The position numbers and the translations under genes were made by a program. The notes under the pieces are model-generated. The model was not told the DNA's origin and did no database searches. It saw only the letters and a program-made list of their open reading frames with translations. From Candidatus Freyarchaeum deiterrae (lineage in GTDB: Archaea > Asgardarchaeota > Jordiarchaeia > Jordiarchaeales > Jordiarchaeaceae): a stretch of 64,000 bases of DNA. Location of the stretch: contig CP147778.1 in assembly GCA_037305845.1 (NCBI GenBank), positions 352,001-416,000 of the forward strand, written 5' to 3'. The stretch's first letter is position 1; each line of letters begins with the position of its first letter. Positions 1 to 64,000 of this stretch are shown here, one piece after another.

Positions 1-129
1 AGGGGCGCTAAAATAATAATTATTAACATGGGTGAGACACAATTAGAAGAAATCGCAGATATAAGAATTGAAGCCAAGTCAGGAGAGTTTCTTTCCAAAG
101 TACTCGACAAAGTAAAGATGAATAAGTGA
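1..129 (+). CDS. 3' end of Sir2/CobB-family NAD-dependent deacylase (partial)
   Basis: Frame 1 translates to RGAKIIIINMGETQLEEIADIRIEAKSGEFLSKVLDKVKMNK*, matching the sirtuin C-terminal GAKxIIIN..T..D..AD..I...GE.L pattern. Not in the ORF track. Confidence 0.65.
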   Translation, partial: RGAKIIIINMGETQLEEIADIRIEAKSGEFLSKVLDKVKMNK

Positions 130-288
130 TTTCTTCATAAAAGGAACTCAGAATACGTCACTAATTAATTAACTAATATTTTTACAGACCAGAAATTACT
201 ATTTCACTCACTAGTGGAAGACCTGAATACATAGGCTTAAATAGAGGATGCAACATACCACCTAAAAAATAATTCTTGATGATAAGGA

Positions 289-1776
289 ATGCCGGAAGAC
301 ACCCAGGTCTTGGGGCACGAGCCACCTCAAGAATTGGCGAGTGCCAGTGACAACTGGTTTATTGGTCCCCTGCACTTATACGATATCCTAGTAATCTTGC
401 TGGTTGCTGTCTTCACTGTAGGATTGTTTGTTGTGGGCCCACCGTTGACCCTCGATGACTTCTACCATATGGGTGTTGCCCAAGAGATTTATACGTTTGG
501 CTTCGTTCCCACTTGGGACTTCTGGGACTTTGTGCCAATCGGCCGCCCCCAACTTTATCCTCCTCTTCTTCACATTTTGATGGCTCTTTTCATGAAGTTC
601 TCTGGTGGAGATGTTTTCTTTGCTGCGAGAGTATTTAAGGTTATAACCTACCCGTTTCTTGTTTTCTGTTTCTGGTACTCGGCAAGGGGTTTCTTGGGTA
701 GGAAGTCGGCTTTCTACTCCACAATGGCGTTGGCTAGTATTTATCCCATGCTCGTCTTGAGCTATATAATTATGCCTGCTAGCCTAGTTATCGCTCTCAC
801 CTGTCTCCTATTTCTAACCTTTACTCGGAAGAAGCTCCTATACTCAATAATTTTAATGGCGGTAATGCTGTGGCTTCACATATCCATGCCAATACTCTCA
901 ATTATTGCTCTCCTCGCCTTCAGCTTGTTGAGAAGGAGGGAGGGATACTTGAAGTTCTTCCTCAAGGTGTTTGCAGCTTCCGCTCTACTCTACTCCCCCT
1001 GGTTAATTCACGTGGCTGTAAACATAAACTGGCTTTCCTCAGCTGGATTACCCGCAGAGTTTTTTGTTCCCTTCATTGTCTGGGCTCTAGGGCTGCCCGC
1101 AATTATTTTCTCCTTCAAGTATTACAAGGCTGACTACTTTATCTACACGCTCTATGCCTTCGCACTAATCCCCCTATTTTCGGGGTATGGTATCCGCTAC
1201 TGGGTTTACCTGACAATCCCACTGTCATTCTTTGTGGGTGTAACTCTCTCAAGGCATGTGGGCTCAAGAAGCGGAAAATGGAGAGCTATAAAGATGATAC
1301 TCATAGTTCTCTTAGCTGTTTCAGCGATTGCGGTCACGCCAGCAATAGGGGGAGCGACGCCAGTACAGCAAGGCCCCATAGCTTATCCGAATAATTCTTT
1401 TTCCTTCCTGTCCTCGCCTTTCCTTCAGCTACTCCTATGGTCACCTCAGTGTAGAGGAATGGTAACCCCGGATATTTTCCCACTTTACTTGGCGTCTGGC
1501 TGGATAAGAGCAAATACTCAGCCCTCCCAACCCATCTGCTACATTGGCTCCAGTTCAACTGATGCCGAAGTAATAACAGCTTTTACGGGCAGACCAACAA
1601 CGGGTGGAATGTGGCTTGAAGTTATGAACCCTCTCACCCAAATAGCGTCCCAATTGTACACACTAAACTACGGAACGGTGTACGTTGTGGGCCCTCCCTA
1701 CAGCGCACCTCCTCCCTCAATCCCCTGCACACTAGCAGCAGACTTCGGGCCAATTAAAATATTCGTAATAACATAA
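289..1776 (+). CDS. Polytopic membrane protein, GT-C-fold (AglB/STT3/PMT-like) glycosyltransferase candidate, paralog 1
   Basis: About 11-13 hydrophobic segments. Acidic DDFYH follows TM1, then WDFWDFVPIGRPQLYPP. The C-terminal soluble domain has WIRANT and AFTGRPT. Confidence 0.6.
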   Translation: MPEDTQVLGHEPPQELASASDNWFIGPLHLYDILVILLVAVFTVGLFVVGPPLTLDDFYHMGVAQEIYTFGFVPTWDFWDFVPIGRPQLYPPLLHILMALFMKFSGGDVFFAARVFKVITYPFLVFCFWYSARGFLGRKSAFYSTMALASIYPMLVLSYIIMPASLVIALTCLLFLTFTRKKLLYSIILMAVMLWLHISMPILSIIALLAFSLLRRREGYLKFFLKVFAASALLYSPWLIHVAVNINWLSSAGLPAEFFVPFIVWALGLPAIIFSFKYYKADYFIYTLYAFALIPLFSGYGIRYWVYLTIPLSFFVGVTLSRHVGSRSGKWRAIKMILIVLLAVSAIAVTPAIGGATPVQQGPIAYPNNSFSFLSSPFLQLLLWSPQCRGMVTPDIFPLYLASGWIRANTQPSQPICYIGSSSTDAEVITAFTGRPTTGGMWLEVMNPLTQIASQLYTLNYGTVYVVGPPYSAPPPSIPCTLAADFGPIKIFVIT

Positions 1777-1991
1777 AATTCAGAGCCACTAAACAAAGAG
1801 AAAGAAATAAAACTTTGCCGAAGCCAATGACACTCTCAGGTTACAATTAATTAAGAGGAAGTACAATGAGTGTTTCTCCTGCTAACCAGTTTCCGCTTAT
1901 TGAGTGATTGCTAATTCTGTGTTTTTTCTGGATTTTCATTCCAAAAAATATAATAATGAGTTCGGCTCAAGTCTTAATCTAAAAAATTGGG

Positions 1992-3515
1992 GTGCTCAAG
2001 GGTATGCGGAGAATAAACTTTGAAGTCGAACTGCCCACTGAGTTGCCGAGTTCTTTGGATAAGTTGTTTCTGGGTCCCTTGCACCTGTACGATTTTCTGG
2101 TTATAGGCATCATAATCTTTTTTATAGTCGGATTGTGGATAGTGGGGCCACCCCTATCCTACGATGATTTTTCTCATATGGCTGCAGCGCAGCAAATATA
2201 CTTGCTGGGGTATATTCCCACCTGGGATTTCTGGGAGTTTGCACCAGTCGGTCGGCCTGAGATTTATCCTCCTCTCGTGCACGTGATTATGGCGCTAATA
2301 ATGAAGGGCAGCGGGGGAGATGTCCTGCTGGCGGCGAAGGTAATTAAGGTTGGAACCTACCCACTTCTAATTTTTTGTTTATGGTGGAGTGCCAGAAAAT
2401 TTGTCGGGTATAAATCCGCTTTCTATACTGTCCTGGTACTCATCGGTAGTTTTACCACAATGACTGAAAGTTATACGATTATTCCAGCGTCCATCCTACT
2501 CGCGATTTCATGTATTTTGTTTTGGACTTTTACGCAGAAAAAGTTGATATCCTCAATTATTCTTTTAGCGGTAGCTCTCTGGATACATATCCTTTTCCCT
2601 TTTATGATCATCGGGGTTTTATTGCTTTTTTCTATAATTCGAAGGGATGAGGGGTACTTAACCTTTTTCGCCAAAGTTGTGGGAGTATCCCTCCTATTAT
2701 ATTCCCCCTGGCTAATTCATGTAGTGCCTGATTTGCATTGGCTGTCCAATGTGCAGACGCCCTTAGGATTACAGTTTCCCCTCCTAGCCTGGATTATTGG
2801 ACTTCCAGGTCTACTCTACTCAGTTAAATATTACAAGGACAACAGCTTCATTTTCGCCCTATTAGCCTTGGGGCTGAGTCCTCTTGTTATTTCTTACGGA
2901 GCCCGCCTCTGGGCAAACATACTAATTCCCTTATCGTTCTACGCTGGAATCACTATAACAAAATTCGTTGGAACCAGGTCGGGAAGATGGAAAAAGGCCA
3001 AAATTATTCTAATCATAGCTATAGCGTTTTCAGCGCTAACTTTAGCTCCAGCATTAGGAAGCACTATAGAGATTTTATATTATACGCCGAATTCTCCGCC
3101 TCTCCTAAACCCGTCAGCCGTCAGTTATCTAGCTTTGTGGCCTTCCACACGTATGGGTTCAACACCAGTATACTATGATCCTACGGGAAACATTGACCCT
3201 GTTGGAAACACCTTTTTTTACTATCTAGCTTCGTTCTGGATACAGGCAAACGTCCCACTATATGAGCCCATAGTCGTACTAGGCGGTAAAGCGGGGGTAG
3301 ATTCGGTTATGATGACCGCATTCACAGGTAGACCCACCACGAGCGGGGACTGGCTTGAGGTGATGAATCCGTTAATACAACCCATAGTACTATACTACAC
3401 CTATCACAACGCAACAGTTTTTGTTGTAGGTCCTCCCTTTACTTCACCGCCAACTGTGCTTCCTACGAACCTAGTGGCGCAGTTTGGACCTGTGAGTATA
3501 TTCGAGACGGCCTAG
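1992..3515 (+). CDS. Polytopic membrane protein, GT-C-fold glycosyltransferase candidate, paralog 2 (start may be ATG 2004)
   Basis: Colinear paralog of 289..1776 (GPLHLYD, DDFSH, PTWDFWEFAPVGRPEIYPP, YSPWLIHV, AFTGRPT, WLEVMNPL). Confidence 0.6.
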   Translation: MLKGMRRINFEVELPTELPSSLDKLFLGPLHLYDFLVIGIIIFFIVGLWIVGPPLSYDDFSHMAAAQQIYLLGYIPTWDFWEFAPVGRPEIYPPLVHVIMALIMKGSGGDVLLAAKVIKVGTYPLLIFCLWWSARKFVGYKSAFYTVLVLIGSFTTMTESYTIIPASILLAISCILFWTFTQKKLISSIILLAVALWIHILFPFMIIGVLLLFSIIRRDEGYLTFFAKVVGVSLLLYSPWLIHVVPDLHWLSNVQTPLGLQFPLLAWIIGLPGLLYSVKYYKDNSFIFALLALGLSPLVISYGARLWANILIPLSFYAGITITKFVGTRSGRWKKAKIILIIAIAFSALTLAPALGSTIEILYYTPNSPPLLNPSAVSYLALWPSTRMGSTPVYYDPTGNIDPVGNTFFYYLASFWIQANVPLYEPIVVLGGKAGVDSVMMTAFTGRPTTSGDWLEVMNPLIQPIVLYYTYHNATVFVVGPPFTSPPTVLPTNLVAQFGPVSIFETA

Positions 3516-3528
3516 TGCACGCGATGAA

Positions 3529-3556
3529 GTGAAGACAGAAATTCGCATGTCTTCAC
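3529..3556. terminator. Inverted-repeat hairpin followed by T-tracts downstream of the GT-C pair
   Basis: GTGAAGACA-N10-TGTCTTCAC, with T-rich runs at about 3588-3602. Confidence 0.4.
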
Positions 3557-3723
3557 ACTTGAACCTTTTCAGCTCAGCTTTCTACAATTTTTTCTTTTTC
3601 TTCCAGTTAAATCTCCTAAAAACTCGGCAAGTAATAATCAAAATGGCGAAAGTAATTAATAGGGTTACTGTTAGTTCGCACCTTATGAATACATATGTTG
3701 TAAATTAATTTAGAGGAATTACG

Positions 3724-4323
3724 ATGAGTGAGGATACTTTGGTAGAGCAACTAGCAAAAATGTCGACTCTGGAAGAAGTGTATGATATAGCTAAAGATTG
3801 TGTTCGATGCCCCCTCTCACAATCGAGAACCAGAGTCGTGTTCGGTGAGGGTGATTCCCACACCAAACTAATGTTCGTTGGAGAAGCGCCCGGAGAACAG
3901 GAAGACCTTCAGGCTCGCCCCTTTGTGGGAAGAGCTGGGAAGTTTCTAGACCAATTACTAAAATTAGCGGGTCTAGAAAGATACAAGGTTTACATATCAA
4001 ACACCGTTAAGTGCCGCCCGCCGAAGAATAGGAAGCCGCGAAAGGAAGAAATGGAAAAGTGTAATCCCTATCTCAGAAAACAAATCGAGTTAATAAAACC
4101 CCAAGTAATCTGCATTCTTGGAAGCGCATCCCTCGAAGCGCTGCTGGGGAAAACCTCCCGAATCAGCGAATTAAGAGGGAAGCCCATCGAAAAAGGGGGA
4201 ATCACCTATTTTGTTACATTCCATCCCGCAGCAACACTCTACAATCCTGCAGCAAAGGGGGAAATGGAAAAAGACATGCTATCACTAAAAGAGTTACTAG
4301 AAAAAAAGAAAATAGAAATCTAG
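3724..4323 (+). CDS. udg: Family 4 uracil-DNA glycosylase (4Fe-4S)
   Basis: CVRCPL, GEAPG, PFVGRAG, VKCRPPKNR and TFHPAA motifs. Confidence 0.93.
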   Translation: MSEDTLVEQLAKMSTLEEVYDIAKDCVRCPLSQSRTRVVFGEGDSHTKLMFVGEAPGEQEDLQARPFVGRAGKFLDQLLKLAGLERYKVYISNTVKCRPPKNRKPRKEEMEKCNPYLRKQIELIKPQVICILGSASLEALLGKTSRISELRGKPIEKGGITYFVTFHPAATLYNPAAKGEMEKDMLSLKELLEKKKIEI

Positions 4324-4357
4324 TTAGTCTCCATTCAACCTCAAACATCAAACTAAA

Positions 4358-4729
4358 TTAGGTTTCCTCTTCTTCCTCCGTTTCCCCAGGTTTTTCTTGA
4401 ATGTATACATTTCTATACTTTCCCTTTTCTTGATAAACTATCTTCAACACTTGTTCAGGTATCTTTTCCTGAACTGTTTCAAAAGAGATTGGGGAAACTT
4501 TTTCCATTCTTAAGATTTTTGAGAATAGTATGAAGGCATTGAAAGCCTCGCCCGTTGCAATAGACCTTCCCTTAAGATTAATTCCCCTGTCGCTGATGGC
4601 TACTAACCCTTCAAAATTGTAAGGCGAAGCGCTAAGCTCGTCACTGAGGCCCTCTCTGGTTTCTCGTTTGGGAGCATTCTCCTTGAAAAACCAAAAAGCC
4701 TCGTATTTTTTTCCCAAAATTAACACCAA
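4358..4729 (-). CDS. Hypothetical protein (beta-rich, acidic tail)
   Basis: 123-aa ORF filling the gap and convergent with udg. No recognisable motif. Confidence 0.55.
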   Translation of the reverse strand: MVLILGKKYEAFWFFKENAPKRETREGLSDELSASPYNFEGLVAISDRGINLKGRSIATGEAFNAFILFSKILRMEKVSPISFETVQEKIPEQVLKIVYQEKGKYRNVYIQEKPGETEEEEET

Positions 4730-4975
4730 TTATAAACGATACCTACTGCTTCTCTAAAAAATATTCCCTCTAGCCGTAAAAGATTAATTATTGTCAGGAA
4801 AGCTTCATCCCCGTTAAGGGATAACAAATATTTTTAAATGGATTTTTCTTTTGTATCACTGTTGGATTCGCGAGAATTGGATACCAATAAATTTAAGGCA
4901 CTAATCGAATCGTTCAGATAATTAATAAAAATTAGTGAAAATGTTTTTAAAAGATTAAAAAAAGAAGTTATTCAA

Positions 4976-6688
4976 ATGAGAGTAGAAGAATTTGATGTAG
5001 TTGTTGTAGGGGCTGGGTTGAGTGGTTTAAGAGCGGGGTTAGAATTATCTAGTGAGTACAATATTGCCGTAGTAAGTAAAGTTTATCCAGTTAGAAGCCA
5101 TTCGAACGCTGCTCAAGGAGGAATAAATGCTGCCTTGGGTAATGCCGAAAAGGGTAAAGAGGATTCTCCCAAAAGACACGCATTTGATACGGTAAAAGGT
5201 TCAGATTATTTGGCGGATCAAGATGTTGTAATGTTTATGTGCCAAGAAGCTCCAAAAATAGTCGTAGAATTTGAAAGCATGGGCGCGCCATTCTCAAGAT
5301 TGGATTCTGGATTAATAGCACAACGTCCATTTGGTGGTGCAGGTTTTCCTAGAACGTGTTATGCGGGAGATCGTACTGGCCACGCCTTATTACATACACT
5401 TTTTGAACAGTGTGTTAGAAAATCAGTTAAATTTTTTGATGAATATTTTCTCATTGATTTAATGCGGTTTAATAATCAAATAGTGGGATTAATATGCCTT
5501 GATATTGGTACTGGAGAATTAGTCGTTTTTCATACTCCATTAGTTGTTCTTGCAACTGGAGGTTTTGGACGAATATATAAGCGATCTACTAATTCAGTTA
5601 TTAACACTGGAGATGGACCGGGTGCTGCCTTTCGTGCGGGAGTTGCATTAGAAGATCTCGAATTTCAACAATTCCATCCAACTACATTATATGGAACTAA
5701 TATTTTGATAACCGAGGGGGCTAGAGGTGAAGGAGGTCTCTTATATAACAAGAATGGAGAGCGTTTTATGAAAAGGACTGCTCCAGAGGCGATGGAACTC
5801 GCTCCACGAGATATTGTAGCACGATCTATTGAAACCGAGATTCTCGAAGGAAGAGCATTTGATAATGAATATGTAAATTTAGATCTTACACATTTAGGTG
5901 CGGATCTTATTAAGCAACGGCTTCCGGGAATTAGAGAAATAAGCATGTATTTTGCAGGAATTGATCCTATTGATGATCCAATTCCAGTTCAACCAGGACA
6001 ACATTATTCAATGGGAGGGATAGCTACTGTTTCCGGAGGTGCCTATGGTCAAACAGAAATATCTGGACTTTATACGATTGGGGAGTGCTCTTGCCTATCG
6101 GTTCACGGAGCCAATCGTTTAGGAGGTAATTCTTTGTTAGAAACTTCTGTTTTTGGGAGATATATTGGGAGAGAATTGATTAAAAAGCATTTACCCAAAT
6201 TGCCATCCTCAGCTGATATGATGAAATTAACGGATAAAGTTGTTGGGAACGTTGAAAAATTATTTAAAAGCTGGGAGGAGAATGATGGGAAAAAACCAGC
6301 TGAGATTAGGAATGAAATGGAGGAAGTTATGACTAATTACGTGGGAATATTTCGAAAAGAAGAAGATCTAAAGAAAGCTTATGGTATCTTGGTCAAACTA
6401 CAAAAAGATTTCTTAAATACACAGGTATTAGCTTCTGATAGAAAATTTAACTACGGACTCGTTCGTACATTAGAATTAAGAAACATGTTAGACCTTGCAG
6501 AATCAACGGCGTATGCTGCTTTATGGAGGAAAGAAAGTCGGGGATCTCATTATAGGAGAGATTATCCAAATCGAAATGATAAGGATTATTTGGTGCATTC
6601 ATTAGTTTACAGACATGGGGATGGTCTTGAATTAAAAACTAAGCCCGTTAGGTTGGGTATTTTTGAAGTAAAAGAGCGTGAGTATTAA
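4976..6688 (+). CDS. sdhA: Succinate dehydrogenase/fumarate reductase flavoprotein subunit
   Basis: [16 protein letters not shown] (covalent-FAD His), [30 protein letters not shown] and ESRGSH. Confidence 0.95.
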
Positions 6689-7449
6689 TGGTAGATAGGT
6701 ATAAATTTTTAGTTTATAGAAATTCCGGAGACGGTAATGCTCATTATATGCGATATGAAGTCCCCATATTTAAAGGAATGAATATTTTAGAAGCATTATT
6801 TTACATCCAAGATTACTGTGATTCAAGTTTTGCATTCCGTTACGCTTGTAGAGGGGCTATATGCGGATCTTGTGGTATGACGATAGATAAAGTACCACTA
6901 TTAGCATGCAGAACTCAAGTAGTTTCTGTTAAAACCATGAAAATGCCAATAAATTTACCAGAATTTAAGTTTGGTAATCATGACGACTGGAACTCGAAAA
7001 ATGAAATCCTCATAGAGCCATTACCTAATATGAAAATTATAAAGGATTTAATCGTTGATATGGAGCCATTCTGGAAATTCTATAGAGAGGTAGAACCCTA
7101 CTTCTCAAGAAACTGGAATGATAATGCACCAGAATCAACCCAATCAGCAGAACAAATGAAGAAAATTGAGCGATATGTTTATTGCATTCTCTGTGGTTTA
7201 TGCTGGGCTTGCCCTGTAAATGCGAAAAATCAAAATTATTTAGGACCCGCGCAATTAGCTAAAGCAAATAGATTTATTCAGGATTCAAGATTTTCAGAAG
7301 AAAGAAGGAATAGTATTGTCACTCGGGTATTAAAAGCAGATGCTGTACCCGCTTGTGAAAGATTTTTTGTTTGTAACAGAGTTTGTCCTAAAGAAGTTAT
7401 GCCCGGTACAGCAATTCATGAAATTCGAACTAAATTCTTAAATAAATAA
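6688..7449 (+). CDS. sdhB: Succinate dehydrogenase/fumarate reductase iron-sulfur subunit
   Basis: CRGAICGSC...LAC (2Fe-2S), CILCGLCWACP and CERFFVCNRVCP. Overlaps the sdhA stop (TAATG). Confidence 0.93.
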   Translation: MVDRYKFLVYRNSGDGNAHYMRYEVPIFKGMNILEALFYIQDYCDSSFAFRYACRGAICGSCGMTIDKVPLLACRTQVVSVKTMKMPINLPEFKFGNHDDWNSKNEILIEPLPNMKIIKDLIVDMEPFWKFYREVEPYFSRNWNDNAPESTQSAEQMKKIERYVYCILCGLCWACPVNAKNQNYLGPAQLAKANRFIQDSRFSEERRNSIVTRVLKADAVPACERFFVCNRVCPKEVMPGTAIHEIRTKFLNK

Positions 7450-7660
7450 AAGCTCTATGAAAAACTAATTTGAACTTAGAGAAGTGGCAAATATTTTTAA
7501 TAATTTTTTCTCTCGTATCACACTTGGAACCAGATATTTGAGTCGGAAAGACTTCCGAAAGAGCTATAAGAATTTATCGAGTGCTTGATTTCATTTGAAA
7601 CCAATAGTCTCGCAAAAAATGGAAATAATTTATTATTGAACTAAGAAAGGAAGAAAAATC

Positions 7661-8521
7661 ATGTTAACCGTAGGTGTTTCAAGCACATTATATCTCAATT
7701 TGACCATGGACCAAATTGTTGAGAAATTGGCAGAGTATGGTTTCTCTTCCATAGAAGTTTGGGCGGATGTGCCTCAGAAATGGTCCGGGAATTTCGATGA
7801 AGAGGAACAGCGAAAACTGGCGGATACACTTGAATCATTCGGTTTTCAGAGCTCCATACATGCACCGATATGGGACATGAACTTAGCATCTCACATAACC
7901 GGCTTTCGAAACTTATCCATAAATCAGATAAAATGGTCGATGGATTTAGCAAGAAAACTGGGTTCAAAACTTATTGTGCTGCATCCCGGTCACATGCCCC
8001 CATACGGCTCCATCGCATCTTTGCGTGAAAAGGGTAAAATGAACTTTATAGATTCACTTCAAAATTTGATTGATTACTCACTTGAAACCGGGGTTCCAAT
8101 AGGTTTGGAAAACCTTCCGTTAGACCTGAGTTTCTGCTATACTGTCGAACACCTTATCGAGTATGTTGACAGTTTCGAAAACCTCAACGTAACACTTGAC
8201 ATCCCACATGCTTATATGATTGAGAAATTTTTACAAAATCTAGACCCCAAAAAAAAGTCAACAACCCCAGAAGAAAGAATTGCCGCGGCGATAATAAAAC
8301 TTGGAAAACGCATCATCAACATTCATCTCCACGATAATGACGGCTCATGGGATCAGCACAAAGTTCCAGGAGAGGGAACCATCAACTTTAAACCCATAAT
8401 GAAAGCCCTAAAAGAAATAAACTACAGTAATCTAATCACACTAGAATTAAACGGCACAAAAGACCCCGACAAAACCGCATTGCAAGCCAAAAACGTAGCA
8501 GAAAAATTACTAAAATTTTAA
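7661..8521 (+). CDS. Sugar-phosphate isomerase/epimerase (xylose isomerase-like/AP endonuclease 2 TIM barrel)
   Basis: SIHAP, VLHPG, LENL, TLDIPH, HLHDNDG.DQH..PGEG and LEL metal ligands. Confidence 0.85.
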   Translation: MLTVGVSSTLYLNLTMDQIVEKLAEYGFSSIEVWADVPQKWSGNFDEEEQRKLADTLESFGFQSSIHAPIWDMNLASHITGFRNLSINQIKWSMDLARKLGSKLIVLHPGHMPPYGSIASLREKGKMNFIDSLQNLIDYSLETGVPIGLENLPLDLSFCYTVEHLIEYVDSFENLNVTLDIPHAYMIEKFLQNLDPKKKSTTPEERIAAAIIKLGKRIINIHLHDNDGSWDQHKVPGEGTINFKPIMKALKEINYSNLITLELNGTKDPDKTALQAKNVAEKLLKF

Positions 8522-8674
8522 ACCACCACCCCAAGCAATTTTTTTAATAAAGTAACAGCCAACTAAATCATTGGATAATACAAATTTTCCATTTGGTTTC
8601 TAACTCAACCCAAAAATTAAAATAATTAAAAAATAAAACTTAACCAATTAAAATACCTTTGGAGGTATTTTTTT

Positions 8675-9622
8675 ATGGCTTCTTTCTCCCCATGGAAAGA
8701 AAAGTGCATAATTACTTGCGCACTTACAGGAAGCGCTACTTTCCCTTATCAGTCGAAATACCTACCCGTAACGCCTGACCAGATATCAGACGATGCCAAA
8801 GCTGCTCGTGATGCAGGCGCAGCGATAGTTCATCTACATGTAAGAGACCCAAAAACAGGATTCCCATCGGCGGACTTGAACATCTGGAGGGAGAACCTTG
8901 AAAAAATTAAGCAAAAGGCTGATGACCTCATCGTCTGCTGTACTACCGGTGGTAGCGTAACCATGACTCCTGAAGAAAGGATACGTGTTGCTTCAGAGTT
9001 TTCACCAGAAATGTGCTCCTGCAACACCGAAACCATGAACTTCACTATGTTCAACCGAGCAGAGAGATTTAAAGACAATGAATTCTTATACAAAGTCGTT
9101 TTATCGACAAAAAATATGATATTCAAAAACAGCTTCGCGGATATAGAGAAATTTTTACAAACCATGTACGAAAACAATGTTAAACCCGAATTCGAATGCT
9201 ACGGTTCCAACGGCCTCTGGAACCTCATGGCTATGGTGAATTTAGGATGGGTCAAACTGCCCGCCCACATGCAGTTAGTCTTTGGAGTACTGGGAGGAAC
9301 AGGAAACACCCCCTACGAGCTAATACATATGTACACCGAAGCCCAAAGAATACTCGGCACGCAGAATTTCACATGGTCGGTAATTGGAGTCGGATATCCG
9401 CAGCAATTCCAGCTAGGAGCAGTGGGTGCGGTCATGGGTGGTCATGTACGTGTTGGTCTTGAAGATAACTTGTATGTTCGGCACCGGGAACTCGCGCAAG
9501 GGAATGGGCCTCTGGTTGAAAAGATGAGGAGAATAATTGAGGATCTGGGCCGAGAAATAGCTACCCCCGACGAAGCTAGGAAAATGCTGGGGCTTAAGGG
9601 AATCGACAAGGTTAACTTCTAA
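8675..9622 (+). CDS. Beta-keto acid cleavage enzyme (BKACE/DUF849, 3-keto-5-aminohexanoate cleavage-like)
   Basis: IITCALTG, AGAAIVHLHVRDP, TTGG, PEFECY and HVRVGLEDN. GGAGGT ribosome-binding site upstream. Confidence 0.92.
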   Translation: MASFSPWKEKCIITCALTGSATFPYQSKYLPVTPDQISDDAKAARDAGAAIVHLHVRDPKTGFPSADLNIWRENLEKIKQKADDLIVCCTTGGSVTMTPEERIRVASEFSPEMCSCNTETMNFTMFNRAERFKDNEFLYKVVLSTKNMIFKNSFADIEKFLQTMYENNVKPEFECYGSNGLWNLMAMVNLGWVKLPAHMQLVFGVLGGTGNTPYELIHMYTEAQRILGTQNFTWSVIGVGYPQQFQLGAVGAVMGGHVRVGLEDNLYVRHRELAQGNGPLVEKMRRIIEDLGREIATPDEARKMLGLKGIDKVNF

Positions 9623-9730
9623 ACCCTTCTGTCCTCTTCCTACTTTTTCTCGAAAAATAGAAGTAAAGTGCTTCAAATGAAGCATCAACTGGACATTTAT
9701 AGCGAAGTCTTTTTTTTCTGTTTTTTGTGA

Positions 9731-11065
9731 CTATCCCTTGAATATGTCTTTGGTTTTCTTCTCCAGTTCCTTGATGTCGCCCTTATTTACTTTTTTGGGG
9801 TTGTAATACTTCGCTCTGGAAGAATCAGGCAGCCAGTTATCGGGTACGCTTATAGTCTTGGCCTCTCCAGCCGGAACTGGTGGGGGTGCTTGTGCATATG
9901 CTGGCGATGCTGGCTGACGTGAACTGTGCATCTCCTCTTCCTCAGCTGGAGGTCTTTTCGGATCCTTGCGACCCTTATCTTTATCCTTATCCTTGTCCTT
10001 ACCCTTACCTTTGTCCTTATCCTTGTCCTTACCCTTACCTTTGTCCTTATCCTTGTCCTTACCCTTACCTTTGTCCTTATCCTTGTCCTTACCCTTACCT
10101 TTGTCCTTGTCCTTGTCCTTACCCTTACCCTTAGGTTGATCTTGCTCCTCATCATCTGGAAATCTTCTGGGAGCCTGAGAACCCGGAGCTCCACCATACT
10201 CCGCCTCAGCTGGAGGTCTTCTGGGAGCCTGGTAACCCGGAGCTGAACCGTATCCCGGAGCCTCACCATATCCCGGAGCTCCACCATACTCCGCCTCAGC
10301 TGGAGGTCTACTGGGAGCCTGGTAACCCGGAGCTGAACCGTATCCCGGAGCCTCACCATATCCCGGAGTTGGCTCTGGGCGGGGTGCTCTTCTTTGGGCT
10401 TCTGGCTTAATTTTTCCTAGAACAGTTGAAATCTGTGACCTCAGCTGCATCGATGGCGGGAGTGGATATCCTCCTGGGCCGTATTGTTGTGGTGTGGCTG
10501 CTGCTGCGGCTTCGAGTTTATTCATTTCTTTTGAAAAGACTGATGGTTTGACGTATTTCTCTTCTACTATGCCGCCTCGAGCTGGTCTGTATGTTCCGAT
10601 TGCTTCCTCTCCTGAGGATTCGCCGAAGCTTGAGGGTTGCATTTCTCGCCTTGCAGGTTGTTGTCTGGCTTGGCTCGGACTTCGACCGCCTGCTGCCTCA
10701 GCCTCTCTGGGAGACGCTGCGTAGGTTTTTTCTGATATATACTGTCTCCCTTGCGGTGTACCAGCCGCCGCCACGGAGGGGGTTCTACTGACTGACGGGG
10801 GAGTTTGATCCCTCGCAGCAGTTACAAAATCTGCAGGTTCTCTACTTCCAAGTGAAATCGGTCTTGCTTCTCTCTTTTCTCCTGTGTAAGAGGACCAGCT
10901 TGCAGCACCGTCTACTTTACTTTCAAGTTCCGTCATTCTTTGATTTATGAAAGCTATTTCCTGTCTCACTGCTTCTGTATACTGGTCGAAGACTTCTGCT
11001 ATTTTTTCAATCCCTTGCTCAAGCTTTTTTAGGACATCATCAACATGTTTCTCCTTATTTACCAT
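9731..11065 (-). CDS. Low-complexity, largely disordered protein with N-terminal coiled coil, PGYG repeats and (KG)n(KD)n repeats
   Basis: 444-aa ORF with a heptad-like N-terminus, in-frame repeats and GGGAGAGG upstream. Confidence 0.75.
   Translation of the reverse strand: MVNKEKHVDDVLKKLEQGIEKIAEVFDQYTEAVRQEIAFINQRMTELESKVDGAASWSSYTGEKREARPISLGSREPADFVTAARDQTPPSVSRTPSVAAAGTPQGRQYISEKTYAASPREAEAAGGRSPSQARQQPARREMQPSSFGESSGEEAIGTYRPARGGIVEEKYVKPSVFSKEMNKLEAAAAATPQQYGPGGYPLPPSMQLRSQISTVLGKIKPEAQRRAPRPEPTPGYGEAPGYGSAPGYQAPSRPPAEAEYGGAPGYGEAPGYGSAPGYQAPRRPPAEAEYGGAPGSQAPRRFPDDEEQDQPKGKGKDKDKDKGKGKDKDKDKGKGKDKDKDKGKGKDKDKDKGKGKDKDKDKDKGRKDPKRPPAEEEEMHSSRQPASPAYAQAPPPVPAGEAKTISVPDNWLPDSSRAKYYNPKKVNKGDIKELEKKTKDIFKG
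9982..10129. repeat. 30-bp tandem repeat (about 5 copies) encoding KGKGKDKDKD
   Basis: Unit CCTTGTCCTTACCCTTACCTTTGTCCTTAT repeated from 9991. Confidence 0.95.
10182..10368. repeat. 90-bp tandem repeat (2 near-identical copies plus partial) encoding PGYGEAPGYGSAPGYQAP(S/R)RPPAEAEYGGA
   Basis: 10182-10271 and 10272-10361 differ at about one position. Confidence 0.95.
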
Positions 11066-11171
11066 AGAGAGCCTCTCCCGACTCTTTAATTTCGGGTTGC
11101 TTAAATTATTCTACGTCTTTTGACTATAAATATTTATTTAATAGCATTTTGATTTTCTCAACACTTAAAAA

Positions 11172-11213
11172 TGAGCAAAAAGAAAGAAGTGAGCAAAAAT
11201 TGATAATTGCTCA
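11172..11213. promoter_or_regulatory. Candidate operator: TGAGCAA direct repeat plus TGAGCAA-N10-TTGCTCA inverted repeat
   Basis: TGAGCAA at 11172 and 11190, TTGCTCA at 11207. Lies upstream of the 9731..11065 gene. Confidence 0.35.
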
Positions 11214-11269
11214 AAAAATAATGAAAGGGTGGAGGATGGGTGGTGTATTTTTCTGTTGATTCATGGAGT

Positions 11270-12196
11270 CTAAGTCACTGTTTTTTCTAGTGGTGGGATT
11301 ACCTGCTTTTTTCTGGACATCATGCCTTTTATGTATGCTGAATTGTCTTTTAGTTGTGCGTTGAAGGCTTTCTTGGTTACTGAGCCGTCTTTGTCTCCTG
11401 TTACTAGGAGTTCTGTTCCCTCCTGTATGATGTCGGTGAGCATCATGAAGAGCATGTCGTAGCCTTCCTTCTTCGACATTTTGTCCATTTCGCCAAGTAT
11501 ATCCTTTTTTCTGCCTCGGGCTTCCTCGATGTCCACTATCTCAACCTGCCCCACGCCCACCTTTTTGCTTCCGAACTTGTAGTCTTTGAAGTCCGATTTT
11601 ATAATGTCTTTAGCACTTTTACCCGCTAAGCTGGCTTTGGTTTTCTTTACCTCGATTCCAAATTTCTGTGGATCCACACCCACTATTGGAGCCAGCTTAT
11701 CGGCCGCCTTCTTGTCGCGGTCGGTACATGTGGGTGACTTGAAAACCACAGTGTCCGATAGAATAGCGCCGAGCAGTATTCCCGCTGTTTTCTTATCCAG
11801 TTTGATTCCCTTCTCAAAATACTTCTCCGCAACTAACGTCGATGTCGATCCTACTGGTTCGGTGTGGAATAGGATGGGATTCGCGAGTTTGAACTCTATA
11901 CGATGATGATCCAAGACTTCTAATACGTCGGCTTTGTCGGCTCCATCAACCATCTGGCCCAATTCGTTGTGATCTACTAGGATTAGCTTTTTTCCAGCAG
12001 CATTGTCCAATATCTTAGGTGCCTCAACGCCAAAGTTTTTGAGAACAAACTCCGTTTCGGGGTTAATCTCACCAGCTCTCGCAGCCGTGGCGGCAGGATT
12101 CTCTTTGGTTACTCTTTTTAAATTCGCGTAAGCTATGGCAGCACAAACCGAATCGGTATCCGGCGATTTATGACCAATAACATAAACCTCAGACAT
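11270..12196 (-). CDS. ppaC: Mn-dependent family II inorganic pyrophosphatase
   Basis: GHKSPDTD, LVDHNE, LDHH, ILSDT..FKSPT and SRKKQ. Confidence 0.96.
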   Translation of the reverse strand: MSEVYVIGHKSPDTDSVCAAIAYANLKRVTKENPAATAARAGEINPETEFVLKNFGVEAPKILDNAAGKKLILVDHNELGQMVDGADKADVLEVLDHHRIEFKLANPILFHTEPVGSTSTLVAEKYFEKGIKLDKKTAGILLGAILSDTVVFKSPTCTDRDKKAADKLAPIVGVDPQKFGIEVKKTKASLAGKSAKDIIKSDFKDYKFGSKKVGVGQVEIVDIEEARGRKKDILGEMDKMSKKEGYDMLFMMLTDIIQEGTELLVTGDKDGSVTKKAFNAQLKDNSAYIKGMMSRKKQVIPPLEKTVT

Positions 12197-12675
12197 TTTC
12201 CAAATACCTCACAAATTCCTTTTCAAACCATTTTATCGCATCAAAGATATAAAACATTCGTCTAAAACCACTCAACTAAGGTCGAGAAAACAAGCAATCA
12301 AAACAAGAAGGCATCCAAATTTCCAATTTAAACTCGTGATCTACTATTTTTCAGCTTAAAAACTCCTGAAAAGTTCTTTCCCAATTCCATAATTCTATTG
12401 TATTCGTTGCTCGAATAGTAAAACTTAATATAATAATAGACCCTAAAAAATTCATTAGACATAAAGGAATGTAAAGTGAACCCTTTGATTGCGAAGGGTA
12501 AGCCACTAATTTCTGTTAACCCTGCAAAAAGAATGGACAGAATGAATGAACTAAAATAATTAGTCACCCTATTCGTAAAGCATCGACAGGCAATAATAGA
12601 GGCAATCTGTCTAAAATATGGAGCCGTTTTATTGTAGAGGGTGACGGGGGTTAAAATGTTATACTAAATAAATTA

Positions 12676-15600
12676 GTGGGGGACGACCATATGAGAGTGA
12701 GAAGTACGAGGAAGGAAGCATTTACAATAGTGGTTTTGGCAGCAATCCTACTTACAGGTGCGGTTGTACTTACCTCGACCTCGATTCAGAGCCAAAACCA
12801 AAAAACGTACCCACTCATCAACGCCTACATGCAAGGTGGCTCCCAAGGTTCTCCCCCTATCATTCTACCAAAGATGAACATCGATTCTAGCAGAATATTA
12901 AACGGAAGCGTCTACACTGAAACGATAATTGTGCTGGCGGACAACATAGTGATAGATGGAAACGGATCCACCGTCCAGGGCTCTGGATCTGGTTCTGGGT
13001 GTGGCTTCAACTTAACTGGCAGAAGTAACGTAACCATCTTTAACGTCACAGTCACGGGGTGGGACTACGGCTTCTACTTGCAACAAAGCTCGAACAACAA
13101 TCTCTCAGGCAACACCGCAAACAACAACACTTGGAGCGGCTTCTTACTACAATCCAACTCAAACAACAATACTCTTTCCAGTAACATCGCAAACAACAAC
13201 GGCGAAGGCTTCTTACTACAATCCAACTCGAACAACAATTTTACAAATAACACCGCAAATAACAACAACGGTGACGGCTTCGTATTGGCTTCCAGCTCTT
13301 ACAATACTCTTTCGGGTAACACCGCAAACAACAACGGATACCAAGGCTTCTGGCTAGTAACAAGCTCTTACAACAATACTCTTTCGGGTAACACCGCAAA
13401 CAACAACGGACTCGACGGCTTCCCCCTGTACTCCAGCTCTTACAATACTCTTTCGGGTAACACCGCAAACAACAACTACGAGGACGGCTTCGACCTGTAC
13501 AATAGCTCCAACAATATTCTTTCGAGTAACAACGCCACAAACAACAAATGGGACGGCTTCGACCTGCTCTCCAGCTCGAACAATAATACTCTTGGGGGTA
13601 ACAACGCCACAAACAACATGTATGGCTTCAGCCTGTGGTCCAGCGCGAACTACAATAATCTTTCGGGTAACAAAGCCATAAACAACACATACAGTTTCTA
13701 TCTTGAAACTGGTAGCTCAGGCAATGACTTTACGGGAAGTTTTGTAGCTAATTATCTCAGAGTTCAGGTTCTATACTATAACGGTGATGCTATGCAGGGT
13801 GCGGATGTTAAAGTAGAGGTCGACGGGAACCCAGTATACGCCTCTCTGGGATTTGGTGGAAGTAATTCCACATCAGACCAATATGGATTGACAGATTGGA
13901 TTTTCGTCCCATATGGAATCTTTAATAATGTCACACTGGTGCAGAACACAACGAATGTAACCGTAAACTTCACGGTTTTGAGTTTTACCAACAACAATAG
14001 AACAGTTAATATGTCCTCTCCTCATACGGAGACCTTCACTGCCACGCCCATTATATGGGAGGATACCTCAATAAATGGTTCCCAGAACATTTCAAACATT
14101 GATATTATACTAAACGGAAACCTTACAATCGCTAGCGGAGGAAGCCTAACACTAACCAACGTTCACCTAAGTGTTAACTGCACTACCAACGGTGAACACA
14201 GCATAGTGGTTCAGGGTGGGGGGGCACTGTATATGAATGACACCGACGGAAATCCCAATACTAGGAACGACGCCACAAAAATCACAGCATACACTCAGGA
14301 TAACGCGCATAATTTCCTCTTCTGGGTGCAACCCGGAGCAACATTCCAGATGAACAACAGCGAAATACACTACTGCGGATACGACAACTGGCCGAACATG
14401 GATTGCCTCGGTCCCTGCATAAACACAAACAACACAATAATCGAGAACAACACCTTCTCAAACAACTACTATGGAATAGTGCTCCAGAACGCCTACTATA
14501 ACACAATAAGAAACAACAATGCCACAAACAACAGTTACGAAGGCTTCTTCCTTGACTCCAGTTCCAACAACCAACTCATTAACAATACGGCTGCAAACAA
14601 CAACTGGAACGGCTTCATCCTCTATTCCGGTTCCAACAGCAACAATCTCTCAGGCAACACCGCAAACAGCAACGGCAACAACGGCTTCCACCTGGAAAAC
14701 GGCTCGAATAATCTTCTTTCAGGCAACACCGCCGCGTACAACACTGGTGCCGACTTCTACCTAAACTCCAGCTCATACAACACTCTTTCGGGCAACACCG
14801 CAGCCACTGTAGAAATCTACAACATTCCGGTGAATATTACCATTGTGGCGAATCCGACTACCGACTACATCCTCAGGTATCATGGCTTGTCTGTGGATCA
14901 ACCTCTGCCCGATGACTTCTGGAACTACTATCCACTCTACATCATCCAGACAACTAGTTCTTCATTTACCTACACCACGATACAAAACTTTTCCTCAGGG
15001 AGCCACTACGTCGAGTACGCGAGTTCTGGTTACGTGACGAACTACGCCTGGCATGCAAGAATATACATCAATAATGTCCTAGTGGCAGAAGGAGACGTTG
15101 GAAGATCCAACCACCTCATAGCCTATTTCGACGCAACTAACAACTCCCAATACGGCTTCTACCTAAACTCCAGCTTATACAACACTCTTTCGGGCAACAC
15201 CGCAAACAACAACACTTGGAGCGGCTTCTATTTGCGTTACAGTTCAAATAACACTATTTCGGGTAACAACGCAAGCAACAACTATTATGGCTTCTTCCTT
15301 TATTCCAGCTTGAACAATACTATTATGGGTAACAATGCCGTAAACAACACAAACGGTTTCTATCTGGATAGTGGTAGCACAGGCAATGATTTAACGGGTA
15401 GTGTTGTAGTGAATTATCTCTGTGTTGAGGTTCTGGGACAAACTGGTGGTGTTGTGCAGGGTGCGGATGTTAAGATAGAGGTTGACGGAAACACTATGTA
15501 TGCCTCTCCCGGATTTGGCGGCAGCAACTCCACGACAGACCGAAACGGATTAACTGACTGGATTTTATTCCCGTATCAAACCTGTGTCGGTGGAACTTGG

Positions 15601-16650
15601 ATGGGTAATACGACCCTTGTGACTGTGAAATTCTTTGCACTAAATATTACGAATAGTTCAAGAGTAGTTAACATGAGTTCACCGCACAAGGAAACCTTTG
15701 TTGTGACAAACGTAGATACAGCTATTACCACTGATATCGGTTATGGCCCAAATCAGTATTGGAACGCCTCAGCACAAATGGGCATAGAGCTCACACTTAA
15801 TCTCACAGCACCGGTTAAAATAAGCATTATAAAACCCATAAACAACCCAGGGGGAAGTGCATCCTCAGGCTTGAACTTTCTAAGATTTGTTTCCATCGAG
15901 GCGAACGACACCAATCCGATTCAGAAAATCGGAATAACGATACACTACACAGATAGCCTCCTCATAGAAGAAAACTCCTTAGCGTTATGGTACTGGAACA
16001 CAACCTCAGGAAACTGGATTATGCTCCCAAGCACTATAGACCCGCAAAATAACATTGTGACTTCATATACTGATCATCTGACCAATTTCGCTTTAATGGG
16101 AAGTACATCGTACCTTCCACTCCTACCACTCCTCCTCCTGCTTACGCCCAGCGGCCTAAATCCACTGGTTTACCTGGCTCTGGGCTTGGTTGCGGTTGGA
16201 GTGGTCACAGTTGCGGCGCTGGGATTACGGAGAAGAAGAGAAGAACAAGTTCCTAAGACGGAAGCTCCAACCAGATACGCAAGTACCCGAACTCCCCAGA
16301 AAAGTCCAACCAAATACGCGAGAACTCAAACTTCTCGAAGAAAGAAAATTGTGGAAGTTCCTGAGCAGGAAATGGCACTTAAGTTTAGTTGGCCAACACC
16401 TGCTCCCGAAAAACCGAGGTGTGTATACTGCGGCCTCGAGGTTCCAGAGAATGCCAACTACTGCCCCAGATGTCATGGGATCATTGCGCATTGCTCCGTG
16501 TGTAGTCAGAACATCGCTTCAGGAGACCGTTTCCTAGAGTGCCCCCACTGCGGTACCCTGAGTCACAGGGACCACCTGTTAGAGTGGATCAAGGTGAAGG
16601 GGTACTGTCCAAGTTGCAAGAATAAATTGAGGGAATCAGACTTCGATTAG
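12676..16650 (+). CDS. Large single-pass surface protein: signal peptide, NosD/PbH1 beta-helix repeats, TM helix, cytoplasmic zinc ribbon plus RING-like domain
   Basis: Hydrophobic N-terminus. (S/G)NxAxNN..GFxL..S repeats. TM VYLALGLVAVGVVTVAALGL followed by RRRR. Tail CVYC..CPRC..CSVC..CPHC..H..H...W..CPSC. Confidence 0.85.
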   Translation: MGDDHMRVRSTRKEAFTIVVLAAILLTGAVVLTSTSIQSQNQKTYPLINAYMQGGSQGSPPIILPKMNIDSSRILNGSVYTETIIVLADNIVIDGNGSTVQGSGSGSGCGFNLTGRSNVTIFNVTVTGWDYGFYLQQSSNNNLSGNTANNNTWSGFLLQSNSNNNTLSSNIANNNGEGFLLQSNSNNNFTNNTANNNNGDGFVLASSSYNTLSGNTANNNGYQGFWLVTSSYNNTLSGNTANNNGLDGFPLYSSSYNTLSGNTANNNYEDGFDLYNSSNNILSSNNATNNKWDGFDLLSSSNNNTLGGNNATNNMYGFSLWSSANYNNLSGNKAINNTYSFYLETGSSGNDFTGSFVANYLRVQVLYYNGDAMQGADVKVEVDGNPVYASLGFGGSNSTSDQYGLTDWIFVPYGIFNNVTLVQNTTNVTVNFTVLSFTNNNRTVNMSSPHTETFTATPIIWEDTSINGSQNISNIDIILNGNLTIASGGSLTLTNVHLSVNCTTNGEHSIVVQGGGALYMNDTDGNPNTRNDATKITAYTQDNAHNFLFWVQPGATFQMNNSEIHYCGYDNWPNMDCLGPCINTNNTIIENNTFSNNYYGIVLQNAYYNTIRNNNATNNSYEGFFLDSSSNNQLINNTAANNNWNGFILYSGSNSNNLSGNTANSNGNNGFHLENGSNNLLSGNTAAYNTGADFYLNSSSYNTLSGNTAATVEIYNIPVNITIVANPTTDYILRYHGLSVDQPLPDDFWNYYPLYIIQTTSSSFTYTTIQNFSSGSHYVEYASSGYVTNYAWHARIYINNVLVAEGDVGRSNHLIAYFDATNNSQYGFYLNSSLYNTLSGNTANNNTWSGFYLRYSSNNTISGNNASNNYYGFFLYSSLNNTIMGNNAVNNTNGFYLDSGSTGNDLTGSVVVNYLCVEVLGQTGGVVQGADVKIEVDGNTMYASPGFGGSNSTTDRNGLTDWILFPYQTCVGGTWMGNTTLVTVKFFALNITNSSRVVNMSSPHKETFVVTNVDTAITTDIGYGPNQYWNASAQMGIELTLNLTAPVKISIIKPINNPGGSASSGLNFLRFVSIEANDTNPIQKIGITIHYTDSLLIEENSLALWYWNTTSGNWIMLPSTIDPQNNIVTSYTDHLTNFALMGSTSYLPLLPLLLLLTPSGLNPLVYLALGLVAVGVVTVAALGLRRRREEQVPKTEAPTRYASTRTPQKSPTKYARTQTSRRKKIVEVPEQEMALKFSWPTPAPEKPRCVYCGLEVPENANYCPRCHGIIAHCSVCSQNIASGDRFLECPHCGTLSHRDHLLEWIKVKGYCPSCKNKLRESDFD
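13066..13700 (+). repeat. Degenerate 66-72-bp coding tandem repeats (PbH1 beta-helix rungs)
   Basis: AATACTCTTTCGGGTAACACCGCAAACAACAAC recurs at about 13303, 13375 and 13444. Related units occur at about 14500-14800 and 15150-15370. Confidence 0.9.
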
Positions 16651-16907
16651 AACCTTAACTTTTGAATTAACCAAAGTTTTCTATTTCCTCTTTTTTATTT
16701 GAGGTGCTTATTGAAGATTAAGTTGTCATTCAATCTGCGATTGAAAAATTAGAGAATTGGAAAAAATTTAATTTATACTTTAGTGTTCACCTTTGGATAC
16801 TTGTTAGGGTTTCTTTATTTTATCATTTTTGGGAAAGATTATTTCCGTTTTTTGTCGGAAATCTTTCCGAGTATTATCTCATAATAGGGGGATGTGTTTG
16901 GTGTTTT

Positions 16908-17885
16908 TTATTCTAGTCCCGCTTCTTTGTATCGTTTTAGTGTTAACTGGGCGTCTTTTGCTATGGCTTCGTCGTTTAGTGCTTGGGTTAATGGTTTTAC
17001 TGCGTTTTTGCTCACTAGGTCTCTTTTCGCGTATAGGGCGAGTAGTCTGGCTGCTGCTTTTCGGATGTCTTCGTGTTTGTCTTTTAGTAGTTTTGCAGAT
17101 GCGTCTACGGCTTTCTCGTCTGTGAGGTTTTTATTCGCGTAGATTACCAGTGTTTCTGCTGCGTTTTCCCTCACATCTTCGTCCTTGTCTTTTAGGAGTT
17201 TGACCAGCCTCTCCATCGCTTTTTCGTCTGTGAATCCTTTCTCGGCGTAGATTCCCACAGTCATAGCGTCGTTCATTCTCACTCCGTTTTCGATGTCTTT
17301 GAGCCCGTTAATCAGTTTTTCTAGTACCTTTTCGTCTGTCACGCCTTTTTCGGCGTAGTTTAGAACGGCGTAGGAGGCGTTTCTGCGCACGCTTGCGTTA
17401 TTATCGTCCATCAGGGCGACTATTTTTTCAAACGCGTCTTTGACCATAGAATTTTTTTCCGCGAAGAAACCGAGTATTAGGACGCCGTTAGCTCTTACTT
17501 TCTCAAATTTGTTCTCTAGCATTTGTAGGAGCATGTCCTTACTTAGGTCACGATTACTAACGAGGTTTGCTCCGGCGTAAACGGTGAGAGCCATGGTTGT
17601 ATTGATGAGAACATCTATTTCTTTGTCATCCAACATTTTTATCAGAGGATTGATAGCCTTTTCGTTGAATAGTTGTTGTTTACCGTATTTGGCTATTGTC
17701 CAGGCGGACATGCTTCTAGCCTTTTTATCTTTGTCACTTAAAAACGGTATAAGAAGAATTAGTGCCTTCTCATTGAATTCACCCTTGTTAGCATATTTAG
17801 CGGTTTTAAGCAGGGCAGTATAGCGTTTTTTGTCCTTCTTATTCTGAAGGGCAGCTAAGAGTTTCTCTACTTTTTCACTGCTCAA
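16908..17885 (-). CDS. HEAT-repeat (alpha-solenoid) protein
   Basis: About 38-aa repeats of EKA...LxKLLxDxxxxVRxNAAxxLxxYA. GGAGG upstream. Confidence 0.88.
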   Translation of the reverse strand: MSSEKVEKLLAALQNKKDKKRYTALLKTAKYANKGEFNEKALILLIPFLSDKDKKARSMSAWTIAKYGKQQLFNEKAINPLIKMLDDKEIDVLINTTMALTVYAGANLVSNRDLSKDMLLQMLENKFEKVRANGVLILGFFAEKNSMVKDAFEKIVALMDDNNASVRRNASYAVLNYAEKGVTDEKVLEKLINGLKDIENGVRMNDAMTVGIYAEKGFTDEKAMERLVKLLKDKDEDVRENAAETLVIYANKNLTDEKAVDASAKLLKDKHEDIRKAAARLLALYAKRDLVSKNAVKPLTQALNDEAIAKDAQLTLKRYKEAGLE

Positions 17886-18178
17886 TTTTTTAACCTCCGT
17901 TTAAGGTGGACTTCTTTACCCGCTTTCTGGATAACATAATGCGGAATACGTTTTAATATCCTTCTGCTTACAAAAGCTTTTCGCATGGTAAATTCTAGAA
18001 ATATTTGCTGAATAAAAGGCGAAACGAAAAATTCCTCTATTAAATTGACCCCGAACTGAATAGTTATGATGAAAGAGAAATATGGATTTGAGAATGGAAA
18101 AAATCTATCTTTCTTGATTTTACTAAGCTATGAAAAAATTTTGAAATAATTAAAAAAAAGAATGTGATGAGTGGGGTA

Positions 18179-18538
18179 TTATACTAGGACAGATGTTGCA
18201 ATTTGCATGAATGGAAATTGTTCGTGTGCGTTTCCCATTATTAAAAGCTTCCAAGCGTCTCGAACGGCGCCGACCTTAATTTTGCCCTCAATTATGCCTT
18301 GGAGAGTCGCTTCGTCGGATCTGAAAATCAGTTCCGGGCTGGGATAATCTCCTTCTTTAAGCTTTACACCCTTGCTTGTGAACACGAAATAGTATGCTTT
18401 GGTGAAGCCTTTTAGGTCGCCCACTTGGAACTGGATGATTTTTCCATAGTAATGGGGGCTAATCCACTGTTTCACGGCGTCCATGGCTTTGGCGTTCATG
18501 TTTTTTGCTAATTTTTCTAGGAACTCTTTTAGAGCCAT
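18179..18538 (-). CDS. SCP2 sterol/lipid-carrier domain protein
   Basis: IQFQV...YYFVF...VKLKEGDYPSPELIFRSDEATLQGIIEGK...KLLIMGN pattern. Confidence 0.7.
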   Translation of the reverse strand: MALKEFLEKLAKNMNAKAMDAVKQWISPHYYGKIIQFQVGDLKGFTKAYYFVFTSKGVKLKEGDYPSPELIFRSDEATLQGIIEGKIKVGAVRDAWKLLIMGNAHEQFPFMQIATSVLV

Positions 18539-18822
18539 TACTTACCCCTCACCTTCTTAATCCAATCCTCAGCTGCCGCCCTGACTGCGGCTTCGACATT
18601 GTTCGCCCCGATATTGCCATAAGTCGTCTCGACGGCTTCAAGGAATTTCTTGTAGAACTCGTACTCCCAGCGTACAACTATTCTTCCCTTCTTATTCTCT
18701 ACCAAGCTCTCACCTAAGAACCCGGACTCTTCCCTGAACAAGTCGTATTCTATGTCTTCTAGTTTTAGTGCAGGATAGGCGATGAATTCGGATCCTGGTG
18801 CATAACCCTTATACTTAGGCAT
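18538..18822 (-). CDS. Small hypothetical protein, C-terminal ribbon-helix-helix-like
   Basis: Strand (RIVVRW), helix (EFYKKFLEAVETTYG), helix (VEAAVRAAAEDWIK). Translationally coupled to the SCP2 gene. Confidence 0.55.
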   Translation of the reverse strand: MPKYKGYAPGSEFIAYPALKLEDIEYDLFREESGFLGESLVENKKGRIVVRWEYEFYKKFLEAVETTYGNIGANNVEAAVRAAAEDWIKKVRGK

Positions 18823-18830
18823 AAACTAAC

Positions 18831-19082
18831 TCACCTCGATAACTTTTCCAACTCCTCAGCGCTTAGAACGATCTGACCGGTGATGTAGGGCCACTGAATC
18901 AAGAAGATTTTACCACTATTTGGAGCGGGCCCGTAGAAAACGTAGCCGCCCTTATTTTTTATATACTCTTCAAGAATGAACTTGCAAACGGTTTCCAAAG
19001 GCACATCTAAGATTTCCGAGTGATTTTTTAGAGCTTTAACCGCATCGTCGTCTAACTCAACTTCAACTTTCACGGCAAACAC
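18831..19082 (-). CDS. Small hypothetical protein, N-terminal ribbon-helix-helix-like
   Basis: VKVEVEL-DDAVKALKNHSE-LETVCKFILEEYI, within a tight operon. Confidence 0.55.
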   Translation of the reverse strand: MFAVKVEVELDDDAVKALKNHSEILDVPLETVCKFILEEYIKNKGGYVFYGPAPNSGKIFLIQWPYITGQIVLSAEELEKLSR

Positions 19083-19085
19083 CTC

Positions 19086-19823
19086 TCACTTTTTATCCTC
19101 AAGAAAAGCTTTTCTTATCCAGGGGTTACCCCATCTTTCCTTGCAGAATAAGCCCTCCATAGGAATTCTAGAGGGACCGATCATTCTTTCTTCGCCTCTA
19201 ACACCAATACTCAGTGTTGCTACTGGATCCCAATTACGAGGTATTCCTAGCTTGTCCGCGATTATTTCCATTCTTCTAGGATCCATAATCGGGAAAGCCT
19301 CGTAACCAGCAGCATAGCCCAAACTGGTAGCCATAGTCCACATTGCGAAAATTGCCATGCCCACACAGACTGAGCCATAATGTTTCATAAGATAATTTAT
19401 GGTGGAATCATGGAATGACTCTGAGCCACAACCAATGATTACTACGTCCGCATTCCGTGGATAATCAAACAGACTTCCGTCACGCATCTCTGTAAAAGTC
19501 CAGGGACGGCGTTCTGGAGGGATATACCATATGCGGCCTTGCGTCAACTCTGCGGGATGTTGTCCGAAGGTTTCTTTTGCGGCTTCTCTGGCTATGTCTG
19601 CTATCAAATTTTTCATTTCCTGATCATCGCGTATCACGACGAATCGGTACATCTGCATGTTTTCAGGGCTAGGCGTGTAGCGAGCCGCGTCGAGTATTCT
19701 CTCAACGTCTTCGTCAGGTATGCGTTCACCAGTGTATCTTCTCATGGATCTTCTTAATCTAATGGCGTCCTCTAACCTTTCAGCCCGATTAGGGCTTGGT
19801 TTACCATACTTTTTCTCAGACAA
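19086..19823 (-). CDS. Nitroreductase-family flavoprotein
   Basis: RRSMRRY, AARYTPSPENMQMYRFVVI, ATSLGY and LSIG. Confidence 0.88.
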   Translation of the reverse strand: MSEKKYGKPSPNRAERLEDAIRLRRSMRRYTGERIPDEDVERILDAARYTPSPENMQMYRFVVIRDDQEMKNLIADIAREAAKETFGQHPAELTQGRIWYIPPERRPWTFTEMRDGSLFDYPRNADVVIIGCGSESFHDSTINYLMKHYGSVCVGMAIFAMWTMATSLGYAAGYEAFPIMDPRRMEIIADKLGIPRNWDPVATLSIGVRGEERMIGPSRIPMEGLFCKERWGNPWIRKAFLEDKK

Positions 19824-20053
19824 ATTTCCTCACCCTATTTTCTAACCTAAAGTTTGACTCCATTTTGGTAATAGTTTATTACTAATAAGGTTATTAAAAA
19901 TACCGATGTATATAATTTATTATTGAGCTTATTTAATTTTTCACACAAATATAGTTAAGCCAATTTACCGGATATAACTCCACAATTTCTTTCCCTATAC
20001 GAAAAATTTCAAAAAAGGATAAAGTTACACAAAAAAATATAAAATTTTTATAG

Positions 20054-20623
20054 GTGTTTTTTAATATGAGAGTAAGGTGGCTTGGTAATTCTTGTGTTGA
20101 ACTCCTTGGGAGTAAGCATTTTTTGATTGATCCTAATTTTCTTGTGGAGCCGGAAAATGGTGTGGAACAGGTTTTTGTAACCCATGAGCACGTTGACCAC
20201 TTTGACATCCAAAAATTCGGAAAGTTGAATGCAAGGCTCGTTGCGCCATACCCTGTTTTGAGTATGTACAACCTATATGGTGAGAGGGCCGAGGCTGGGA
20301 GGGAGTTTGACGGTGTTAAAATTTTTGAGAGTTGGTGTTTGAAATCCGAGGAAAGCGTTAGCTACTTTTATGAGGGCGTTCTTCATTCTGGTGATTCAGC
20401 TAGATTTCCAGAGGTGGAGGATGTTAAGCTTGTCTTTACTGCTTGTTTCCCAGATTTTTATGCGGATTATGTTAGCGCTTTCAAGAGAATGAAGCCGGGA
20501 ATAGTAATACCTTTTCATTTCTCAGAACAGAAGAGATATATCGCCGAGGATTTGAGGAAGAGATTAGAAAAAGAAAGAATCGATTGCAGAATTCTCAGAG
20601 TTGGAGAGCCAATTGAGATTTGA
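20054..20623 (+). CDS. MBL-fold metallo-hydrolase (start probably ATG about 20066)
   Basis: WLGNS, LIDP, THEHVDH, HSGD and IPFH. Confidence 0.85.
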   Translation: MFFNMRVRWLGNSCVELLGSKHFLIDPNFLVEPENGVEQVFVTHEHVDHFDIQKFGKLNARLVAPYPVLSMYNLYGERAEAGREFDGVKIFESWCLKSEESVSYFYEGVLHSGDSARFPEVEDVKLVFTACFPDFYADYVSAFKRMKPGIVIPFHFSEQKRYIAEDLRKRLEKERIDCRILRVGEPIEI

Positions 20624-20793
20624 AAAACAATCTGAAGCATAGCCCTTGTTGAAGAAAAGTTTTTAGCAGCTTTAATCCCACTCTCAATTGTTTAACCATT
20701 CACTGCACAGCGCATCTCATCAAGTGTAGATCAGTCAGGGTTTTAGCAAAAAAATGAAATTATTCCGGGCCGCCTTTTTTTAAAAAATAGATT

Positions 20794-20815
20794 TTTCAGG
20801 GGAATTCCCCTGAAA
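20794..20815. terminator. Perfect 22-bp palindrome between convergent genes
   Basis: TTTCAGGGGAATTCCCCTGAAA, 10 bp past the stop of 20825..21646. Confidence 0.55.
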
Positions 20816-20824
20816 CGTTTGATT

Positions 20825-21646
20825 TCATTTTTTAGGCTTGGCTTTGGTTCCCGGTGTTTTTTCGCCTACTAATCTTCGGAACCAGTTCGGTAGGACGTAT
20901 CCAATGTATGCGAATATGCTTGCTATTAGTCCCATGGTCCACGCGATGGGTACGTATATACTCCAGCCTTCTGTGAGTACTGCCTCTATGAAAAAGAACA
21001 CGAAGAATAGTGCCAGGAAAACAGAGGTCAGAGCAATCATTACGAAGCCGTAGCGGGATAATTTCTTATCGCTCTCTCTGAATGCTTTTACTGCCAGGTA
21101 TATTAACGGGATGTATGTCATCAATCCAACTATCGTTGCTAGTATAAAGCTTGATGTAACATTGAAAAATATTAGGGGGTAAATGAACAATGGTGCAAAG
21201 GCTGCTGAGTAGAGGGCCATCCATTTTCTCTTTTTCTGAAGAAATGCTTCGAGACTGAACGCGTATAGGAAAAGATTTGCCAGGTCAGCCAGTGCGAAGG
21301 AGAATGTGAAAATGTAAATGGAACCCGTTAGCCATCCCTGGGTAAGGATTATGAACCAGTCTGAAAGATTAGAGTAGAAGTGCCCTAGAATCCTGAAAGG
21401 AAACACGTAGCCATCGTATATCCAATCCTGGATAAGTATGGGATAAATTGACAGGTGGTTGATGTGACTCCAAGCAACAAAGAACGCCGCAAGAGCAAAG
21501 AGAATAAAGGTAAGGGCCAAATAAATCAGGGCGATTTTCCGTACTTTCCAAAACCGCCAAATGAAATTAGCACTGACGAAGAGCACAAGCGCAGTTATTA
21601 GGAACTCATAATAAATTAGGTATACTAGATAATCAGGTGTTAACAT
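20825..21646 (-). CDS. Orphan seven-TM membrane protein
   Basis: Seven hydrophobic segments, a long loop between TM2 and TM3, C-terminal YIGYVLPNWF, and GAGGT upstream. Confidence 0.75.
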   Translation of the reverse strand: MLTPDYLVYLIYYEFLITALVLFVSANFIWRFWKVRKIALIYLALTFILFALAAFFVAWSHINHLSIYPILIQDWIYDGYVFPFRILGHFYSNLSDWFIILTQGWLTGSIYIFTFSFALADLANLFLYAFSLEAFLQKKRKWMALYSAAFAPLFIYPLIFFNVTSSFILATIVGLMTYIPLIYLAVKAFRESDKKLSRYGFVMIALTSVFLALFFVFFFIEAVLTEGWSIYVPIAWTMGLIASIFAYIGYVLPNWFRRLVGEKTPGTKAKPKK

Positions 21647-21778
21647 CTTTCTAACCTCACTTGCTTTAAACTCTAAAAATAGAAAATTAATTTGATTTAA
21701 TTAAATTAATGAATTAATAGTATTTAAAATTTTTTAGAAAAAGTTAAAGAATTGTAAAAAAATTGTATTTTTTTATTA

Positions 21779-21859
21779 TTAATGGGAGTGTCTCAGTTGA
21801 AGTGCTTTAATCATTTGAACCGCTTCTTCAACTGTATGGTTTAGTGGAACATTGTTTAT
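21779..21859 (-). pseudogene. Out-of-frame relic of a homologous acyl-CoA synthetase 3' end
   Basis: Translates INNVPLNHTVEEAVQMIKALQLRHSH*, versus the in-gene copy INNVPVAHTVEEAVQMVKGLKMRH 79 bp away. Confidence 0.8.
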
Positions 21860-23243
21860 CTTCACCATGTCGCATTTTCAGACCTTTGACCATTTGAACC
21901 GCTTCTTCAACGGTGTGGGCTACTGGCACATTGTTTATTTCGAATCCTTCGATGATTATATCATATTTTAGGAGCCAGGGAACATAGGCTACCACTGGTT
22001 TGCCATACTCTTGGGCTATGTTTGATAAGCGACGTCCTATCTGCATAGTGATTGTGGGTGGATACGGGAATGTGAGAACAATAACCGCTTCAACTTTTTC
22101 TTGTTTGAGTAAGTATTCGAACACCTTTTCCACATCTGGATCCTCTGCGCTTCCGGTGAGATCTATGGGGTTTGTTACTGTGGCTATGCGCGCCGCCGTG
22201 GGGTTAATCAACTGTCTCATTTCCTTCTGTTCTTCTTCTGTAAACTCCACTAGGTTTAGGCCGTATTTGGCTATCAAATCCGCGCAGATTACTCCGTGTC
22301 CTCCCGAAACCGTTACTACGGCCACGTTTCCGTTTTTTATAGGTTTGGAGCATAATGAAAGTATCTTCGCGAAACTGATTATTTCCTGTTCGCTTTCCGC
22401 TTCTACGATTCCGTACTGCTTAAAAATGTCTGAGGCTAATTGAGGGGATGCTGCGACTGAACTCGTATGAGACATGGCAGCCCTCTGACCGCCAGCAGTT
22501 TTTCCCGCTCTGTACACTATGATGTTTTTATTTTCCGTGAATTCCTTTGACGCATCGAGAAATCTTCTACCTTCTCCGGGCCTAAATCCCTCCAAATACA
22601 TGGCCACAGTCTGAGTCCTTTTATCATTAAGGAAATACTCCATGAGAATTGCTTCATCCACCACCGCCTTATTGCCTATACTTACTGCGGCTGAAACTCC
22701 TATTTTTCTTTCCGCGTATTTGCTTAGAAACTGGTCCACAATAAAGCCGCCACTCTGACTTAATATGGCCACGTTTCCTGGTGGAGGTTTTAGCATCCTT
22801 TCACTAGGTATAAAGAAAGTGTCAACATAAGGTGGGCTGTACACGCCCATACAGTTGGGACCTATAAGAGCAAGATCATACTCGTTCGCTATCTTGACAA
22901 GCTCATTTTGGAGTTCTATTCCACTATCTCCAACCTCCGCAAAGCCTCCCGAGATAACAATTGCTCCTCCGATACCCGCCTTTCCACATTCCTCCAACGC
23001 CGTGTTTACGAGGTCCGCCCGTATGACTATACATGCCAAATCAACCGGGTTGGGAATATCCGTAACCGTTTTATAAATTTCAGTGCCCTCAATGTTTCCT
23101 CCCTTAAGGTTGACCGGTATAGTTTCGACACTCATTTCATGATGATTTTTGTTAAAAATAACTGTCCCAGGATTCAATGGGTCGTTGATTGAAACTCCTA
23201 CAACCGCCATTCTTTTCGGCTCGAAAACTTTTTTGAAGTCCAT
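21828..23243 (-). CDS. acdA: ADP-forming acetate/acyl-CoA synthetase alpha subunit
   Basis: CoA-binding N-terminus, GGFAE, IGPNCMG, SQSG, SIGNK, AAMSHT (phospho-His), SGG.GV and NPIDL. Confidence 0.88.
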   Translation of the reverse strand: MDFKKVFEPKRMAVVGVSINDPLNPGTVIFNKNHHEMSVETIPVNLKGGNIEGTEIYKTVTDIPNPVDLACIVIRADLVNTALEECGKAGIGGAIVISGGFAEVGDSGIELQNELVKIANEYDLALIGPNCMGVYSPPYVDTFFIPSERMLKPPPGNVAILSQSGGFIVDQFLSKYAERKIGVSAAVSIGNKAVVDEAILMEYFLNDKRTQTVAMYLEGFRPGEGRRFLDASKEFTENKNIIVYRAGKTAGGQRAAMSHTSSVAASPQLASDIFKQYGIVEAESEQEIISFAKILSLCSKPIKNGNVAVVTVSGGHGVICADLIAKYGLNLVEFTEEEQKEMRQLINPTAARIATVTNPIDLTGSAEDPDVEKVFEYLLKQEKVEAVIVLTFPYPPTITMQIGRRLSNIAQEYGKPVVAYVPWLLKYDIIIEGFEINNVPVAHTVEEAVQMVKGLKMRHGEDKQCSTKPYS

Positions 23244-23437
23244 AATATCCGCTCCTCAAATTATACGCAAAACCTCTCCTTGTCATACTCGAACCCAGAT
23301 AATGATGATTTGAAAGAACTGGATGAGTAGTTCTTGCGTGTTTATGTTTTACGGTTATTTTAATGGTATCCTGTATTTATAACGATTATCATTTTTCAGC
23401 CACATGCTTTAAAGAAAGTAATGCTTGTTTGAGAGTT

Positions 23438-23983
23438 TTAGCGTATTTTGCCTCCACATCTGGGGCAGTATACAGTATCTGGAGGTATCCGACGACCGCA
23501 GTACATACAGTACCGATCTGAACCATATTCGGACTCGGTTCTTCTATTCTCTATCCCTTGATCTGTTAAGTCGTTTGGCTGTGGTGAAAGTCTGCTTATA
23601 GCGCTTTCTATTGCTTTTTTAACCGCATATTGTAGGCGTTCAACACCACCCAAAGCTAGGAACACGAACACGAAAAAGACTGTAAAGAAAATTCCATAGT
23701 ATATGAAAAACAAGGAGACAATTACCAGCGCGACTGTTAAAATCAGAGAAAGGACAAGGAGGGTATAATTGTACCCAGCTCTACCTTCGTAAACGATGTT
23801 TGAGCCGCTTTTGTAGATTTGGAGTCTACCCTTTGTATTAATACCAGTGCGTGCCTTCCATTCAAACTGGTTTTTCCTCTTAACGCGGATGCTTTGAGAA
23901 TTCAACTCCTCATTAAGAATCTCAGCGAACTCATCAATTCTACGCCCTTCTTCAGGAATAGAACCGTAAATGTCTTGTTTCAT
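23438..23983 (-). CDS. Membrane protein with C-terminal zinc ribbon
   Basis: Two TM segments and CMYCG...YCPRCG. GGAGGG upstream of ATG 23983. Confidence 0.75.
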   Translation of the reverse strand: MKQDIYGSIPEEGRRIDEFAEILNEELNSQSIRVKRKNQFEWKARTGINTKGRLQIYKSGSNIVYEGRAGYNYTLLVLSLILTVALVIVSLFFIYYGIFFTVFFVFVFLALGGVERLQYAVKKAIESAISRLSPQPNDLTDQGIENRRTESEYGSDRYCMYCGRRIPPDTVYCPRCGGKIR

Positions 23984-24187
23984 TATTACCCTCCAAGGTC
24001 TTACCCAAGTAAATCTCATAAAACGCATCATTTATTCTTTTTGGGTTTCCAACCCGCATCCATACAAAATATAGTCGGATTTAAAATAAATTAATAGATC
24101 TGCTGGTGTCCGTTTTGTTTAAATAGTATGCTTGATTATTTCTTAGCATAAACTAAATTATCCAAGGGAATTTACAGGGGTGAAAAA

Positions 24188-25369
24188 TTGAGCGTTAAAT
24201 TGGCGGAAGGGGTTTACTGGGTTGGTGCTATAGATTGGAACCTGAGATACTGTGGGTCCTACCAAACACCGCTCGGTACCACATATAACGCGTATTTAAT
24301 TGTTGACAAAAAAATTGCTTTAATCGACGGCGTGAAACACACACACACCGCTGAAATGATTGAAAGAGTGAAAGAAATTGTCGACCCTCAAGACATCGAC
24401 TACCTGATTGTGAACCACGGAGAACCGGATCACGCTGGAAGCATCGAAGATATGCTCAAATTGGCTCCAAAAGCGGAAATAGTCTGTTCCAAAAGAGCCG
24501 AAGACTCACTTCCCGGATACTACAAAATCGACAGACCCTTAAAAATTGTCAAAACCGGCGACACGTTAAACATTGGAAAAAGGAACCTCGTATTCATAGA
24601 AGCACAGATGCTGCACTGGCCTGACAACATGATGACCTACCTGAAAGAAGACCACATACTATTCTCAAACGATCCCTTCGGACAGCACATAGCAACTACA
24701 GAGAGATTTGTGGATGACATTGGAGAGCAAATCGTAATGGATCACGCAGCCAGATACTACGCCCAAATCGTATTAATCTATTCTCAACTGGTTCTCAAAA
24801 AACTGGAGGAAGTTAAAAACCTAAAAGTCCCAATAGACATGATATGTCCGGCTCACGGTTTAATCTGGAAAGAGAAACCCGAGAGAATAATAAACGCCTA
24901 TGAAAAGTGGGCAAAGGGCGAGACAGAAAACAGAGCGGTTATACTCTACGACAGCATGTGGGGAAGCACGGACATGATGGCGAGAGAAATAGCCCGAGCA
25001 CTAATGGACAATGGAGTCCACGCCACAGTGTACCCTGTACGCTTCTCGGATTGGGGCCTCATGACAAGAGACGTTATGCTATCAAAGATTATCCTAATCG
25101 GATCCGCAACCCTAAACATGACCATGATGCCGGCATTGAGAGGATTCCTAGAATTCATGAAAGGACTAAGACCACCGGGCACAAAAATAGCAGCAGCCTT
25201 CGGATCATTCGGATGGGGCGGCGGAGCAGTAAAAAACATCATAGAAGTCCTAAAAGAAATGAAATTCGAAGTAGTGGAACCAGGACTACAATTCAAATGG
25301 GTTCCAACAGAAGAACAACTAAAAGAATGCTATGAATATGGAAAACAATTAGCCCAGAAAATCCAATAA
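24188..25369 (+). CDS. fprA: Flavodiiron protein (FprA, A-type flavoprotein)
   Basis: GTTYNAY, HGEPDH, HWPD, DPFGQH, PAHG, flavodoxin YDSMWGST and FGSFGWGG. Confidence 0.95.
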   Translation: MSVKLAEGVYWVGAIDWNLRYCGSYQTPLGTTYNAYLIVDKKIALIDGVKHTHTAEMIERVKEIVDPQDIDYLIVNHGEPDHAGSIEDMLKLAPKAEIVCSKRAEDSLPGYYKIDRPLKIVKTGDTLNIGKRNLVFIEAQMLHWPDNMMTYLKEDHILFSNDPFGQHIATTERFVDDIGEQIVMDHAARYYAQIVLIYSQLVLKKLEEVKNLKVPIDMICPAHGLIWKEKPERIINAYEKWAKGETENRAVILYDSMWGSTDMMAREIARALMDNGVHATVYPVRFSDWGLMTRDVMLSKIILIGSATLNMTMMPALRGFLEFMKGLRPPGTKIAAAFGSFGWGGGAVKNIIEVLKEMKFEVVEPGLQFKWVPTEEQLKECYEYGKQLAQKIQ

Positions 25370-25492
25370 CAGAAACAAACCGAAAAAACCTGCTCCAAAT
25401 AACTTTTTTTTACTTTATCCATTTATAGGAAGGCAAACTGCGAATTTCCGATGAGCGTGCCGCAAGAAAGAGTTTTGGGAAAGTTTTTAATT

Positions 25493-26161
25493 TTACTTCC
25501 CTATAGGGCATACCTTGATACAAATTCCGCAGAACAATTCACTTGTGTTTAATTGTTTTCCTATTTTTTTCAGATGGCTACCGCATTTTTCCTTATCGGT
25601 GTACCCAGTTTCAAGAGCGTTTACTGGACAAAAATTAATACACGCTTCGCATCCTTCACAAAAATTCTCATTCAAAGGCTCATCGCGGCTCAGAGGGGCG
25701 TTTGTTACAATAGAAACCAAACGTACTCTTGGCCCGTAATTTTTGGTAATCAAAAGATTGTTCTTTCCCAAACAACCGATTCCTGCAAGAACAGCAGCAT
25801 GGCGGTGGGAGAAATCCCCCCTATACTCATCAACATTGTAGGGTTGAGCAGTAGGTATGGGAACCGTTTCATATCCTTCACTCTCCAAGAACCACCCCAG
25901 GTGAAGCGCAATTATGTTTAGTTCATTGTTTACCATGAAATAATTTAAAAAATATTCTCTACTGGGAGCATTCCTTAAAACACCTTTTAAAAGAGGAATA
26001 GCCAGAACCACTACACTTTCTGCATCTTCCAAAATATCATTCGGCCTATAACCCTCGGGAGCTTCTCCGAATCTATCCGCTTCCGCAACTCCCACAATTT
26101 TAGCCCCTAAGTCTTGGGCAATTTTTTTAACTCTAACAGTCAACTCAGCATCTCTAATCAT
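25493..26161 (-). CDS. Epoxyqueuosine reductase/reductive dehalogenase-like 4Fe-4S protein
   Basis: FSHRHAAVLAGIG.LGKNNL...YGPRVRL, CEGCEACINFCP and CGICIKVCP. Confidence 0.8.
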   Translation of the reverse strand: MIRDAELTVRVKKIAQDLGAKIVGVAEADRFGEAPEGYRPNDILEDAESVVVLAIPLLKGVLRNAPSREYFLNYFMVNNELNIIALHLGWFLESEGYETVPIPTAQPYNVDEYRGDFSHRHAAVLAGIGCLGKNNLLITKNYGPRVRLVSIVTNAPLSRDEPLNENFCEGCEACINFCPVNALETGYTDKEKCGSHLKKIGKQLNTSELFCGICIKVCPIGK

Positions 26162-26340
26162 TTTTCATTCACCACTAGTAAAATTTTAAGAGCACTTCCA
26201 AACATTAACTACTTAAGAATAGCACTCTTCTCTCCTTGATATTCTATCCATCAGCAAGTCAAAAAGAAATAATATAATTTAGTTCCTTCCCAAATATATC
26301 TCTGAGTGTGTTTTCGGATTTTATTGGTTTCTCTTTCTTG

Positions 26341-26784
26341 TTACTTTTTGCGTTCTTCCACGCGTAATTCCATGACAATGTGTCCCCAGCCGCCGCATTT
26401 CACTCCGACATCAATGCAACCTGCCCGCTTAAACCTCATTTCATTGGGATCAGTGCCCGCGTAGAGTAACTCATTTGCCGCGTAGATTAGCGGTTGAAGT
26501 GCGCCTAGGGCGTAGATGCAGATTCGCTTCGGGCAGAGCTTGGTTATCAGGCTGCCTGAGTCGAAGTAGAACTTGTCGCCCACCTTGTGCTGACTGTTAC
26601 ACCCGTGTGAATCCACCACCTCGGCAATGATCGTCTTATTCATTAAGACATCCGCCTTTGATAGAACATCCTCATTTCTCGGGTTTTCCCTAAATAGTTT
26701 CATTTCTTCGTCGGTGTAACCCATGCGTTCTTGGAAAAACTTCCATACTTCTTTAGTAACTTTCATTTTTTTGTTCACCTTCAT
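26341..26784 (-). CDS. Cys-motif hypothetical protein (TIGR04076-like)
   Basis: AEVV...GC...HKVGDKF...C..RICIYAL...C.D...GWGHIVMEL. Confidence 0.65.
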   Translation of the reverse strand: MKVNKKMKVTKEVWKFFQERMGYTDEEMKLFRENPRNEDVLSKADVLMNKTIIAEVVDSHGCNSQHKVGDKFYFDSGSLITKLCPKRICIYALGALQPLIYAANELLYAGTDPNEMRFKRAGCIDVGVKCGGWGHIVMELRVEERKK

Positions 26785-27061
26785 TCAGAATTTATCTCGA
26801 AAACTCGTTCGCTACTCATTTACAACGTAGGAGAATAGGTCAAACTTTTTTACCATATTCTAGATCAACTCCCTGATTTCCAAGATTCCTTCAATCCGTC
26901 ATAAATGATAGCTTCGGTCATATCCTTGACTTCTTATCAAGTCGAATTGACGATTTCTTGCCTCACATATAACTTTGTTGAATTTACAATAGGTACACTA
27001 AGTTCCCCATTAGCGCATTTACACGAAAAAATAGGAGGGTTGAAGATAGTTCCAATCAAAA

Positions 27062-27811
27062 TCAAAGGCCTGGGAACGGCGGCGGCATCGCTAGAGCTGT
27101 AGGAACAGGATATTTAACGAATCTTTGGCCCTTCATTCCGGAAACGATTTCTTCTGCTTTAGCTGCGGGAATTGCGAAAAGCATTTCGTTGTCGTGGCTT
27201 AGTGCAAAAGCGCGGTCACCAGCTCCCAGTATTGCTACTTGGCATTCGCCAGTGTTGAATGCGCGTATGATTCCTCCGGTGCAGGAACCAGCAAGTCCTA
27301 GCATTTCGATTTTCAATTTCTTACCTTCTTTATATGTTGCTCCCTGAATGAGTCGCATGATCTGGGCGGGATTTCCGTAAACTAGAATGACGTCTGGAGC
27401 AATTTTTGTTCGTGTTAGGGGGGAGATAACCACTCCTTTATACTTGCCTGGTTTTAAATGGTCCATGTTCTCGAGGAGTGTTTTTGCTGCAGCCTCATTG
27501 GAAACGTGTCCCGCTTCTAAAAATTCCTTTTGCATCATGGATTCGTCAAAAATTTTTATCCAACCGTAGTTTAGACTCGCTGCCGGACATCCGCTATCTT
27601 TTTCGGTTATTCCCATTGTGGAACCTGTTCTGCGGCTTAGGGTTAAACCCTGGCAGACAGCTATTTTTTGTTCTGGTCTTCTCGTTCCCTCTGGAAATTC
27701 GGACTCATCCTTCACTAATTTTACTGCTAGTGGATAGGTTTGAAGTCTAAGTAATTCCTCTAATGACTTTCCAATATCTCTCCAATTTTCCATTTTCTTA
27801 TTCGTACTCAA
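27062..27811 (-). CDS. DUF169 domain protein
   Basis: LRLQTYPLAVK, VCQ, SGCP, PDVILVYGNPAQIMRL, GSC and GDR. Confidence 0.85.
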   Translation of the reverse strand: MSTNKKMENWRDIGKSLEELLRLQTYPLAVKLVKDESEFPEGTRRPEQKIAVCQGLTLSRRTGSTMGITEKDSGCPAASLNYGWIKIFDESMMQKEFLEAGHVSNEAAAKTLLENMDHLKPGKYKGVVISPLTRTKIAPDVILVYGNPAQIMRLIQGATYKEGKKLKIEMLGLAGSCTGGIIRAFNTGECQVAILGAGDRAFALSHDNEMLFAIPAAKAEEIVSGMKGQRFVKYPVPTALAMPPPFPGL

Positions 27812-27870
27812 AAAAGATCACGACCTATTTGAACTTTATTTTCATTTTCTGCCATTCTCACACTTCCTTA

Positions 27871-27894
27871 AAGTTACTTTTAGTAAGTTACTTA
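27871..27894. promoter_or_regulatory. Candidate HxlR-type operator between divergent DUF169 and regulator genes
   Basis: AAGTTACTT twice at 14-bp spacing, an overlapping TTACT-N3-AGTAA palindrome and a TAAGT-N-ACTTA palindrome. Confidence 0.5.
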
Positions 27895-27955
27895 TAATTT
27901 ATCAGTCAATATATTTAGGTAATACTTAAATATTTTGTAACCCCTTTGTAACTAG

Positions 27956-28354
27956 GTGACCTTCTTGGTGCGTATTTATAAATGTCCAATTTCAACAGCG
28001 TTGGAATACATTGGGAAAAAATGGACATTTGAAATAGTTCGAGACTTGTTTTTTGGTAAAATACATTTTAATGAGTTTCTCGAGTCAAACCCAAATTTGA
28101 GCGGTAAAGTATTATCTGAGCGTTTAAAGGAATTGAGAGATGATGGTATTATTGAAAAAAAAGTTTCAAACACTTTTCCTGTTTCTGTAGAATATGAATT
28201 AACTCCAAAAGGAAGAGCATTAAATAAAATATTATACGAATTAGCTGTTTTCGCAATGAACTTTTGTGAAGAGTTTAATGAAGCTAAGAAGGATAATTCC
28301 TCTTGTGTACTAGTATTAGACACTCTGAAAAAAGCACTAAATATTCAAGAGTAA
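27956..28354 (+). CDS. HxlR/DUF24 winged-helix transcriptional regulator
   Basis: CPI..AL..IGKKW, LSERLKEL and VEYELTPKG. Confidence 0.93.
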   Translation: MTFLVRIYKCPISTALEYIGKKWTFEIVRDLFFGKIHFNEFLESNPNLSGKVLSERLKELRDDGIIEKKVSNTFPVSVEYELTPKGRALNKILYELAVFAMNFCEEFNEAKKDNSSCVLVLDTLKKALNIQE

Positions 28355-28823
28355 AATTTTATGCACACGCTTATTATATTGGATTAAATCTTGATTCTTT
28401 ATTTAACATGTTTGTTTAGAACATTCTTTTTTATTTTCCATTTTCAAAAAAATATTTGAATGAGAGATTATTCTGCCTCTTTTGCCTTATCAAACAGTTT
28501 TACCAATTTGACCAATTAAAAGCAGGTTAGGAACCGATTCCGCAAATTCAATCTCAGAATCGACACTCAGCTCCTCTCTAAGTCTGAGCTTTTTTCAAAC
28601 TCCTTTTTGTATTTCTCGATATCCTTCACCCTAGACTTGTTGATTTAGGTTGAGAAATTTCTCAAAAGTGTTATATGGAATTTATGTACTTTGATATTAA
28701 ACATTCTAAACTTTTTAAACGAATATGATTAGTCCATAATCTAATTTCGATAAGGAAGAAAAATTGAGGTTTAGAAATATTAGGAGGATATAGGCGCATT
28801 CTAAAATTAAAAAGGGTGATTAG

Positions 28824-29261
28824 ATGTCGGAAAAAAAGACTGTGGAAAAGATTATAGATGTGGAGCTTAAATGGAAGGGCAATTTGAAATTTGATGTCAA
28901 AATACGCGGCACTCACGAACTTTTTGTTGACGATTCAGCAGAAGCTGAGGTCTTGGATGAGGGGCCCGCCCCTTCTGATCTTCTCGCAGCAGCCGTTGGG
29001 GCTTGTCTTTCTTCCTCATTTACCTTTTGCATGAGTAAAGCGAGAGCAGAGTTAACGGATCTGACTACTATTGCCAAGGCAGAAGTATCGCGTGTTGAGG
29101 GCCGTTTAAGAGTTACCGGTATAGATGTGACTCTTAATCCCAAGTTTGCGGAGGTCGATGATAAAAAATTGGAGCGTTGCAAAGCGATATTCAGGAATTA
29201 TTGCACCGTCACAGAATCTGTTACTAAGGGAATCCCTGTAAATGTTACCGTGAACACCTAA
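28824..29261 (+). CDS. OsmC-family protein
   Basis: GPAPSDLLAAAVGAC and YCTVTES. Confidence 0.88.
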   Translation: MSEKKTVEKIIDVELKWKGNLKFDVKIRGTHELFVDDSAEAEVLDEGPAPSDLLAAAVGACLSSSFTFCMSKARAELTDLTTIAKAEVSRVEGRLRVTGIDVTLNPKFAEVDDKKLERCKAIFRNYCTVTESVTKGIPVNVTVNT

Positions 29262-29689
29262 AATTGAGTAAATTCGGCTGCAAAGTATGAATTATGCCTT
29301 TGGTTTTAGGTGCAACGCATTTCAGAGATCTTTTATGCCTTCAACAAGAGTATAGCTGGTGGCTCACTCTCTACGAGTAATCTTAGACTATGTGGTGAAA
29401 GGTATTAGTTTCGGAATCTTACTCCTTCAGTTTTTTGCTCATTCTCTCTCCTAAATTTTTATTTAGTTTAGGATAAGTACATACTCTAAGAAAAAGTATG
29501 AAGCGTAAGCTTTTTGACAAAATTAGTTTAACTATTTTTATTAAAGGATCTGTCCGCCGGTGGTTTAAACAGAAGGAGAAGGAGCAGTTTAGCTCTCCCA
29601 GAAAGAGAAACCCACCTCCCCCCAGTGCTTTTAAAAGAATGATTTATCTCGATCAGACTTTAAAGGGTTTGATTACTTACATAATTATA

Positions 29690-29853
29690 GAAGGCATTCC
29701 CGGAAGCTTTCGCAGACGGGATAGAGGGTGTAGAGCTTCACCCAGCGAGAACGGAACGGATTTCAAAGTTCTAGCAAAGGGAACTTGAAGAATATACAAT
29801 TTTTGTCCCAAAGCCTGAAGCGTAGAACGCCTTCAAAAGGAAGGCGTTCTTTC
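29690..29853 (+). ncRNA. Putative structured non-coding RNA of unknown class
   Basis: TTTAAAGG TATA-like box at 29659-29666. Four potential stem-loops, 5'/3' complementarity and a single-stranded AATTTTTG. GC-richer than the flanks. Confidence 0.35.
29824..29850. terminator. Perfect 11-bp hairpin
   Basis: AGAACGCCTTC-AAAAG-GAAGGCGTTCT, directly after the stop of the convergent small ORF. Confidence 0.6.
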
Positions 29854-30006
29854 TTATACGCGTTTAATTATTTCTATTTCGGCGTAGGTACTTATCTCTT
29901 TATGCTTTTTCTCGAAATCTTTTAGTAAAGCCTTGATTTTGTTTTCTAATTCGTCTTGTTCACTTTCGGGTATGAACTCAACTCTGGCTAATACGACTTC
30001 TGGCAT
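29854..30006 (-). CDS. 50-aa small protein (not in ORF track)
   Basis: MPEVVLARVEFIPESEQDELENKIKALLKDFEKKHKEISTYAEIEIIKRV*. GTGAGGGA upstream and a hairpin downstream. Confidence 0.65.
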   Translation of the reverse strand: MPEVVLARVEFIPESEQDELENKIKALLKDFEKKHKEISTYAEIEIIKRV

Positions 30007-30178
30007 CTTTAATCCCTCACACGTTTTAGAGCATGTTTTTATTTAAATTTTTCCAAGTAATCCAGCAACATTCTTAAACTGTTTTGAGAGCTTTAAAAAC
30101 TAAAGTGTGATGGAAACCCAAAAAAAATTTAATAGGTTGAAATTATAAATAGTCTGAAGGTCATGGGAGGTAAATAGT

Positions 30179-31102
30179 GTGCCGGATCTAGTTACAGTAG
30201 GGCATATCTTAATGGATATCCGATTCTTTGTGGATAAATTTCCCCAACCAGATGCGGAAGCGAAAACTGACAAGTTGAGTTTAGGTGGTGGAGGATCTGC
30301 TGCTAACGTCGCCGTTAGTGCCTCACGGCTAGGGGTAAAATCTGGATTTATCGGTACTGTTGGCTTTGACTCATATGGGCGAACTCTTTTAGGTGAACTT
30401 GAACGTGAGGGTGTCGACGTATCTTGTGTTAAGATTGATACGACCACTAACTCGGGTATAACCTGCATAGCTATTAATGAACAAGGGCAAGTACTGATGT
30501 TTGGATACGTGGGGGCAAGCGATAAGCTATATCCTGAAGATCTTAAAAAAGAGTATATATCTTCCGCCAAACATTTACACATCACTGGTCTTTCATTTGA
30601 AACAGCACTGGCAGCTGCGAAAATAGCTAGCAAAGCAAAGATTGTAGTGTCCTTCGACCCCGGGAGGCTTATGTCCGGTCTCGGATTGAAGAAGGTCTCA
30701 CCTCTCCTAAAGGAGGTTAATCAAATTCTGTTAAATCATGAGGAAGCAAAAGCGCTAAGTGGTGAATCTAACCTAGAGGATGCGGGGAGTATCCTTCTCA
30801 AAAATGGACCGAAAGTTGCTGTAATAAAGAGGGGAGGCGATGGTGTGCTTGTTATGACTCAAGATAGCAAGTTTAGCGTCCCCGCTCCTCACGTAAAGGT
30901 TGTGGACACAACAGGAGCGGGTGACTCATTCTCTGGAGGTTTTATCACGGCTCAATTAGAGGGTGAGAGTTTAGAAGACTCAGTTAAATTTGCCAGCGCC
31001 ACAGCAGGGTTAAAAATCACCAAAATGGGTGCAAGAGCATTACCAACACGGACTGAGGTTGAAAGATTCCTAAAGGCCCACGACCATGGAAGTTTAATAT
31101 AA
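30179..31102 (+). CDS. PfkB/ribokinase-family carbohydrate kinase
   Basis: GGSAANVA, G.VG.D..G, FDPG and VVDTTGAGDSF. Confidence 0.92.
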   Translation: MPDLVTVGHILMDIRFFVDKFPQPDAEAKTDKLSLGGGGSAANVAVSASRLGVKSGFIGTVGFDSYGRTLLGELEREGVDVSCVKIDTTTNSGITCIAINEQGQVLMFGYVGASDKLYPEDLKKEYISSAKHLHITGLSFETALAAAKIASKAKIVVSFDPGRLMSGLGLKKVSPLLKEVNQILLNHEEAKALSGESNLEDAGSILLKNGPKVAVIKRGGDGVLVMTQDSKFSVPAPHVKVVDTTGAGDSFSGGFITAQLEGESLEDSVKFASATAGLKITKMGARALPTRTEVERFLKAHDHGSLI

Positions 31103-31123
31103 GAAAGAAAGGAGGCATGAAAC

Positions 31124-32404
31124 ATTAAGCTAATTTACATAGTTATAGACGGTATGGGTGACTTACCAACAGAAGAATTTGCAAACGAAACCCCACTTGA
31201 GGCTGCTGAAACACCTAACATGGATTCTCTTGCGAAAAAAGGTAAAACGGGAATGATGTACACTATTGGAAAGGGCATCGCTCCGGAAAGTGATGTGGCT
31301 GTTATCTCAATTTTAGGATACGACCCATTCAAGTATAGTACTGGAAGAGGGGTTCTTGAAGCCGTAGGTTCGGATATGAAGATGAAAGACGGCGACCTCG
31401 CCCTGAGGTGCAACTTTGCCACACTAGGTCATGGGAAGGAAATTATTGATCGAAGAGCGGGGAGAGATTTACTCACCGAAGAGGCTAATGAGCTAAGTAA
31501 AACCATAAACAGGGTTATCAAATTGGAATCATACCCTACGGATTTTGAGTTCAAAAGTACTATAGGGCATAGGGGAGTTTTGGTCATAAGAAGCAGGAAG
31601 AGCCCTCTCTCAAGTAACATATCGAACACCGACCCCGCCTATTCTAAGGTGGAGGGGCTAGGAGTAGCCAAAGCAAATGTGGAAATGGTTCTTAAAAAAT
31701 GCGAGCCTATGGATAAAACTGAGGAAGCGAATACATCCGCAAAACTGGTAAACGAGTTCACTGAGAAAAGCCATAAGGTTTTGGATGAAGATAAGATAAA
31801 CAAAAAACGTGCTGCAGAGGGAAAATTAAAAGCAAACGTAATACTCTCCAGGGACGCCGGACACCTTTTACCAAAATTCTACAACATTAGTGAGAAGTAT
31901 GGTGTACGATTCATTTCTCTCACAGACATGCCTGTCGAAAGAGGTATATCCAAACTAGCGGGCATGGAAATGACTGTGCTACCTCCCCCCTCAGGAGCCC
32001 TTGGAAACGACTGTATACTAAGGGTGAAAAAACTTCTTGAACTATTACCCTCTTACGACTGCTTTTATATACACATTAAGGGTCCAGATGAACCCGGTCA
32101 CGATGGAGACTTCAAACGCAAAACAGAACTTATCGCAACAATCGACAAATACTTTTTCGGTGAACTACTAGAAAAAATAAAGCTGGAGGATAATATCATC
32201 TGTGTCACAGCAGACCACTCAACACCCTGCAAACTGAAAGGTCACAGCGACGACCCAGTTCCACTACTTATAACTGGCAATAAAATAAAGGGAGACAAAG
32301 TTTCCAAGTTCTCTGAAAAAGATTGCAAAAAAGGAAGCTTAGGCATTTTGGAACACGGTACTGAACTCATGCCAAAACTCATCAGTTTCCTAAAGAAAAA
32401 GTAG
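31124..32404 (+). CDS. apgM: 2,3-BPG-independent phosphoglycerate mutase (archaeal type); start extended to ATT 31124
   Basis: IKLIYIVIDGMGD, TPLE.A.TPNMD, PESD, GRGVLEA, HIKGPDEPGHDG, TADHSTP and HSDDPVP. Confidence 0.9.
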   Translation: MKLIYIVIDGMGDLPTEEFANETPLEAAETPNMDSLAKKGKTGMMYTIGKGIAPESDVAVISILGYDPFKYSTGRGVLEAVGSDMKMKDGDLALRCNFATLGHGKEIIDRRAGRDLLTEEANELSKTINRVIKLESYPTDFEFKSTIGHRGVLVIRSRKSPLSSNISNTDPAYSKVEGLGVAKANVEMVLKKCEPMDKTEEANTSAKLVNEFTEKSHKVLDEDKINKKRAAEGKLKANVILSRDAGHLLPKFYNISEKYGVRFISLTDMPVERGISKLAGMEMTVLPPPSGALGNDCILRVKKLLELLPSYDCFYIHIKGPDEPGHDGDFKRKTELIATIDKYFFGELLEKIKLEDNIICVTADHSTPCKLKGHSDDPVPLLITGNKIKGDKVSKFSEKDCKKGSLGILEHGTELMPKLISFLKKK

Positions 32405-32514
32405 AAAAGTAGTAACTTGAACCCGAAATTTCGGGACCTTGATTCTGAATTTTTTCCTTTATAACTGCTCCACAGCTGTTTACCTAAGCTTTTAACTTTC
32501 ATCTATTTCTAAAA

Positions 32515-33435
32515 CTAACGAGCCTTAGACGAGCTTCCAAATAGGCGCATTTTGCTCTTGACAAGCTCTTTCATAGCGTCTTTAGCGGGGCCTAGAATCT
32601 TTCTCGGATCAATTTCCTTTGGTTTAGTAACCAGAACTTCACGGATTTCAGCAACGAAAGCCAGCCTTACATCCGTATCAATATTTATTTTTGAGATACC
32701 CAAGGAAATAGCCTTTTTAATATGCTCGTCTGGAATTCCTTTAGCCTCTTCTATTTCAGCACCATATTTATTGGCTTTACTAACTATCTCCGGTGGAACC
32801 CCTGACGCTCCATGCAAAACAAGTAGAACTTTAACCTTACTTCTGATAGCGTGTAATCTTTCAAAATCCAGTTTCGGTTCTGCCTTAAATTTGTAGGCTC
32901 CGTGGGAGGTTCCGATTGCCACTGCTAGGACGTCTACGCCGGTTCTCTCAACAAACTCCTTGGCTGCGTCGGGGTCGGTTAATATGGTTTCCTTTTCTTC
33001 AGCTGTTGACTCTTCTACTCTGGTAAGTTTCCCAAGTTCTGCTTCAACTGATACTCCTTTTCGATGAGCCAAATTCACAACACTCTTTGTCAAAGAAATA
33101 TTTTCTTCGAAATCAAGACTGGAACCGTCTATCATAATCGAAGTAAAACCAGCCTTAAGGCATTTTGAAACAGTTTCTACATCGTGACCATGGTCCAGAT
33201 GTAAAGTCATAGGAACAGGAGCGGATTTCGCTGCAATTTTGACAATTGAGCTTAGGTACTCCAAGCCATTGTATTCAATAGAGGAGGGAGTTATAGCAAC
33301 GATTACCGGCGACTTCTCCTCCACAGCAGCCTCAGTAATAGCCAATAAACTTTCCAGATTGTTAATGTTAAAATGGCCTACAGCATAACCTTTAGCTCTT
33401 GCATCAGACAAAACTTCTTTATTTGTAACAAGCAT
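32515..33435 (-). CDS. fba: Class II fructose-1,6-bisphosphate aldolase
   Basis: LHLDHG, MIDGS, VEAELG, AIGTSHGAYK, LVLHGAS and KINIDTD. Confidence 0.95.
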   Translation of the reverse strand: MLVTNKEVLSDARAKGYAVGHFNINNLESLLAITEAAVEEKSPVIVAITPSSIEYNGLEYLSSIVKIAAKSAPVPMTLHLDHGHDVETVSKCLKAGFTSIMIDGSSLDFEENISLTKSVVNLAHRKGVSVEAELGKLTRVEESTAEEKETILTDPDAAKEFVERTGVDVLAVAIGTSHGAYKFKAEPKLDFERLHAIRSKVKVLLVLHGASGVPPEIVSKANKYGAEIEEAKGIPDEHIKKAISLGISKINIDTDVRLAFVAEIREVLVTKPKEIDPRKILGPAKDAMKELVKSKMRLFGSSSKAR

Positions 33436-33554
33436 GTCCTCAACCCTCCAAATCTAAATATTTGTTAAATAGACTTAATATAAAATTTCCATATCATTTA
33501 AAAACATTTCGAAAATTAAGTAGAATTAGTAATCTTCTGGGGGTAATTGACCAA

Positions 33555-35246
33555 ATGAGCGAAACTTTGTACTGGGATCTGGCTGAACTCTGCAGGGAAA
33601 TCGAATCGACCACCAAGAGACTAGTAATCGTCGAACTCATAGCACAGTTTCTAAATAAACTATCTCCAGAAGAAGTTGCGCCATCGATTAGAATGATAGT
33701 GGGTAAAACCTTTCCCGAATGGAGCCACATCACACTCGATGTGTCTTGGAGAGCAATTCAGGACGTAATTAGAGATATAACTAAAGCTTCAGATGAAGAA
33801 ATGTTACAAGCCTTTAGCGAGAAGGGAGACCCCGGTGATATGGTTCAATTGTTAATGTCGAGGAAAGAGGTCTCAAAGCAAACCGTACTTTTACCTAAGT
33901 CACTTTCAATACTTGAAGTCTACAGAAGCTATCAGACTATCTCTGAAATCAAGGGAAGCGGTTCGAAAAAGAAAAAAGAAAACGTTCTAATGAGCCTGCT
34001 AAGCAGGGCAACCCCCTCAGAAGCAAAATACATAATAAAAAACCTTATCGGAGAAATGAGAACCGGGGCTTCTTTGGGATTAATGGAGGAGGGTATAGCA
34101 AAGGCGACCTTATCGCCGCTGGAAGAGGTTAAGAGAGCTCATATGTTGATAGGGGATCTCGGTGAAGTAGCAGAAAAAGCCTTTCGAGAAGGTTCTCAAA
34201 CTCTTAAGGATGTGAAACCCATTCCTTTTCATCCAATAAAACCTATGCTAGCCCAAGCCGTGGAAAATGTAGGTGAAGCCTTGGAAGAGCATAAAGGGGA
34301 AACCAGCCTGGAGTATAAACTCGATGGTGCTAGGCTTCAGATACACATCCACGGGAAAGAAGTTAGGATTTACAGCAGAAGGCTGACCGAAGTAACCACC
34401 AGTCTCCCGGACGTAGTGGAACAGGTTACTAATAATATTCAGTGCGAAGCGGCTATAATGGAGGGGGAAGTTATAGCGGTAAGCGAAGACGGCAGACCTC
34501 TTCCTTTTCAAAATCTAATGAGGAGATTTCGGAGAATTAAGAAAATTGAAGAAACTATTACCGAAATTCCAGTAAAGCTTTACTTATTCGACATAATTTA
34601 TCTAAACGGTCAAACACTCATAGACCAGCCTTACAGTGAGAGAAGGAAAACACTCTCTGAGATAGTGGGTAATAATATAGAACTGGTTCCGCAGCTTTTG
34701 ACACGTGATTTGGGGAAGGCTCAGGAATTTTTTGAAGAAGCCAGGAAAAATGGCCACGAGGGGCTAATGGCTAAAAGGATTGAGAGCAAATACACTCCGG
34801 GTAGAAGAGGGAAAAAATGGCTGAAGATAAAAGAAGCAGAGCTCCTAGACCTAGTAATAGTGGGTGCGGATTGGGGGTACGGGCGGAGGGTAAACTGGCT
34901 CAGCGATTATTATCTAGCGGCGAGGAATGAAGAATCAGGCGAATTTCAGATAATTGGTAAAACGTTCAAGGGGCTCACCGATAATGAGTTTGAAGAAATC
35001 ACCAAGAAACTAAAGACTTTGATAATCTCTGAGGAGAGAAGAACAGTAAGAGTTAAACCGGAGATTGTCGTGGAGACGGCTTTTGATGAGATACAGAAAT
35101 CTCCCAGATACAAGTCGGGTTTTGCACTCAGATTTGCGAGAATTACGAGGATAAGAGAAGATAAAGGTGTGGAAGATGTCGACACGATAAAGAAAGTAAG
35201 AAGTCTTTATGAAAAACAGTTCAAAAACAAGGCGGAACTAGTGTAG
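33555..35246 (+). CDS. lig: ATP-dependent DNA ligase (archaeal LigI type)
   Basis: KPMLA, EYKLDG, EGEV, FDII, EGLMAK, WLKIK, LDLVIVG and ALRFARI.RIR.DK. ATG 33555 is preferred over TTG 33462. Confidence 0.96.
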   Translation: MSETLYWDLAELCREIESTTKRLVIVELIAQFLNKLSPEEVAPSIRMIVGKTFPEWSHITLDVSWRAIQDVIRDITKASDEEMLQAFSEKGDPGDMVQLLMSRKEVSKQTVLLPKSLSILEVYRSYQTISEIKGSGSKKKKENVLMSLLSRATPSEAKYIIKNLIGEMRTGASLGLMEEGIAKATLSPLEEVKRAHMLIGDLGEVAEKAFREGSQTLKDVKPIPFHPIKPMLAQAVENVGEALEEHKGETSLEYKLDGARLQIHIHGKEVRIYSRRLTEVTTSLPDVVEQVTNNIQCEAAIMEGEVIAVSEDGRPLPFQNLMRRFRRIKKIEETITEIPVKLYLFDIIYLNGQTLIDQPYSERRKTLSEIVGNNIELVPQLLTRDLGKAQEFFEEARKNGHEGLMAKRIESKYTPGRRGKKWLKIKEAELLDLVIVGADWGYGRRVNWLSDYYLAARNEESGEFQIIGKTFKGLTDNEFEEITKKLKTLIISEERRTVRVKPEIVVETAFDEIQKSPRYKSGFALRFARITRIREDKGVEDVDTIKKVRSLYEKQFKNKAELV

Positions 35247-35522
35247 GTGTAGACTTCTTGTAAGTGAATGTTGGGTGTTTTTTTATGATGAATCAGGTTT
35301 GATTTTTTAACTTTTTTCAGTTTTAATTTAAATTTTTTTACAATTTTATAATATTTTTTATTTTAATATTTAGAATTATAATATACTTATACACTATTTT
35401 TCTTATTTATTACAAGTCCCGTTTATTATCTTAATAACACACCAAAAACTTAAATCAAAGACAAAACTACTTTTTTAACAAGAATGATTGAATTTTTCTA
35501 AAAATTTCATTAGCAGCCGGGG

Positions 35523-35963
35523 TTGTTAAACAAAATGGAGCAGAAAATGATTGAATTCATCGATGTTCTAAGGAAAAAGGGATACAAGGTAACGCCTCAG
35601 AGAATAGAACTATTCAAAATAATCAAAGCTAGTAAACACCCCACGGTGGATGAAGTATACCAAAAAGTAAAAACAACCTATCCCACGGTGAGTCCAGCTA
35701 CGGTTTACAAAACAATTGAGCTGTTAAAAGGGATTGGAGAAGTCCAGGAAATCGGTGTGGTAGATGGAAAAATTCTGTACGAAACTAATACGACCCCCCA
35801 CATCAATCTACACTGTATAAACTGCAATAGAATAGAGGATATAGGGTCAGACCTAACTGAAAAACTAGTAAAGGATATACAAAACAAAACTAAAAGCAAA
35901 ATTGTAGGTCTGAGTATAAACTTTTATGTGTATTGTTCTGAGTGCCAAAACAAAATGAAATAA
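35523..35963 (+). CDS. Fur/PerR-family regulator
   Basis: KVTPQR, HPT..EVY, ATVYKT, H...CINC and CSEC. Confidence 0.92.
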   Translation: MLNKMEQKMIEFIDVLRKKGYKVTPQRIELFKIIKASKHPTVDEVYQKVKTTYPTVSPATVYKTIELLKGIGEVQEIGVVDGKILYETNTTPHINLHCINCNRIEDIGSDLTEKLVKDIQNKTKSKIVGLSINFYVYCSECQNKMK

Positions 35964-36007
35964 TTAGGCTAGTTTTCTAAACCTAATCTAGGTAGTGTTG
36001 GAATTCT

Positions 36008-36832
36008 CTATTTAGGATTTTTGTGTTTTTTATTCTCTGACTCATCTATGAAGTAGGATACTAAATCCGCGAAGAAGTCTTTCCTTTCCAGAAGTGCGGC
36101 GTGTCCCCCGTAGGGAATTATTGCTATCTGCGAGTTTGGGATTTGTTTGTTCATGAATTCTGCTTCTTCTGCTGGTACCACTTGGTCATCTCTGCCGTGG
36201 ATGATCAGTGTTGGAACCTTGATTTTCTTAATGTCCTTCTCCAGAGTCAGTGGACTCTTCATGTACCCCTGCTGAATTCTCGGTACGGTTCTCGCATCTC
36301 TGGTTTTCATAGAATCCGCGAAGAGTTTCATCTCGTCCGGATGTCTGCGTGTGAAGATGGGGTTGAAAACGGATTTTACTTCGGCTTCGATGTACGCGTC
36401 TAATCCCTTTTCAGCAAATGCTTTTGCCCATGTTGCACCAACTTGGATGGCTTTTGGGGGTATGCGTGCAGCAGTGTCTATAAGTATAATTCCACTAACC
36501 TTTTCTGGATGATTCAACGCCATCTTTAGGGTTACAAATCCGCCCATACTAACTCCGCAAATATATGCTTTGTCAATTTTCAGGTTGTCGAGAAGTGCTG
36601 TCACATCTTCTGCGAACATATCCTGGGTGTAAGGCTGGTCCGGCTTATCGGATTTCCCGTGTCCCTTTAAATCCACGGCTATACATCTTATCTCCTTTGA
36701 GAGTTCTGGGGCTAAAAACGACCACTCGCTTGTGTCTCCGCCCATTCCATGGATTAAAACTAGCGGTGTTCCTTTTCCGGTGTCCTCGTAATACATTTCA
36801 ATATCGTTTACTTTAGCTATCAAAATTATCAC
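36008..36832 (-). CDS. Alpha/beta hydrolase (3-oxoadipate enol-lactonase-like)
   Basis: LIHG, DLKGHGKS, GVSMGG, HGRDD and GH. Confidence 0.9.
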   Translation of the reverse strand: MIILIAKVNDIEMYYEDTGKGTPLVLIHGMGGDTSEWSFLAPELSKEIRCIAVDLKGHGKSDKPDQPYTQDMFAEDVTALLDNLKIDKAYICGVSMGGFVTLKMALNHPEKVSGIILIDTAARIPPKAIQVGATWAKAFAEKGLDAYIEAEVKSVFNPIFTRRHPDEMKLFADSMKTRDARTVPRIQQGYMKSPLTLEKDIKKIKVPTLIIHGRDDQVVPAEEAEFMNKQIPNSQIAIIPYGGHAALLERKDFFADLVSYFIDESENKKHKNPK

Positions 36833-36919
36833 TCTCCGCTCCGTTTGATTTAAGGTTTTTATTTATGAAGAATTGATTTGATTTTTATTTTTGAATATGT
36901 GTTTATTAAAATGTTTCCG

Positions 36920-38440
36920 TCACTTGGACGGTGAGCTATTGTTGGCTCTTCCATAAATTTCCGTCATTTCCAGAAGCCTTCTTGCTATTGAGGAAGTTAA
37001 CTGCTCAGGTGAAAGCCGCCACTTAAAATTTCCTTTTGTGGTTGCGGGTTTATTCATTCGAGCTTCTTCACCCAGTCCCAGAATATCTTGCACTGGTAGG
37101 ATGGCTGTATTCGCAACTGACATCATTGCGAGCCGGATTAATTCCCAGTGCACTTCTTTAGGTGAAACTTGTCTTCCAATGTAGATTGAAAGTCTCTTTC
37201 GATCTTCCGTTGTTGCCTCCTTTTCAAACCATCCTCTTATTGTGTTGTTATCATGAGTTCCGGTATATACTATGCAGTCTTTAATGTGGTTGTGCGGTGC
37301 GTAGGGATTCGTGGGAAGATCCTCACCAAAGGCGAAGAGAAGCACCCGCATTCCCGGTAAATTGAAATGGTGTATGAGCTCTCTTACATCGTCTGTGATA
37401 ACGCCAAGGTCCTCGGCGATGATAGGTAGATTGGAAAAGTGTTTGAGAAGCGTAGAGAGGAAGTCTTCTGCGGGCCCTGGGACCCATCGTCCGTTGATAG
37501 CTGTCTTTTCACCTGCTGGTACTTCCCAGTATGCGGCGAAGCCTCGGAAGTGGTCGATTCGCACCCAGTCATAGAGCTTTAGTGTGTGTGCCATTCGTTG
37601 AATCCACCAAGCATATTCATTTTGTTTAAGCACATCCCATCGATAGACGGGGTTTCCCCATAGTTGCCCCGTTTTACTGAAGTAGTCCGGTGGGACGCCG
37701 GCAACGTACAATGGTTTCTTTTCCTCGTTTAGTTTGAATATTGCGGGGTTCGCCCATACGTCCACGCTGTCGTAGTGCACGTAAATAGGTATGTCTCCGA
37801 TGATTTGGATGTTTTTCTGATTGCAGTAGTTTTTGAGGATGAACCACTGCTTAAAGAAGAGAAACTGGAGAAACTTTTCTCTCTCAATTTCATCTTGAAA
37901 CGCCTCTTTCAATTCTTGTAGGGCTCCGGGTTGTCTGTCGCGTATTTCGGGTGGCCATTCGCTCCAAACTTGTCCCTTGAAGTGAACCTTAGCGACGATG
38001 AAAAGTGAGTAATCTTCAAGCCAGTTCGAGTTTTCAGAACAGAATTTTTCGTAATCTTGTTCGTTTTTTCTTTCTACCTTAAAATGCTCGTGGGCTCTAT
38101 CAAAAATATTTTCTTTATAACGAATAACTTTTGGATAATCGACCATATTTTTTGGTGAGGAATGTATATGTTTAGTATCTGCCTTTTTGAGTAAGCCTTC
38201 TTGAAGCATAAGGTCAGGGCTTATCAGAAGCTTGTTTCCCGCAAAGGCGGAGAAACTACTGTATGGAACATTGCCCAAGGCGGGGTCTGTTGGAGTTAGA
38301 GGTAGGATTTGCCAGAAACTCTGTTTGGTTTCGGTTAGAAAATCAGCGAATTTGTAAGCTCCGGGACCAAAGTCACCAATCCCGTAAGGCGAGGGTAAGG
38401 ATAGAATGGGGAGCAGAATTCCGCTTCCTCTTCTGTTCAC
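36920..38440 (-). CDS. malQ: 4-alpha-glucanotransferase (GH77)
   Basis: WQILP, GDIPIY, GVPPDYFS.TGQLWGNP, RIDHFRG, IAEDLG and YTGTHDN. Confidence 0.96.
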   Translation of the reverse strand: MNRRGSGILLPILSLPSPYGIGDFGPGAYKFADFLTETKQSFWQILPLTPTDPALGNVPYSSFSAFAGNKLLISPDLMLQEGLLKKADTKHIHSSPKNMVDYPKVIRYKENIFDRAHEHFKVERKNEQDYEKFCSENSNWLEDYSLFIVAKVHFKGQVWSEWPPEIRDRQPGALQELKEAFQDEIEREKFLQFLFFKQWFILKNYCNQKNIQIIGDIPIYVHYDSVDVWANPAIFKLNEEKKPLYVAGVPPDYFSKTGQLWGNPVYRWDVLKQNEYAWWIQRMAHTLKLYDWVRIDHFRGFAAYWEVPAGEKTAINGRWVPGPAEDFLSTLLKHFSNLPIIAEDLGVITDDVRELIHHFNLPGMRVLLFAFGEDLPTNPYAPHNHIKDCIVYTGTHDNNTIRGWFEKEATTEDRKRLSIYIGRQVSPKEVHWELIRLAMMSVANTAILPVQDILGLGEEARMNKPATTKGNFKWRLSPEQLTSSIARRLLEMTEIYGRANNSSPSK

Positions 38441-38537
38441 ATTAAATTCCTCCTTTTTTTTAAAGAAATAATGAAATTATCATTGTCGCTGAGTAGGGAT
38501 TGAAATTAATTTTTGGTTGCTAGGGGATATGATTGCA

Positions 38538-40964
38538 TTACATGCATTTCACGCCTAGGAAATTTTCTAGTTCAGTGAATTGCTCGATCCATTTTTTCGC
38601 GTTGGGATCAGTCATTCCTTCTTTTTTCATTAAACCGCAGAACTTCTTGCCTATTGAGAAGAAGGTGTTCTGGGCTTTCCAAAGATTTAGTTCCATCGGG
38701 AAGGCGTTTAGGAATTTAAGTGTATTATTTATTGCTTCCAGTATAGCCAAATTTTTCGGATTTTTGGAGAATTTTTGCATGAGTATATTAATCTTCTGAG
38801 TTGCGGCAAATCCCAGTGCGGTTTTATCCGGTTCTAAGAACCATTGTTTCATTTCTTCGACTAAGTATTGAAGCTGGCCAAGGTCTGTATCTTCATCTTC
38901 CAATAATTTGCTGATATCCATGTTTAATATAAATCCTATAACTGTGGAGAGGGCTGGCGGTGGAGGAAGCCCCATCTGTATTATCGTCTGCATTATAGGA
39001 TAGTTGTTTTTGTATATTTTTCGGAAAATGTCTTCTATCTCTTTCTGTGTGGGTTCAAGAATCTGGCTCAAAATCTTTCTCTGCTCATCAGTGAAGAGAT
39101 GCCGTAGTGAATAGCTGCGTGTATCAAAATATGTTTCTATTAAACTAGTAACTTCAGACACATCGTCGCCGTTCTGGAAAGCCTTTTTTATCTTTTTACA
39201 CATTTTGGAAAAATAATCTTTATCCATATTATCATGGACTCCTCCGAACAAGTTTTGGCCCCCAACATAGAGAACTGCGAAGCTTATGATGCCTTCTTCC
39301 CAAGTGATATCCGAACGTATACTTGCCCTTCCCATGGCGAGTTTTTGGTTTCCCTCCTCCTCTTGGTCGTATATCTCGCTGTTGGCTGTGTAACAGTAAA
39401 TCTTTGTGTTTTCGGGGTACTCTTTAAATAGAGAGGAAACAGCATAGTGAGCTCCAACCCTTGGCAGATCAATAACATTGGGTTTTACAAACCTATTGTA
39501 GATTTCAGCACCGTTTTTGTACTCTTGGATGTTGCTTGGTGCCCGCTCAAGTATCTTGACATAGTTAGGCTCTAAATCTACACCGCCTACTTCTCTAGCG
39601 AGCTGCATTGCGCGAGCAGCGTACTGCAAAATCTGAATGGTTTCAATGCCCGAAATCTCATCAAAGAACCAACCATCACTTGAGTACATGAGCATAGCGT
39701 TCCTCTGCATTTCGAGTAGCTTTAAAACCTTCACTTTATCTTCTTTTGTGAGTTCCTTAACGGTGTGTTCTGAAAAGAAGTGCTCTACGTTCTTAACGGA
39801 TCTGTCGAGAATGACTTCAATATAGTCATTTCTCACCTGCCAGGGATCATGTACATAGAGTGTCATTTCCTTCTCAAAGAGTGAAGCGAGATTGTCTCTA
39901 AGCCAGTCCATTGCTTCGCGCAGAGGGGCCCGCCATTTTTGATTCCATCCGGGGTGTGCTCCCATATTGCATCCACAGTCACTTCTCCATCTCTCCACAC
40001 CGTGAGAACAACTCCAAGAAGTATTCTCACTAAGTTCTACCTCGTATTTAGGAGGGCTTTTTTCCAAATACTCACCGTATATGGTAATTTTGGCGAGATG
40101 GTTTGATTCCATGTAGTAAATGCAGTAGGCAAGAGCCATGTCACCAAATCGGAGATGATGACCATAAGTTTCTCCGTCGGTGGCGATGTGGACAATCTGA
40201 TTCTGTTCCTGGTCTTGGGAAAAATTGTTGAGCAATCTTTTCGCAAAGTTTTCACCATTTATTAAGAGGTTACCGAAAGCAACATCATTCGCAATCGAGC
40301 CATTGTAAAAAAAGACATTAATGCTTCTTCCGGAAGGAAGCTTGCACACGTAGGGTGTTTTGGTATCGATATTTCTAGCAGTCACATCATTCCACATTTC
40401 TTCCCCGATTTTTCGCACTCGACGTGCCTGATGCGGTGCCAGAATAATGAATTTTACACCTTGTTCAGCCATTATGTCCAGTGTTTCAATATCAACAGCT
40501 GTTTCTGGAAGCCAAATACCTTCAGGTTTCCTTCCAAAACGGCGTTCAAAATCTCTTATCCCCCAGATTGTCTGCGTGATCTTGTCTCTACTATTGGCAA
40601 GGGGCATTATAATATGACTGTAAGCTTGGGCTATAGCCGGTCCATGTCCTGAAAATTGCTTCCGACTCTCCTTATCCGTTTCAATAATTGCTTTATACAC
40701 TTCAGGCTCGTGTCTTTCTAACCAAGAAAGCAATGTGGGACCAAAGTTAAAACTTATTTTCGAATAATTGTTGACTATGTCAATAATCGTTTTCTCGCTG
40801 TCAAGAATGCGGGAAGCCGTGTTAGGCTCGTAACACTCCGCAGATACCTTTTCATTCCAATCGTGGTAAGGATAAGCCCCTTCCTGCAGTTCGACCTCTT
40901 CCAGCCAAGGATTCTCTCTTGGCGGTTGATAAAAATGACCGTGAATGCAAACATAATGACTCAT
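38538..40964 (-). CDS. GH57-family protein with DUF3536
   Basis: HGHFYQPPRENPW, NFGPTL, WLPETA, ATDGETYGHH and WSCSHGVERW. Confidence 0.92.
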   Translation of the reverse strand: MSHYVCIHGHFYQPPRENPWLEEVELQEGAYPYHDWNEKVSAECYEPNTASRILDSEKTIIDIVNNYSKISFNFGPTLLSWLERHEPEVYKAIIETDKESRKQFSGHGPAIAQAYSHIIMPLANSRDKITQTIWGIRDFERRFGRKPEGIWLPETAVDIETLDIMAEQGVKFIILAPHQARRVRKIGEEMWNDVTARNIDTKTPYVCKLPSGRSINVFFYNGSIANDVAFGNLLINGENFAKRLLNNFSQDQEQNQIVHIATDGETYGHHLRFGDMALAYCIYYMESNHLAKITIYGEYLEKSPPKYEVELSENTSWSCSHGVERWRSDCGCNMGAHPGWNQKWRAPLREAMDWLRDNLASLFEKEMTLYVHDPWQVRNDYIEVILDRSVKNVEHFFSEHTVKELTKEDKVKVLKLLEMQRNAMLMYSSDGWFFDEISGIETIQILQYAARAMQLAREVGGVDLEPNYVKILERAPSNIQEYKNGAEIYNRFVKPNVIDLPRVGAHYAVSSLFKEYPENTKIYCYTANSEIYDQEEEGNQKLAMGRASIRSDITWEEGIISFAVLYVGGQNLFGGVHDNMDKDYFSKMCKKIKKAFQNGDDVSEVTSLIETYFDTRSYSLRHLFTDEQRKILSQILEPTQKEIEDIFRKIYKNNYPIMQTIIQMGLPPPPALSTVIGFILNMDISKLLEDEDTDLGQLQYLVEEMKQWFLEPDKTALGFAATQKINILMQKFSKNPKNLAILEAINNTLKFLNAFPMELNLWKAQNTFFSIGKKFCGLMKKEGMTDPNAKKWIEQFTELENFLGVKCM

Positions 40965-41624
40965 AATGATGATGCCTCCATCGTATGTAATGAAAAACTG
41001 AGAGGACTTATAATTAGTTCTTATCCATAATTTATTCTCTCACGTATTGAAGAACCGGGTTCCCTCCATATATTTTCGGAGGAATCTCTAATCTTTTTAC
41101 TTACTCCTTTTAGTAATATTGACACGAAAAGCCAATATCTTTTTCGTTAAAATTCATAAAGCAGAATCTAGCGGTCATTACACCATACGCAGAGAAAAAA
41201 AGCCTTTCTCCTTCCATCCCTTATTGAAGGCAAACTTAGTGTAAGACCTACAGTAATAAAAGGAAATTTGAGTTCTTTAGTAACACGTTCCAGTACTTGG
41301 AACAGAGTAAAAAGCGATTAATTACAATGTTTATTACCAACCCTAAAGTGAAAATAGCTTAGTTATCAGATTGGTAATGCGATTGCTTGTTCTACGTGTA
41401 ACCTTAATTTTTCAAAAAATCCGAGACCCAAGCGCAGCGCAGAAAAGTTTTCAAGCTCGGGCATTTTCCAATATTTCTGGGATAGAGGTTTATTGATGAG
41501 CTAGATTTTTGGGTATGTTTTAGTTATGGGAGTTTGTAGAAGAAGGGGGTGACAGAAAGTTTAAATAAGAAAAATATCGTTTTTTTGAGAGCGAAATATT
41601 TGGGTAAAGGGCGGTTTAGAGAGT

Positions 41625-42296
41625 TTGTCCGACGTTTTGAAGAATAGGTTTAAAAAAATTTGTTTGGCGGCATTAGCGGTTATAATTGTTGCTTTGATAC
41701 TCTATATTTTTTTGAATTTTACCTATTCTAGTACAGAGAATCAATGGTTTAATCTTAGTTCATTTTCCTATGTGATGTTGTACTCTTCTCTTCCTAATTC
41801 AATTTCTCCATGGCTTTCTTTAGGTACGATTTTTTCAATATTAGCAGAAAGCACTCTTAATGAGTTAAATGAAATTTTAGTTGTTCCGTTCGTAATGATC
41901 GGATTAGGTTTCGGACTGATACTCGGATCCTACTTACAACTCTTCAGAGTTTCTAATTCATACAATAGGCATAAAAAACTTGACGCGATGGGATGGGCGT
42001 TTCTATTTGTTGTTTTGATACTCTGTTTTTCTTGGGTGGTTACTTATTCGGATCCATGGCTTAATCTCACTTTATTTTCCTATGTGATGATGTACTCTTC
42101 TCTTCCTAATTCCATTTCCCCATGGCTTTCTTTAAGCACGATCTCTTTAAGATTAGCAGAAAGCACTCTTAATGAGTTATATAACCTTTTACTTGTTCCA
42201 ATGTTAATTTTTGGATTAGGTGGCGGACTGTGGTTCGGTTCAGACTTAATCCTCAGCAGAGTTGCTAAATATAAAAGAAATCCGAAAAGCAGTTGA
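41625..42296 (+). CDS. Membrane protein built from two 104-aa internal repeats
   Basis: FSYVM(L/M)YSSLPNSISPWLSL...LAESTLNEL occurs twice, with a DNA period of 312 bp. Confidence 0.65.
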   Translation: MSDVLKNRFKKICLAALAVIIVALILYIFLNFTYSSTENQWFNLSSFSYVMLYSSLPNSISPWLSLGTIFSILAESTLNELNEILVVPFVMIGLGFGLILGSYLQLFRVSNSYNRHKKLDAMGWAFLFVVLILCFSWVVTYSDPWLNLTLFSYVMMYSSLPNSISPWLSLSTISLRLAESTLNELYNLLLVPMLIFGLGGGLWFGSDLILSRVAKYKRNPKSS

Positions 42297-42715
42297 TGAA
42301 GGCAATATTTTACTCATCATTTTCAGCGCTTTCACTTTTTTTGTCGTAGGATTGAATGTAAAGCGAGACTCGAATTAGATTTGGTATTCTTTTCTTCGGT
42401 TTTTTCCCTGACCACTTTCTGTAGGGCATACCAGGGATTATAGCCGCCATCCTCGCGAGCTTTATAGGTAAGAACTGGCTTTTACTCGCGTACGGTTATG
42501 TCTACATCAATGTTATACTGGTGAACCCGCACCAAACAATTTTGGTACTGCTTCGTTTACTCCCTCGCTATCATGTTTCCACTAATCTCAGTAATGCTAA
42601 TCCTCGTATACCTGTCCAGTGATGTCGAACCTCAGTTCCATTAGCACAACCATCAAACACTCCCCCCTTTTTCTAAGGTTTATTTTTTAAAACTTTTTCA
42701 GAGTAATTAACTCGT

Positions 42716-43516
42716 TTATTTCTCTCCAGTAATAATACCTATTGTTCCTAACATGAATGGTAACTTCAATGAACGTGGGATAAAGGTCGATCCCCGTGTC
42801 TCAACAAATTTTACTTTCGTTACTCCCCAGCTTCGGATAGTCTTGATCAAGTCTTTTGTATCGCCATAAATTCTTTTCATCAAAAACAAGTCTTGAAAAG
42901 CGAATTTTCCACCCTTTTTAACGACACGTAATGCTTCTCGGATGACTTCTCGCTTGTCTGCGGTATCCTTCACTTCATGGAATACAAGATTGCTCACTAC
43001 TGCATCAAAATACTCATCGTCAAATGGCAACGCTGAAGCGCTAGCTTTCTGGAAGGTTACGCGTTTACTGACTCCCTCAATCCGGGCATTCGCTTCGCAT
43101 ATATTTCTTGAGTATTCCCACTGGCCTCCCCAATAGTCAATCCCTACAATCCGAGCCTCCGCATACTTTTGAGCAAGTTTGATGGTGAGCGGGCCGTTTC
43201 CACAGCCTATATCCAATGCTCGTCCCTTTCCGTTCCAATCCAAATGCGCTAGCAATAACTCAAGGACTTTGTTCTGCACATTTCCTCCTCGTGGAGCAAA
43301 CTGATACCGAGCATACATAAAGTAGACAGAAAAGCAAAGTGACAAACCAGCGGGAATCAAAAATAAAAACCAATAAGAAGCTAGAAAGGACAAGAAGCCG
43401 GGAACTACTAAGACCCGTAACAAAATGGATAATCCCAAAAATATGAGCCCTATCGCAGCTGTTTCATAGATGAGTCTCTTCGAAACCCAGTTTCCGTATT
43501 CCGATTTTTCAACCAT
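42716..43516 (-). CDS. Class I SAM-dependent methyltransferase with N-terminal TM segments
   Basis: LDIGCGNG, GIDYW, LPFDD..FD.VVSN and LRVVKKGG. GAGGGTG precedes ATG 43516. Confidence 0.9.
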   Translation of the reverse strand: MVEKSEYGNWVSKRLIYETAAIGLIFLGLSILLRVLVVPGFLSFLASYWFLFLIPAGLSLCFSVYFMYARYQFAPRGGNVQNKVLELLLAHLDWNGKGRALDIGCGNGPLTIKLAQKYAEARIVGIDYWGGQWEYSRNICEANARIEGVSKRVTFQKASASALPFDDEYFDAVVSNLVFHEVKDTADKREVIREALRVVKKGGKFAFQDLFLMKRIYGDTKDLIKTIRSWGVTKVKFVETRGSTFIPRSLKLPFMLGTIGIITGEK

Positions 43517-43736
43517 TCTTACACCCTCTCTTTTTTCTATCTCGGACATTCACTGTTCGACTGATTGTGCATATAAGCTAAACGTTCCAAATATTGACGA
43601 CCACACAAATTTAGAGACGCAGAGGGGGCGGCAAAGATAATCCACCCCTGAAGACCCGAGGCTGTTTTTATCAAGGATGTCTAAACTAATAACCTCCATC
43701 TTCTGCTACCAAGATACAGGATGCTGGCTTCCATCT

Positions 43737-45662
43737 TCAAGCCTTCCGTTTGAGGAAGATAACTCCCAGAGGTGGTAAAGAGAGGGAGAGGGAATAGTTC
43801 CTGTCGTTGAATTGGATTTGTTCAGCCTCAGCTTTTCTAACCGTGCTTTGGCCGCTCCCTCCATATTCTTTGTCATCGCTGTTTAAAACCACTTCCCAAG
43901 AACCATCTGAAGGAACACCTACCCTATAATCAGGCCTTGGGATGGGTGTAAAATTACCAATCACGAGTATAATGTCCTTAGTAGTTCTTCCTTTCCTTAT
44001 GAAGCTGATGACGCTTTGTTCCCAGTCGCCAATATTTATCCACTCGAACCCCTCTTTATCGAAATCGATTTCATTTAGGGCGGGTTCGCTTCTGTAAAAT
44101 TGGTTTAGATCCTTTACCCATCGCTGAACTTCTTGATGTGGGGGATACTGGAGGAGGTCCCATTCCAAGTTTGAGTCGTGGTTCCACTCCTGCCTTTGTC
44201 CAAATTCGTCTCCCATGAATAGGAGCTTCTTGCCTGGATGGGCGTACATGTAGCCGAGTATGAGACGGAGATTCGCAAATTTCTGCCAGTCGTCTCCGGG
44301 CATCTTGCCGATGAGGGAGCCTTTCCCATAGACAACTTCGTCGTGAGAAAGTGGAAGGATGTAGTTCTCGGAGAACGCGTACCAGAGGCTGAATGTCAGT
44401 GTGTTATGCTGATGCTTACGGTAGACGGGGTCCTTGGACATGTACTCCAGTGTATCGTGCATCCAACCCATGTTCCACTTCATACCAAAGCCTAAACCTC
44501 CCACGAAGGTGGGTCTTGAAACCATGGGCCAAGCTGTTGACTCTTCGGCTATGGTTTGAACGTCAGGAAAATTCCCGTAAACCACTTCATTCAGCCTGCG
44601 CAGGAAACTTATGGCCTCAAGGTTTTCTCTTCCACCAAACTGGTTGGGTATCCATTCTCCCTCCTTTCGGGAGTAATCGAGATAAAGCATGGAGGCTACG
44701 GCGTCCACTCTTATGCCGTCAGCATGGTATTTTCTTAGCCAGAAGAGTGCGCTACTGATGAGGAAGGCTGGCACTTCGTTTCGGCCGTAGTTGAAGATAT
44801 AGCTGCCCCAGTCGGGGTGGAAGCCTCTCCGAGGATCGGCGTATTCGTAGAGATGAGTACCGTCAAAAAAGCCCAACCCGTATTCATCTGTTGGAAAATG
44901 CGAAGGAACCCAGTCTAGGATAACTCCTATGTTATTCTGATGGAGACAGTCAACAAGGTACATAAAATCCTGAGGAGTGCCATACCGACTGGTGGGGGCG
45001 AAATATCCTATTATCTGATACCCCCAAGAACCGTAGAAAGGATGCTCCATAACAGGCAAGAATTCCACATGAGTGTAGCCCATATCTTTCACGTATTCTA
45101 CTAGGTGCTTGGCCAGTTCCCTGTAATTGAGAGATCTATTGTTCTCTTCAGGAACCCTTCGCCATGATCCAAGATGTACCTCATAAACGGTTATGTTAGT
45201 GTTAAGTGAATTGTTTTTGCTACGATTTCTCATCCACTCCGCATCATTCCACTCATAGTTCAAATCCCATACAATGGAAGCAGTTTTTGGGGGAACCTCC
45301 CAGTAAAAGGCAAAAGGATCTCCTTTATCCACTTTATATTTGTTGAACTTTGAAACAATGTGATACTTGTAAAGAGCACCGTTGCGAACACCGGGAATAA
45401 AGCCCTCAAAAATGCCTGAGCCGTCCCATCTTACTCCTAAAGGGTGTGTTTTGGGGTTCCATCCGTTGAATTCCCCGATGACGGAAACACTTTCTGCATT
45501 GGGAGCCCATACGGCAAAATCGGTGCCATCCAATTCTTTTGCAGTCATAGTATGGGAACCTAATTTATCATAAAGTTGAAAATGGCTCCCCTCTTTAAAG
45601 AAGTAGGTATCGTGGTCTGTTATGAGACCCACATCGTACCTTACACTTCCGTCCTTTTTCAT
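43737..45662 (-). CDS. glgB: 1,4-alpha-glucan branching enzyme (GH13)
   Basis: FAVWAPNA, YEVHLGSW, LDWVPSHF, RVDAVASM, AEEST and LSHDEVV. Confidence 0.97.
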   Translation of the reverse strand: MKKDGSVRYDVGLITDHDTYFFKEGSHFQLYDKLGSHTMTAKELDGTDFAVWAPNAESVSVIGEFNGWNPKTHPLGVRWDGSGIFEGFIPGVRNGALYKYHIVSKFNKYKVDKGDPFAFYWEVPPKTASIVWDLNYEWNDAEWMRNRSKNNSLNTNITVYEVHLGSWRRVPEENNRSLNYRELAKHLVEYVKDMGYTHVEFLPVMEHPFYGSWGYQIIGYFAPTSRYGTPQDFMYLVDCLHQNNIGVILDWVPSHFPTDEYGLGFFDGTHLYEYADPRRGFHPDWGSYIFNYGRNEVPAFLISSALFWLRKYHADGIRVDAVASMLYLDYSRKEGEWIPNQFGGRENLEAISFLRRLNEVVYGNFPDVQTIAEESTAWPMVSRPTFVGGLGFGMKWNMGWMHDTLEYMSKDPVYRKHQHNTLTFSLWYAFSENYILPLSHDEVVYGKGSLIGKMPGDDWQKFANLRLILGYMYAHPGKKLLFMGDEFGQRQEWNHDSNLEWDLLQYPPHQEVQRWVKDLNQFYRSEPALNEIDFDKEGFEWINIGDWEQSVISFIRKGRTTKDIILVIGNFTPIPRPDYRVGVPSDGSWEVVLNSDDKEYGGSGQSTVRKAEAEQIQFNDRNYSLSLSLPPLGVIFLKRKA

Positions 45663-45975
45663 ACCACGTTTAAATTTTGAAATTTGAATACCTCCTTCCA
45701 GTCATCCATAATTGAACTGATTAAATTGCACTTTATGCTCTAACGAAAATAATAAACAAATCGGGGCGGCTTCCAGTTTATGTTCGAATTCGTAAACAGT
45801 TATTTACTGAAGCTCACTCTTTGGCTCCTCTCTTATATTTGGTTCCTTTATTCAATACAACTTCAGCATATAGAAGTATTCTATAAAAACATACATTATT
45901 AAATATTGTTTTTAGATTCGGGTAACAGAATCACTATTTGCGAAACATTTTTTTACATTCGAGTACCTTAATTGA

Positions 45976-47031
<1,056 letters not shown>

Positions 47032-47162
47032 TCATAAGAAAGTGGAAATTAAAAACTGAACCACTTCCTTTTTTATTAATTATCTCAACTTTCATCGAAT
47101 TGTATCGATTATAAAAAATGTTTTAAATAATTCAACATCTTTAAAAATATGTAAAAAGGAGG

Positions 47163-48851
47163 TTGCGAGAATTGAGTGACCTTTTGCGCCCAATTCTGGG
47201 TAAACAGTATATTGCCTATTTCTCGATGGAGATAGGATTAAATGATGATGTTCACACTTACAGCGGAGGTTTAGGCATTCTAGCCGGTGACATGGTAAAG
47301 TCATGCGCAGACCTAAAGGTTCCATTAGTTGCGGTTACATTGGTTAGTAGAAAGGGTTACTTTAGGCAAGAACTTACAGAGGACGGTTGGCAGACTGAGC
47401 ATCCTGACGACTGGGATCCTTCAAAATATATGACACTACTTCCAGAAGAGGTTCATGTGCAAATTCAAAACAGAGATGTTAAGGTTAAAGCTTGGCTCTA
47501 TGAAGTAAAGAGTCCTATAGGAGGTGTTGTCCCGGTTCTTTTTCTCGATACCGATGTGGATGGAAACACCCAAGAAGACCGAGAAATCACCTATTATCTT
47601 TATGGAGGAGATGAGAAATATAGATTGGAACAAGAGATTGTTCTAGGAATCGGGGGTTTGAGGATTCTTGATGCTTTGGGCTTCCAAATTCGGAGATATC
47701 ACATGAATGAGGGACACTCCAGCTTACTAGCACTGGAGCTTTTGAGAAAAAATGGAATGAATGTAGACAGAGTTAAAAATTTGTGCATATTTACCACCCA
47801 CACTCCTGTAGCGGCTGGGCATGACCAATTCGGCTATGACCTCGTTAGGGAAGTTATGGGAGACTTCATCTCTTTAGAAACCCTGAAAAAGTGGAGTGGA
47901 AACGAAGGGTTGAATATGACTCTTCTGGCATTGAATCTTAGCGAGTACGTTAACGGTGTATCCAAAAAGGATCAAGTTACATCAAGTCAAATGTATCCAG
48001 GCTATGTGATTAACGAAATAACTAATGGGATACATTCCCCCACCTGGACCTGTGAGAGTTTTAGGAAGCTGTACGACAAGTATATAATCGGTTGGGCTAA
48101 GGAGCCGGAGTTGCTGGTAAGAGTTGACATCATCCCAAATGAAGAAATATGGGAGGCTCACGCAGCACAGAAAAAAAAACTGATTGATAGCATTAACGAA
48201 ACCACAAAAGTCGGCATGGATTACAACACATTAACCATAGGGTTTGGGCGGAGAGCTACGGCGTATAAAAGAGCAACTCTAATATTCTCGGATGAAAATA
48301 AATTGAGACATATAGATCAACAGACGAAGATGCAAATCATCTTTGGTGGAAAAGCTCACCCTAAGGACGAATCCGGCAAGGAAATTATTCACGGGATATT
48401 TAACCACATTGAGGATTTAAAGGACAGAATCAAGATGGTTTATTTACCTAATTATGACTTTAGCGTTGCCTACGATATGGTTTCGGGTGTTGATGTCTGG
48501 TTGAATACTCCTTTACCGCCGTCCGAAGCCTCAGGCACCAGCGGGATGAAAGCAGCTCTCAATGGTGTCATAAACTTCAGCGTTTTGGACGGCTGGTGGG
48601 GCGAAGGCTGGATTGAGGGAGTTACCGGATGGGCAATAGGACCACACCCGGATGAACAAGTATCAGATGAGGAAAGTCGTAGCAGGGAACTGGAAGACTT
48701 GTACAACAAGCTGGAATACGTGATTGGTCCCATGTTTTATGATAGAAGAGATGAATGGATAACCATGATGAAGAACTCCATAGGGAAGATAGCCTACTAC
48801 TTCAACAGCCACATAATGATGCACAGATACATCACCGAAGCATACTTCTAA
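47163..48851 (+). CDS. glgP: Alpha-glucan phosphorylase (short form), copy 1
   Basis: AYFSMEIG, YSGGLGILAGD, HMNEGH, RRATAYKR and EASGTSGMKA (PLP Lys). Confidence 0.94.
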   Translation: MRELSDLLRPILGKQYIAYFSMEIGLNDDVHTYSGGLGILAGDMVKSCADLKVPLVAVTLVSRKGYFRQELTEDGWQTEHPDDWDPSKYMTLLPEEVHVQIQNRDVKVKAWLYEVKSPIGGVVPVLFLDTDVDGNTQEDREITYYLYGGDEKYRLEQEIVLGIGGLRILDALGFQIRRYHMNEGHSSLLALELLRKNGMNVDRVKNLCIFTTHTPVAAGHDQFGYDLVREVMGDFISLETLKKWSGNEGLNMTLLALNLSEYVNGVSKKDQVTSSQMYPGYVINEITNGIHSPTWTCESFRKLYDKYIIGWAKEPELLVRVDIIPNEEIWEAHAAQKKKLIDSINETTKVGMDYNTLTIGFGRRATAYKRATLIFSDENKLRHIDQQTKMQIIFGGKAHPKDESGKEIIHGIFNHIEDLKDRIKMVYLPNYDFSVAYDMVSGVDVWLNTPLPPSEASGTSGMKAALNGVINFSVLDGWWGEGWIEGVTGWAIGPHPDEQVSDEESRSRELEDLYNKLEYVIGPMFYDRRDEWITMMKNSIGKIAYYFNSHIMMHRYITEAYF

Positions 48852-49252
48852 TTCGACAGACATTTCAAGCCGGAATATGCTCACAAATTTTTATATTATA
48901 GTTATTAAAGACATTTAGGTTATACTCCCCACTTACATTTTTACTCCCGTTTATCCTTTTTGAAATTTAAAAAACTTTTTTAGTCATTTGCTTTGGAATA
49001 TTTGTTTTAGGGATAAACTTAATAGGAGAAACTTAATTCTATGTTTCTAATATTTATACAATTTAATCAATACACCGAGAAATCTTTAATTTCTAATAAG
49101 CGGCTTATATGCTAAGACAGTGACGGGGTTTCTAGCGCAAACAGAACAGTTGAGATTCATTTAATTGCTTAAATTGAAGTTTGAGTATAGCTAATGATTT
49201 AGCTACTTCAAGATGGATAAACAATAACATTCAAAAAGGAATGACCGCAGAA

Positions 49253-50932
49253 TTGGAAGCATGTTTACCATACACTCTAGGAAAACAAAACATTGCCTTC
49301 TTCACGATGGAGATAGGATTGGACAGTGGGATTCCAACCTACAGTGGAGGTTTAGGCATCCTAGCTGGCGATATTGCACGGACTAGTGCAGATTTAAACA
49401 TTCCATTAGTCGCGGTTACATTAATTAGTAAAAAGGGTTACTTTAAGCAGGAGTTAACCAGTGATGGACGCCAGATAGAGCATCCCGACGATTGGGATCC
49501 ACTCAAATTTATGGCACCACTACCGGCAGAGGTTCATGTGCAAATCCAAAACAGGGACGTTAGGGTTAAAGTTTGGCTCTATGAGGTAAGGAGCATAATA
49601 GGGGGTTCTGTACCAGTTCTCTTTTTAGACACCGACATCGAAGGGAATGCACCAGAAGACAGAGAGATTACGCACTTCTTGTATGGAGGAGATGAGAGAT
49701 ACAGATTAAAACAGGAGATTATCTTAGGAGTCGGAGGGGTGAGAATTCTTGACGCTTTGGGCTTCCAAATTCGGAGATACCACATGAATGAGGGACACTC
49801 CAGCCTCCTATCATTGGAGTTGCTACGGAAATACGGAATGGATTTAAATAGAGTTAAAAATTTGTGTATATTTACATCGCATACTCCTGTCGAAGCTGGA
49901 CATGACAAATTTTCCTATGACCTAGTTAGGGAAGTAATGGGTGAGTTCGTTCCCCTAGAAACCCTGAAGAAGCTAGGCGGCCAAGACTGTTTAAATATGA
50001 CTAGCTTAGCCTTGAACTTGAGCGAATACGTTAATGGAGTCTCCAAAAAGAATCAGGATACATCAAGTCACCTGTTTCCTGGTTACCGGATTAACGCAAT
50101 AACTAACGGCGTCCATTCTCACACATGGTCCTGCGAATGTTTTAGCAGACTATACGATAAGTACCTGCCCGGATGGGCTAATGAGCCGGAGCTGCTGGTA
50201 AGGGTTGACACCATCCCCAATGAAGAAGTATGGAATGCTCACACAGAATCTAAAAAGAAGCTGATTGATTACGTTAACGAAACCACAAAAGTCGGCATGG
50301 ATTACAACACACTAACCATAGGATGCGCACGAAGAGCCACCGCATATAAAAGAATGACTCTAATATTCTCCGATCTGGATAAGCTGAAAAAAATAAGTAA
50401 AAAGGGCAAGATACAAATCGTTTTTGCAGGGAAAGCTCATCCCAGGGATGAGTCAGGCAAGAGGATGATCCAAGATATTTTTAGCTACATTGAGAAACTA
50501 AAAGACTGTATTAAAATTGTTTATTTACCCAACTACGACTTGGGTCTTTCATGCAGGGTAATTTCGGGGTGTGATGTCTGGCTGAACACTCCATTACCTC
50601 CATTAGAAGCCTCAGGCACCAGCGGTATGAAGGCTGCGCATAATGGGGTGATAAACTTCAGTGTTCTGGACGGCTGGTGGCTTGAAGGCTGGATTGAAGA
50701 AGTTACCGGATGGGCGATAGGGCCACAACCAAATGAACCACTCTCAGAAGAGGAACGCAGAACCCGGGAACTGGAGGACTTGTACAACAAGCTGGAATAC
50801 GTGATCGTTCCCATGTTCTACCAGAGAAGAGACGAATGGATAACTATGATGAAGAACTCAATAGGTAAAATAGCCTACTACTTCAACAGCCACAGGATGA
50901 TGCGCAGATACATCACCGAGGCATACTTCTAA
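49253..50932 (+). CDS. glgP: Alpha-glucan phosphorylase (short form), copy 2
   Basis: Same motifs. TTG 49253 chosen by alignment with copy 3. Confidence 0.94.
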   Translation: MEACLPYTLGKQNIAFFTMEIGLDSGIPTYSGGLGILAGDIARTSADLNIPLVAVTLISKKGYFKQELTSDGRQIEHPDDWDPLKFMAPLPAEVHVQIQNRDVRVKVWLYEVRSIIGGSVPVLFLDTDIEGNAPEDREITHFLYGGDERYRLKQEIILGVGGVRILDALGFQIRRYHMNEGHSSLLSLELLRKYGMDLNRVKNLCIFTSHTPVEAGHDKFSYDLVREVMGEFVPLETLKKLGGQDCLNMTSLALNLSEYVNGVSKKNQDTSSHLFPGYRINAITNGVHSHTWSCECFSRLYDKYLPGWANEPELLVRVDTIPNEEVWNAHTESKKKLIDYVNETTKVGMDYNTLTIGCARRATAYKRMTLIFSDLDKLKKISKKGKIQIVFAGKAHPRDESGKRMIQDIFSYIEKLKDCIKIVYLPNYDLGLSCRVISGCDVWLNTPLPPLEASGTSGMKAAHNGVINFSVLDGWWLEGWIEEVTGWAIGPQPNEPLSEEERRTRELEDLYNKLEYVIVPMFYQRRDEWITMMKNSIGKIAYYFNSHRMMRRYITEAYF

Positions 50933-51000
50933 TTTAGATAAATAGTTTAGGTACATTAGCGTGCCTAAAGAAAAACATTGAAAGAGGAATGACATAAAAA

Positions 51001-52680
51001 TTGGAAGCGTGTTTACCGTACACTCTCGGAAAACAAAACATTGCCTTTTTCACCATGGAGATAGGAGTAGATTGGGGGGTACCTACCTACAGTGGAGGTT
51101 TGGGCGTCCTAGCCGGTGACATTGCACGGACTAGTGCAGATTTAAACATTCCATTAGTCGCAGTTACATTAATTAGTAAAAAGGGTTACTTTAGACAGGA
51201 ATTAACCAGTGACGGCCGCCAGATAGAGCATCCCGAAGATTGGGATCCACTCAAATTAATGTCACCACTACCGGCAGAGGTTCATGTGCAGATCCAAAAC
51301 AGGGACGTTAGGGTTAGACCATGGCTTTATGAAGTAAAGAGTCTAATAGGGGGGGCCGTACCAGTCCTCTTTTTAGACACCGACATCGAAGGGAACGCGC
51401 CAGAGGACAGAGAGATTACGCACTTCTTGTATGGAGGAGATGAGAGATACAGATTAAAACAAGAGGTTGTTCTAGGAGTCGGAGGGGTGAGGATGCTTGA
51501 CGCTTTGGGCTTCCAAATTCGGAGATACCACATGAATGAGGGACACTCCAGCCTCCTATCATTGGAGTTATTACGGAAATATGGAATGGATTTAAATAGA
51601 GTTAAGAACTTGTGTATATTTACATCGCATACTCCTGTCGAAGCTGGGCAGGACAAATTTTCCTATGACCTAGTTAGGGAAGTAATGGGTGAGTTCGTTC
51701 CCCTAGAAACCCTGAAGAAGCTAGGCGGTCAAGACTATTTGAATATGGCTCTCCTAGCCTTGAACTTGAGCGAATACGTTAATGGAGTCTCCAAAAAGAA
51801 TCAGGACATATCAAGTCACCTGTTTCCTGGTTACCGGATTAACGCAATAACTAACGGCGTCCATTCTCACACATGGTCCTGTGAAAGTTTTAGCAGACTA
51901 TACGATAAGTACCTGCCCGGATGGGCTAATGAGCCGGAGCTGCTGGTAAGGGTTGACACCATCCCCAATGATGAAATATGGGATGCTCACGCAGAATCTA
52001 AAAAGAAGCTGATTGATTACGTTAACGAAACCACAAAAGTCGGCATGGATTACAACACACTAACCATAGGATGTGCACGAAGGATCACCGCATACAAAAG
52101 AACAACTCTAATATGCTCAGACATAGATAAATTGAAAAAAATAAATAAAAAGGGTAGGATACAACTTATCTTTGCGGGGAAAGCCCATCCCAGGGATGAG
52201 CCAAGCAAGAGGATAATTCAAGATATTTTTAGCCACATTGAGAAACTAAAAGGCACCATCAAGATAGTTTATTTACCCAATTACGACATAAGCCTTTCAT
52301 ACAGGTTGGTTTCGGGGTGTGATGTCTGGCTGAACACTCCATTACCTCCATTAGAAGCCTCAGGCACCAGCGGTATGAAGGCTGCGCATAATGGGGTGAT
52401 AAACTTCAGTGTTCTGGACGGCTGGTGGCTTGAAGGCTGGATTGAAGAAGTTACCGGATGGGCGATAGGACCACACCCAAATGAGCAAGTCTCAGAAGAG
52501 GAGCGTAGAACCCGGGAACTGGAGGACTTGTACAACAAGTTGGAATACGTGATCGTTCCGATGTTCTACCAGAGGAGAGATGAGTGGATAACTATGATGA
52601 AGAACGCGATAGCTAAGATAGCCTACTACTTCAACAGCCACAGGATGATGCGCAGATACATCACAGACGCATACTTCTAA
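51001..52680 (+). CDS. glgP: Alpha-glucan phosphorylase (short form), copy 3
   Basis: Same motifs. Near-identical tandem duplicate of copy 2 (offset 1748 bp). Confidence 0.94.
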   Translation: MEACLPYTLGKQNIAFFTMEIGVDWGVPTYSGGLGVLAGDIARTSADLNIPLVAVTLISKKGYFRQELTSDGRQIEHPEDWDPLKLMSPLPAEVHVQIQNRDVRVRPWLYEVKSLIGGAVPVLFLDTDIEGNAPEDREITHFLYGGDERYRLKQEVVLGVGGVRMLDALGFQIRRYHMNEGHSSLLSLELLRKYGMDLNRVKNLCIFTSHTPVEAGQDKFSYDLVREVMGEFVPLETLKKLGGQDYLNMALLALNLSEYVNGVSKKNQDISSHLFPGYRINAITNGVHSHTWSCESFSRLYDKYLPGWANEPELLVRVDTIPNDEIWDAHAESKKKLIDYVNETTKVGMDYNTLTIGCARRITAYKRTTLICSDIDKLKKINKKGRIQLIFAGKAHPRDEPSKRIIQDIFSHIEKLKGTIKIVYLPNYDISLSYRLVSGCDVWLNTPLPPLEASGTSGMKAAHNGVINFSVLDGWWLEGWIEEVTGWAIGPHPNEQVSEEERRTRELEDLYNKLEYVIVPMFYQRRDEWITMMKNAIAKIAYYFNSHRMMRRYITDAYF

Positions 52681-52754
52681 TTTAGATATCAAAAATACGC
52701 ACAATTGTTTATTTTAATGGTTTATTTTGTTGTGTTAAATTTTATTTTCTCTAC

Positions 52755-53315
52755 TTAGGGATAAACGCGTTTAATGTATCTGGGTGCCACATCGCCGCTT
52801 AAGTAAACCATGTTGGTTGCCTTGTAAAATTTTACACCGTTCTTTCTGGCTTCTTCCGCATTTATTTCCAAAATAACTGGGTTCGGATCTCTTCTTAATC
52901 CTACTTCTCTTGCTATCTCAATGGTTGGTGAGAAATGCACCCATCTTCTCTCCATCGGTTTGAGACCAAATTTTAGAATCCTAGAAGCAGCCTCCGGTGT
53001 CGTACCATGATAAAACATCTTAGTTTCCTTGTCTTCATCCAATTCAAGCTTTACGGGTATACTGTGGCCGTATAAGGCTCTGATTTTGTTTCCAATAATT
53101 TCGAATCTTTTTCTCTCGCTGTTCTCAACTATTTCAAGAATTGATTCGTTGTCGATTTGAAAGTGGCCTTTGAGTTTCTCTAAAAACATGTCCAGATCCA
53201 CAAACCCGTATTCATCCATTTTTAAATTCTCAGGATTGTGCCTGAGAAGGTAACTCATGTATCTACTGATTTTAATCTTTAAATCCTGTTCCACTTTGAG
53301 TCTCACCATACACAA
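52755..53315 (-). CDS. kptA: RNA 2'-phosphotransferase (Tpt1/KptA)
   Basis: SYLLRH, KRFE, IRALYGHS, YHGT and GLKPMERRWVH. Confidence 0.93.
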   Translation of the reverse strand: MCMVRLKVEQDLKIKISRYMSYLLRHNPENLKMDEYGFVDLDMFLEKLKGHFQIDNESILEIVENSERKRFEIIGNKIRALYGHSIPVKLELDEDKETKMFYHGTTPEAASRILKFGLKPMERRWVHFSPTIEIAREVGLRRDPNPVILEINAEEARKNGVKFYKATNMVYLSGDVAPRYIKRVYP

Positions 53316-53414
53316 ATTATTGAGTGCCTACATTTTAGACAGAATTACATTATGAATCCTACCTAAAAACTTATTTTCTGGAAAGCTAGTATTCACTTTT
53401 AATAAGTTCAAGAA

Positions 53415-54260
53415 GTGACGAGAATGGTTGCGTTTTTAGAGATGGAAGACGAAGTACAGATAAAATACGAAATTAGTGGGATGGGCAAGCCCGTAATTCT
53501 GATACACGGATGGACTGGCGGGATAGGAAATTGGATGCGGCAGGTACCCGAACTTTCCAAAAATTTTAAGGTGATAACCTATGATCACCGGGGACATGGA
53601 GAATCGGGCAAGCCGGAGAAAAACCTAAACCTGAACTGGCTGGCAAGGGATCTAAAAACAATTATTCAGAAATTAGACCTTAAAAAGCCAGTTGTAGTGG
53701 GGCACTCCATGGGGGCATCAGTAATTTTAGAATACATAAAAATTTACGGAGACCAGGATTTTAGCGGCGTTAGTCTAATTGATATGACCCCGAAGTTCTT
53801 GTGCAGTGACGATTGGAAAATGGGGCTAGGTGGTGCTTTAACTTGCGAAGTGTGCTTGTTTGTACTCTCCCAGCTTTTCACCAATGCTCAGGAAAACGCG
53901 GAAGCCAACGTTGTTATGGGATATCATCAAGACAAAAAACTGGAGGATCTGAATAAGAAGGAGGTTGAAACACTTAGGTTAATGTCCCTCAATACTTCCC
54001 TTTCTGCTGCTGCAGGCTTTTTTGTCAGTATGTGTATAAACGATTATAGAGATGTGCTGTCCAAAATACAGGTACCAGTACTCTTAGCCTACGCAGGCGG
54101 AAGCCGAGCAGACTCTAGGGAAGTTGGAAAATACATGAATGCAAATATTAAAAACTCGAAGCTAGTGATTTTTGAGAAGAGCGGGCACCTGATACTCTAT
54201 GAAGAGCCGGAAAAGCTAAACAACGAGTTGAAGAAATTCATTCAATCAGTTCAAAAATAG
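53415..54260 (+). CDS. Alpha/beta hydrolase
   Basis: LIHGW, YDHRGHGES, GHSMG and SGH. Confidence 0.9.
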   Translation: MTRMVAFLEMEDEVQIKYEISGMGKPVILIHGWTGGIGNWMRQVPELSKNFKVITYDHRGHGESGKPEKNLNLNWLARDLKTIIQKLDLKKPVVVGHSMGASVILEYIKIYGDQDFSGVSLIDMTPKFLCSDDWKMGLGGALTCEVCLFVLSQLFTNAQENAEANVVMGYHQDKKLEDLNKKEVETLRLMSLNTSLSAAAGFFVSMCINDYRDVLSKIQVPVLLAYAGGSRADSREVGKYMNANIKNSKLVIFEKSGHLILYEEPEKLNNELKKFIQSVQK

Positions 54261-54386
54261 TTATTTTTAATTCCGATATGGTCATTCTTTTTCCAAAAAT
54301 TTCGCATATGTGGAAAATTTGGGTATAGTTAAAAATTTTAGAAAAATAAAAGTGTTTGAGGGCGGGAGTGATGGCTTATCTTTTGC

Positions 54387-55079
54387 TTAGATTTCGAAGA
54401 TTCTTCCTTCGCAGTTTGGTTGGTCAAATTTTTCCAGACTGTAGTCAATGGGCTTTCCTGTTATCACGCTTATCCCTGCGGTGTTTCCCATTAGTACGAT
54501 GCATTCCTGTTGCTTTTTTAGTCGGGTTATTCCCTCGTTAATCATTCCTTTGCAGGCATCTTTGTAGGGACAGCCCTCAGATACATCTTGGAAAATAACT
54601 TGGTCTGATCCTTGTAACATGCGTTGGGATACTGTTGCTTTAGTTAAGATAGCCATTTCAATGTATGCTGAAAGGGCATCGAATATGTTTGTTATTTTAC
54701 CTTTGTACTGGTTCAGTATTCCAGAGTCTTCAATTATTTTTCTTATTGCTGTTGAAGCTACGCTTTTTGCACCAGAAGCTGTGGCTCCTTCAAACATTTT
54801 CTCAGCCTTAGCAATTCCAAAAAGCAGAGAGTTATAGCCCCTGGGGTATTTGCTCTTGCTTTCTGCGATGTACTTTACTACCTCATTTATGTCTTCGGTT
54901 CTCCCTTGGGGATTCTCACCAGTTTTGTCAGATTGGAACTTTAAGGCATACTTTGCAATCATTTTTTTAAAAGCTGGTCCAAAGATATCGCCGATTACCC
55001 TAATTGCTTCATTAATAAGAACTAATGCCGTGTCGAAATCGAGAGCTACATTTATCACCTTTTTTTCGCTTTCTAACAT
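54387..55079 (-). CDS. Hypothetical protein, possible V4R/methanogen-output-domain-like ligand-binding fold
   Basis: C-terminal GCPYKDAC...ECI...NC pattern. GAGGG upstream. Confidence 0.5.
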   Translation of the reverse strand: MLESEKKVINVALDFDTALVLINEAIRVIGDIFGPAFKKMIAKYALKFQSDKTGENPQGRTEDINEVVKYIAESKSKYPRGYNSLLFGIAKAEKMFEGATASGAKSVASTAIRKIIEDSGILNQYKGKITNIFDALSAYIEMAILTKATVSQRMLQGSDQVIFQDVSEGCPYKDACKGMINEGITRLKKQQECIVLMGNTAGISVITGKPIDYSLEKFDQPNCEGRIFEI

Positions 55080-55247
55080 TTTAAAACCCTCACTTTTTTT
55101 TATATAAATAATATAACATAGTTATATAAATTTTATATATAAGTTTTATGAGTTGGAGATAGCTCTGTATCGGCAAGTTTGAATGAGCATGTTACTAATT
55201 CTAAAAGGGAAATGACAAAAGACTTATTTTTTTAAGAATCTTTTTAA

Positions 55248-55721
55248 CTAAAAGTCAGAAGGTTCCCGGCTTATTTCCTGGTAAACCTCAACCGCCTGGC
55301 TGAGGAGCCCCTCAAAAAACGCCTCATCTAAAATATTTCCTTTACCTATTCCAGAACAGTCTGAAGAAGCTTTGAACTCAAATAAGTTACCCTTCCTCTC
55401 TATCCAAAAGGGAAAACACCTGCATATCAGGGGCCTAAAATCATAAATTTTGCAGGTTTTATCTTCATCCAGAAAAACACATTTCCCATCAACCATTCTC
55501 ATTAGAAACCTAAAAGGATGATAACCCCGAATCTTCTCCGTAAAGTCCTCTCTCTTGAATCTGGAATTTTTCTCTATCCTCAATGTATCGAGATCACTAA
55601 GGAGTATTCTCCTATCTCTCACCTCGGTATGAGCACAGCACCTAGAACATCTTTGACACTGAAACCTAATGCCTTTGGGAAACTTTACAACCTTGCTCAA
55701 ATTATCTACTCCGACCGCCAT
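55248..55721 (-). CDS. YkgJ/FliB-type cysteine cluster protein
   Basis: FQCQRCSRCC, CVFL, CKIYDFRPLICRCFPF and CSGIG. Confidence 0.88.
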   Translation of the reverse strand: MAVGVDNLSKVVKFPKGIRFQCQRCSRCCAHTEVRDRRILLSDLDTLRIEKNSRFKREDFTEKIRGYHPFRFLMRMVDGKCVFLDEDKTCKIYDFRPLICRCFPFWIERKGNLFEFKASSDCSGIGKGNILDEAFFEGLLSQAVEVYQEISREPSDF

Positions 55722-55876
55722 TTCGGCTAAAATATACAGATTCTTCACAACGATTAGGAAGAAGACATATTTTTTATTTTGGATAAGACTTAAATCATTT
55801 AGAATTATCTCTTTCATAGTAAAATATTTTGTGAGGAATAAGGGCTTGTTCATTTAGTATCTGAGGGATTAAAGAG

Positions 55877-57397
55877 ATGTCTGAAGGGGAAAAATTCAGA
55901 GACCTTAGTCCAATATTCGAACCCAAGTCTGTGGCTCTAATCGGGGCTTCAAACAATCCTCTCAAATGGGGTTGGGTGATTCTCTCAAACATCTTGTCTC
56001 ACGGTTATGGTGGAAGTGTTTATCCCATTAATCCGAAAGAAGATAAAATTTTGGGTTTGAAGACTTATCCAAATATTCTGCAGGTTCCCGAAGAAGTGGA
56101 TTTAGCAATCGTAGTGAGACCGGCTGAGGACACCCCTCAGCATATCAAAGAGTGTGTGGAGAAGGGAGTAAAATCCGCAATAGTTTTAGCCGGAGGTTTC
56201 CGAGAAGTCGGCAAGGAGGGGGAGAGGCTGGAGAGTGAATTAGTGGAAATAGCCCACAAGGGAAACCTGCTTATTGTGGGACCGAACACTATGGGTGTCT
56301 ACAGTGCTTCGGCGAGTCTTCTGGCTATAATGAGCCCCATAAGAGTTTTGAAGGGTAAGGTTTCCGCCCTCTCCATGAGTGGAAACATCGGAGTTAATCT
56401 ACTCTCCATGGGCAGCACGGAGAACGTGGGGTTCAACAAGTTCGTAAGCATAGGCAACCAGGCGGACATTACACTGGAGGAATACCTGAAATATTTCGGA
56501 GACGACCCCGAGACGAAAATCATTCTCCTCTACATAGAGGGTCTACGTAAGGGAAAAGAATTCATGGAGGTCGCAGAAGAAATAACTACAAAAAAGCCCA
56601 TAATAGTCCTAAAAGCCGGTAAATCCCTTGCGGGAGCCAAGGCTGCACGGTCACACAGCGGAGCCCTAGCCGGTTCCAACATGATCTATGATGCTGTCTT
56701 CAAACAGTCCGGAATCATTAAGGCGTCAACCATTAATATGCTGCTTGAACTGGCGAAGGCATTCGTTCACATGCCATTACCGAAGGGCAACCGGGTGGGC
56801 ATAGTTAGCTGGGGAGGAGGATACGGCGTCGTTGCAGCAGATGCATGTGATGACTCTGGGCTGGTAATCCCCACTCTTCAGGACAAAACAATAGAAGAAT
56901 TTGATAAGATACTACCCCCATACTGGAGCAAAGGAAACCCAGTAGATCTAGTAGGAATGCTGGACAGAAGCGTACAACCCAAAAGCCTGGAAGTAATAGT
57001 AAAAGACGAGAATATCGACGCAATCATAGTCTCAGGATTTCTTGTGGGAGGCAGCGGCGTTAAATTCGCCTCTCCAGAGACTCTGAAAAAGGGTGTAACC
57101 ATTACCGAAAAGGGTGTAACACTTGATGACAAAGGCGTTTCAATGGAAGTGGTGGCGCAGAAATGGCTGCGCATGTCTGATGAACAGAACATGGAAAAGG
57201 TAAACGAACTGGTGGAAAAGTACCAGAAACCAATCATAGCGGTAACCCTAACCGAGGACACTAGAGCAATACCCAAAGCGTGGGAAAAAAACACAGTAGT
57301 TTATCCCTCCTTGGAAGTTGCAGCGGAAGTTCTAGCCAAAATGTACGAATATAAAAAATATCTAGACAAGAAAAGTAATAAAACTCTAGTAAGTTAA
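55877..57397 (+). CDS. acdA: ADP-forming acetate/acyl-CoA synthetase alpha subunit (second paralog)
   Basis: PKSVALIGAS, GGFRE, VGPNTMG, SIGNQAD, ARSHSGALAG, GG.GV and NPVDL. Confidence 0.9.
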   Translation: MSEGEKFRDLSPIFEPKSVALIGASNNPLKWGWVILSNILSHGYGGSVYPINPKEDKILGLKTYPNILQVPEEVDLAIVVRPAEDTPQHIKECVEKGVKSAIVLAGGFREVGKEGERLESELVEIAHKGNLLIVGPNTMGVYSASASLLAIMSPIRVLKGKVSALSMSGNIGVNLLSMGSTENVGFNKFVSIGNQADITLEEYLKYFGDDPETKIILLYIEGLRKGKEFMEVAEEITTKKPIIVLKAGKSLAGAKAARSHSGALAGSNMIYDAVFKQSGIIKASTINMLLELAKAFVHMPLPKGNRVGIVSWGGGYGVVAADACDDSGLVIPTLQDKTIEEFDKILPPYWSKGNPVDLVGMLDRSVQPKSLEVIVKDENIDAIIVSGFLVGGSGVKFASPETLKKGVTITEKGVTLDDKGVSMEVVAQKWLRMSDEQNMEKVNELVEKYQKPIIAVTLTEDTRAIPKAWEKNTVVYPSLEVAAEVLAKMYEYKKYLDKKSNKTLVS

Positions 57398-57409
57398 GAT
57401 ACTATAAAG

Positions 57410-57799
57410 GTGGTTACAATGGAGAGAGAGATAATCGAGAAGGTTATGAAAACCCTTCAATCAATGAGTGACTTCAATAGGGTGGAGTTTGTGATACTCT
57501 ACGGTTCACAGGCAACGGGGGAGGCTTGGGCAGAATCTGATATCGACCTCTGCGTTTACTACAGAGCGGAAGAAAAGAAAGAGATGTCTAGGTTCAGACT
57601 AAGGCTTCTGACAAAGCTTTCCAGCGACAGATACGATGTACAAATTTTCCAGCTCCTTCCACTCTACATTCAGGTAGAGGTTTTGAAGGGAGAAGTGCTA
57701 TATGCTAAGGATCTAGACTTTCTCTACGAAATAGCACTAAACGCGGTTAGAGATTATGAGTTGTTTAAGCCTTTACTCGACGACTATCTCTACAGGTGA
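57410..57799 (+). CDS. mntA: Minimal nucleotidyltransferase (MNT) antitoxin
   Basis: LYGSQATGEAWAESDIDL (GSX10DXD). Confidence 0.9.
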   Translation: MVTMEREIIEKVMKTLQSMSDFNRVEFVILYGSQATGEAWAESDIDLCVYYRAEEKKEMSRFRLRLLTKLSSDRYDVQIFQLLPLYIQVEVLKGEVLYAKDLDFLYEIALNAVRDYELFKPLLDDYLYR

Positions 57800-58236
57800 A
57801 GCTCATGGTGAGAACTGAGATATTAATGATAAAAATGAAGGAAACTGAAGAGAGCCTGAAACTTGTAGAAGAAAATATGCCGAAAGACTTGAAGAGTTTT
57901 CTTAAATTGGGGCTGGTTAAAGATGGCATCTATAAGAGAATAGAGTTCTGCATACAAAACATTCTCGACATTTGTGCAGTGATAAACTCTGACCTGAAGC
58001 TCGGAGTTCCCTCTAATGAGGACAATATAGTAGAAAACCTTGTTAAGAAAGGAATTCTCTCTGGCAAAACGGGAGAGATTGTTAAAGGATTCAAAGGTTT
58101 TAGAAACTTCCTCGTACACAGGTATGGAGGAATTGATGATTCGATAGCCTTCGAAAGCATAGTGAAAGGGCTAAAGGATTTCTCTAAAGTTTTAAAAGAA
58201 ATAAAAGAATTCTTAAAATCTCCCCCAGAAAAATAG
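57796..58236 (+). CDS. hepT: HEPN/DUF86 RNase toxin
   Basis: GFRNFLVHRY (RX4HXY). Overlaps the mntA stop. Confidence 0.9.
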   Translation: MKLMVRTEILMIKMKETEESLKLVEENMPKDLKSFLKLGLVKDGIYKRIEFCIQNILDICAVINSDLKLGVPSNEDNIVENLVKKGILSGKTGEIVKGFKGFRNFLVHRYGGIDDSIAFESIVKGLKDFSKVLKEIKEFLKSPPEK

Positions 58237-58277
58237 CGAAGAAAGCTCAAGTATGTGGCTATCAGGACGCGGTGGTT

Positions 58278-58442
58278 ATGAAGAAGATGGAAATACCGGA
58301 TGCGGCTAAAAGGTTAGAAGAAATTTATAGAAAGGTTGATTCTAAGATCACCCAATATAAGGAGTTAAGTGACGAGGAGATAAACGAAATAATCCAAGAG
58401 TACAGAAGGAAGAAGAGGACTCCAACGAAGGTCGTAGAATAA
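58278..58442 (+). pseudogene. C-terminal half of an AbrB/MazE-type antitoxin (truncated)
   Basis: (DAVV)MKKMEIPDAAKRLEEIY...LSDEEINEIIQEYRRKK. The N-terminal DNA-binding strands are missing. Confidence 0.5.
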
Positions 58443-58462
58443 GGATTGTACTCGATACTTCC
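58439..58462 (+). pseudogene. Stub of a PIN/VapC toxin gene
   Basis: ATA-AGG-ATT-GTA-CTC-GAT-ACT-TCC = (M)RIVLDTS, overlapping the previous stop (ATAA in place of ATGA). Confidence 0.45.
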
Positions 58463-58539
58463 AAATCAAATTATTTAATCCCCAAAATTAAATTATTTTT
58501 AACAAGCTAAGACGCTGAAAAAAAATAAAAAGGAGAGAT

Positions 58540-60701
58540 TTATGCTCTGTGTCTCAACAGGACGACAGCAGCCACCGCTACCATCACAACAGCAATCGCT
58601 CCTCCAGCCAGCAACAGTGTGGAGACAGAACTCTGGCCCTGCGAAGAGGAGTAATAGAGTAGCCAAGGGGTTAAGTTAATGCCTGCCGCTTGAGGTATCC
58701 AGGTTTCACCCATTATTGTATTGACTGTGCAATTTTGGATAATCACGTTTGCCATATTGGGATAATTAGAAATCCCAATAACACTATTGATAGTGGATGG
58801 AGCCGACGTATTTCCAGTGCAGGTCAACATTGCGGAGTCATATACCGAAAAGATTACGCCCGTTATATTTGACAAGCTCGCGCTACACTGGTTGTGCAAA
58901 TAAATAATGCTAGTAGCTGTGTTTGTTGCGCTAAACTTGGAAAAGTCATATATATCAATTGTGTTAAGGAAAGTAGTGTTCTTCGCGCTGAGCTGAGAAG
59001 AGCCGTACGTATTAATTAGGCTGGCTATTGTGTTGTTTTGAGTGTTTAGATTTGCATGGTCGTGAAGATATACATTGACTGATGGAAGATTTCCACTAAT
59101 CGTAGCGGTATTTGTGCCAACAACCGCTAAAGAGTTCAGGGTGGCATCTCCAGAACCTAAATAATCCCAGCTAGTTGAGTAAATCCACGGACCACCAAGA
59201 ACGCCGTTGACAACTGACACGTCACCATTACTCCTCGCAGCGACGCCGACATTCGTGATAGGGAATTGTTAATAGTCATAACAGAAAGATCATAACCATA
59301 GAAGTCGGCCATTGCACCACCAGTTGCGGACACGTTTAAAATGTTTACAACCGACGAATCGTAGCTGTTCACAACGAGAGACCTCGTACCTGTGAAATTA
59401 ACGTATTCCACATCTATCGTAGATTGATTTTGCGCATTGAGTGTTAGATCAGTGCCACTTAAAAGTGTGTTACTGTTCTTGAGTGTTCCTGAAGATTGGT
59501 CAGCCAGATGCACATAAGCTCCAAGGCTGGCGTTTACGTTCTGTAGACTGAGACTAGAGTGTGCCAAGCAGTAAATATCAAAAACTGAGATATTGCTGTT
59601 TTGGAAAGCCATGTTAGAGTAATCGGTGCATTTAACAACTAGAAATATTGCCGAGGCGTTGTTCAAGTAGATACTTGAACTGTCGTAGGCTTCTATTCTT
59701 AAAGATCCTGCCGTATAGTTTTGCAGGTAAACTTTTGAGCTGGCGTGGGCGAACACATTCCATACAGTGTTGTTATTTGTTATGTTTACGGTGGAGCTGG
59801 CGAGAGCACAAACACTATTGAGAAGCGGAGTCGTAGTCGAATAACTGCCGTTTGTTAGGGTGGTGGTGTTTCTACAGTTACTCAAACCAGTAGGGGGCGT
59901 GGTTCCGTTAATGATGAGGCTTCCTCCATTGCAAACAAGACCGTAGTCGAATGATGCCGTAATCGTTGAGTTGTCTACCGTGATGTTTGTTGCTTCAGAA
60001 CTCCATAAACTGCCAATTGTGCAATTGTTAGTTATTTGTCCGGTTGCGAAGTTCCCGGCATTAAGAACGCTTACTTGGCTGTTGTTAGTTATCAGCATTT
60101 TTGAAGAATCTAGGGTATTAAGAAGGATTACCGTGCAGTTATTGGCGTTCAGGTAGCTGTTATCATAAAGGGTTAATACGTTACTAAGACCACCATAAGG
60201 TAGCCGGGATCCCGACAGGTAAATTCTTGAATTGTCGTAAGCAACCATGTAGCCTGTTATGTTGCAGTTGTTAGCGGTTACCACAGACGAGTTATAAGTG
60301 AATACGTCAGAGAGAGTAGAATTTATGATGGTTACCTGGGAGGAGTCGTAAATATACAGTCTAACTGGGGGGGACATATAGTTGGTGTTGTTAATGGTGA
60401 TCTGGGAGGAGCCGTAGACGCTTATCCAGTTTAGTCCACGAGCTGTGGGATTTGTGTTAGTTTCGGTGGTGTTGGTGAAGGTTCCATTTAGTACGCCGTT
60501 GTTAATGGTGGCCACGCTGTCCATGTATCCTATACCATCACCCAGACCGGTTACGGTTGAGTTTGTGACGTGTATGAAGGGGGCGAGTGTAACCTTTTCC
60601 ATGGGACTGGAGGCTACAACGTAGTGTGACCCTGCGAGAACTGGAGCAATGCCTAAGCAGAGCAAAAGTACAATAAGAACTGATACAAGTGTCTTTTTCA
60701 A
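58540..60701 (-). pseudogene. Secreted beta-solenoid surface protein with C-terminal TM anchor, split by one frameshift near 59260
   Basis: ORF 59157..60701 has the signal peptide and YDxSxxxxxNS repeats. ORF 58540..59220 continues the same repeats and ends in a TM plus RHRA. Confidence 0.75.
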
Positions 60702-60928
60702 TCCTTTTTACTCCCCAAATTTTTACTCAAATCCTAGTTTATAGGATAGGGTATTTTCTATTCTTTCTTTTAATAAAAAAGGTTATCTGTTGCGGCATCT
60801 ATCTTCTAATTTATTTATATTCCTTTTTTAGGCGCCTCTCTGGTTTTTCTTGTATAGCGGCTCTGATTAGTTTGAAGCCTGCTTCTTATTTTGAATACTT
60901 TCGCCCACCTCTCCCCCCTATTTCTATG

Positions 60929-60965
60929 TAAGCTTAAACAGAGTTTTTCTCAAAATTAAGCTTAA
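60929..60965. promoter_or_regulatory. Two TAAGCTTA palindromes upstream of the PolB2 cassette
   Basis: TAAGCTTA at 60929-60936 and TTAAGCTTAA at 60956-60965. Confidence 0.3.
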
Positions 60966-60988
60966 AAAAATCCACGCTGAGGATTCCA

Positions 60989-61927
60989 TTGTCTAAAAAG
61001 TATATAATTTTTTTAAGAACTGCTGGAGTAGAGATTATGCTCACCGGCTATGATGAAAACCTAACAGTTGACAATCCGAACACTATGCATAATTTCTCAC
61101 AACCGTCAGCTGAATCTCTCTTTGAGAGGGAGTTAACAGACAAGTATCATAGCGCCTTAGACCTCTACTGCAGAAATCTCAACGCTGGAAGGTTAACCAC
61201 GGGAAGCTCTCTCTTGGACTCGCTAATCGGTGGAGGTGTGGAAACCTCAACTTTCACCCTCCTCTACGGTGACGAAAGAATCCTCCAAATACTGGTGCAC
61301 AAACTACTCGTCAACGCCCTTCTCGACACCAGCAGGGGAGGCTTCGCGTCGCCCGCTGTTTACGTCTGCTGCAGCAATTACCGAAAAGAGAGAACGGTGC
61401 TCAACACCTACTACCTCGCAGACATAGCTCTAAGCGCAGGCGTAAACCCCACAGCAGCCTCAAGAAATATCCATGTTTCCATGGCCTTTAACCCCCTGGA
61501 AGAATACATCATAAGCAGAGCGACGGAAAGAGTGGTGAGAAAAACAGGCTCTAAGCTTATCCTAGTGGATAACATCGCTCTCCTGCTCTGCGACGAAAAA
61601 ATGAGAGAAGAGTTTCCAGACGTAACCCTGACATCAGTGGTGGGTGGCTTCTGGGAGGCAGCGTTCAGAAACGACGCCGCACTGGTGGTCACCTGTAGAG
61701 AAGTCCCGCCCAACCTCAACAAAAACCAGTCCATTCCCATGCCTGAGGGCGGCTCTGTGCTAAGCCAGAGAGCAGGAGTAATTGTGTACCTGCGGGTTGG
61801 ACGTCGTCGAAGAGTGTCTTTCGCGAAAGCCTACCTCCGCAAGCATCCCTCTTTAGCGAACCGAGAGGTAACCTTCACTTTCAACCGCTACAGCATTTCT
61901 GATGATTTGGTGATGGAGAGTTACTGA
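60989..61927 (+). CDS. Inactivated RadA/Rad51-like protein (iRadA); true start probably downstream (ATG 61037)
   Basis: LTTGSSLLDSLIGGGVE is followed by YGDERIL with no GxGKT P-loop. Walker B-like LILVDNI and PEGGSVL are retained. Confidence 0.8.
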   Translation: MSKKYIIFLRTAGVEIMLTGYDENLTVDNPNTMHNFSQPSAESLFERELTDKYHSALDLYCRNLNAGRLTTGSSLLDSLIGGGVETSTFTLLYGDERILQILVHKLLVNALLDTSRGGFASPAVYVCCSNYRKERTVLNTYYLADIALSAGVNPTAASRNIHVSMAFNPLEEYIISRATERVVRKTGSKLILVDNIALLLCDEKMREEFPDVTLTSVVGGFWEAAFRNDAALVVTCREVPPNLNKNQSIPMPEGGSVLSQRAGVIVYLRVGRRRRVSFAKAYLRKHPSLANREVTFTFNRYSISDDLVMESY

Positions 61928-61928
61928 T

Positions 61929-62222
61929 ATGGGTAGGATTACTGTTCCCTTCCGAGCGGAGTTTAACGAGGTGCTCGATAGGCTGAGGAAAACTTTCTAT
62001 GAGGCTCTCGTTGACCCAGAACGTCGGGAGGCTTTCGACGAGCTGGTTAAGGCGTGGTCTGAAACCAAGGGTGCCATGAGTTACGCTGAACTTCCCTCGG
62101 TTCTGCTCTCTCTTCTCTTCAGTGCTGTTGTGGATAACCGGAAGGAAATCCTGCTCCTCAAAAAGAAACTACTCGAGGGAACGGAAGAGAATGAAAGGAT
62201 GGATAACCCAGAGCTACGTTGA
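61929..62222 (+). CDS. Small helical partner of PolB2 (PPB2/arCOG07300-like)
   Basis: MGRITVPFR N-terminus and F.EAL....R.AFD.L motif. Lies between iRadA and polB. Confidence 0.75.
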   Translation: MGRITVPFRAEFNEVLDRLRKTFYEALVDPERREAFDELVKAWSETKGAMSYAELPSVLLSLLFSAVVDNRKEILLLKKKLLEGTEENERMDNPELR

Positions 62223-64000
62223 CGGAAACCGGGCGGTCAACTGGCTGAGAACACCCCAGGGCTCTGTCGAAAAGGTGGAGGAAACTTACTACCCTGACTT
62301 CTACGCTCTGCCCCGAAGAGACCTGAACCTCGACGGATTCTCCTGGCTGCTGGGAGAGGAGCCCAGAATAGTTAACGCTGAGGTCGAGGAAAAGTATCCC
62401 GATCTGAGGATGAAGAAGAAAATCAGAGTGATACATGTTCGCACAGAGTCTCCCAGAGCCTTCCGAGAAGTCATCCGCATACTCAGAGTACGTAACGCGG
62501 TCAGAAAACTCTATGGAACCGACATAACACCCATTCAAAACTACCTCTGCTCTCGAGACTTCGCTCCCACAATGTTTGTAGAATGTAAGAATCACCAGTT
62601 CACACGTATAGAAGACCCCGAGGAACTCGCTCCACCACCCCTAACCAAAATACTCCTCAGAGTGCAGGTTGATAAGAGTGGGATTTTAGCTAATCCGGAA
62701 CGCGACCCCATCAAGAAGATTATCCTACGAGATTCCGGAGAGGGAAACGAGGAGCTGAGTGGAAGTGAAGAGTACATTCTGGAAGCTCTCCAGAGAACAG
62801 TGCGGAGCCGGGACCCCGACATAATTGTAGCTCCGAATCACCCCTTCAGAAATCTTCACTACGTTGTTCAGAGGGCAAAAATCTTGGGAGTGAACCTAAA
62901 CCTGTCTCGAGGGAACGGCGACTCTGATGCTAAGTCTGACTCACTTCCATGGAGCAGTTGGAAGGGAAGAACCTGCATCTCCTTGGGGTCGTTTAAAAGG
63001 TCGGGACTTACGGGTCTGAGTGAACTCTGCCGATTCGGAATGATTCCCCTGGGATTGGCGGCCAAGTGGGCTTCGGGAAGACTTGTGGACTGCAGACAGG
63101 TTTACGAAGCTATGAAGCTCGGAGTCCTCATACCGGAGGCGAGGAGCTACAATAACTACTTCAGAACTCTGGAGGAACTCTACCTACAGGATAGAGGAGG
63201 ACTGATCATATCTCCCAAGGTGGGTTTACACGAAAACGTTTGCGCACTGGATTTCGAGTCCATGTTTCCCAACCTGGTTCTCCGGAAAAACATAAGTTAT
63301 GAGACCTGTACGCCTGAGGGAATAGACTGTTCATGCAAGGGTTTGCTTCCCAGAGTGGCTGAGGCTGCCCTGGAGCGCAGGCTGCATTTTAAGCACCTCC
63401 GTCGAAGCTTTCCTGAGGGTAGTCCGGAGTACGTTTTTGCGGATCAGCGTCAGGAGGCTTTGAAGATGATGCTGGTCGTGATATACGGTTACAGCGGCTG
63501 CACCTGGAACCGTTTCCAGTACGTCCCCACTTTCGAGAGCATCAACCTGCACGGAAGAGAAATCCTCATCAGAGCCATAAACATCTCCATGAGGGAGGGT
63601 TTCCGAGTGGTCTACGCGGACACGGACTGCGTGTTCGTCAAAAAACCGGAAGCCTCAGAAGAAGACTTTATGAGGCTGGCAAAGCAGATATCCGAGGAAG
63701 TAAAATTTCCCATCGCTATAGACAATCTGTACCGTTTCTTGGTGCTGCTGTCATCCAAGTTGGATCCCTTGGTCGATGTTGTGAAACGTTACTACGGCAA
63801 GCTGTACGATGGGAGGCTTCATCAGCGGGGAGTAGAGCTCAGAAGGCATGACACGCCCAGATTCATAAAGAGGTTCCAGGAGGAGCTTATGGAGATGCTG
63901 TTCAACGCTCAGAACGCTGAGGGGGTAAGGGAGAATTACCGTAAGGTCTTGGAATTCACTCTTCAAACCTATAATCTGGTTCTTTCCGGAGAAATGGATG
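62191..64000 (+). CDS. polB2: Family B DNA polymerase, PolB2 group (3'-truncated by window end; not in ORF track)
   Basis: Manual translation is open from MKGWITQSY to the end of the window: DRGGLIISP, LDFESMFP, ALKMMLVVIYGYSG, YADTDC, KRYYG and RGVELRRHDTP. Confidence 0.9.
   Translation, partial: MKGWITQSYVDGNRAVNWLRTPQGSVEKVEETYYPDFYALPRRDLNLDGFSWLLGEEPRIVNAEVEEKYPDLRMKKKIRVIHVRTESPRAFREVIRILRVRNAVRKLYGTDITPIQNYLCSRDFAPTMFVECKNHQFTRIEDPEELAPPPLTKILLRVQVDKSGILANPERDPIKKIILRDSGEGNEELSGSEEYILEALQRTVRSRDPDIIVAPNHPFRNLHYVVQRAKILGVNLNLSRGNGDSDAKSDSLPWSSWKGRTCISLGSFKRSGLTGLSELCRFGMIPLGLAAKWASGRLVDCRQVYEAMKLGVLIPEARSYNNYFRTLEELYLQDRGGLIISPKVGLHENVCALDFESMFPNLVLRKNISYETCTPEGIDCSCKGLLPRVAEAALERRLHFKHLRRSFPEGSPEYVFADQRQEALKMMLVVIYGYSGCTWNRFQYVPTFESINLHGREILIRAINISMREGFRVVYADTDCVFVKKPEASEEDFMRLAKQISEEVKFPIAIDNLYRFLVLLSSKLDPLVDVVKRYYGKLYDGRLHQRGVELRRHDTPRFIKRFQEELMEMLFNAQNAEGVRENYRKVLEFTLQTYNLVLSGEMD

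Follow-up and report, generated by a model that had tools for sequence, protein, structure and literature searches.

A putative membrane-anchored RING ubiquitin ligase with a GAIN-like juxtamembrane domain in the Asgard archaeon Candidatus Freyarchaeum deiterrae

Asgard archaea are close prokaryotic relatives of eukaryotes. Among described systems, the archaeal small RING finger E3s come closest to the cytoplasmic end of the protein considered here. That of Caldiarchaeum subterraneum (srfp) requires residues I30, W58 and R69 (PMC5654768), while the RING E3 of Helarchaeota Hel_GB_B ubiquitylates UEV-Vps23 in vitro and directly binds the UEV domain (bioRxiv 10.1101/2023.07.25.550441). On the extracellular side, the closest described systems are self-cleaving domains of the GAIN type. 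Microbial GAIN (MAIN) domains with an HX(S/T) motif cleave themselves and the fragments stay associated (Brogan & Rudner, bioRxiv 10.64898/2026.05.12.724683); in latrophilin-1 the nucleophile is T838, and the H-X-S/T motif is necessary but insufficient for GAIN cleavage, BAI2 (HLS) and ADGRG5 (HLT) remaining uncleaved (PMC13062082).

The gene described below lies in a 64,000-nt window (the whole stretch of DNA analysed; contig CP147778.1, positions 352,001–416,000) of the genome of Candidatus Freyarchaeum deiterrae. With moderate confidence, we interpret its product as a membrane-anchored RING E3 with a sheddable ectodomain in an Asgard archaeon of the Freyarchaeia/Jordarchaeia type.

Gene and membrane topology

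The gene occupies one unbroken ORF of 1324 aa (12676–16650, + strand), and its product consists, from the N-terminus, of a signal or anchor segment, a beta-helix ectodomain of ~1100 aa rich in predicted N-glycans, a transmembrane (TM) helix, RRRR, a basic linker, a zinc ribbon and a RING. Features of the gene start, ectodomain and membrane region are (positions in the window):

12657..12673, + strand: TATA-like A/T box ttatactaaataaatta, ~20–30 nt 5' of ATG 12691, read from the sequence
12691..16650, + strand: whole gene as probably translated, from ATG 12691 (longest ORF from GTG 12676); about 1319–1324 aa
12724..12786, + strand: N-terminal hydrophobic segment (signal peptide or signal anchor), Kyte-Doolittle 2.55 for aa 15–33, with basic residues before it
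12898..15690, + strand: distal ectodomain with PbH1/NosD-type right-handed parallel beta-helix rungs (Pfam and NCBIfam matches)
16168..16239, + strand: TM helix (aa ~1164–1184; Kyte-Doolittle 2.56) and RRRR stop-transfer (1185–1188)
16240..16419, + strand: basic Pro-rich cytoplasmic linker with a duplicated APTRYA/SPTKYA motif and seven lysines

Translation probably starts at ATG 12691 (M6), because the homologues open with MRG or MRV and because of the position of the A/T box, itself a possible archaeal promoter. The neighbouring genes encode a DHH phosphoesterase and a HEAT-repeat protein, and the ubiquitin operons of the genome are located ~1.5 Mb away. The region 15200–17000 recurs without differences in metagenome contigs from two separate studies (wetland and freshwater sediment). 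A 267-nt contig identical to 15672–15938 is present in a metatranscriptome library, a weak hint that the gene is transcribed.

Two segments, aa 15–33 and 1164–1182, are strongly hydrophobic. All 56 N-x-S/T sequons (~39 expected from composition) fall within aa 36–1150, most of them in the distal ectodomain, and none is found in the tail. Since the sequons are confined to the ectodomain and RRRR follows the TM helix, the sequence fits a type-I surface glycoprotein with the ectodomain outside and the tail inside. The 64 aa between the start of RRRR and the zinc ribbon (aa 1185–1248) contain 17 K/R against 7 D/E (pI ~11).

The beta-helix rungs form three blocks (aa ~75–345, ~455–715 and ~823–912), accompanied by two duplicated beta-sandwich-like inserts (aa ~350–450 and ~913–1005) and an insert of ~107 aa (aa 716–822), all limits being approximate. 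The ectodomain matches Pfam Beta_helix (7e-55), NosD (1.4e-54) and TIGR03804 (3.2e-75, 11 stretches). The beta-helix ectodomain, the single TM segment with RRRR and a basic linker, and the spacing of the Cys/His ligands (residue 1249 starts at base 16420), all of them proposed in the initial annotation, were recovered.

The zinc ribbon–RING tail

The cytoplasmic tail contains two predicted zinc-binding domains:

16420..16473, + strand: C4 zinc ribbon (C1249, C1252, C1263, C1266); Pfam DZR 33.9 bits and Zn_Ribbon_1 29.6 bits for the tail alone
16492..16647, + strand: C4H2C2 RING finger (C1273, C1276, C1289, C1292, H1297, H1300, C1311, C1314), reaching the C-terminus

The full ligand string is C1249-x2-C1252-x10-C1263-x2-C1266-x6-C1273-x2-C1276-x12-C1289-x2-C1292-x4-H1297-x2-H1300-x3-W1304-x6-C1311-P-x-C1314. 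It is not a chance pattern, because it is conserved across 110 homologous tails: no variation occurs at C1249, C1252, C1263, C1266, C1273, C1276, C1292, H1297, C1311, P1312 or C1314, and at least 106 retain C1289, H1300 and W1304. The putative E2-contact residues are V1275, W1304, P1312 and the basic K1315; the positions equivalent to I30, W58 and R69 of srfp hold V/I in 105, W in 106 and K/R in 63 of the 110 tails, so that the RING linchpin position is basic in just 63.

In the AF2 model (pLDDT 79) the last ~52 aa adopt a cross-brace RING, rather than independent zinc ribbons, which superimposes on RNF165, RNF24, EL5, RNF126 and the Prp19 U-box with an rmsd of 1.1–1.8 Å over 46–52 residues. 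Profile matches include RNF4 (2.9e-8), RNF126 (1e-7), RNF24 (3e-7) and ZNRF3 (5e-5). The order of the ligands is unlike that of the canonical RING-H2, and the scores lie under the curated Pfam cut-offs (Prok-RING_1, 27.6 versus 29.1; zf-RING_2, 24.9 versus 27.3).

The zinc ribbon–RING module forms a large family confined almost entirely to Asgard archaea, the profile of the tail retrieving 558 protein clusters at E<1e-10. The genome holds 13 copies; here beta-helix, DUF2341 and Ig ectodomains are all combined with this tail, and elsewhere it stands behind HEAT, LRR and PCI/winged-helix domains. Among its relatives are soluble proteins with a HEAT (alpha-solenoid)–zinc ribbon–RING layout. Two otherwise similar receptors (P0006 and P0156) have tails with the zinc ribbon only. 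Such a constant tail on varied partners represents a modularity typical of E3s.

A cognate ubiquitin system is encoded in the same genome. The complete genome contains two Ub-E2-E1 operons, with an E1-like ThiF in both, and in all three UQ_con proteins, two or three ubiquitins and a JAB protein, as well as a UEV-Vps23 homologue (47% identical to the Hel protein) and two Snf7 proteins (ESCRT-III). When the operon E2 was folded with the RING, the score was 0.41 against 0.00 for the best control, runs agreed in 100% of contacts and the partner pLDDT was at least 87. Of 80 solved complexes, 58 pass the mark used for docking, as do 2 of 110 mismatched pairs, and passes at 0.60 or under comprise only seven of the 80 solved complexes and both passing mismatches, so that the support is weak; since RING–E2 complexes are among the solved structures, the pass may reflect likeness to these only.

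Beyond single RINGs, the best Foldseek matches of the two-domain tail model are the C-termini of IFT-A and GATOR2 subunits (3.6e-5 to 4e-4), with profile E-values over both domains of 1.1e-7 to 7e-5; IFT144/WDR19 is the strongest by either measure (3.6e-5 and 1.1e-7, the latter over the whole zinc ribbon and RING). The ZnF-RING domains of GATOR2 and IFT-A serve mainly in complex assembly rather than in catalysis. We allow a real, if minor, chance that the tail is a structural assembly module and not a catalyst, whose ZnF-RING domains, pairing among themselves or with the numerous paralogous tails, would cluster the surface proteins or arrange them into lattices from the cytoplasmic side, the protein being an adhesin or S-layer-like protein with an oligomerising anchor. 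Its best two-domain matches (the C-terminal domains of IFT144/WDR19, MIOS, WDR24 and WDR59) would agree with this, as would the many potential pairing partners offered by the 13 copies, the weak E2 docking and the tails with the zinc ribbon only, which suggest that the RING is dispensable in some members. However, all eight RING ligands are intact, unlike in WDR19, the Val/Ile, Trp and Pro of the E2 contact hardly vary among the 110 tails, and the closest relatives by sequence are small E3s with catalytic activity. Assembly would also be compatible with catalysis, since many RING E3s act as dimers.

To another reading we give only a small chance, namely that the tail is a non-catalytic handle for the ubiquitin system, binding ubiquitin, E2 or UEV-Vps23, by which the receptor or its stub would be sorted or degraded, in the manner of a cargo tag or adaptor. 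A constant tail behind varying ectodomains is expected of a common trafficking or turnover signal, and the linker, with its conserved duplicated P-T-R/K-Y-A motif and seven lysines, would suit such a role. The U-box-like C-terminal domain of IFT172 has been reported to bind ubiquitin (bioRxiv 10.1101/2024.11.05.620812), and the binding of the UEV domain by the Hel RING E3 points the same way. The conservation pattern is, nevertheless, that of E2-binding RINGs, and a self-ubiquitylating E3 and a cargo tag overlap mechanistically.

In summary, the RING-like tail with its E2-contact Trp, the likeness to GATOR2 C-termini noted in the initial annotation (real at the profile and fold level, although strongest for IFT144/WDR19), further ectodomain–TM–ZnF-RING proteins both in the genome and across the phylum, and genes for ubiquitin, E1 and E2 were all found.

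The juxtamembrane domain and its H-L-T site

Of the whole ectodomain, the most informative part is one that the initial annotation did not contain, a GAIN/MAIN-like domain with an H-L-T site. The features of this region are:

15700..16101, + strand: GAIN/MAIN/ZU5-like beta-sandwich (aa 1009–1142); AF2 pLDDT 88, pTM 0.80
16075..16083, + strand: H1134-L1135-T1136, predicted GPS-type autoproteolysis triad with the scissile bond L1135|T1136, next to the last beta-strand TNFALMG (tethered-peptide position)
16111..16167, + strand: conserved hydrophobic patch YLPLLPLLLLL and PSGLNP turn, linking the GAIN-like domain to the TM helix

This 134-aa domain preceding the TM helix, which models as a GAIN/ZU5-type beta-sandwich, is new here and is common to all four giant RING-tailed paralogues of the genome. 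Foldseek matched it to the GAIN domains of CD97 (2.4e-5) and BAI3 (3e-5), and the VIA Z-scores were 10.4 for BAI3 GAIN (130 of 134 residues aligned), 10.3 for ankyrin ZU5, 10.2 for NLRP1 FIIND and 9.6 for CD97 (20% identity). As the ankyrin-type ZU5, which is not known to cleave itself, matches equally well, cleavage cannot be deduced from the fold alone.

A search with Pfam GPS gave no match for the protein itself; in three of the 11 members sub-threshold matches aligned the last 36 residues (best 18.6 bits versus a cut-off of 22.5), and the motif of the members, [YF]-W-[ND] ... G-x-W ... HL[ST]xFA, aligns in part to Pfam GPS. His and Leu are invariant and T/S occupies the third place in all 11 sequences; H-L-T/S is the best conserved motif. 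In the AF2 model the triad sits in the turn preceding the last strand. When chains that end at their own cleavage site were compared (4dlq_A ..837, 5kvm_A ..382, 8hc0_A ..566 and 6x6a_B ..1212), the structural alignment stopped at model residue 127, which is L1135; in the model, H-L-T/S falls exactly where adhesion-GPCR structures are cleaved. The ectodomain is predicted to be self-cleaved and held non-covalently on the TM-RING stub.

It is highly improbable that PSGLNP, the TM helix and RRRR constitute instead an archaeosortase/exosortase-type sorting signal, at which a sortase-like cut would release the RING tail and leave the ectodomain anchored. The tripartite resemblance (motif, TM, Arg cluster) is superficial and is accompanied by a weak match to NCBIfam CoaP_CTERM (E 0.011; 15.4 bits versus a cut-off of 35). 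What disfavours such a signal is that the patch/PSGLNP motif, restricted within the genome to the four giant RING-tailed proteins, is never C-terminal (104–213 residues follow it in all four), and that Exosortase_EpsH (PF09721) had no match in this 100%-complete single-contig genome, while a control genome was matched. Moreover, H-L-T in the GAIN-like fold, 28 aa upstream, is the better-supported processing site.

Proposed mechanism and comparison with known systems

If the protein is a membrane-anchored RING E3 with a sheddable ectodomain, the beta-helix part (~970 aa) would, to judge from its family, most likely bind or process polysaccharide or a neighbouring surface. For the GAIN/MAIN-type domain, self-cleavage of the L1135–T1136 bond through the H-X-S/T mechanism is predicted; the N-terminal fragment would then be held non-covalently by the TNFALMG strand of the membrane-bound fragment, and force could pull it off. 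In the cytoplasm, the zinc ribbon and the RING of archaeal small-RING-E3 type are predicted to recruit E2~ubiquitin of the same cell. Ubiquitin would then be attached to the receptor stub itself or to adjacent proteins of the membrane or cortex, a mark that the UEV-Vps23/ESCRT machinery could read. It is conceivable that ectodomain shedding controls the RING.

The RING belongs to the same subtype as those of the archaeal small RING finger E3s (C-x2-C-x12-CPxC-x4-H-x2-HLLEW-x6-CPxC; Pfam Prok-RING_1 (PF14446)-like), being 48% identical to the Helarchaeota Hel_GB_B RING E3 and 50% identical to the 86-aa RING of the RING-Ub-E2-E1 operon of this genome. The E2-contact Ile/Val and Trp, the basic residue behind the last Cys and the presence of cognate Ub, E1 and E2 in the genome are also shared. 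The suggestion that the locus represents an undescribed system is not supported as regards the RING type, which is that of an archaeal srfp/Prok-RING_1-like family with members already known as active E3s (PMC5654768; bioRxiv 10.1101/2023.07.25.550441). The small E3s are, however, soluble proteins of 76–86 aa encoded inside Ub operons, whereas here a zinc ribbon precedes the RING, which ends a 1320-aa single-pass surface protein.

The tandem zinc ribbon–RING arrangement and its C-x2-C-x10-C-x2-C-x6-C... spacing are shared with IFT-A (IFT144/WDR19, IFT122) and GATOR2/SEACAT (MIOS, WDR24, WDR59; PDB 8bbg, 7uhy). Aligned with the tail, WDR19 has other residues in place of three site-1 ligands out of four, namely the second Cys in the first pair and the two His, whereas the receptor keeps all eight, and the IFT-A/GATOR2 domains cap beta-propeller/alpha-solenoid proteins while the module studied here is borne by a membrane protein. 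The likeness may reflect specific common ancestry or two common zinc modules placed next to each other. With the eukaryotic ligases ZNRF3/RNF43 and PA-TM-RING (RNF13/GRAIL) the protein shares the layout of signal peptide, ectodomain, one TM segment and cytoplasmic RING (RING profile, 5e-5 to ZNRF3 and 1.5e-3 to RNF13). The ectodomains are unrelated, that of the receptor having no PA domain, and the zinc ribbon and C4H2C2 order are found in the receptor only; the likeness is an analogy of design and not shown orthology.

In MAIN proteins, in GAIN-B/GPS proteins (adhesion GPCRs and polycystins) and in the FIIND ZU5 of NLRP1/CARD8, a beta-sandwich is likewise placed behind a very large ectodomain of adhesive or enzymatic type and directly in front of the cell anchor. 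MAIN/GAIN domains and the receptor resemble each other in the invariant H-X-S/T of the turn leading into the last strand, at a structurally equivalent scissile position, although the receptor domain has neither the helical GAIN-A subdomain nor the cysteines of the GPS disulfides, and none of the sequence scores reaches its threshold. With a predicted C-terminal fragment composed of the TM helix and the cytoplasmic zinc ribbon–RING, the receptor is nearer to the logic of adhesion GPCRs (GAIN, membrane, cytoplasmic effector), a single TM helix and a predicted E3-type RING standing where those receptors have seven TM helices and a G protein.

Gene, topology and host of the receptor

The receptor gene (window 12676–16650, + strand) is one open frame of 1324 codons, and its product contains every element listed in the initial annotation: two hydrophobic segments, the RRRR cluster, a basic linker and, from base 16420, the ligand series C-x2-C-x10-C-x2-C-x6-C-x2-C-x12-C-x2-C-x4-H-x2-H-x3-W-x6-CPxC. 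The N-terminal hydrophobic segment (aa 15–33) is preceded by a basic stretch, the second, strong one (aa 1164–1182) is followed by RRRR, and the very long region between them is rich in Asn, Ser and Thr. The linker from RRRR to the zinc ribbon carries 17 K/R vs 7 D/E (pI about 11). The N-x-S/T sequons, 56 in number, are confined to the region between these segments and do not occur in the tail, a distribution that fits a glycosylated extracellular ectodomain and a cytoplasmic tail. Sequence analysis and predicted structures, considered jointly, show a putative surface glycoprotein composed of a beta-helix ectodomain, a GAIN-like domain, one transmembrane (TM) helix and a zinc ribbon plus RING. 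Translation likely starts at ATG 12691 rather than at GTG 12676, since the homologues begin with MRG or MRV and an A/T box is located at 12657–12673.

Ectodomain residues 345–470 and 700–830 had no Pfam or NCBIfam match, and the region preceding the TM helix matched choice-of-anchor U (E 0.11) and CoaP_CTERM (E 0.011) so weakly that these hits were not counted as evidence. On the other side of the membrane, a duplicated juxtamembrane motif, APTRYA ... SPTKYA, is present at window 16252–16330 (aa 1193–1218); its P-T-R/K-Y is kept in four relatives (P0002, P0003, P0004 and P0155) and might possibly be a short linear motif for a cytoplasmic partner.

We also considered whether PSGLNP-TM-RRRR could be a sortase-type sorting signal, a reading that we regard as highly improbable. 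Against an archaeosortase or exosortase signal, the unit is succeeded by a further 136 residues, counted from the end of the RRRR cluster. The PSGLNP-TM-basic motif is never C-terminal in this genome, and no match to the exosortase family PF09721 was found in the complete genome.

The source genome is complete (single contig, 3.58 Mb, 40.7% GC). Homologues and related loci carry the names Freyarchaeota, Jordarchaeia and Lokiarchaeia, and the host is therefore an Asgard archaeon. The receptor gene is adjacent to genes for a DHH phosphoesterase, a disordered protein and a HEAT-repeat protein; no link to the ubiquitin system was found among the neighbouring genes (succinate dehydrogenase-like, BKACE, DHH phosphoesterase, HEAT protein, nitroreductase/SCP2). 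The 325-aa HEAT-repeat protein, which has no Cys motif, is encoded convergently and directly downstream (16908–17885, − strand), and a 444-aa ORF without a Pfam match lies upstream on the opposite strand (9731–11065, − strand). A small surface protein ending in TM-RHRA (58540–59220) has neither the GAIN-like motif nor a RING.

The 3′ half of the receptor gene is identical (0 differences) in wetland and freshwater-sediment metagenome contigs from two separate studies. Short-read assemblies are interrupted within the beta-helix repeats: metagenome contigs break or join differently in window 13056–15200, and one form, present in runs from two studies, leaves out 144 bases (from 13077 to 13222, where six different letters stand instead). 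These differences suggest either population variants in rung number or cross-assembly with paralogues. A single exact 267-nt contig (15672–15938) from one metatranscriptome library gives a weak hint that the gene is transcribed; even with one doubtful 41-nt piece from that library this is too little for a claim of expression, and lack of coverage elsewhere in the gene carries no information.

The zinc ribbon and RING tail

The ligand order of the RING is C4H2C2, not C3H2C3, and its ligands are as follows.

RING ligand pairs of the receptor tail
C1273/C1276, C1289/C1292, H1297/H1300 and C1311/C1314: RING spacing; invariant or present in at least 109 of 110 relatives

The four ribbon cysteines and all eight RING ligands vary little or not at all across 110 aligned homologous tails, and the same is true of V/I1275, W1304, G1309 and P1312. 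The putative E2-contact set, defined as the aliphatic residue before ligand 2, the Trp in the helix, the Pro after ligand 7 and the basic residue after ligand 8 (V1275, W1304, P1312 and K1315), is conserved in 105, 106, 110 and 63 of the 110 tails, respectively, the last figure counting either K or R. When the isolated tail was compared with Pfam, DZR and Zn_Ribbon_1 exceeded their cut-offs, and two RING families fell just under the curated ones (zf-RING_2, 24.9 vs 27.3; Prok-RING_1, 27.6 vs 29.1); paralogous tails of the same genome score above the Prok-RING_1 cut-off (29.9 and 29.8 bits). The family profile matches RING E3s in the PDB at 3e-8 to 1e-5. In the AlphaFold model of the tail (pLDDT 79), residues 36–89 superpose on RING-H2 and U-box E3 domains with an rmsd of 1.1–1.8 Å over 46–52 residues (RNF165, RNF24, EL5, RNF126 and the Prp19 U-box; Z 6.5–7.9). 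Because of this superposition, the end of the tail is predicted to be a cross-brace RING rather than two ribbons, which bears out the RING call of the initial annotation.

The genome possesses two ubiquitin operons, a UEV-Vps23 homologue (L013:1027–1824, − strand) 47% identical to the biochemically studied Helarchaeota protein, and two Snf7/ESCRT-III genes.

Ubiquitin operons of the genome (C1, the genome's contig)
Operon A (L012), C1:1984666–1988043: 86-aa RING, pro-ubiquitin ending in GGPY, E2, E1-like enzyme
Operon B: JAB protein, ubiquitin, E2, E1; a RING-like protein is encoded nearby

The ubiquitin of operon A is a pro-form requiring trimming, since it ends in GGPY. Its gene (L012:2399–2650, − strand) overlaps the 86-aa RING gene by 7 bases, and about 530 bases separate it from the first ATG of the E2 gene (L012:1462–1869, − strand). 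As the UQ_con match already sets in three codons before this ATG, the E2 start is uncertain. The E1 ORF is at C1:1985328–1986029. The receptor RING is 50% identical to the RING of operon A and 48% identical (E 6e-20) to a 76-aa RING encoded on contig 4 of Helarchaeota Hel_GB_B. The latter locus (L030) was identified as the published Helarchaeota operon because its ubiquitin ends in GGSPKN. The E1/E2/RING cascade of that organism ubiquitylates UEV-Vps23 in vitro (bioRxiv 10.1101/2023.07.25.550441). In Caldiarchaeum subterraneum, the reaction of the small RING finger E3 srfp is impaired by I30Q, W58A and R69A (PMC5654768); the equivalents of these three residues are the conserved positions in the tail family of the receptor.

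Folded in silico with the receptor RING, the operon-A E2 scored 0.41 (best control, 0.00). Of 80 solved complexes 58 passed this mark, no more than 7 of the 80 doing so with a score of 0.60 or under; of 110 mismatched pairs 2 passed, both of them in that low range. The runs agreed in 100% of contacts, and the partner pLDDT was at least 87. This provides weak support for docking of the operon-A E2 by the RING, and the score may mirror mere likeness to solved RING-E2 complexes. A tail serving as a non-catalytic handle for the ubiquitin system appears rather improbable.

In order to assess the distribution of the module, a five-tail profile was searched against 1.84 billion proteins, which yielded 2686 cluster representatives at E<1e-3, a number that falls to 558 at E<1e-10. 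Almost all of the 150 matches listed (proteins of 54 to 1864 aa) have the module at their C-terminal end or close to it, and it often comes 50–90 residues past a TM helix. It is present in 25 of the 31 phylum genomes searched (own genome included), with copy numbers from 1 to 29. When one genome per species was scanned with the 5-sequence tail alignment, 31 of 32 matching loci fell in metagenome bins of archaea, and some two dozen of these loci bear the names of Asgard lineages; the one bacterial locus is a weak match only (E 4e-4). The module is thus found almost only in Asgard lineages.

Further proteins of the same layout exist in this genome: it contains 13 module matches, five of them on large surface proteins with differing distal ectodomains (beta-helix; DUF2341; DUF2341 plus beta-helix; Ig-like Big_7/Big_13), several on small multi-TM proteins, and at least two representing decayed copies.

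Giant paralogues and decayed copies on C1
345944–351016 (L050): 1691 aa, 988 bases before the window start; DUF2341 plus beta-helix ectodomain
142002–145130 (L049): 1043 aa; ectodomain with 2x DUF2341
3009695–3013441 (L051): 1249 aa; Ig-like Big_7/Big_13 ectodomain
312776–313012, − strand: decayed ZnR-RING copy (zinc ribbon plus RING) with an in-frame stop (one TGA)
125142–125315, + strand: decayed ZnR-RING copy with in-frame stops (TGA plus TAA)

The GAIN-like domain (HL[ST]xFA), the ZnR-RING tail and the PSGLNP-TM-basic unit are common to all three giant paralogues, whose linkers have a helical 'GKLTxDEY' hairpin, which is missing from the receptor of the window. The in-frame stops of the decayed copies indicate that modules turn over within the genome. 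In other proteins the same tail comes after HEAT repeats, LRRs or PCI/winged-helix arrays, and an E3 family would be expected to show this pattern, in which the RING stays constant while the recognition or scaffold domains ahead of it vary. Two otherwise similar GAIN-like-TM receptors from other metagenomes (P0006 and P0156) end in a zinc ribbon alone (CPFCG...CxKCGxxLL), without a RING; therefore, the ribbon must serve some purpose by itself, and in some family members the RING has been added to it.

The juxtamembrane GAIN-like domain

The initial annotation had not recognized the domain at aa 1009–1142, which is new. These 134 residues, located before a hydrophobic patch, are conserved in all giant RING-tailed relatives, whatever the distal ectodomain. 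The model is an all-beta sandwich (pLDDT 88, pTM 0.80), and the solved structures that it matches best are adhesion-GPCR GAIN domains, namely BAI3 (Z 10.4; 130 of 134 residues aligned, rmsd 3.6), CD97 (9.6; 20% identity), BAI2 (9.4) and CELSR1 (8.6), with GPR126, GPR110 and GPR56 also retrieved. ZU5/FIIND domains (ankyrin, NLRP1, CARD8) match the model equally well (Z 10.2–10.3), and we know of no self-cleavage in the ankyrin-type ZU5 domains.

The top conserved motif is H-L-T/S-x-F-A-x-x-G (HLTNFALMG in the receptor; HLTYF, HLSSF and HLSNF in paralogues), with H1134 and L1135 invariant and T or S at 1136 in 11 of 11 sequences. The triad occupies the turn ahead of the last beta-strand, between model strands 119–124 and 129–133. 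For seven structures whose aligned chain ends at or near an apparent cleavage site, the alignment stops at model residue 127, which is L1135; among these are latrophilin-1 (chain ending at 837) as well as GPR56 (382), GPR110 (566) and NLRP1 (1212), the last three chain ends being what we take to be cleavage sites. The nucleophile of latrophilin-1 is T838 (PMC13062082). Since the alignments to cleaved chains end at L1135, L1135/T1136 is, in the predicted model, the structural equivalent of the GPS scissile bond. The H-X-S/T motif is necessary and not sufficient for GAIN cleavage (PMC13062082).

The Pfam GPS profile (PF01825) has no match in the receptor. It aligns below its cut-off of 22.5 with three of the 11 relatives (13.7–18.6 bits; profile positions 5–45 of 45, over the last 36 residues), and the alignment begins at a conserved [YF]-W-[ND], which we infer to correspond to the Phe-Trp of cleavage-competent GAINs. 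The helical GAIN-A subdomain and the GPS disulfide cysteines are absent, with no Cys between aa 971 and 1248. Being 134 aa long, all-beta and without Cys, the domain resembles GAIN-B or the microbial GAIN (MAIN) domain, not the full adhesion-GPCR GAIN. A domain profile (A4) searched with hmmsearch had no meaningful match among PDB sequences, and the proposed GAIN relationship is based on the predicted fold, the motif and the sub-threshold GPS matches. Word-indexed homologue searches reach only the Frey/Loki subfamily and say little on the wider spread of GAIN-like domains.

Proposed mechanism and relation to known systems

Based on these features, the GAIN-like domain would, with moderate likelihood, cut itself at L1135/T1136, after which the ectodomain would stay in place through non-covalent contacts and could be pulled off by force. 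The RING is likely to bind the host's own E2~Ub, and may ubiquitylate the stub or its neighbours, feeding them into the UEV-Vps23/ESCRT route. More speculatively, loss of the ectodomain would bare the strand TNFALMG and the adjoining patch YLPLLPLLLLL (Kyte-Doolittle 1.76), altering RING activity. The fullest version of this scheme is an adhesion-type mechanoreceptor in which GAIN-like autoproteolysis and force-driven ectodomain loss control a cytoplasmic RING E3: the bared strand and patch would re-arrange or cluster the TM-RING stub, ubiquitylation would be switched on, and ESCRT-dependent removal or signalling would follow. We put this version forward tentatively and consider it unlikely in its entirety. 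The case for receptor-coupled ubiquitylation and mechanosensing is so far entirely computational.

Among known prokaryotes, Asgard archaea are most closely related to eukaryotes, in which membrane-receptor-coupled ubiquitylation is a hallmark of receptor down-regulation and ESCRT sorting. To our knowledge, the Asgard ubiquitin cascade has been reconstituted solely with small soluble RING proteins. If the same RING is indeed wired to the cell surface, membrane-receptor-coupled ubiquitylation may predate eukaryotes. Should the mechanoreceptor version hold, two eukaryote-like principles, GAIN-type mechanosensing and receptor-coupled ubiquitylation, would be combined in one prokaryote. The receptor family is thus of interest for the evolution of both receptor-coupled ubiquitylation and adhesion-type mechanosensing. 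The RING type and its E3 activity were already known, and microbial GAIN domains were described in 2026. In the literature searched we found no account of a GAIN-like module with one TM helix and a ZnR-RING tail in Asgard archaea, no description of transmembrane RING E3s in Asgard, and nothing joining Asgard with GAIN domains or GATOR2 with Asgard RINGs.

A preprint reports that MAIN domains are widespread, cleave at HX(S/T) with the fragments remaining together, and occur with sortase, cell-wall or SLH anchors; it states that the cell-bound fragment has not been tied to any signalling, and it mentions neither Asgard nor RING (bioRxiv 10.64898/2026.05.12.724683, May 2026). A TM helix with an E3-type tail is a natural candidate for this missing signalling role and, if the mechanoreceptor version is confirmed, its domain would be the first non-eukaryotic MAIN/GAIN domain to act within the cell through the C-terminal fragment.

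The small E3s of the srfp type are soluble and encoded within a Ub-E2-E1 operon, whereas the receptor is a 1324-aa membrane protein encoded outside the operons (gene at 0.365 Mb; ubiquitin operons at C1:1.91 and 1.99 Mb). The likeness to GATOR2 C-termini proposed in the initial annotation recurred in the predicted structure: the top Foldseek matches of the two-domain model are the C-termini of IFT144/WDR19, MIOS, WDR24 and WDR59. WDR19 aa 1246–1325 align without long gaps to positions 8–88 of the 110-sequence profile (E 1.1e-7), on a par with the scores of this profile for bona fide RING E3s; MIOS (2.7e-5), WDR24 (6e-5) and WDR59 (6.7e-5) follow, the overall range with IFT122 being 3e-5 to 8e-5. 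A purely architectural tail that engages in RING-RING pairing, as in GATOR2, is to be weighed here, and we judge it unlikely while granting it some weight. Soluble HEAT-ZnR-RING relatives exist (P0022 and P0030), and it is a possibility that the Asgard ZnR-RING module, which also occurs after HEAT repeats, is the ancestor of the GATOR2/IFT-A ZnF-RING C-termini. Specific common ancestry is a lead, not a result, as Cys-rich profiles can inflate scores; together with the HEAT-ZnR-RING proteins, the match offers a lead on the origin of protocoatomer-type C-terminal zinc domains. Both GATOR2/IFT-A C-termini and the receptor tail are a tandem of zinc ribbon and RING with the same spacing, but in the former the module caps a beta-propeller/alpha-solenoid protein, whereas in the receptor it comes after a TM helix.

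Follow-up and report, generated by a model that had tools for sequence, protein, structure and literature searches.

The window, a 64,000-nucleotide stretch of the Candidatus Freyarchaeum deiterrae genome (one complete contig of 3,576,204 bp), carries a 308-bp protein-less element (29508-29815, forward strand) in a stretch with an osmC-like gene on one side and a pfkB kinase on the other. The element consists of a left end, a promoter-like block, an omegaRNA scaffold and a right end, and is delimited as a non-autonomous element by its ends, its flanking duplication and comparison with sister copies. Both ends are 19-bp IS5-like terminal inverted repeats (29508-29526 and 29797-29815), the left one deviating from the family consensus at 3 of 19 positions. 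Outside the repeats, a 9-bp target-site duplication is identical at 9/9 positions (29499-29507 and 29816-29824). With these repeats and the duplication around it, the RNA candidate of the first-pass annotation forms the right half of the element. A TAT motif, the candidate TAM of the empty site, precedes the left end (29497-29499), with its last T serving as the first base of the duplication.

Within the element, the conserved promoter-like block (29625-29666) contains two TATA-like boxes; in full-length copies it precedes the tnpB start by ~70-110 nt, and its function as a promoter is putative. The scaffold measures 127 nt (29690-29816, +), the first base of the right duplication included. 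Overlapping it, a relic of tnpB (29691-29774, +) comprises the last 27 codons and the stop, with an 82% match over residues 383-404 of the full-length protein. The predicted guide (29817-29836, +) derives from the flank, its length being taken from other TnpBs. A terminator-like host hairpin, SL4 (29824-29850), begins at the final base of the right duplication and belongs to the flanking DNA, outside the element.

A 50-aa ORF (29854-30006, reverse strand), for which the genome holds no clear paralog, converges on SL4; neither this ORF nor a 96-aa ORF across the element matches a Pfam family above cut-off. Between osmC and the element, ~240 bp (29262-29496) possibly represent a second insertion. 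A contig of a related organism joins 29262 to 29817, which is a hint only, given unknown letters between, 85% likeness and a side of 54 bases. The osmC orthologs of five sister genomes have different neighbours, and no empty site was found among them.

Scaffold copies and the fold of the RNA

BLAST of the intergenic region retrieves six further copies of 29690-29815 from the genome, and a covariance model finds eight scaffold copies, the window copy counted. Four of them are the 3' ends of intact ORFs of 401-427 aa. These ORFs, one of them at genome positions 1216654-1217880, encode TnpB, matching Pfam OrfB_IS605 and Cas12f1-like_TNB, with NCBIfam guided_TnpB above cut-off. The catalytic residues D194, E332 and D373 are invariant in 12 aligned proteins, and the triad is intact in the four open TnpB ORFs, so that a cognate TnpB for the window scaffold is encoded elsewhere in the same genome. 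In the repeat-bounded TnpBs a Gly occupies the usual RuvC-II Glu position, making them RuvC-II-rearranged; activity of such a rearranged site is known from T. volcanium TnpB and from Fanzors (PMC10530073).

The scaffold of the window copy is 73-81% identical to those of the captured sister copies, that is, copies whose tnpB lies inside the repeats. All three tnpB remnants found in the genome by tblastn begin at residue 379-383, none at an intermediate length, and in three remnants a TATA-like box stands 31-35 nt ahead of the scaffold. Judged by their sequences, these remnants fit the pattern of stand-alone guide cassettes. One sister remnant of 475 bp (genome 1710771-1711245) combines the promoter block with an intact pseudoknot. 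ARAGORN, run without intron search, finds only 9 tRNA genes in the complete genome, consistent with the many tRNA introns reported in PMC11291895.

Across 42 aligned scaffolds, 97.9% of the cells of SL1, SL2 and the pseudoknot are paired, with two-sided changes in six pairs; slid controls reach 26-53%. SL1 (29698-29721, compensatory changes in two pairs) and SL2 (29726-29743) are conserved, as is a third stem-loop (29745-29775), in which 29745-29752 pairs with 29768-29775. The pseudoknot joins the SL2 loop (29733-29738) to the last six scaffold bases (29811-29816), which consist of the last 5 bases of the right repeat and the first duplicated T. Such pairing to the scaffold 3' end is a conserved core of TnpB guide RNAs and required for activity in the TnpBs tested (PMC10097598, 10.1101/2023.11.20.567912, PMC10711439), and IS607 scaffolds are known to absorb one flanking base (PMC10711439). 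The strands read GGGCTT/AAGCCT in captured elements and GGGTTA/TAACCT in uncaptured ones, two pairs switching together. Thus the acquired end is matched by differences at two positions of one Leu codon. The switch probably happened once and was passed on to many sequences, and hence does not count as many independent changes. The window copy retains 5/6 pseudoknot pairs, the private A29734 breaking one. In single-sequence folds, the 3' arm of SL1 pairs over a long distance with the right repeat; SL1 is favoured over this pairing, since SL1 covaries. In single-strand folding of the window copy, the flank pairs with the scaffold 5' end, an arrangement that could inhibit this copy.

The first-pass annotation had proposed a structured RNA of ~160 nt with three stem-loops, a kiss between the SL1 and SL2 loops, a U-tract acting as an Sm site, a terminal SL4 and a switch between SL4 and the RNA's 5' end. 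Every motif that it quoted is present where it was placed (the TATA-like box, SL1, SL2, the loop hexamers, SL3, the U-tract, the 11-bp SL4 and the 9/10 match), and several of its deductions hold. SL1 and SL2 are both supported by compensatory changes, the region 29685-29860 folds better than 200/200 shuffled sequences (z -4.41), and a 5' end near 29690, ~31 nt after the TATA-like box, is plausible. The homolog and copy-number searches that it suggested return the eight genomic copies and the aligned scaffolds with covarying SL1, SL2 and pseudoknot, while the suggested Rfam scan returns no relevant match at the locus or at four homologous loci.

The remaining parts of that proposal fail in the sister copies. 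The kissing loop is paired in 73% of cells, shows no two-sided change and is equalled by 470/500 shuffles; it would also draw on C29739, a base already used by SL2, and it is perfect only because of A29734, which is G in the other copies. The proposed SL3 (29762-29789) is paired in 37.6% of cells and gives way to the third stem described above. The U-tract lies inside the right terminal inverted repeat and recurs at the left end and in transposase-only elements. SL4 is kept in no sister copy. As for the switch, the flanks of 13 sisters reach only 5-6/10 complementarity, and the 9/10 match, with a chance of ~0.001 per 40-nt window, involves one 10-mer chosen after the fact. On the aligned sequences, kissing loop, earlier SL3 and switch are specific to the window copy. 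An Sm-class snRNA with an Sm site between conserved stem-loops is rejected: the site is a DNA repeat missing from uncaptured scaffolds, and the 3' hairpin is unconserved.

A tnpB of an IS607-associated lineage inside IS5-like ends

IS200/IS605 and IS607 elements produce neither inverted repeats nor target duplications (PMC13565253). The window element has both, while the TnpB of its family belongs to the IS605/IS607 protein family. The 19-bp repeat is concentrated in the host's genus. In a sister genome, these repeats enclose an element of 1446 bp, whose reading frame of 355 residues matches Pfam DDE_Tnp_1 and DUF772 above cut-off. Its best NCBIfam model is IS5, at 64 bits against a cut-off of 140, with IS1182 weaker; the label 'IS5' is accordingly an assignment by likeness. 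The same repeats, with 9-bp duplications, also bound 136-140-bp MITEs and metagenomic transposase elements. The window copy therefore shares its terminal inverted repeats with an autonomous DDE element, and its 9-bp duplication with sister MITEs and transposase-bearing elements, as an IS5-family MITE does. The first-pass annotation had offered a MITE as an alternative; it was right about a non-autonomous inverted-repeat element and wrong about which inverted ends bound it.

Contigs of close homologs yielded another nine bounded elements, of which seven have a perfect 9-bp duplication; in 3/17 elements with both ends the duplication is short or decayed. In two tnpB elements the first ~450 bp, with transposase codons 3-32 among them, are 78-81% identical to the start of the transposase element, so that tnpB occupies the place of most of the transposase. 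In the window's complete genome, neither an intact cognate transposase nor a DDE_Tnp_1 match nor a Y1 transposase was found with the queries used, and the IS5-like transposase has no match among plasmids. The genome does encode an intact IS607 tnpA; together with its own unrelated tnpB, which has a canonical zinc finger, it makes up what appears to be a complete IS607 element, separate from this family, at about 2.62 Mb (L303:267-2034). The 136-140-bp MITEs occur as families in G003 and G004 (L063-L073), and near-identical copies in G004 suggest recent activity.

Related TnpBs occur in other Asgard archaea and in some archaea outside that group; they terminate in a different short motif and showed no such repeats. 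One relative, 54% identical, follows a stretch that partially matches an IS607 transposase (95.5 bits against a cut-off of 110). In a tree of 34 proteins, the 14 repeat-bounded TnpBs form one group among unbounded ones, with support of 87/90, not starred, at which a single origin is neither rejected nor established. Taken together, these sequence comparisons demonstrate that, in the element family, the ends of an IS5-like DDE transposon enclose a tnpB whose lineage is associated with IS607.

A lone IS5-like left end stands at a TAT site in L060:1010-1040 (G002:C46), and this site appears orthologous to the insertion site of uncaptured tnpB elements in other Freyarchaeota (L290, L292); the lone end possibly marks an insertion hotspot or a trace of capture. 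In another Asgard family, an uncaptured remnant consists of omegaRNA only (G020, L004:1471-1640), so guide-only remnants also arise without IS5-like ends.

Target sites and the activity of the window copy

At -11 to -9 before the left end, 15/22 TnpB-derived elements carry TAT, and the count rises to 17/22 when the right duplicate stands in for two mutated cases. The right flank starts with T in 17/17 elements. As a control, 17 elements with the same repeats and without TnpB parts show TAT in 0/34 orientations, and metagenomic repeat ends show it at 2/121, against a background of 2%. The TnpB-derived copies represent separate insertions, as their flanks differ although the elements are related. 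Among uncaptured relatives, TAT stands at the left junction in 6/8 readable cases. Since the scaffold ends at the duplicated T, the empty site presents TAT directly followed by the guide match, which is the geometry of a TAM. From these junctions, TAT is probably the TAM of the captured TnpB.

Thus the feature shares with TnpB omegaRNAs an overlap with the tnpB 3' end and extension to the right end of the element, a conserved scaffold followed by a variable guide from the flank, a left junction with a TAM-like motif, a cognate TnpB with an intact catalytic triad, and conserved stem-loops with a pseudoknot from a 5' loop to the scaffold 3' end. It is very likely the omegaRNA scaffold of a TnpB nuclease, carried by a 308-bp internally deleted mini-element of the captured family. 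In the mechanism that would follow, an IS5-like transposase would have moved the elements in trans, and the promoter of the left arm would drive a transcript consisting of the scaffold and the flank-derived guide. TnpB supplied by full-length copies would load this RNA, recognise TAT and cut chromosomes lacking the insertion, where TAT and the guide match lie together. Repair from the occupied allele would then restore or spread the element, as shown for IS605 elements (10.1101/2023.03.14.532601). The occupied site is probably spared, as it offers only 8 guide-matching bases after TAT. Such homing would account for the TAT bias, because only insertions at TAT would gain its advantage and persist.

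The same bias is accounted for equally well if TnpB acts already at insertion. Beyond protecting the donor site, TnpB-omegaRNA would bind the end of its own element and deliver the IS5-like transpososome, whose DDE transposase is provided in trans, next to TAT; insertion itself would be TAM-directed, and protein-less copies such as that in the window would be mobile guide cassettes using the same route. The bias is near-complete, one-sided and always at the right-end junction, and the same ends without TnpB parts show none. Copies with 4-7-bp duplications keep the TA-T junction at the right end, and protein-less MITEs persist at non-TAT sites, so that non-TAT insertions are not purged at once. 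Homing selection nevertheless relies on established biochemistry to give this pattern (10.1101/2023.03.14.532601), the transposase comes from a separate gene, and no published case of a TnpB steering a DDE transposase was found; steering is accordingly judged unlikely. Movement of ordinary IS607/IS1341 units by a serine recombinase or a Y1 transposase, with incidental repeats, has in its favour the intact IS607 tnpA of this genome and a TAT preference that IS607-type relatives also display. Yet these enzymes make no inverted repeats or duplications (PMC13565253) and most copies have 9-bp duplications, while the IS607 tnpA has an unrelated tnpB of its own and no Y1 transposase was found, leaving this reading very improbable. 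A snRNA-like host RNA of ~160 nt, Sm-bound or switching and with SL4 included, would explain why the motifs exist, why the region folds well and why, in folding, the 5' end can pair with the SL4 arm if the RNA ends inside SL4. Its homologs, though, are tnpB 3' ends, its U-tract belongs to a transposon repeat that both ends carry and uncaptured scaffolds lack, and SL4 is common to no sister copy. With the kissing loop and SL3 failing covariation and no Rfam snRNA matching, such an RNA is extremely improbable.

A different question is whether the window copy is still active. It may be an inert fossil of a full-length element deleted in place, with an inherited structure that is now functionless; this bears on current activity only and is compatible with the omegaRNA identification. 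Pointing in this direction are the scaffold identity of only 73-81% to captured sisters, the private pseudoknot mismatch, the decayed left repeat and the genome itself, in which no cognate transposase and no full guide target with TAT elsewhere was found (the best has 6 mismatches in 19). Against a fossil stand the start of all three tblastn remnants at tnpB residue 379-383 and, in three remnants, the placement of the scaffold 31-35 nt behind the TATA-like box, and the duplication of the window copy is still 9/9. Fossil status is thus given nearly even chances. That the window copy still guides TnpB appears somewhat less probable than that it does not, its current activity being uncertain on account of the decayed left repeat, the pseudoknot mismatch and the possible pairing of guide and scaffold 5' end. 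With 3 mismatches in the left repeat, one in the pseudoknot and no cognate transposase found in the genome, it is probably immobile. The window copy is a modest, partly decayed member of the omegaRNA-bearing family.

Relation to known systems

The branches DDE-1 to DDE-6 (Altae-Tran et al. 2023, PMC10691335) already have TnpB between the inverted repeats of a DDE transposon, with solo copies that are moved in trans among them, and the DDE-associated carriers have been named as ISL2, IS630 and IS1031 (PMC13565253). The present family resembles DDE-1 to DDE-6 in the position of TnpB between inverted terminal repeats, the tnpB 3' end near the transposon end and the occurrence of solo copies. It differs in that its ends belong to an IS5-like element making 9-bp duplications, tnpB stands in place of most of the transposase gene, and the host belongs to Freyarchaeia. 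With IS607 TnpB of rearranged RuvC-II and with Fanzor2* (Yoon et al. 2023, PMC10711439), it shares the rearranged Glu six residues before the zinc-finger Cys position, the pseudoknot to the scaffold 3' end and a flanking or duplicated nucleotide built into the scaffold. In contrast to IS607 TnpB and Fanzor2*, the scaffold of the present family seems to take in no more than the first base of the 9-bp duplication. Fanzor2* in eukaryotic TIR transposons likewise reflects capture from IS607 by a cut-and-paste transposon (PMC10711439); the capture here is prokaryotic, in an Asgard archaeon, and the candidate TAM is AT-rich, not G-rich.

Like the PATE-like IS200/IS605 elements whose omegaRNA is used in trans (Meers et al., 10.1101/2023.03.14.532601), the mini-elements are short, lack a protein gene and keep both ends and the omegaRNA. 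Their ends are inverted repeats with a target duplication, unlike the subterminal hairpins of PATE-like elements. The omegaRNA of ISDra2 TnpB (PMC10097598) has a scaffold of similar size (116 nt, compared with 127 nt here), and the two agree in the tnpB 3' overlap and the pseudoknot beside the guide; ISDra2 is a Y1-type element with a canonical RuvC, and the likeness described here is one of layout. Spliceosomal snRNAs and SmAP-bound RNAs have only a U-rich tract between hairpins in common with the feature; in the present case it belongs to a transposon end, the 3' hairpin lies in the flank, and there is no matching Rfam model.

TnpB inside DDE ends (PMC10691335) and protein-less omegaRNA elements (10.1101/2023.03.14.532601) are already published. 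A literature search on IS903 or MITEs with archaeal TnpB returned nothing specific, and no description was found of an IS5-like, 9-bp-duplicating Freyarchaeia family with a retained capture junction, loop-end covariation and a matched no-TnpB control for target bias. TnpB inside DDE transposons is rare in prokaryotes, and inflexible target recognition has been suggested as the cause (2026 review, PMC13565253). Here, capture intermediates can be read: an IS607-type donor, an IS5-like recipient of which the first 450 bp are kept, a matching pseudoknot, and a one-sided TAM bias absent from the transposase alone. A parallel is the capture of Fanzor2 by cut-and-paste transposons in eukaryotes, of which the Asgard host is a close prokaryotic relative. 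With this family one can ask directly whether TnpB filters insertions or steers them; it also provides a predicted nuclease of ~400 aa, a 3-bp candidate TAM (TAT) and defined scaffold ends. Steering, if true, would mean that a minimal system of two components, lacking CAST machinery, carries out cut-and-paste transposition directed by a TAM.

A composite of ~3.2 kb elsewhere in the genome (2907813-2911018) begins with a left end and a decayed omegaRNA remnant and closes with a second remnant and a right end; between the two remnants an ORF of 644 aa runs on the opposite strand, and a 9/9 duplication flanks the whole. By eye, the product of the ORF resembles a beta-helix surface protein. The mini-elements of this composite appear to have moved a cargo gene.
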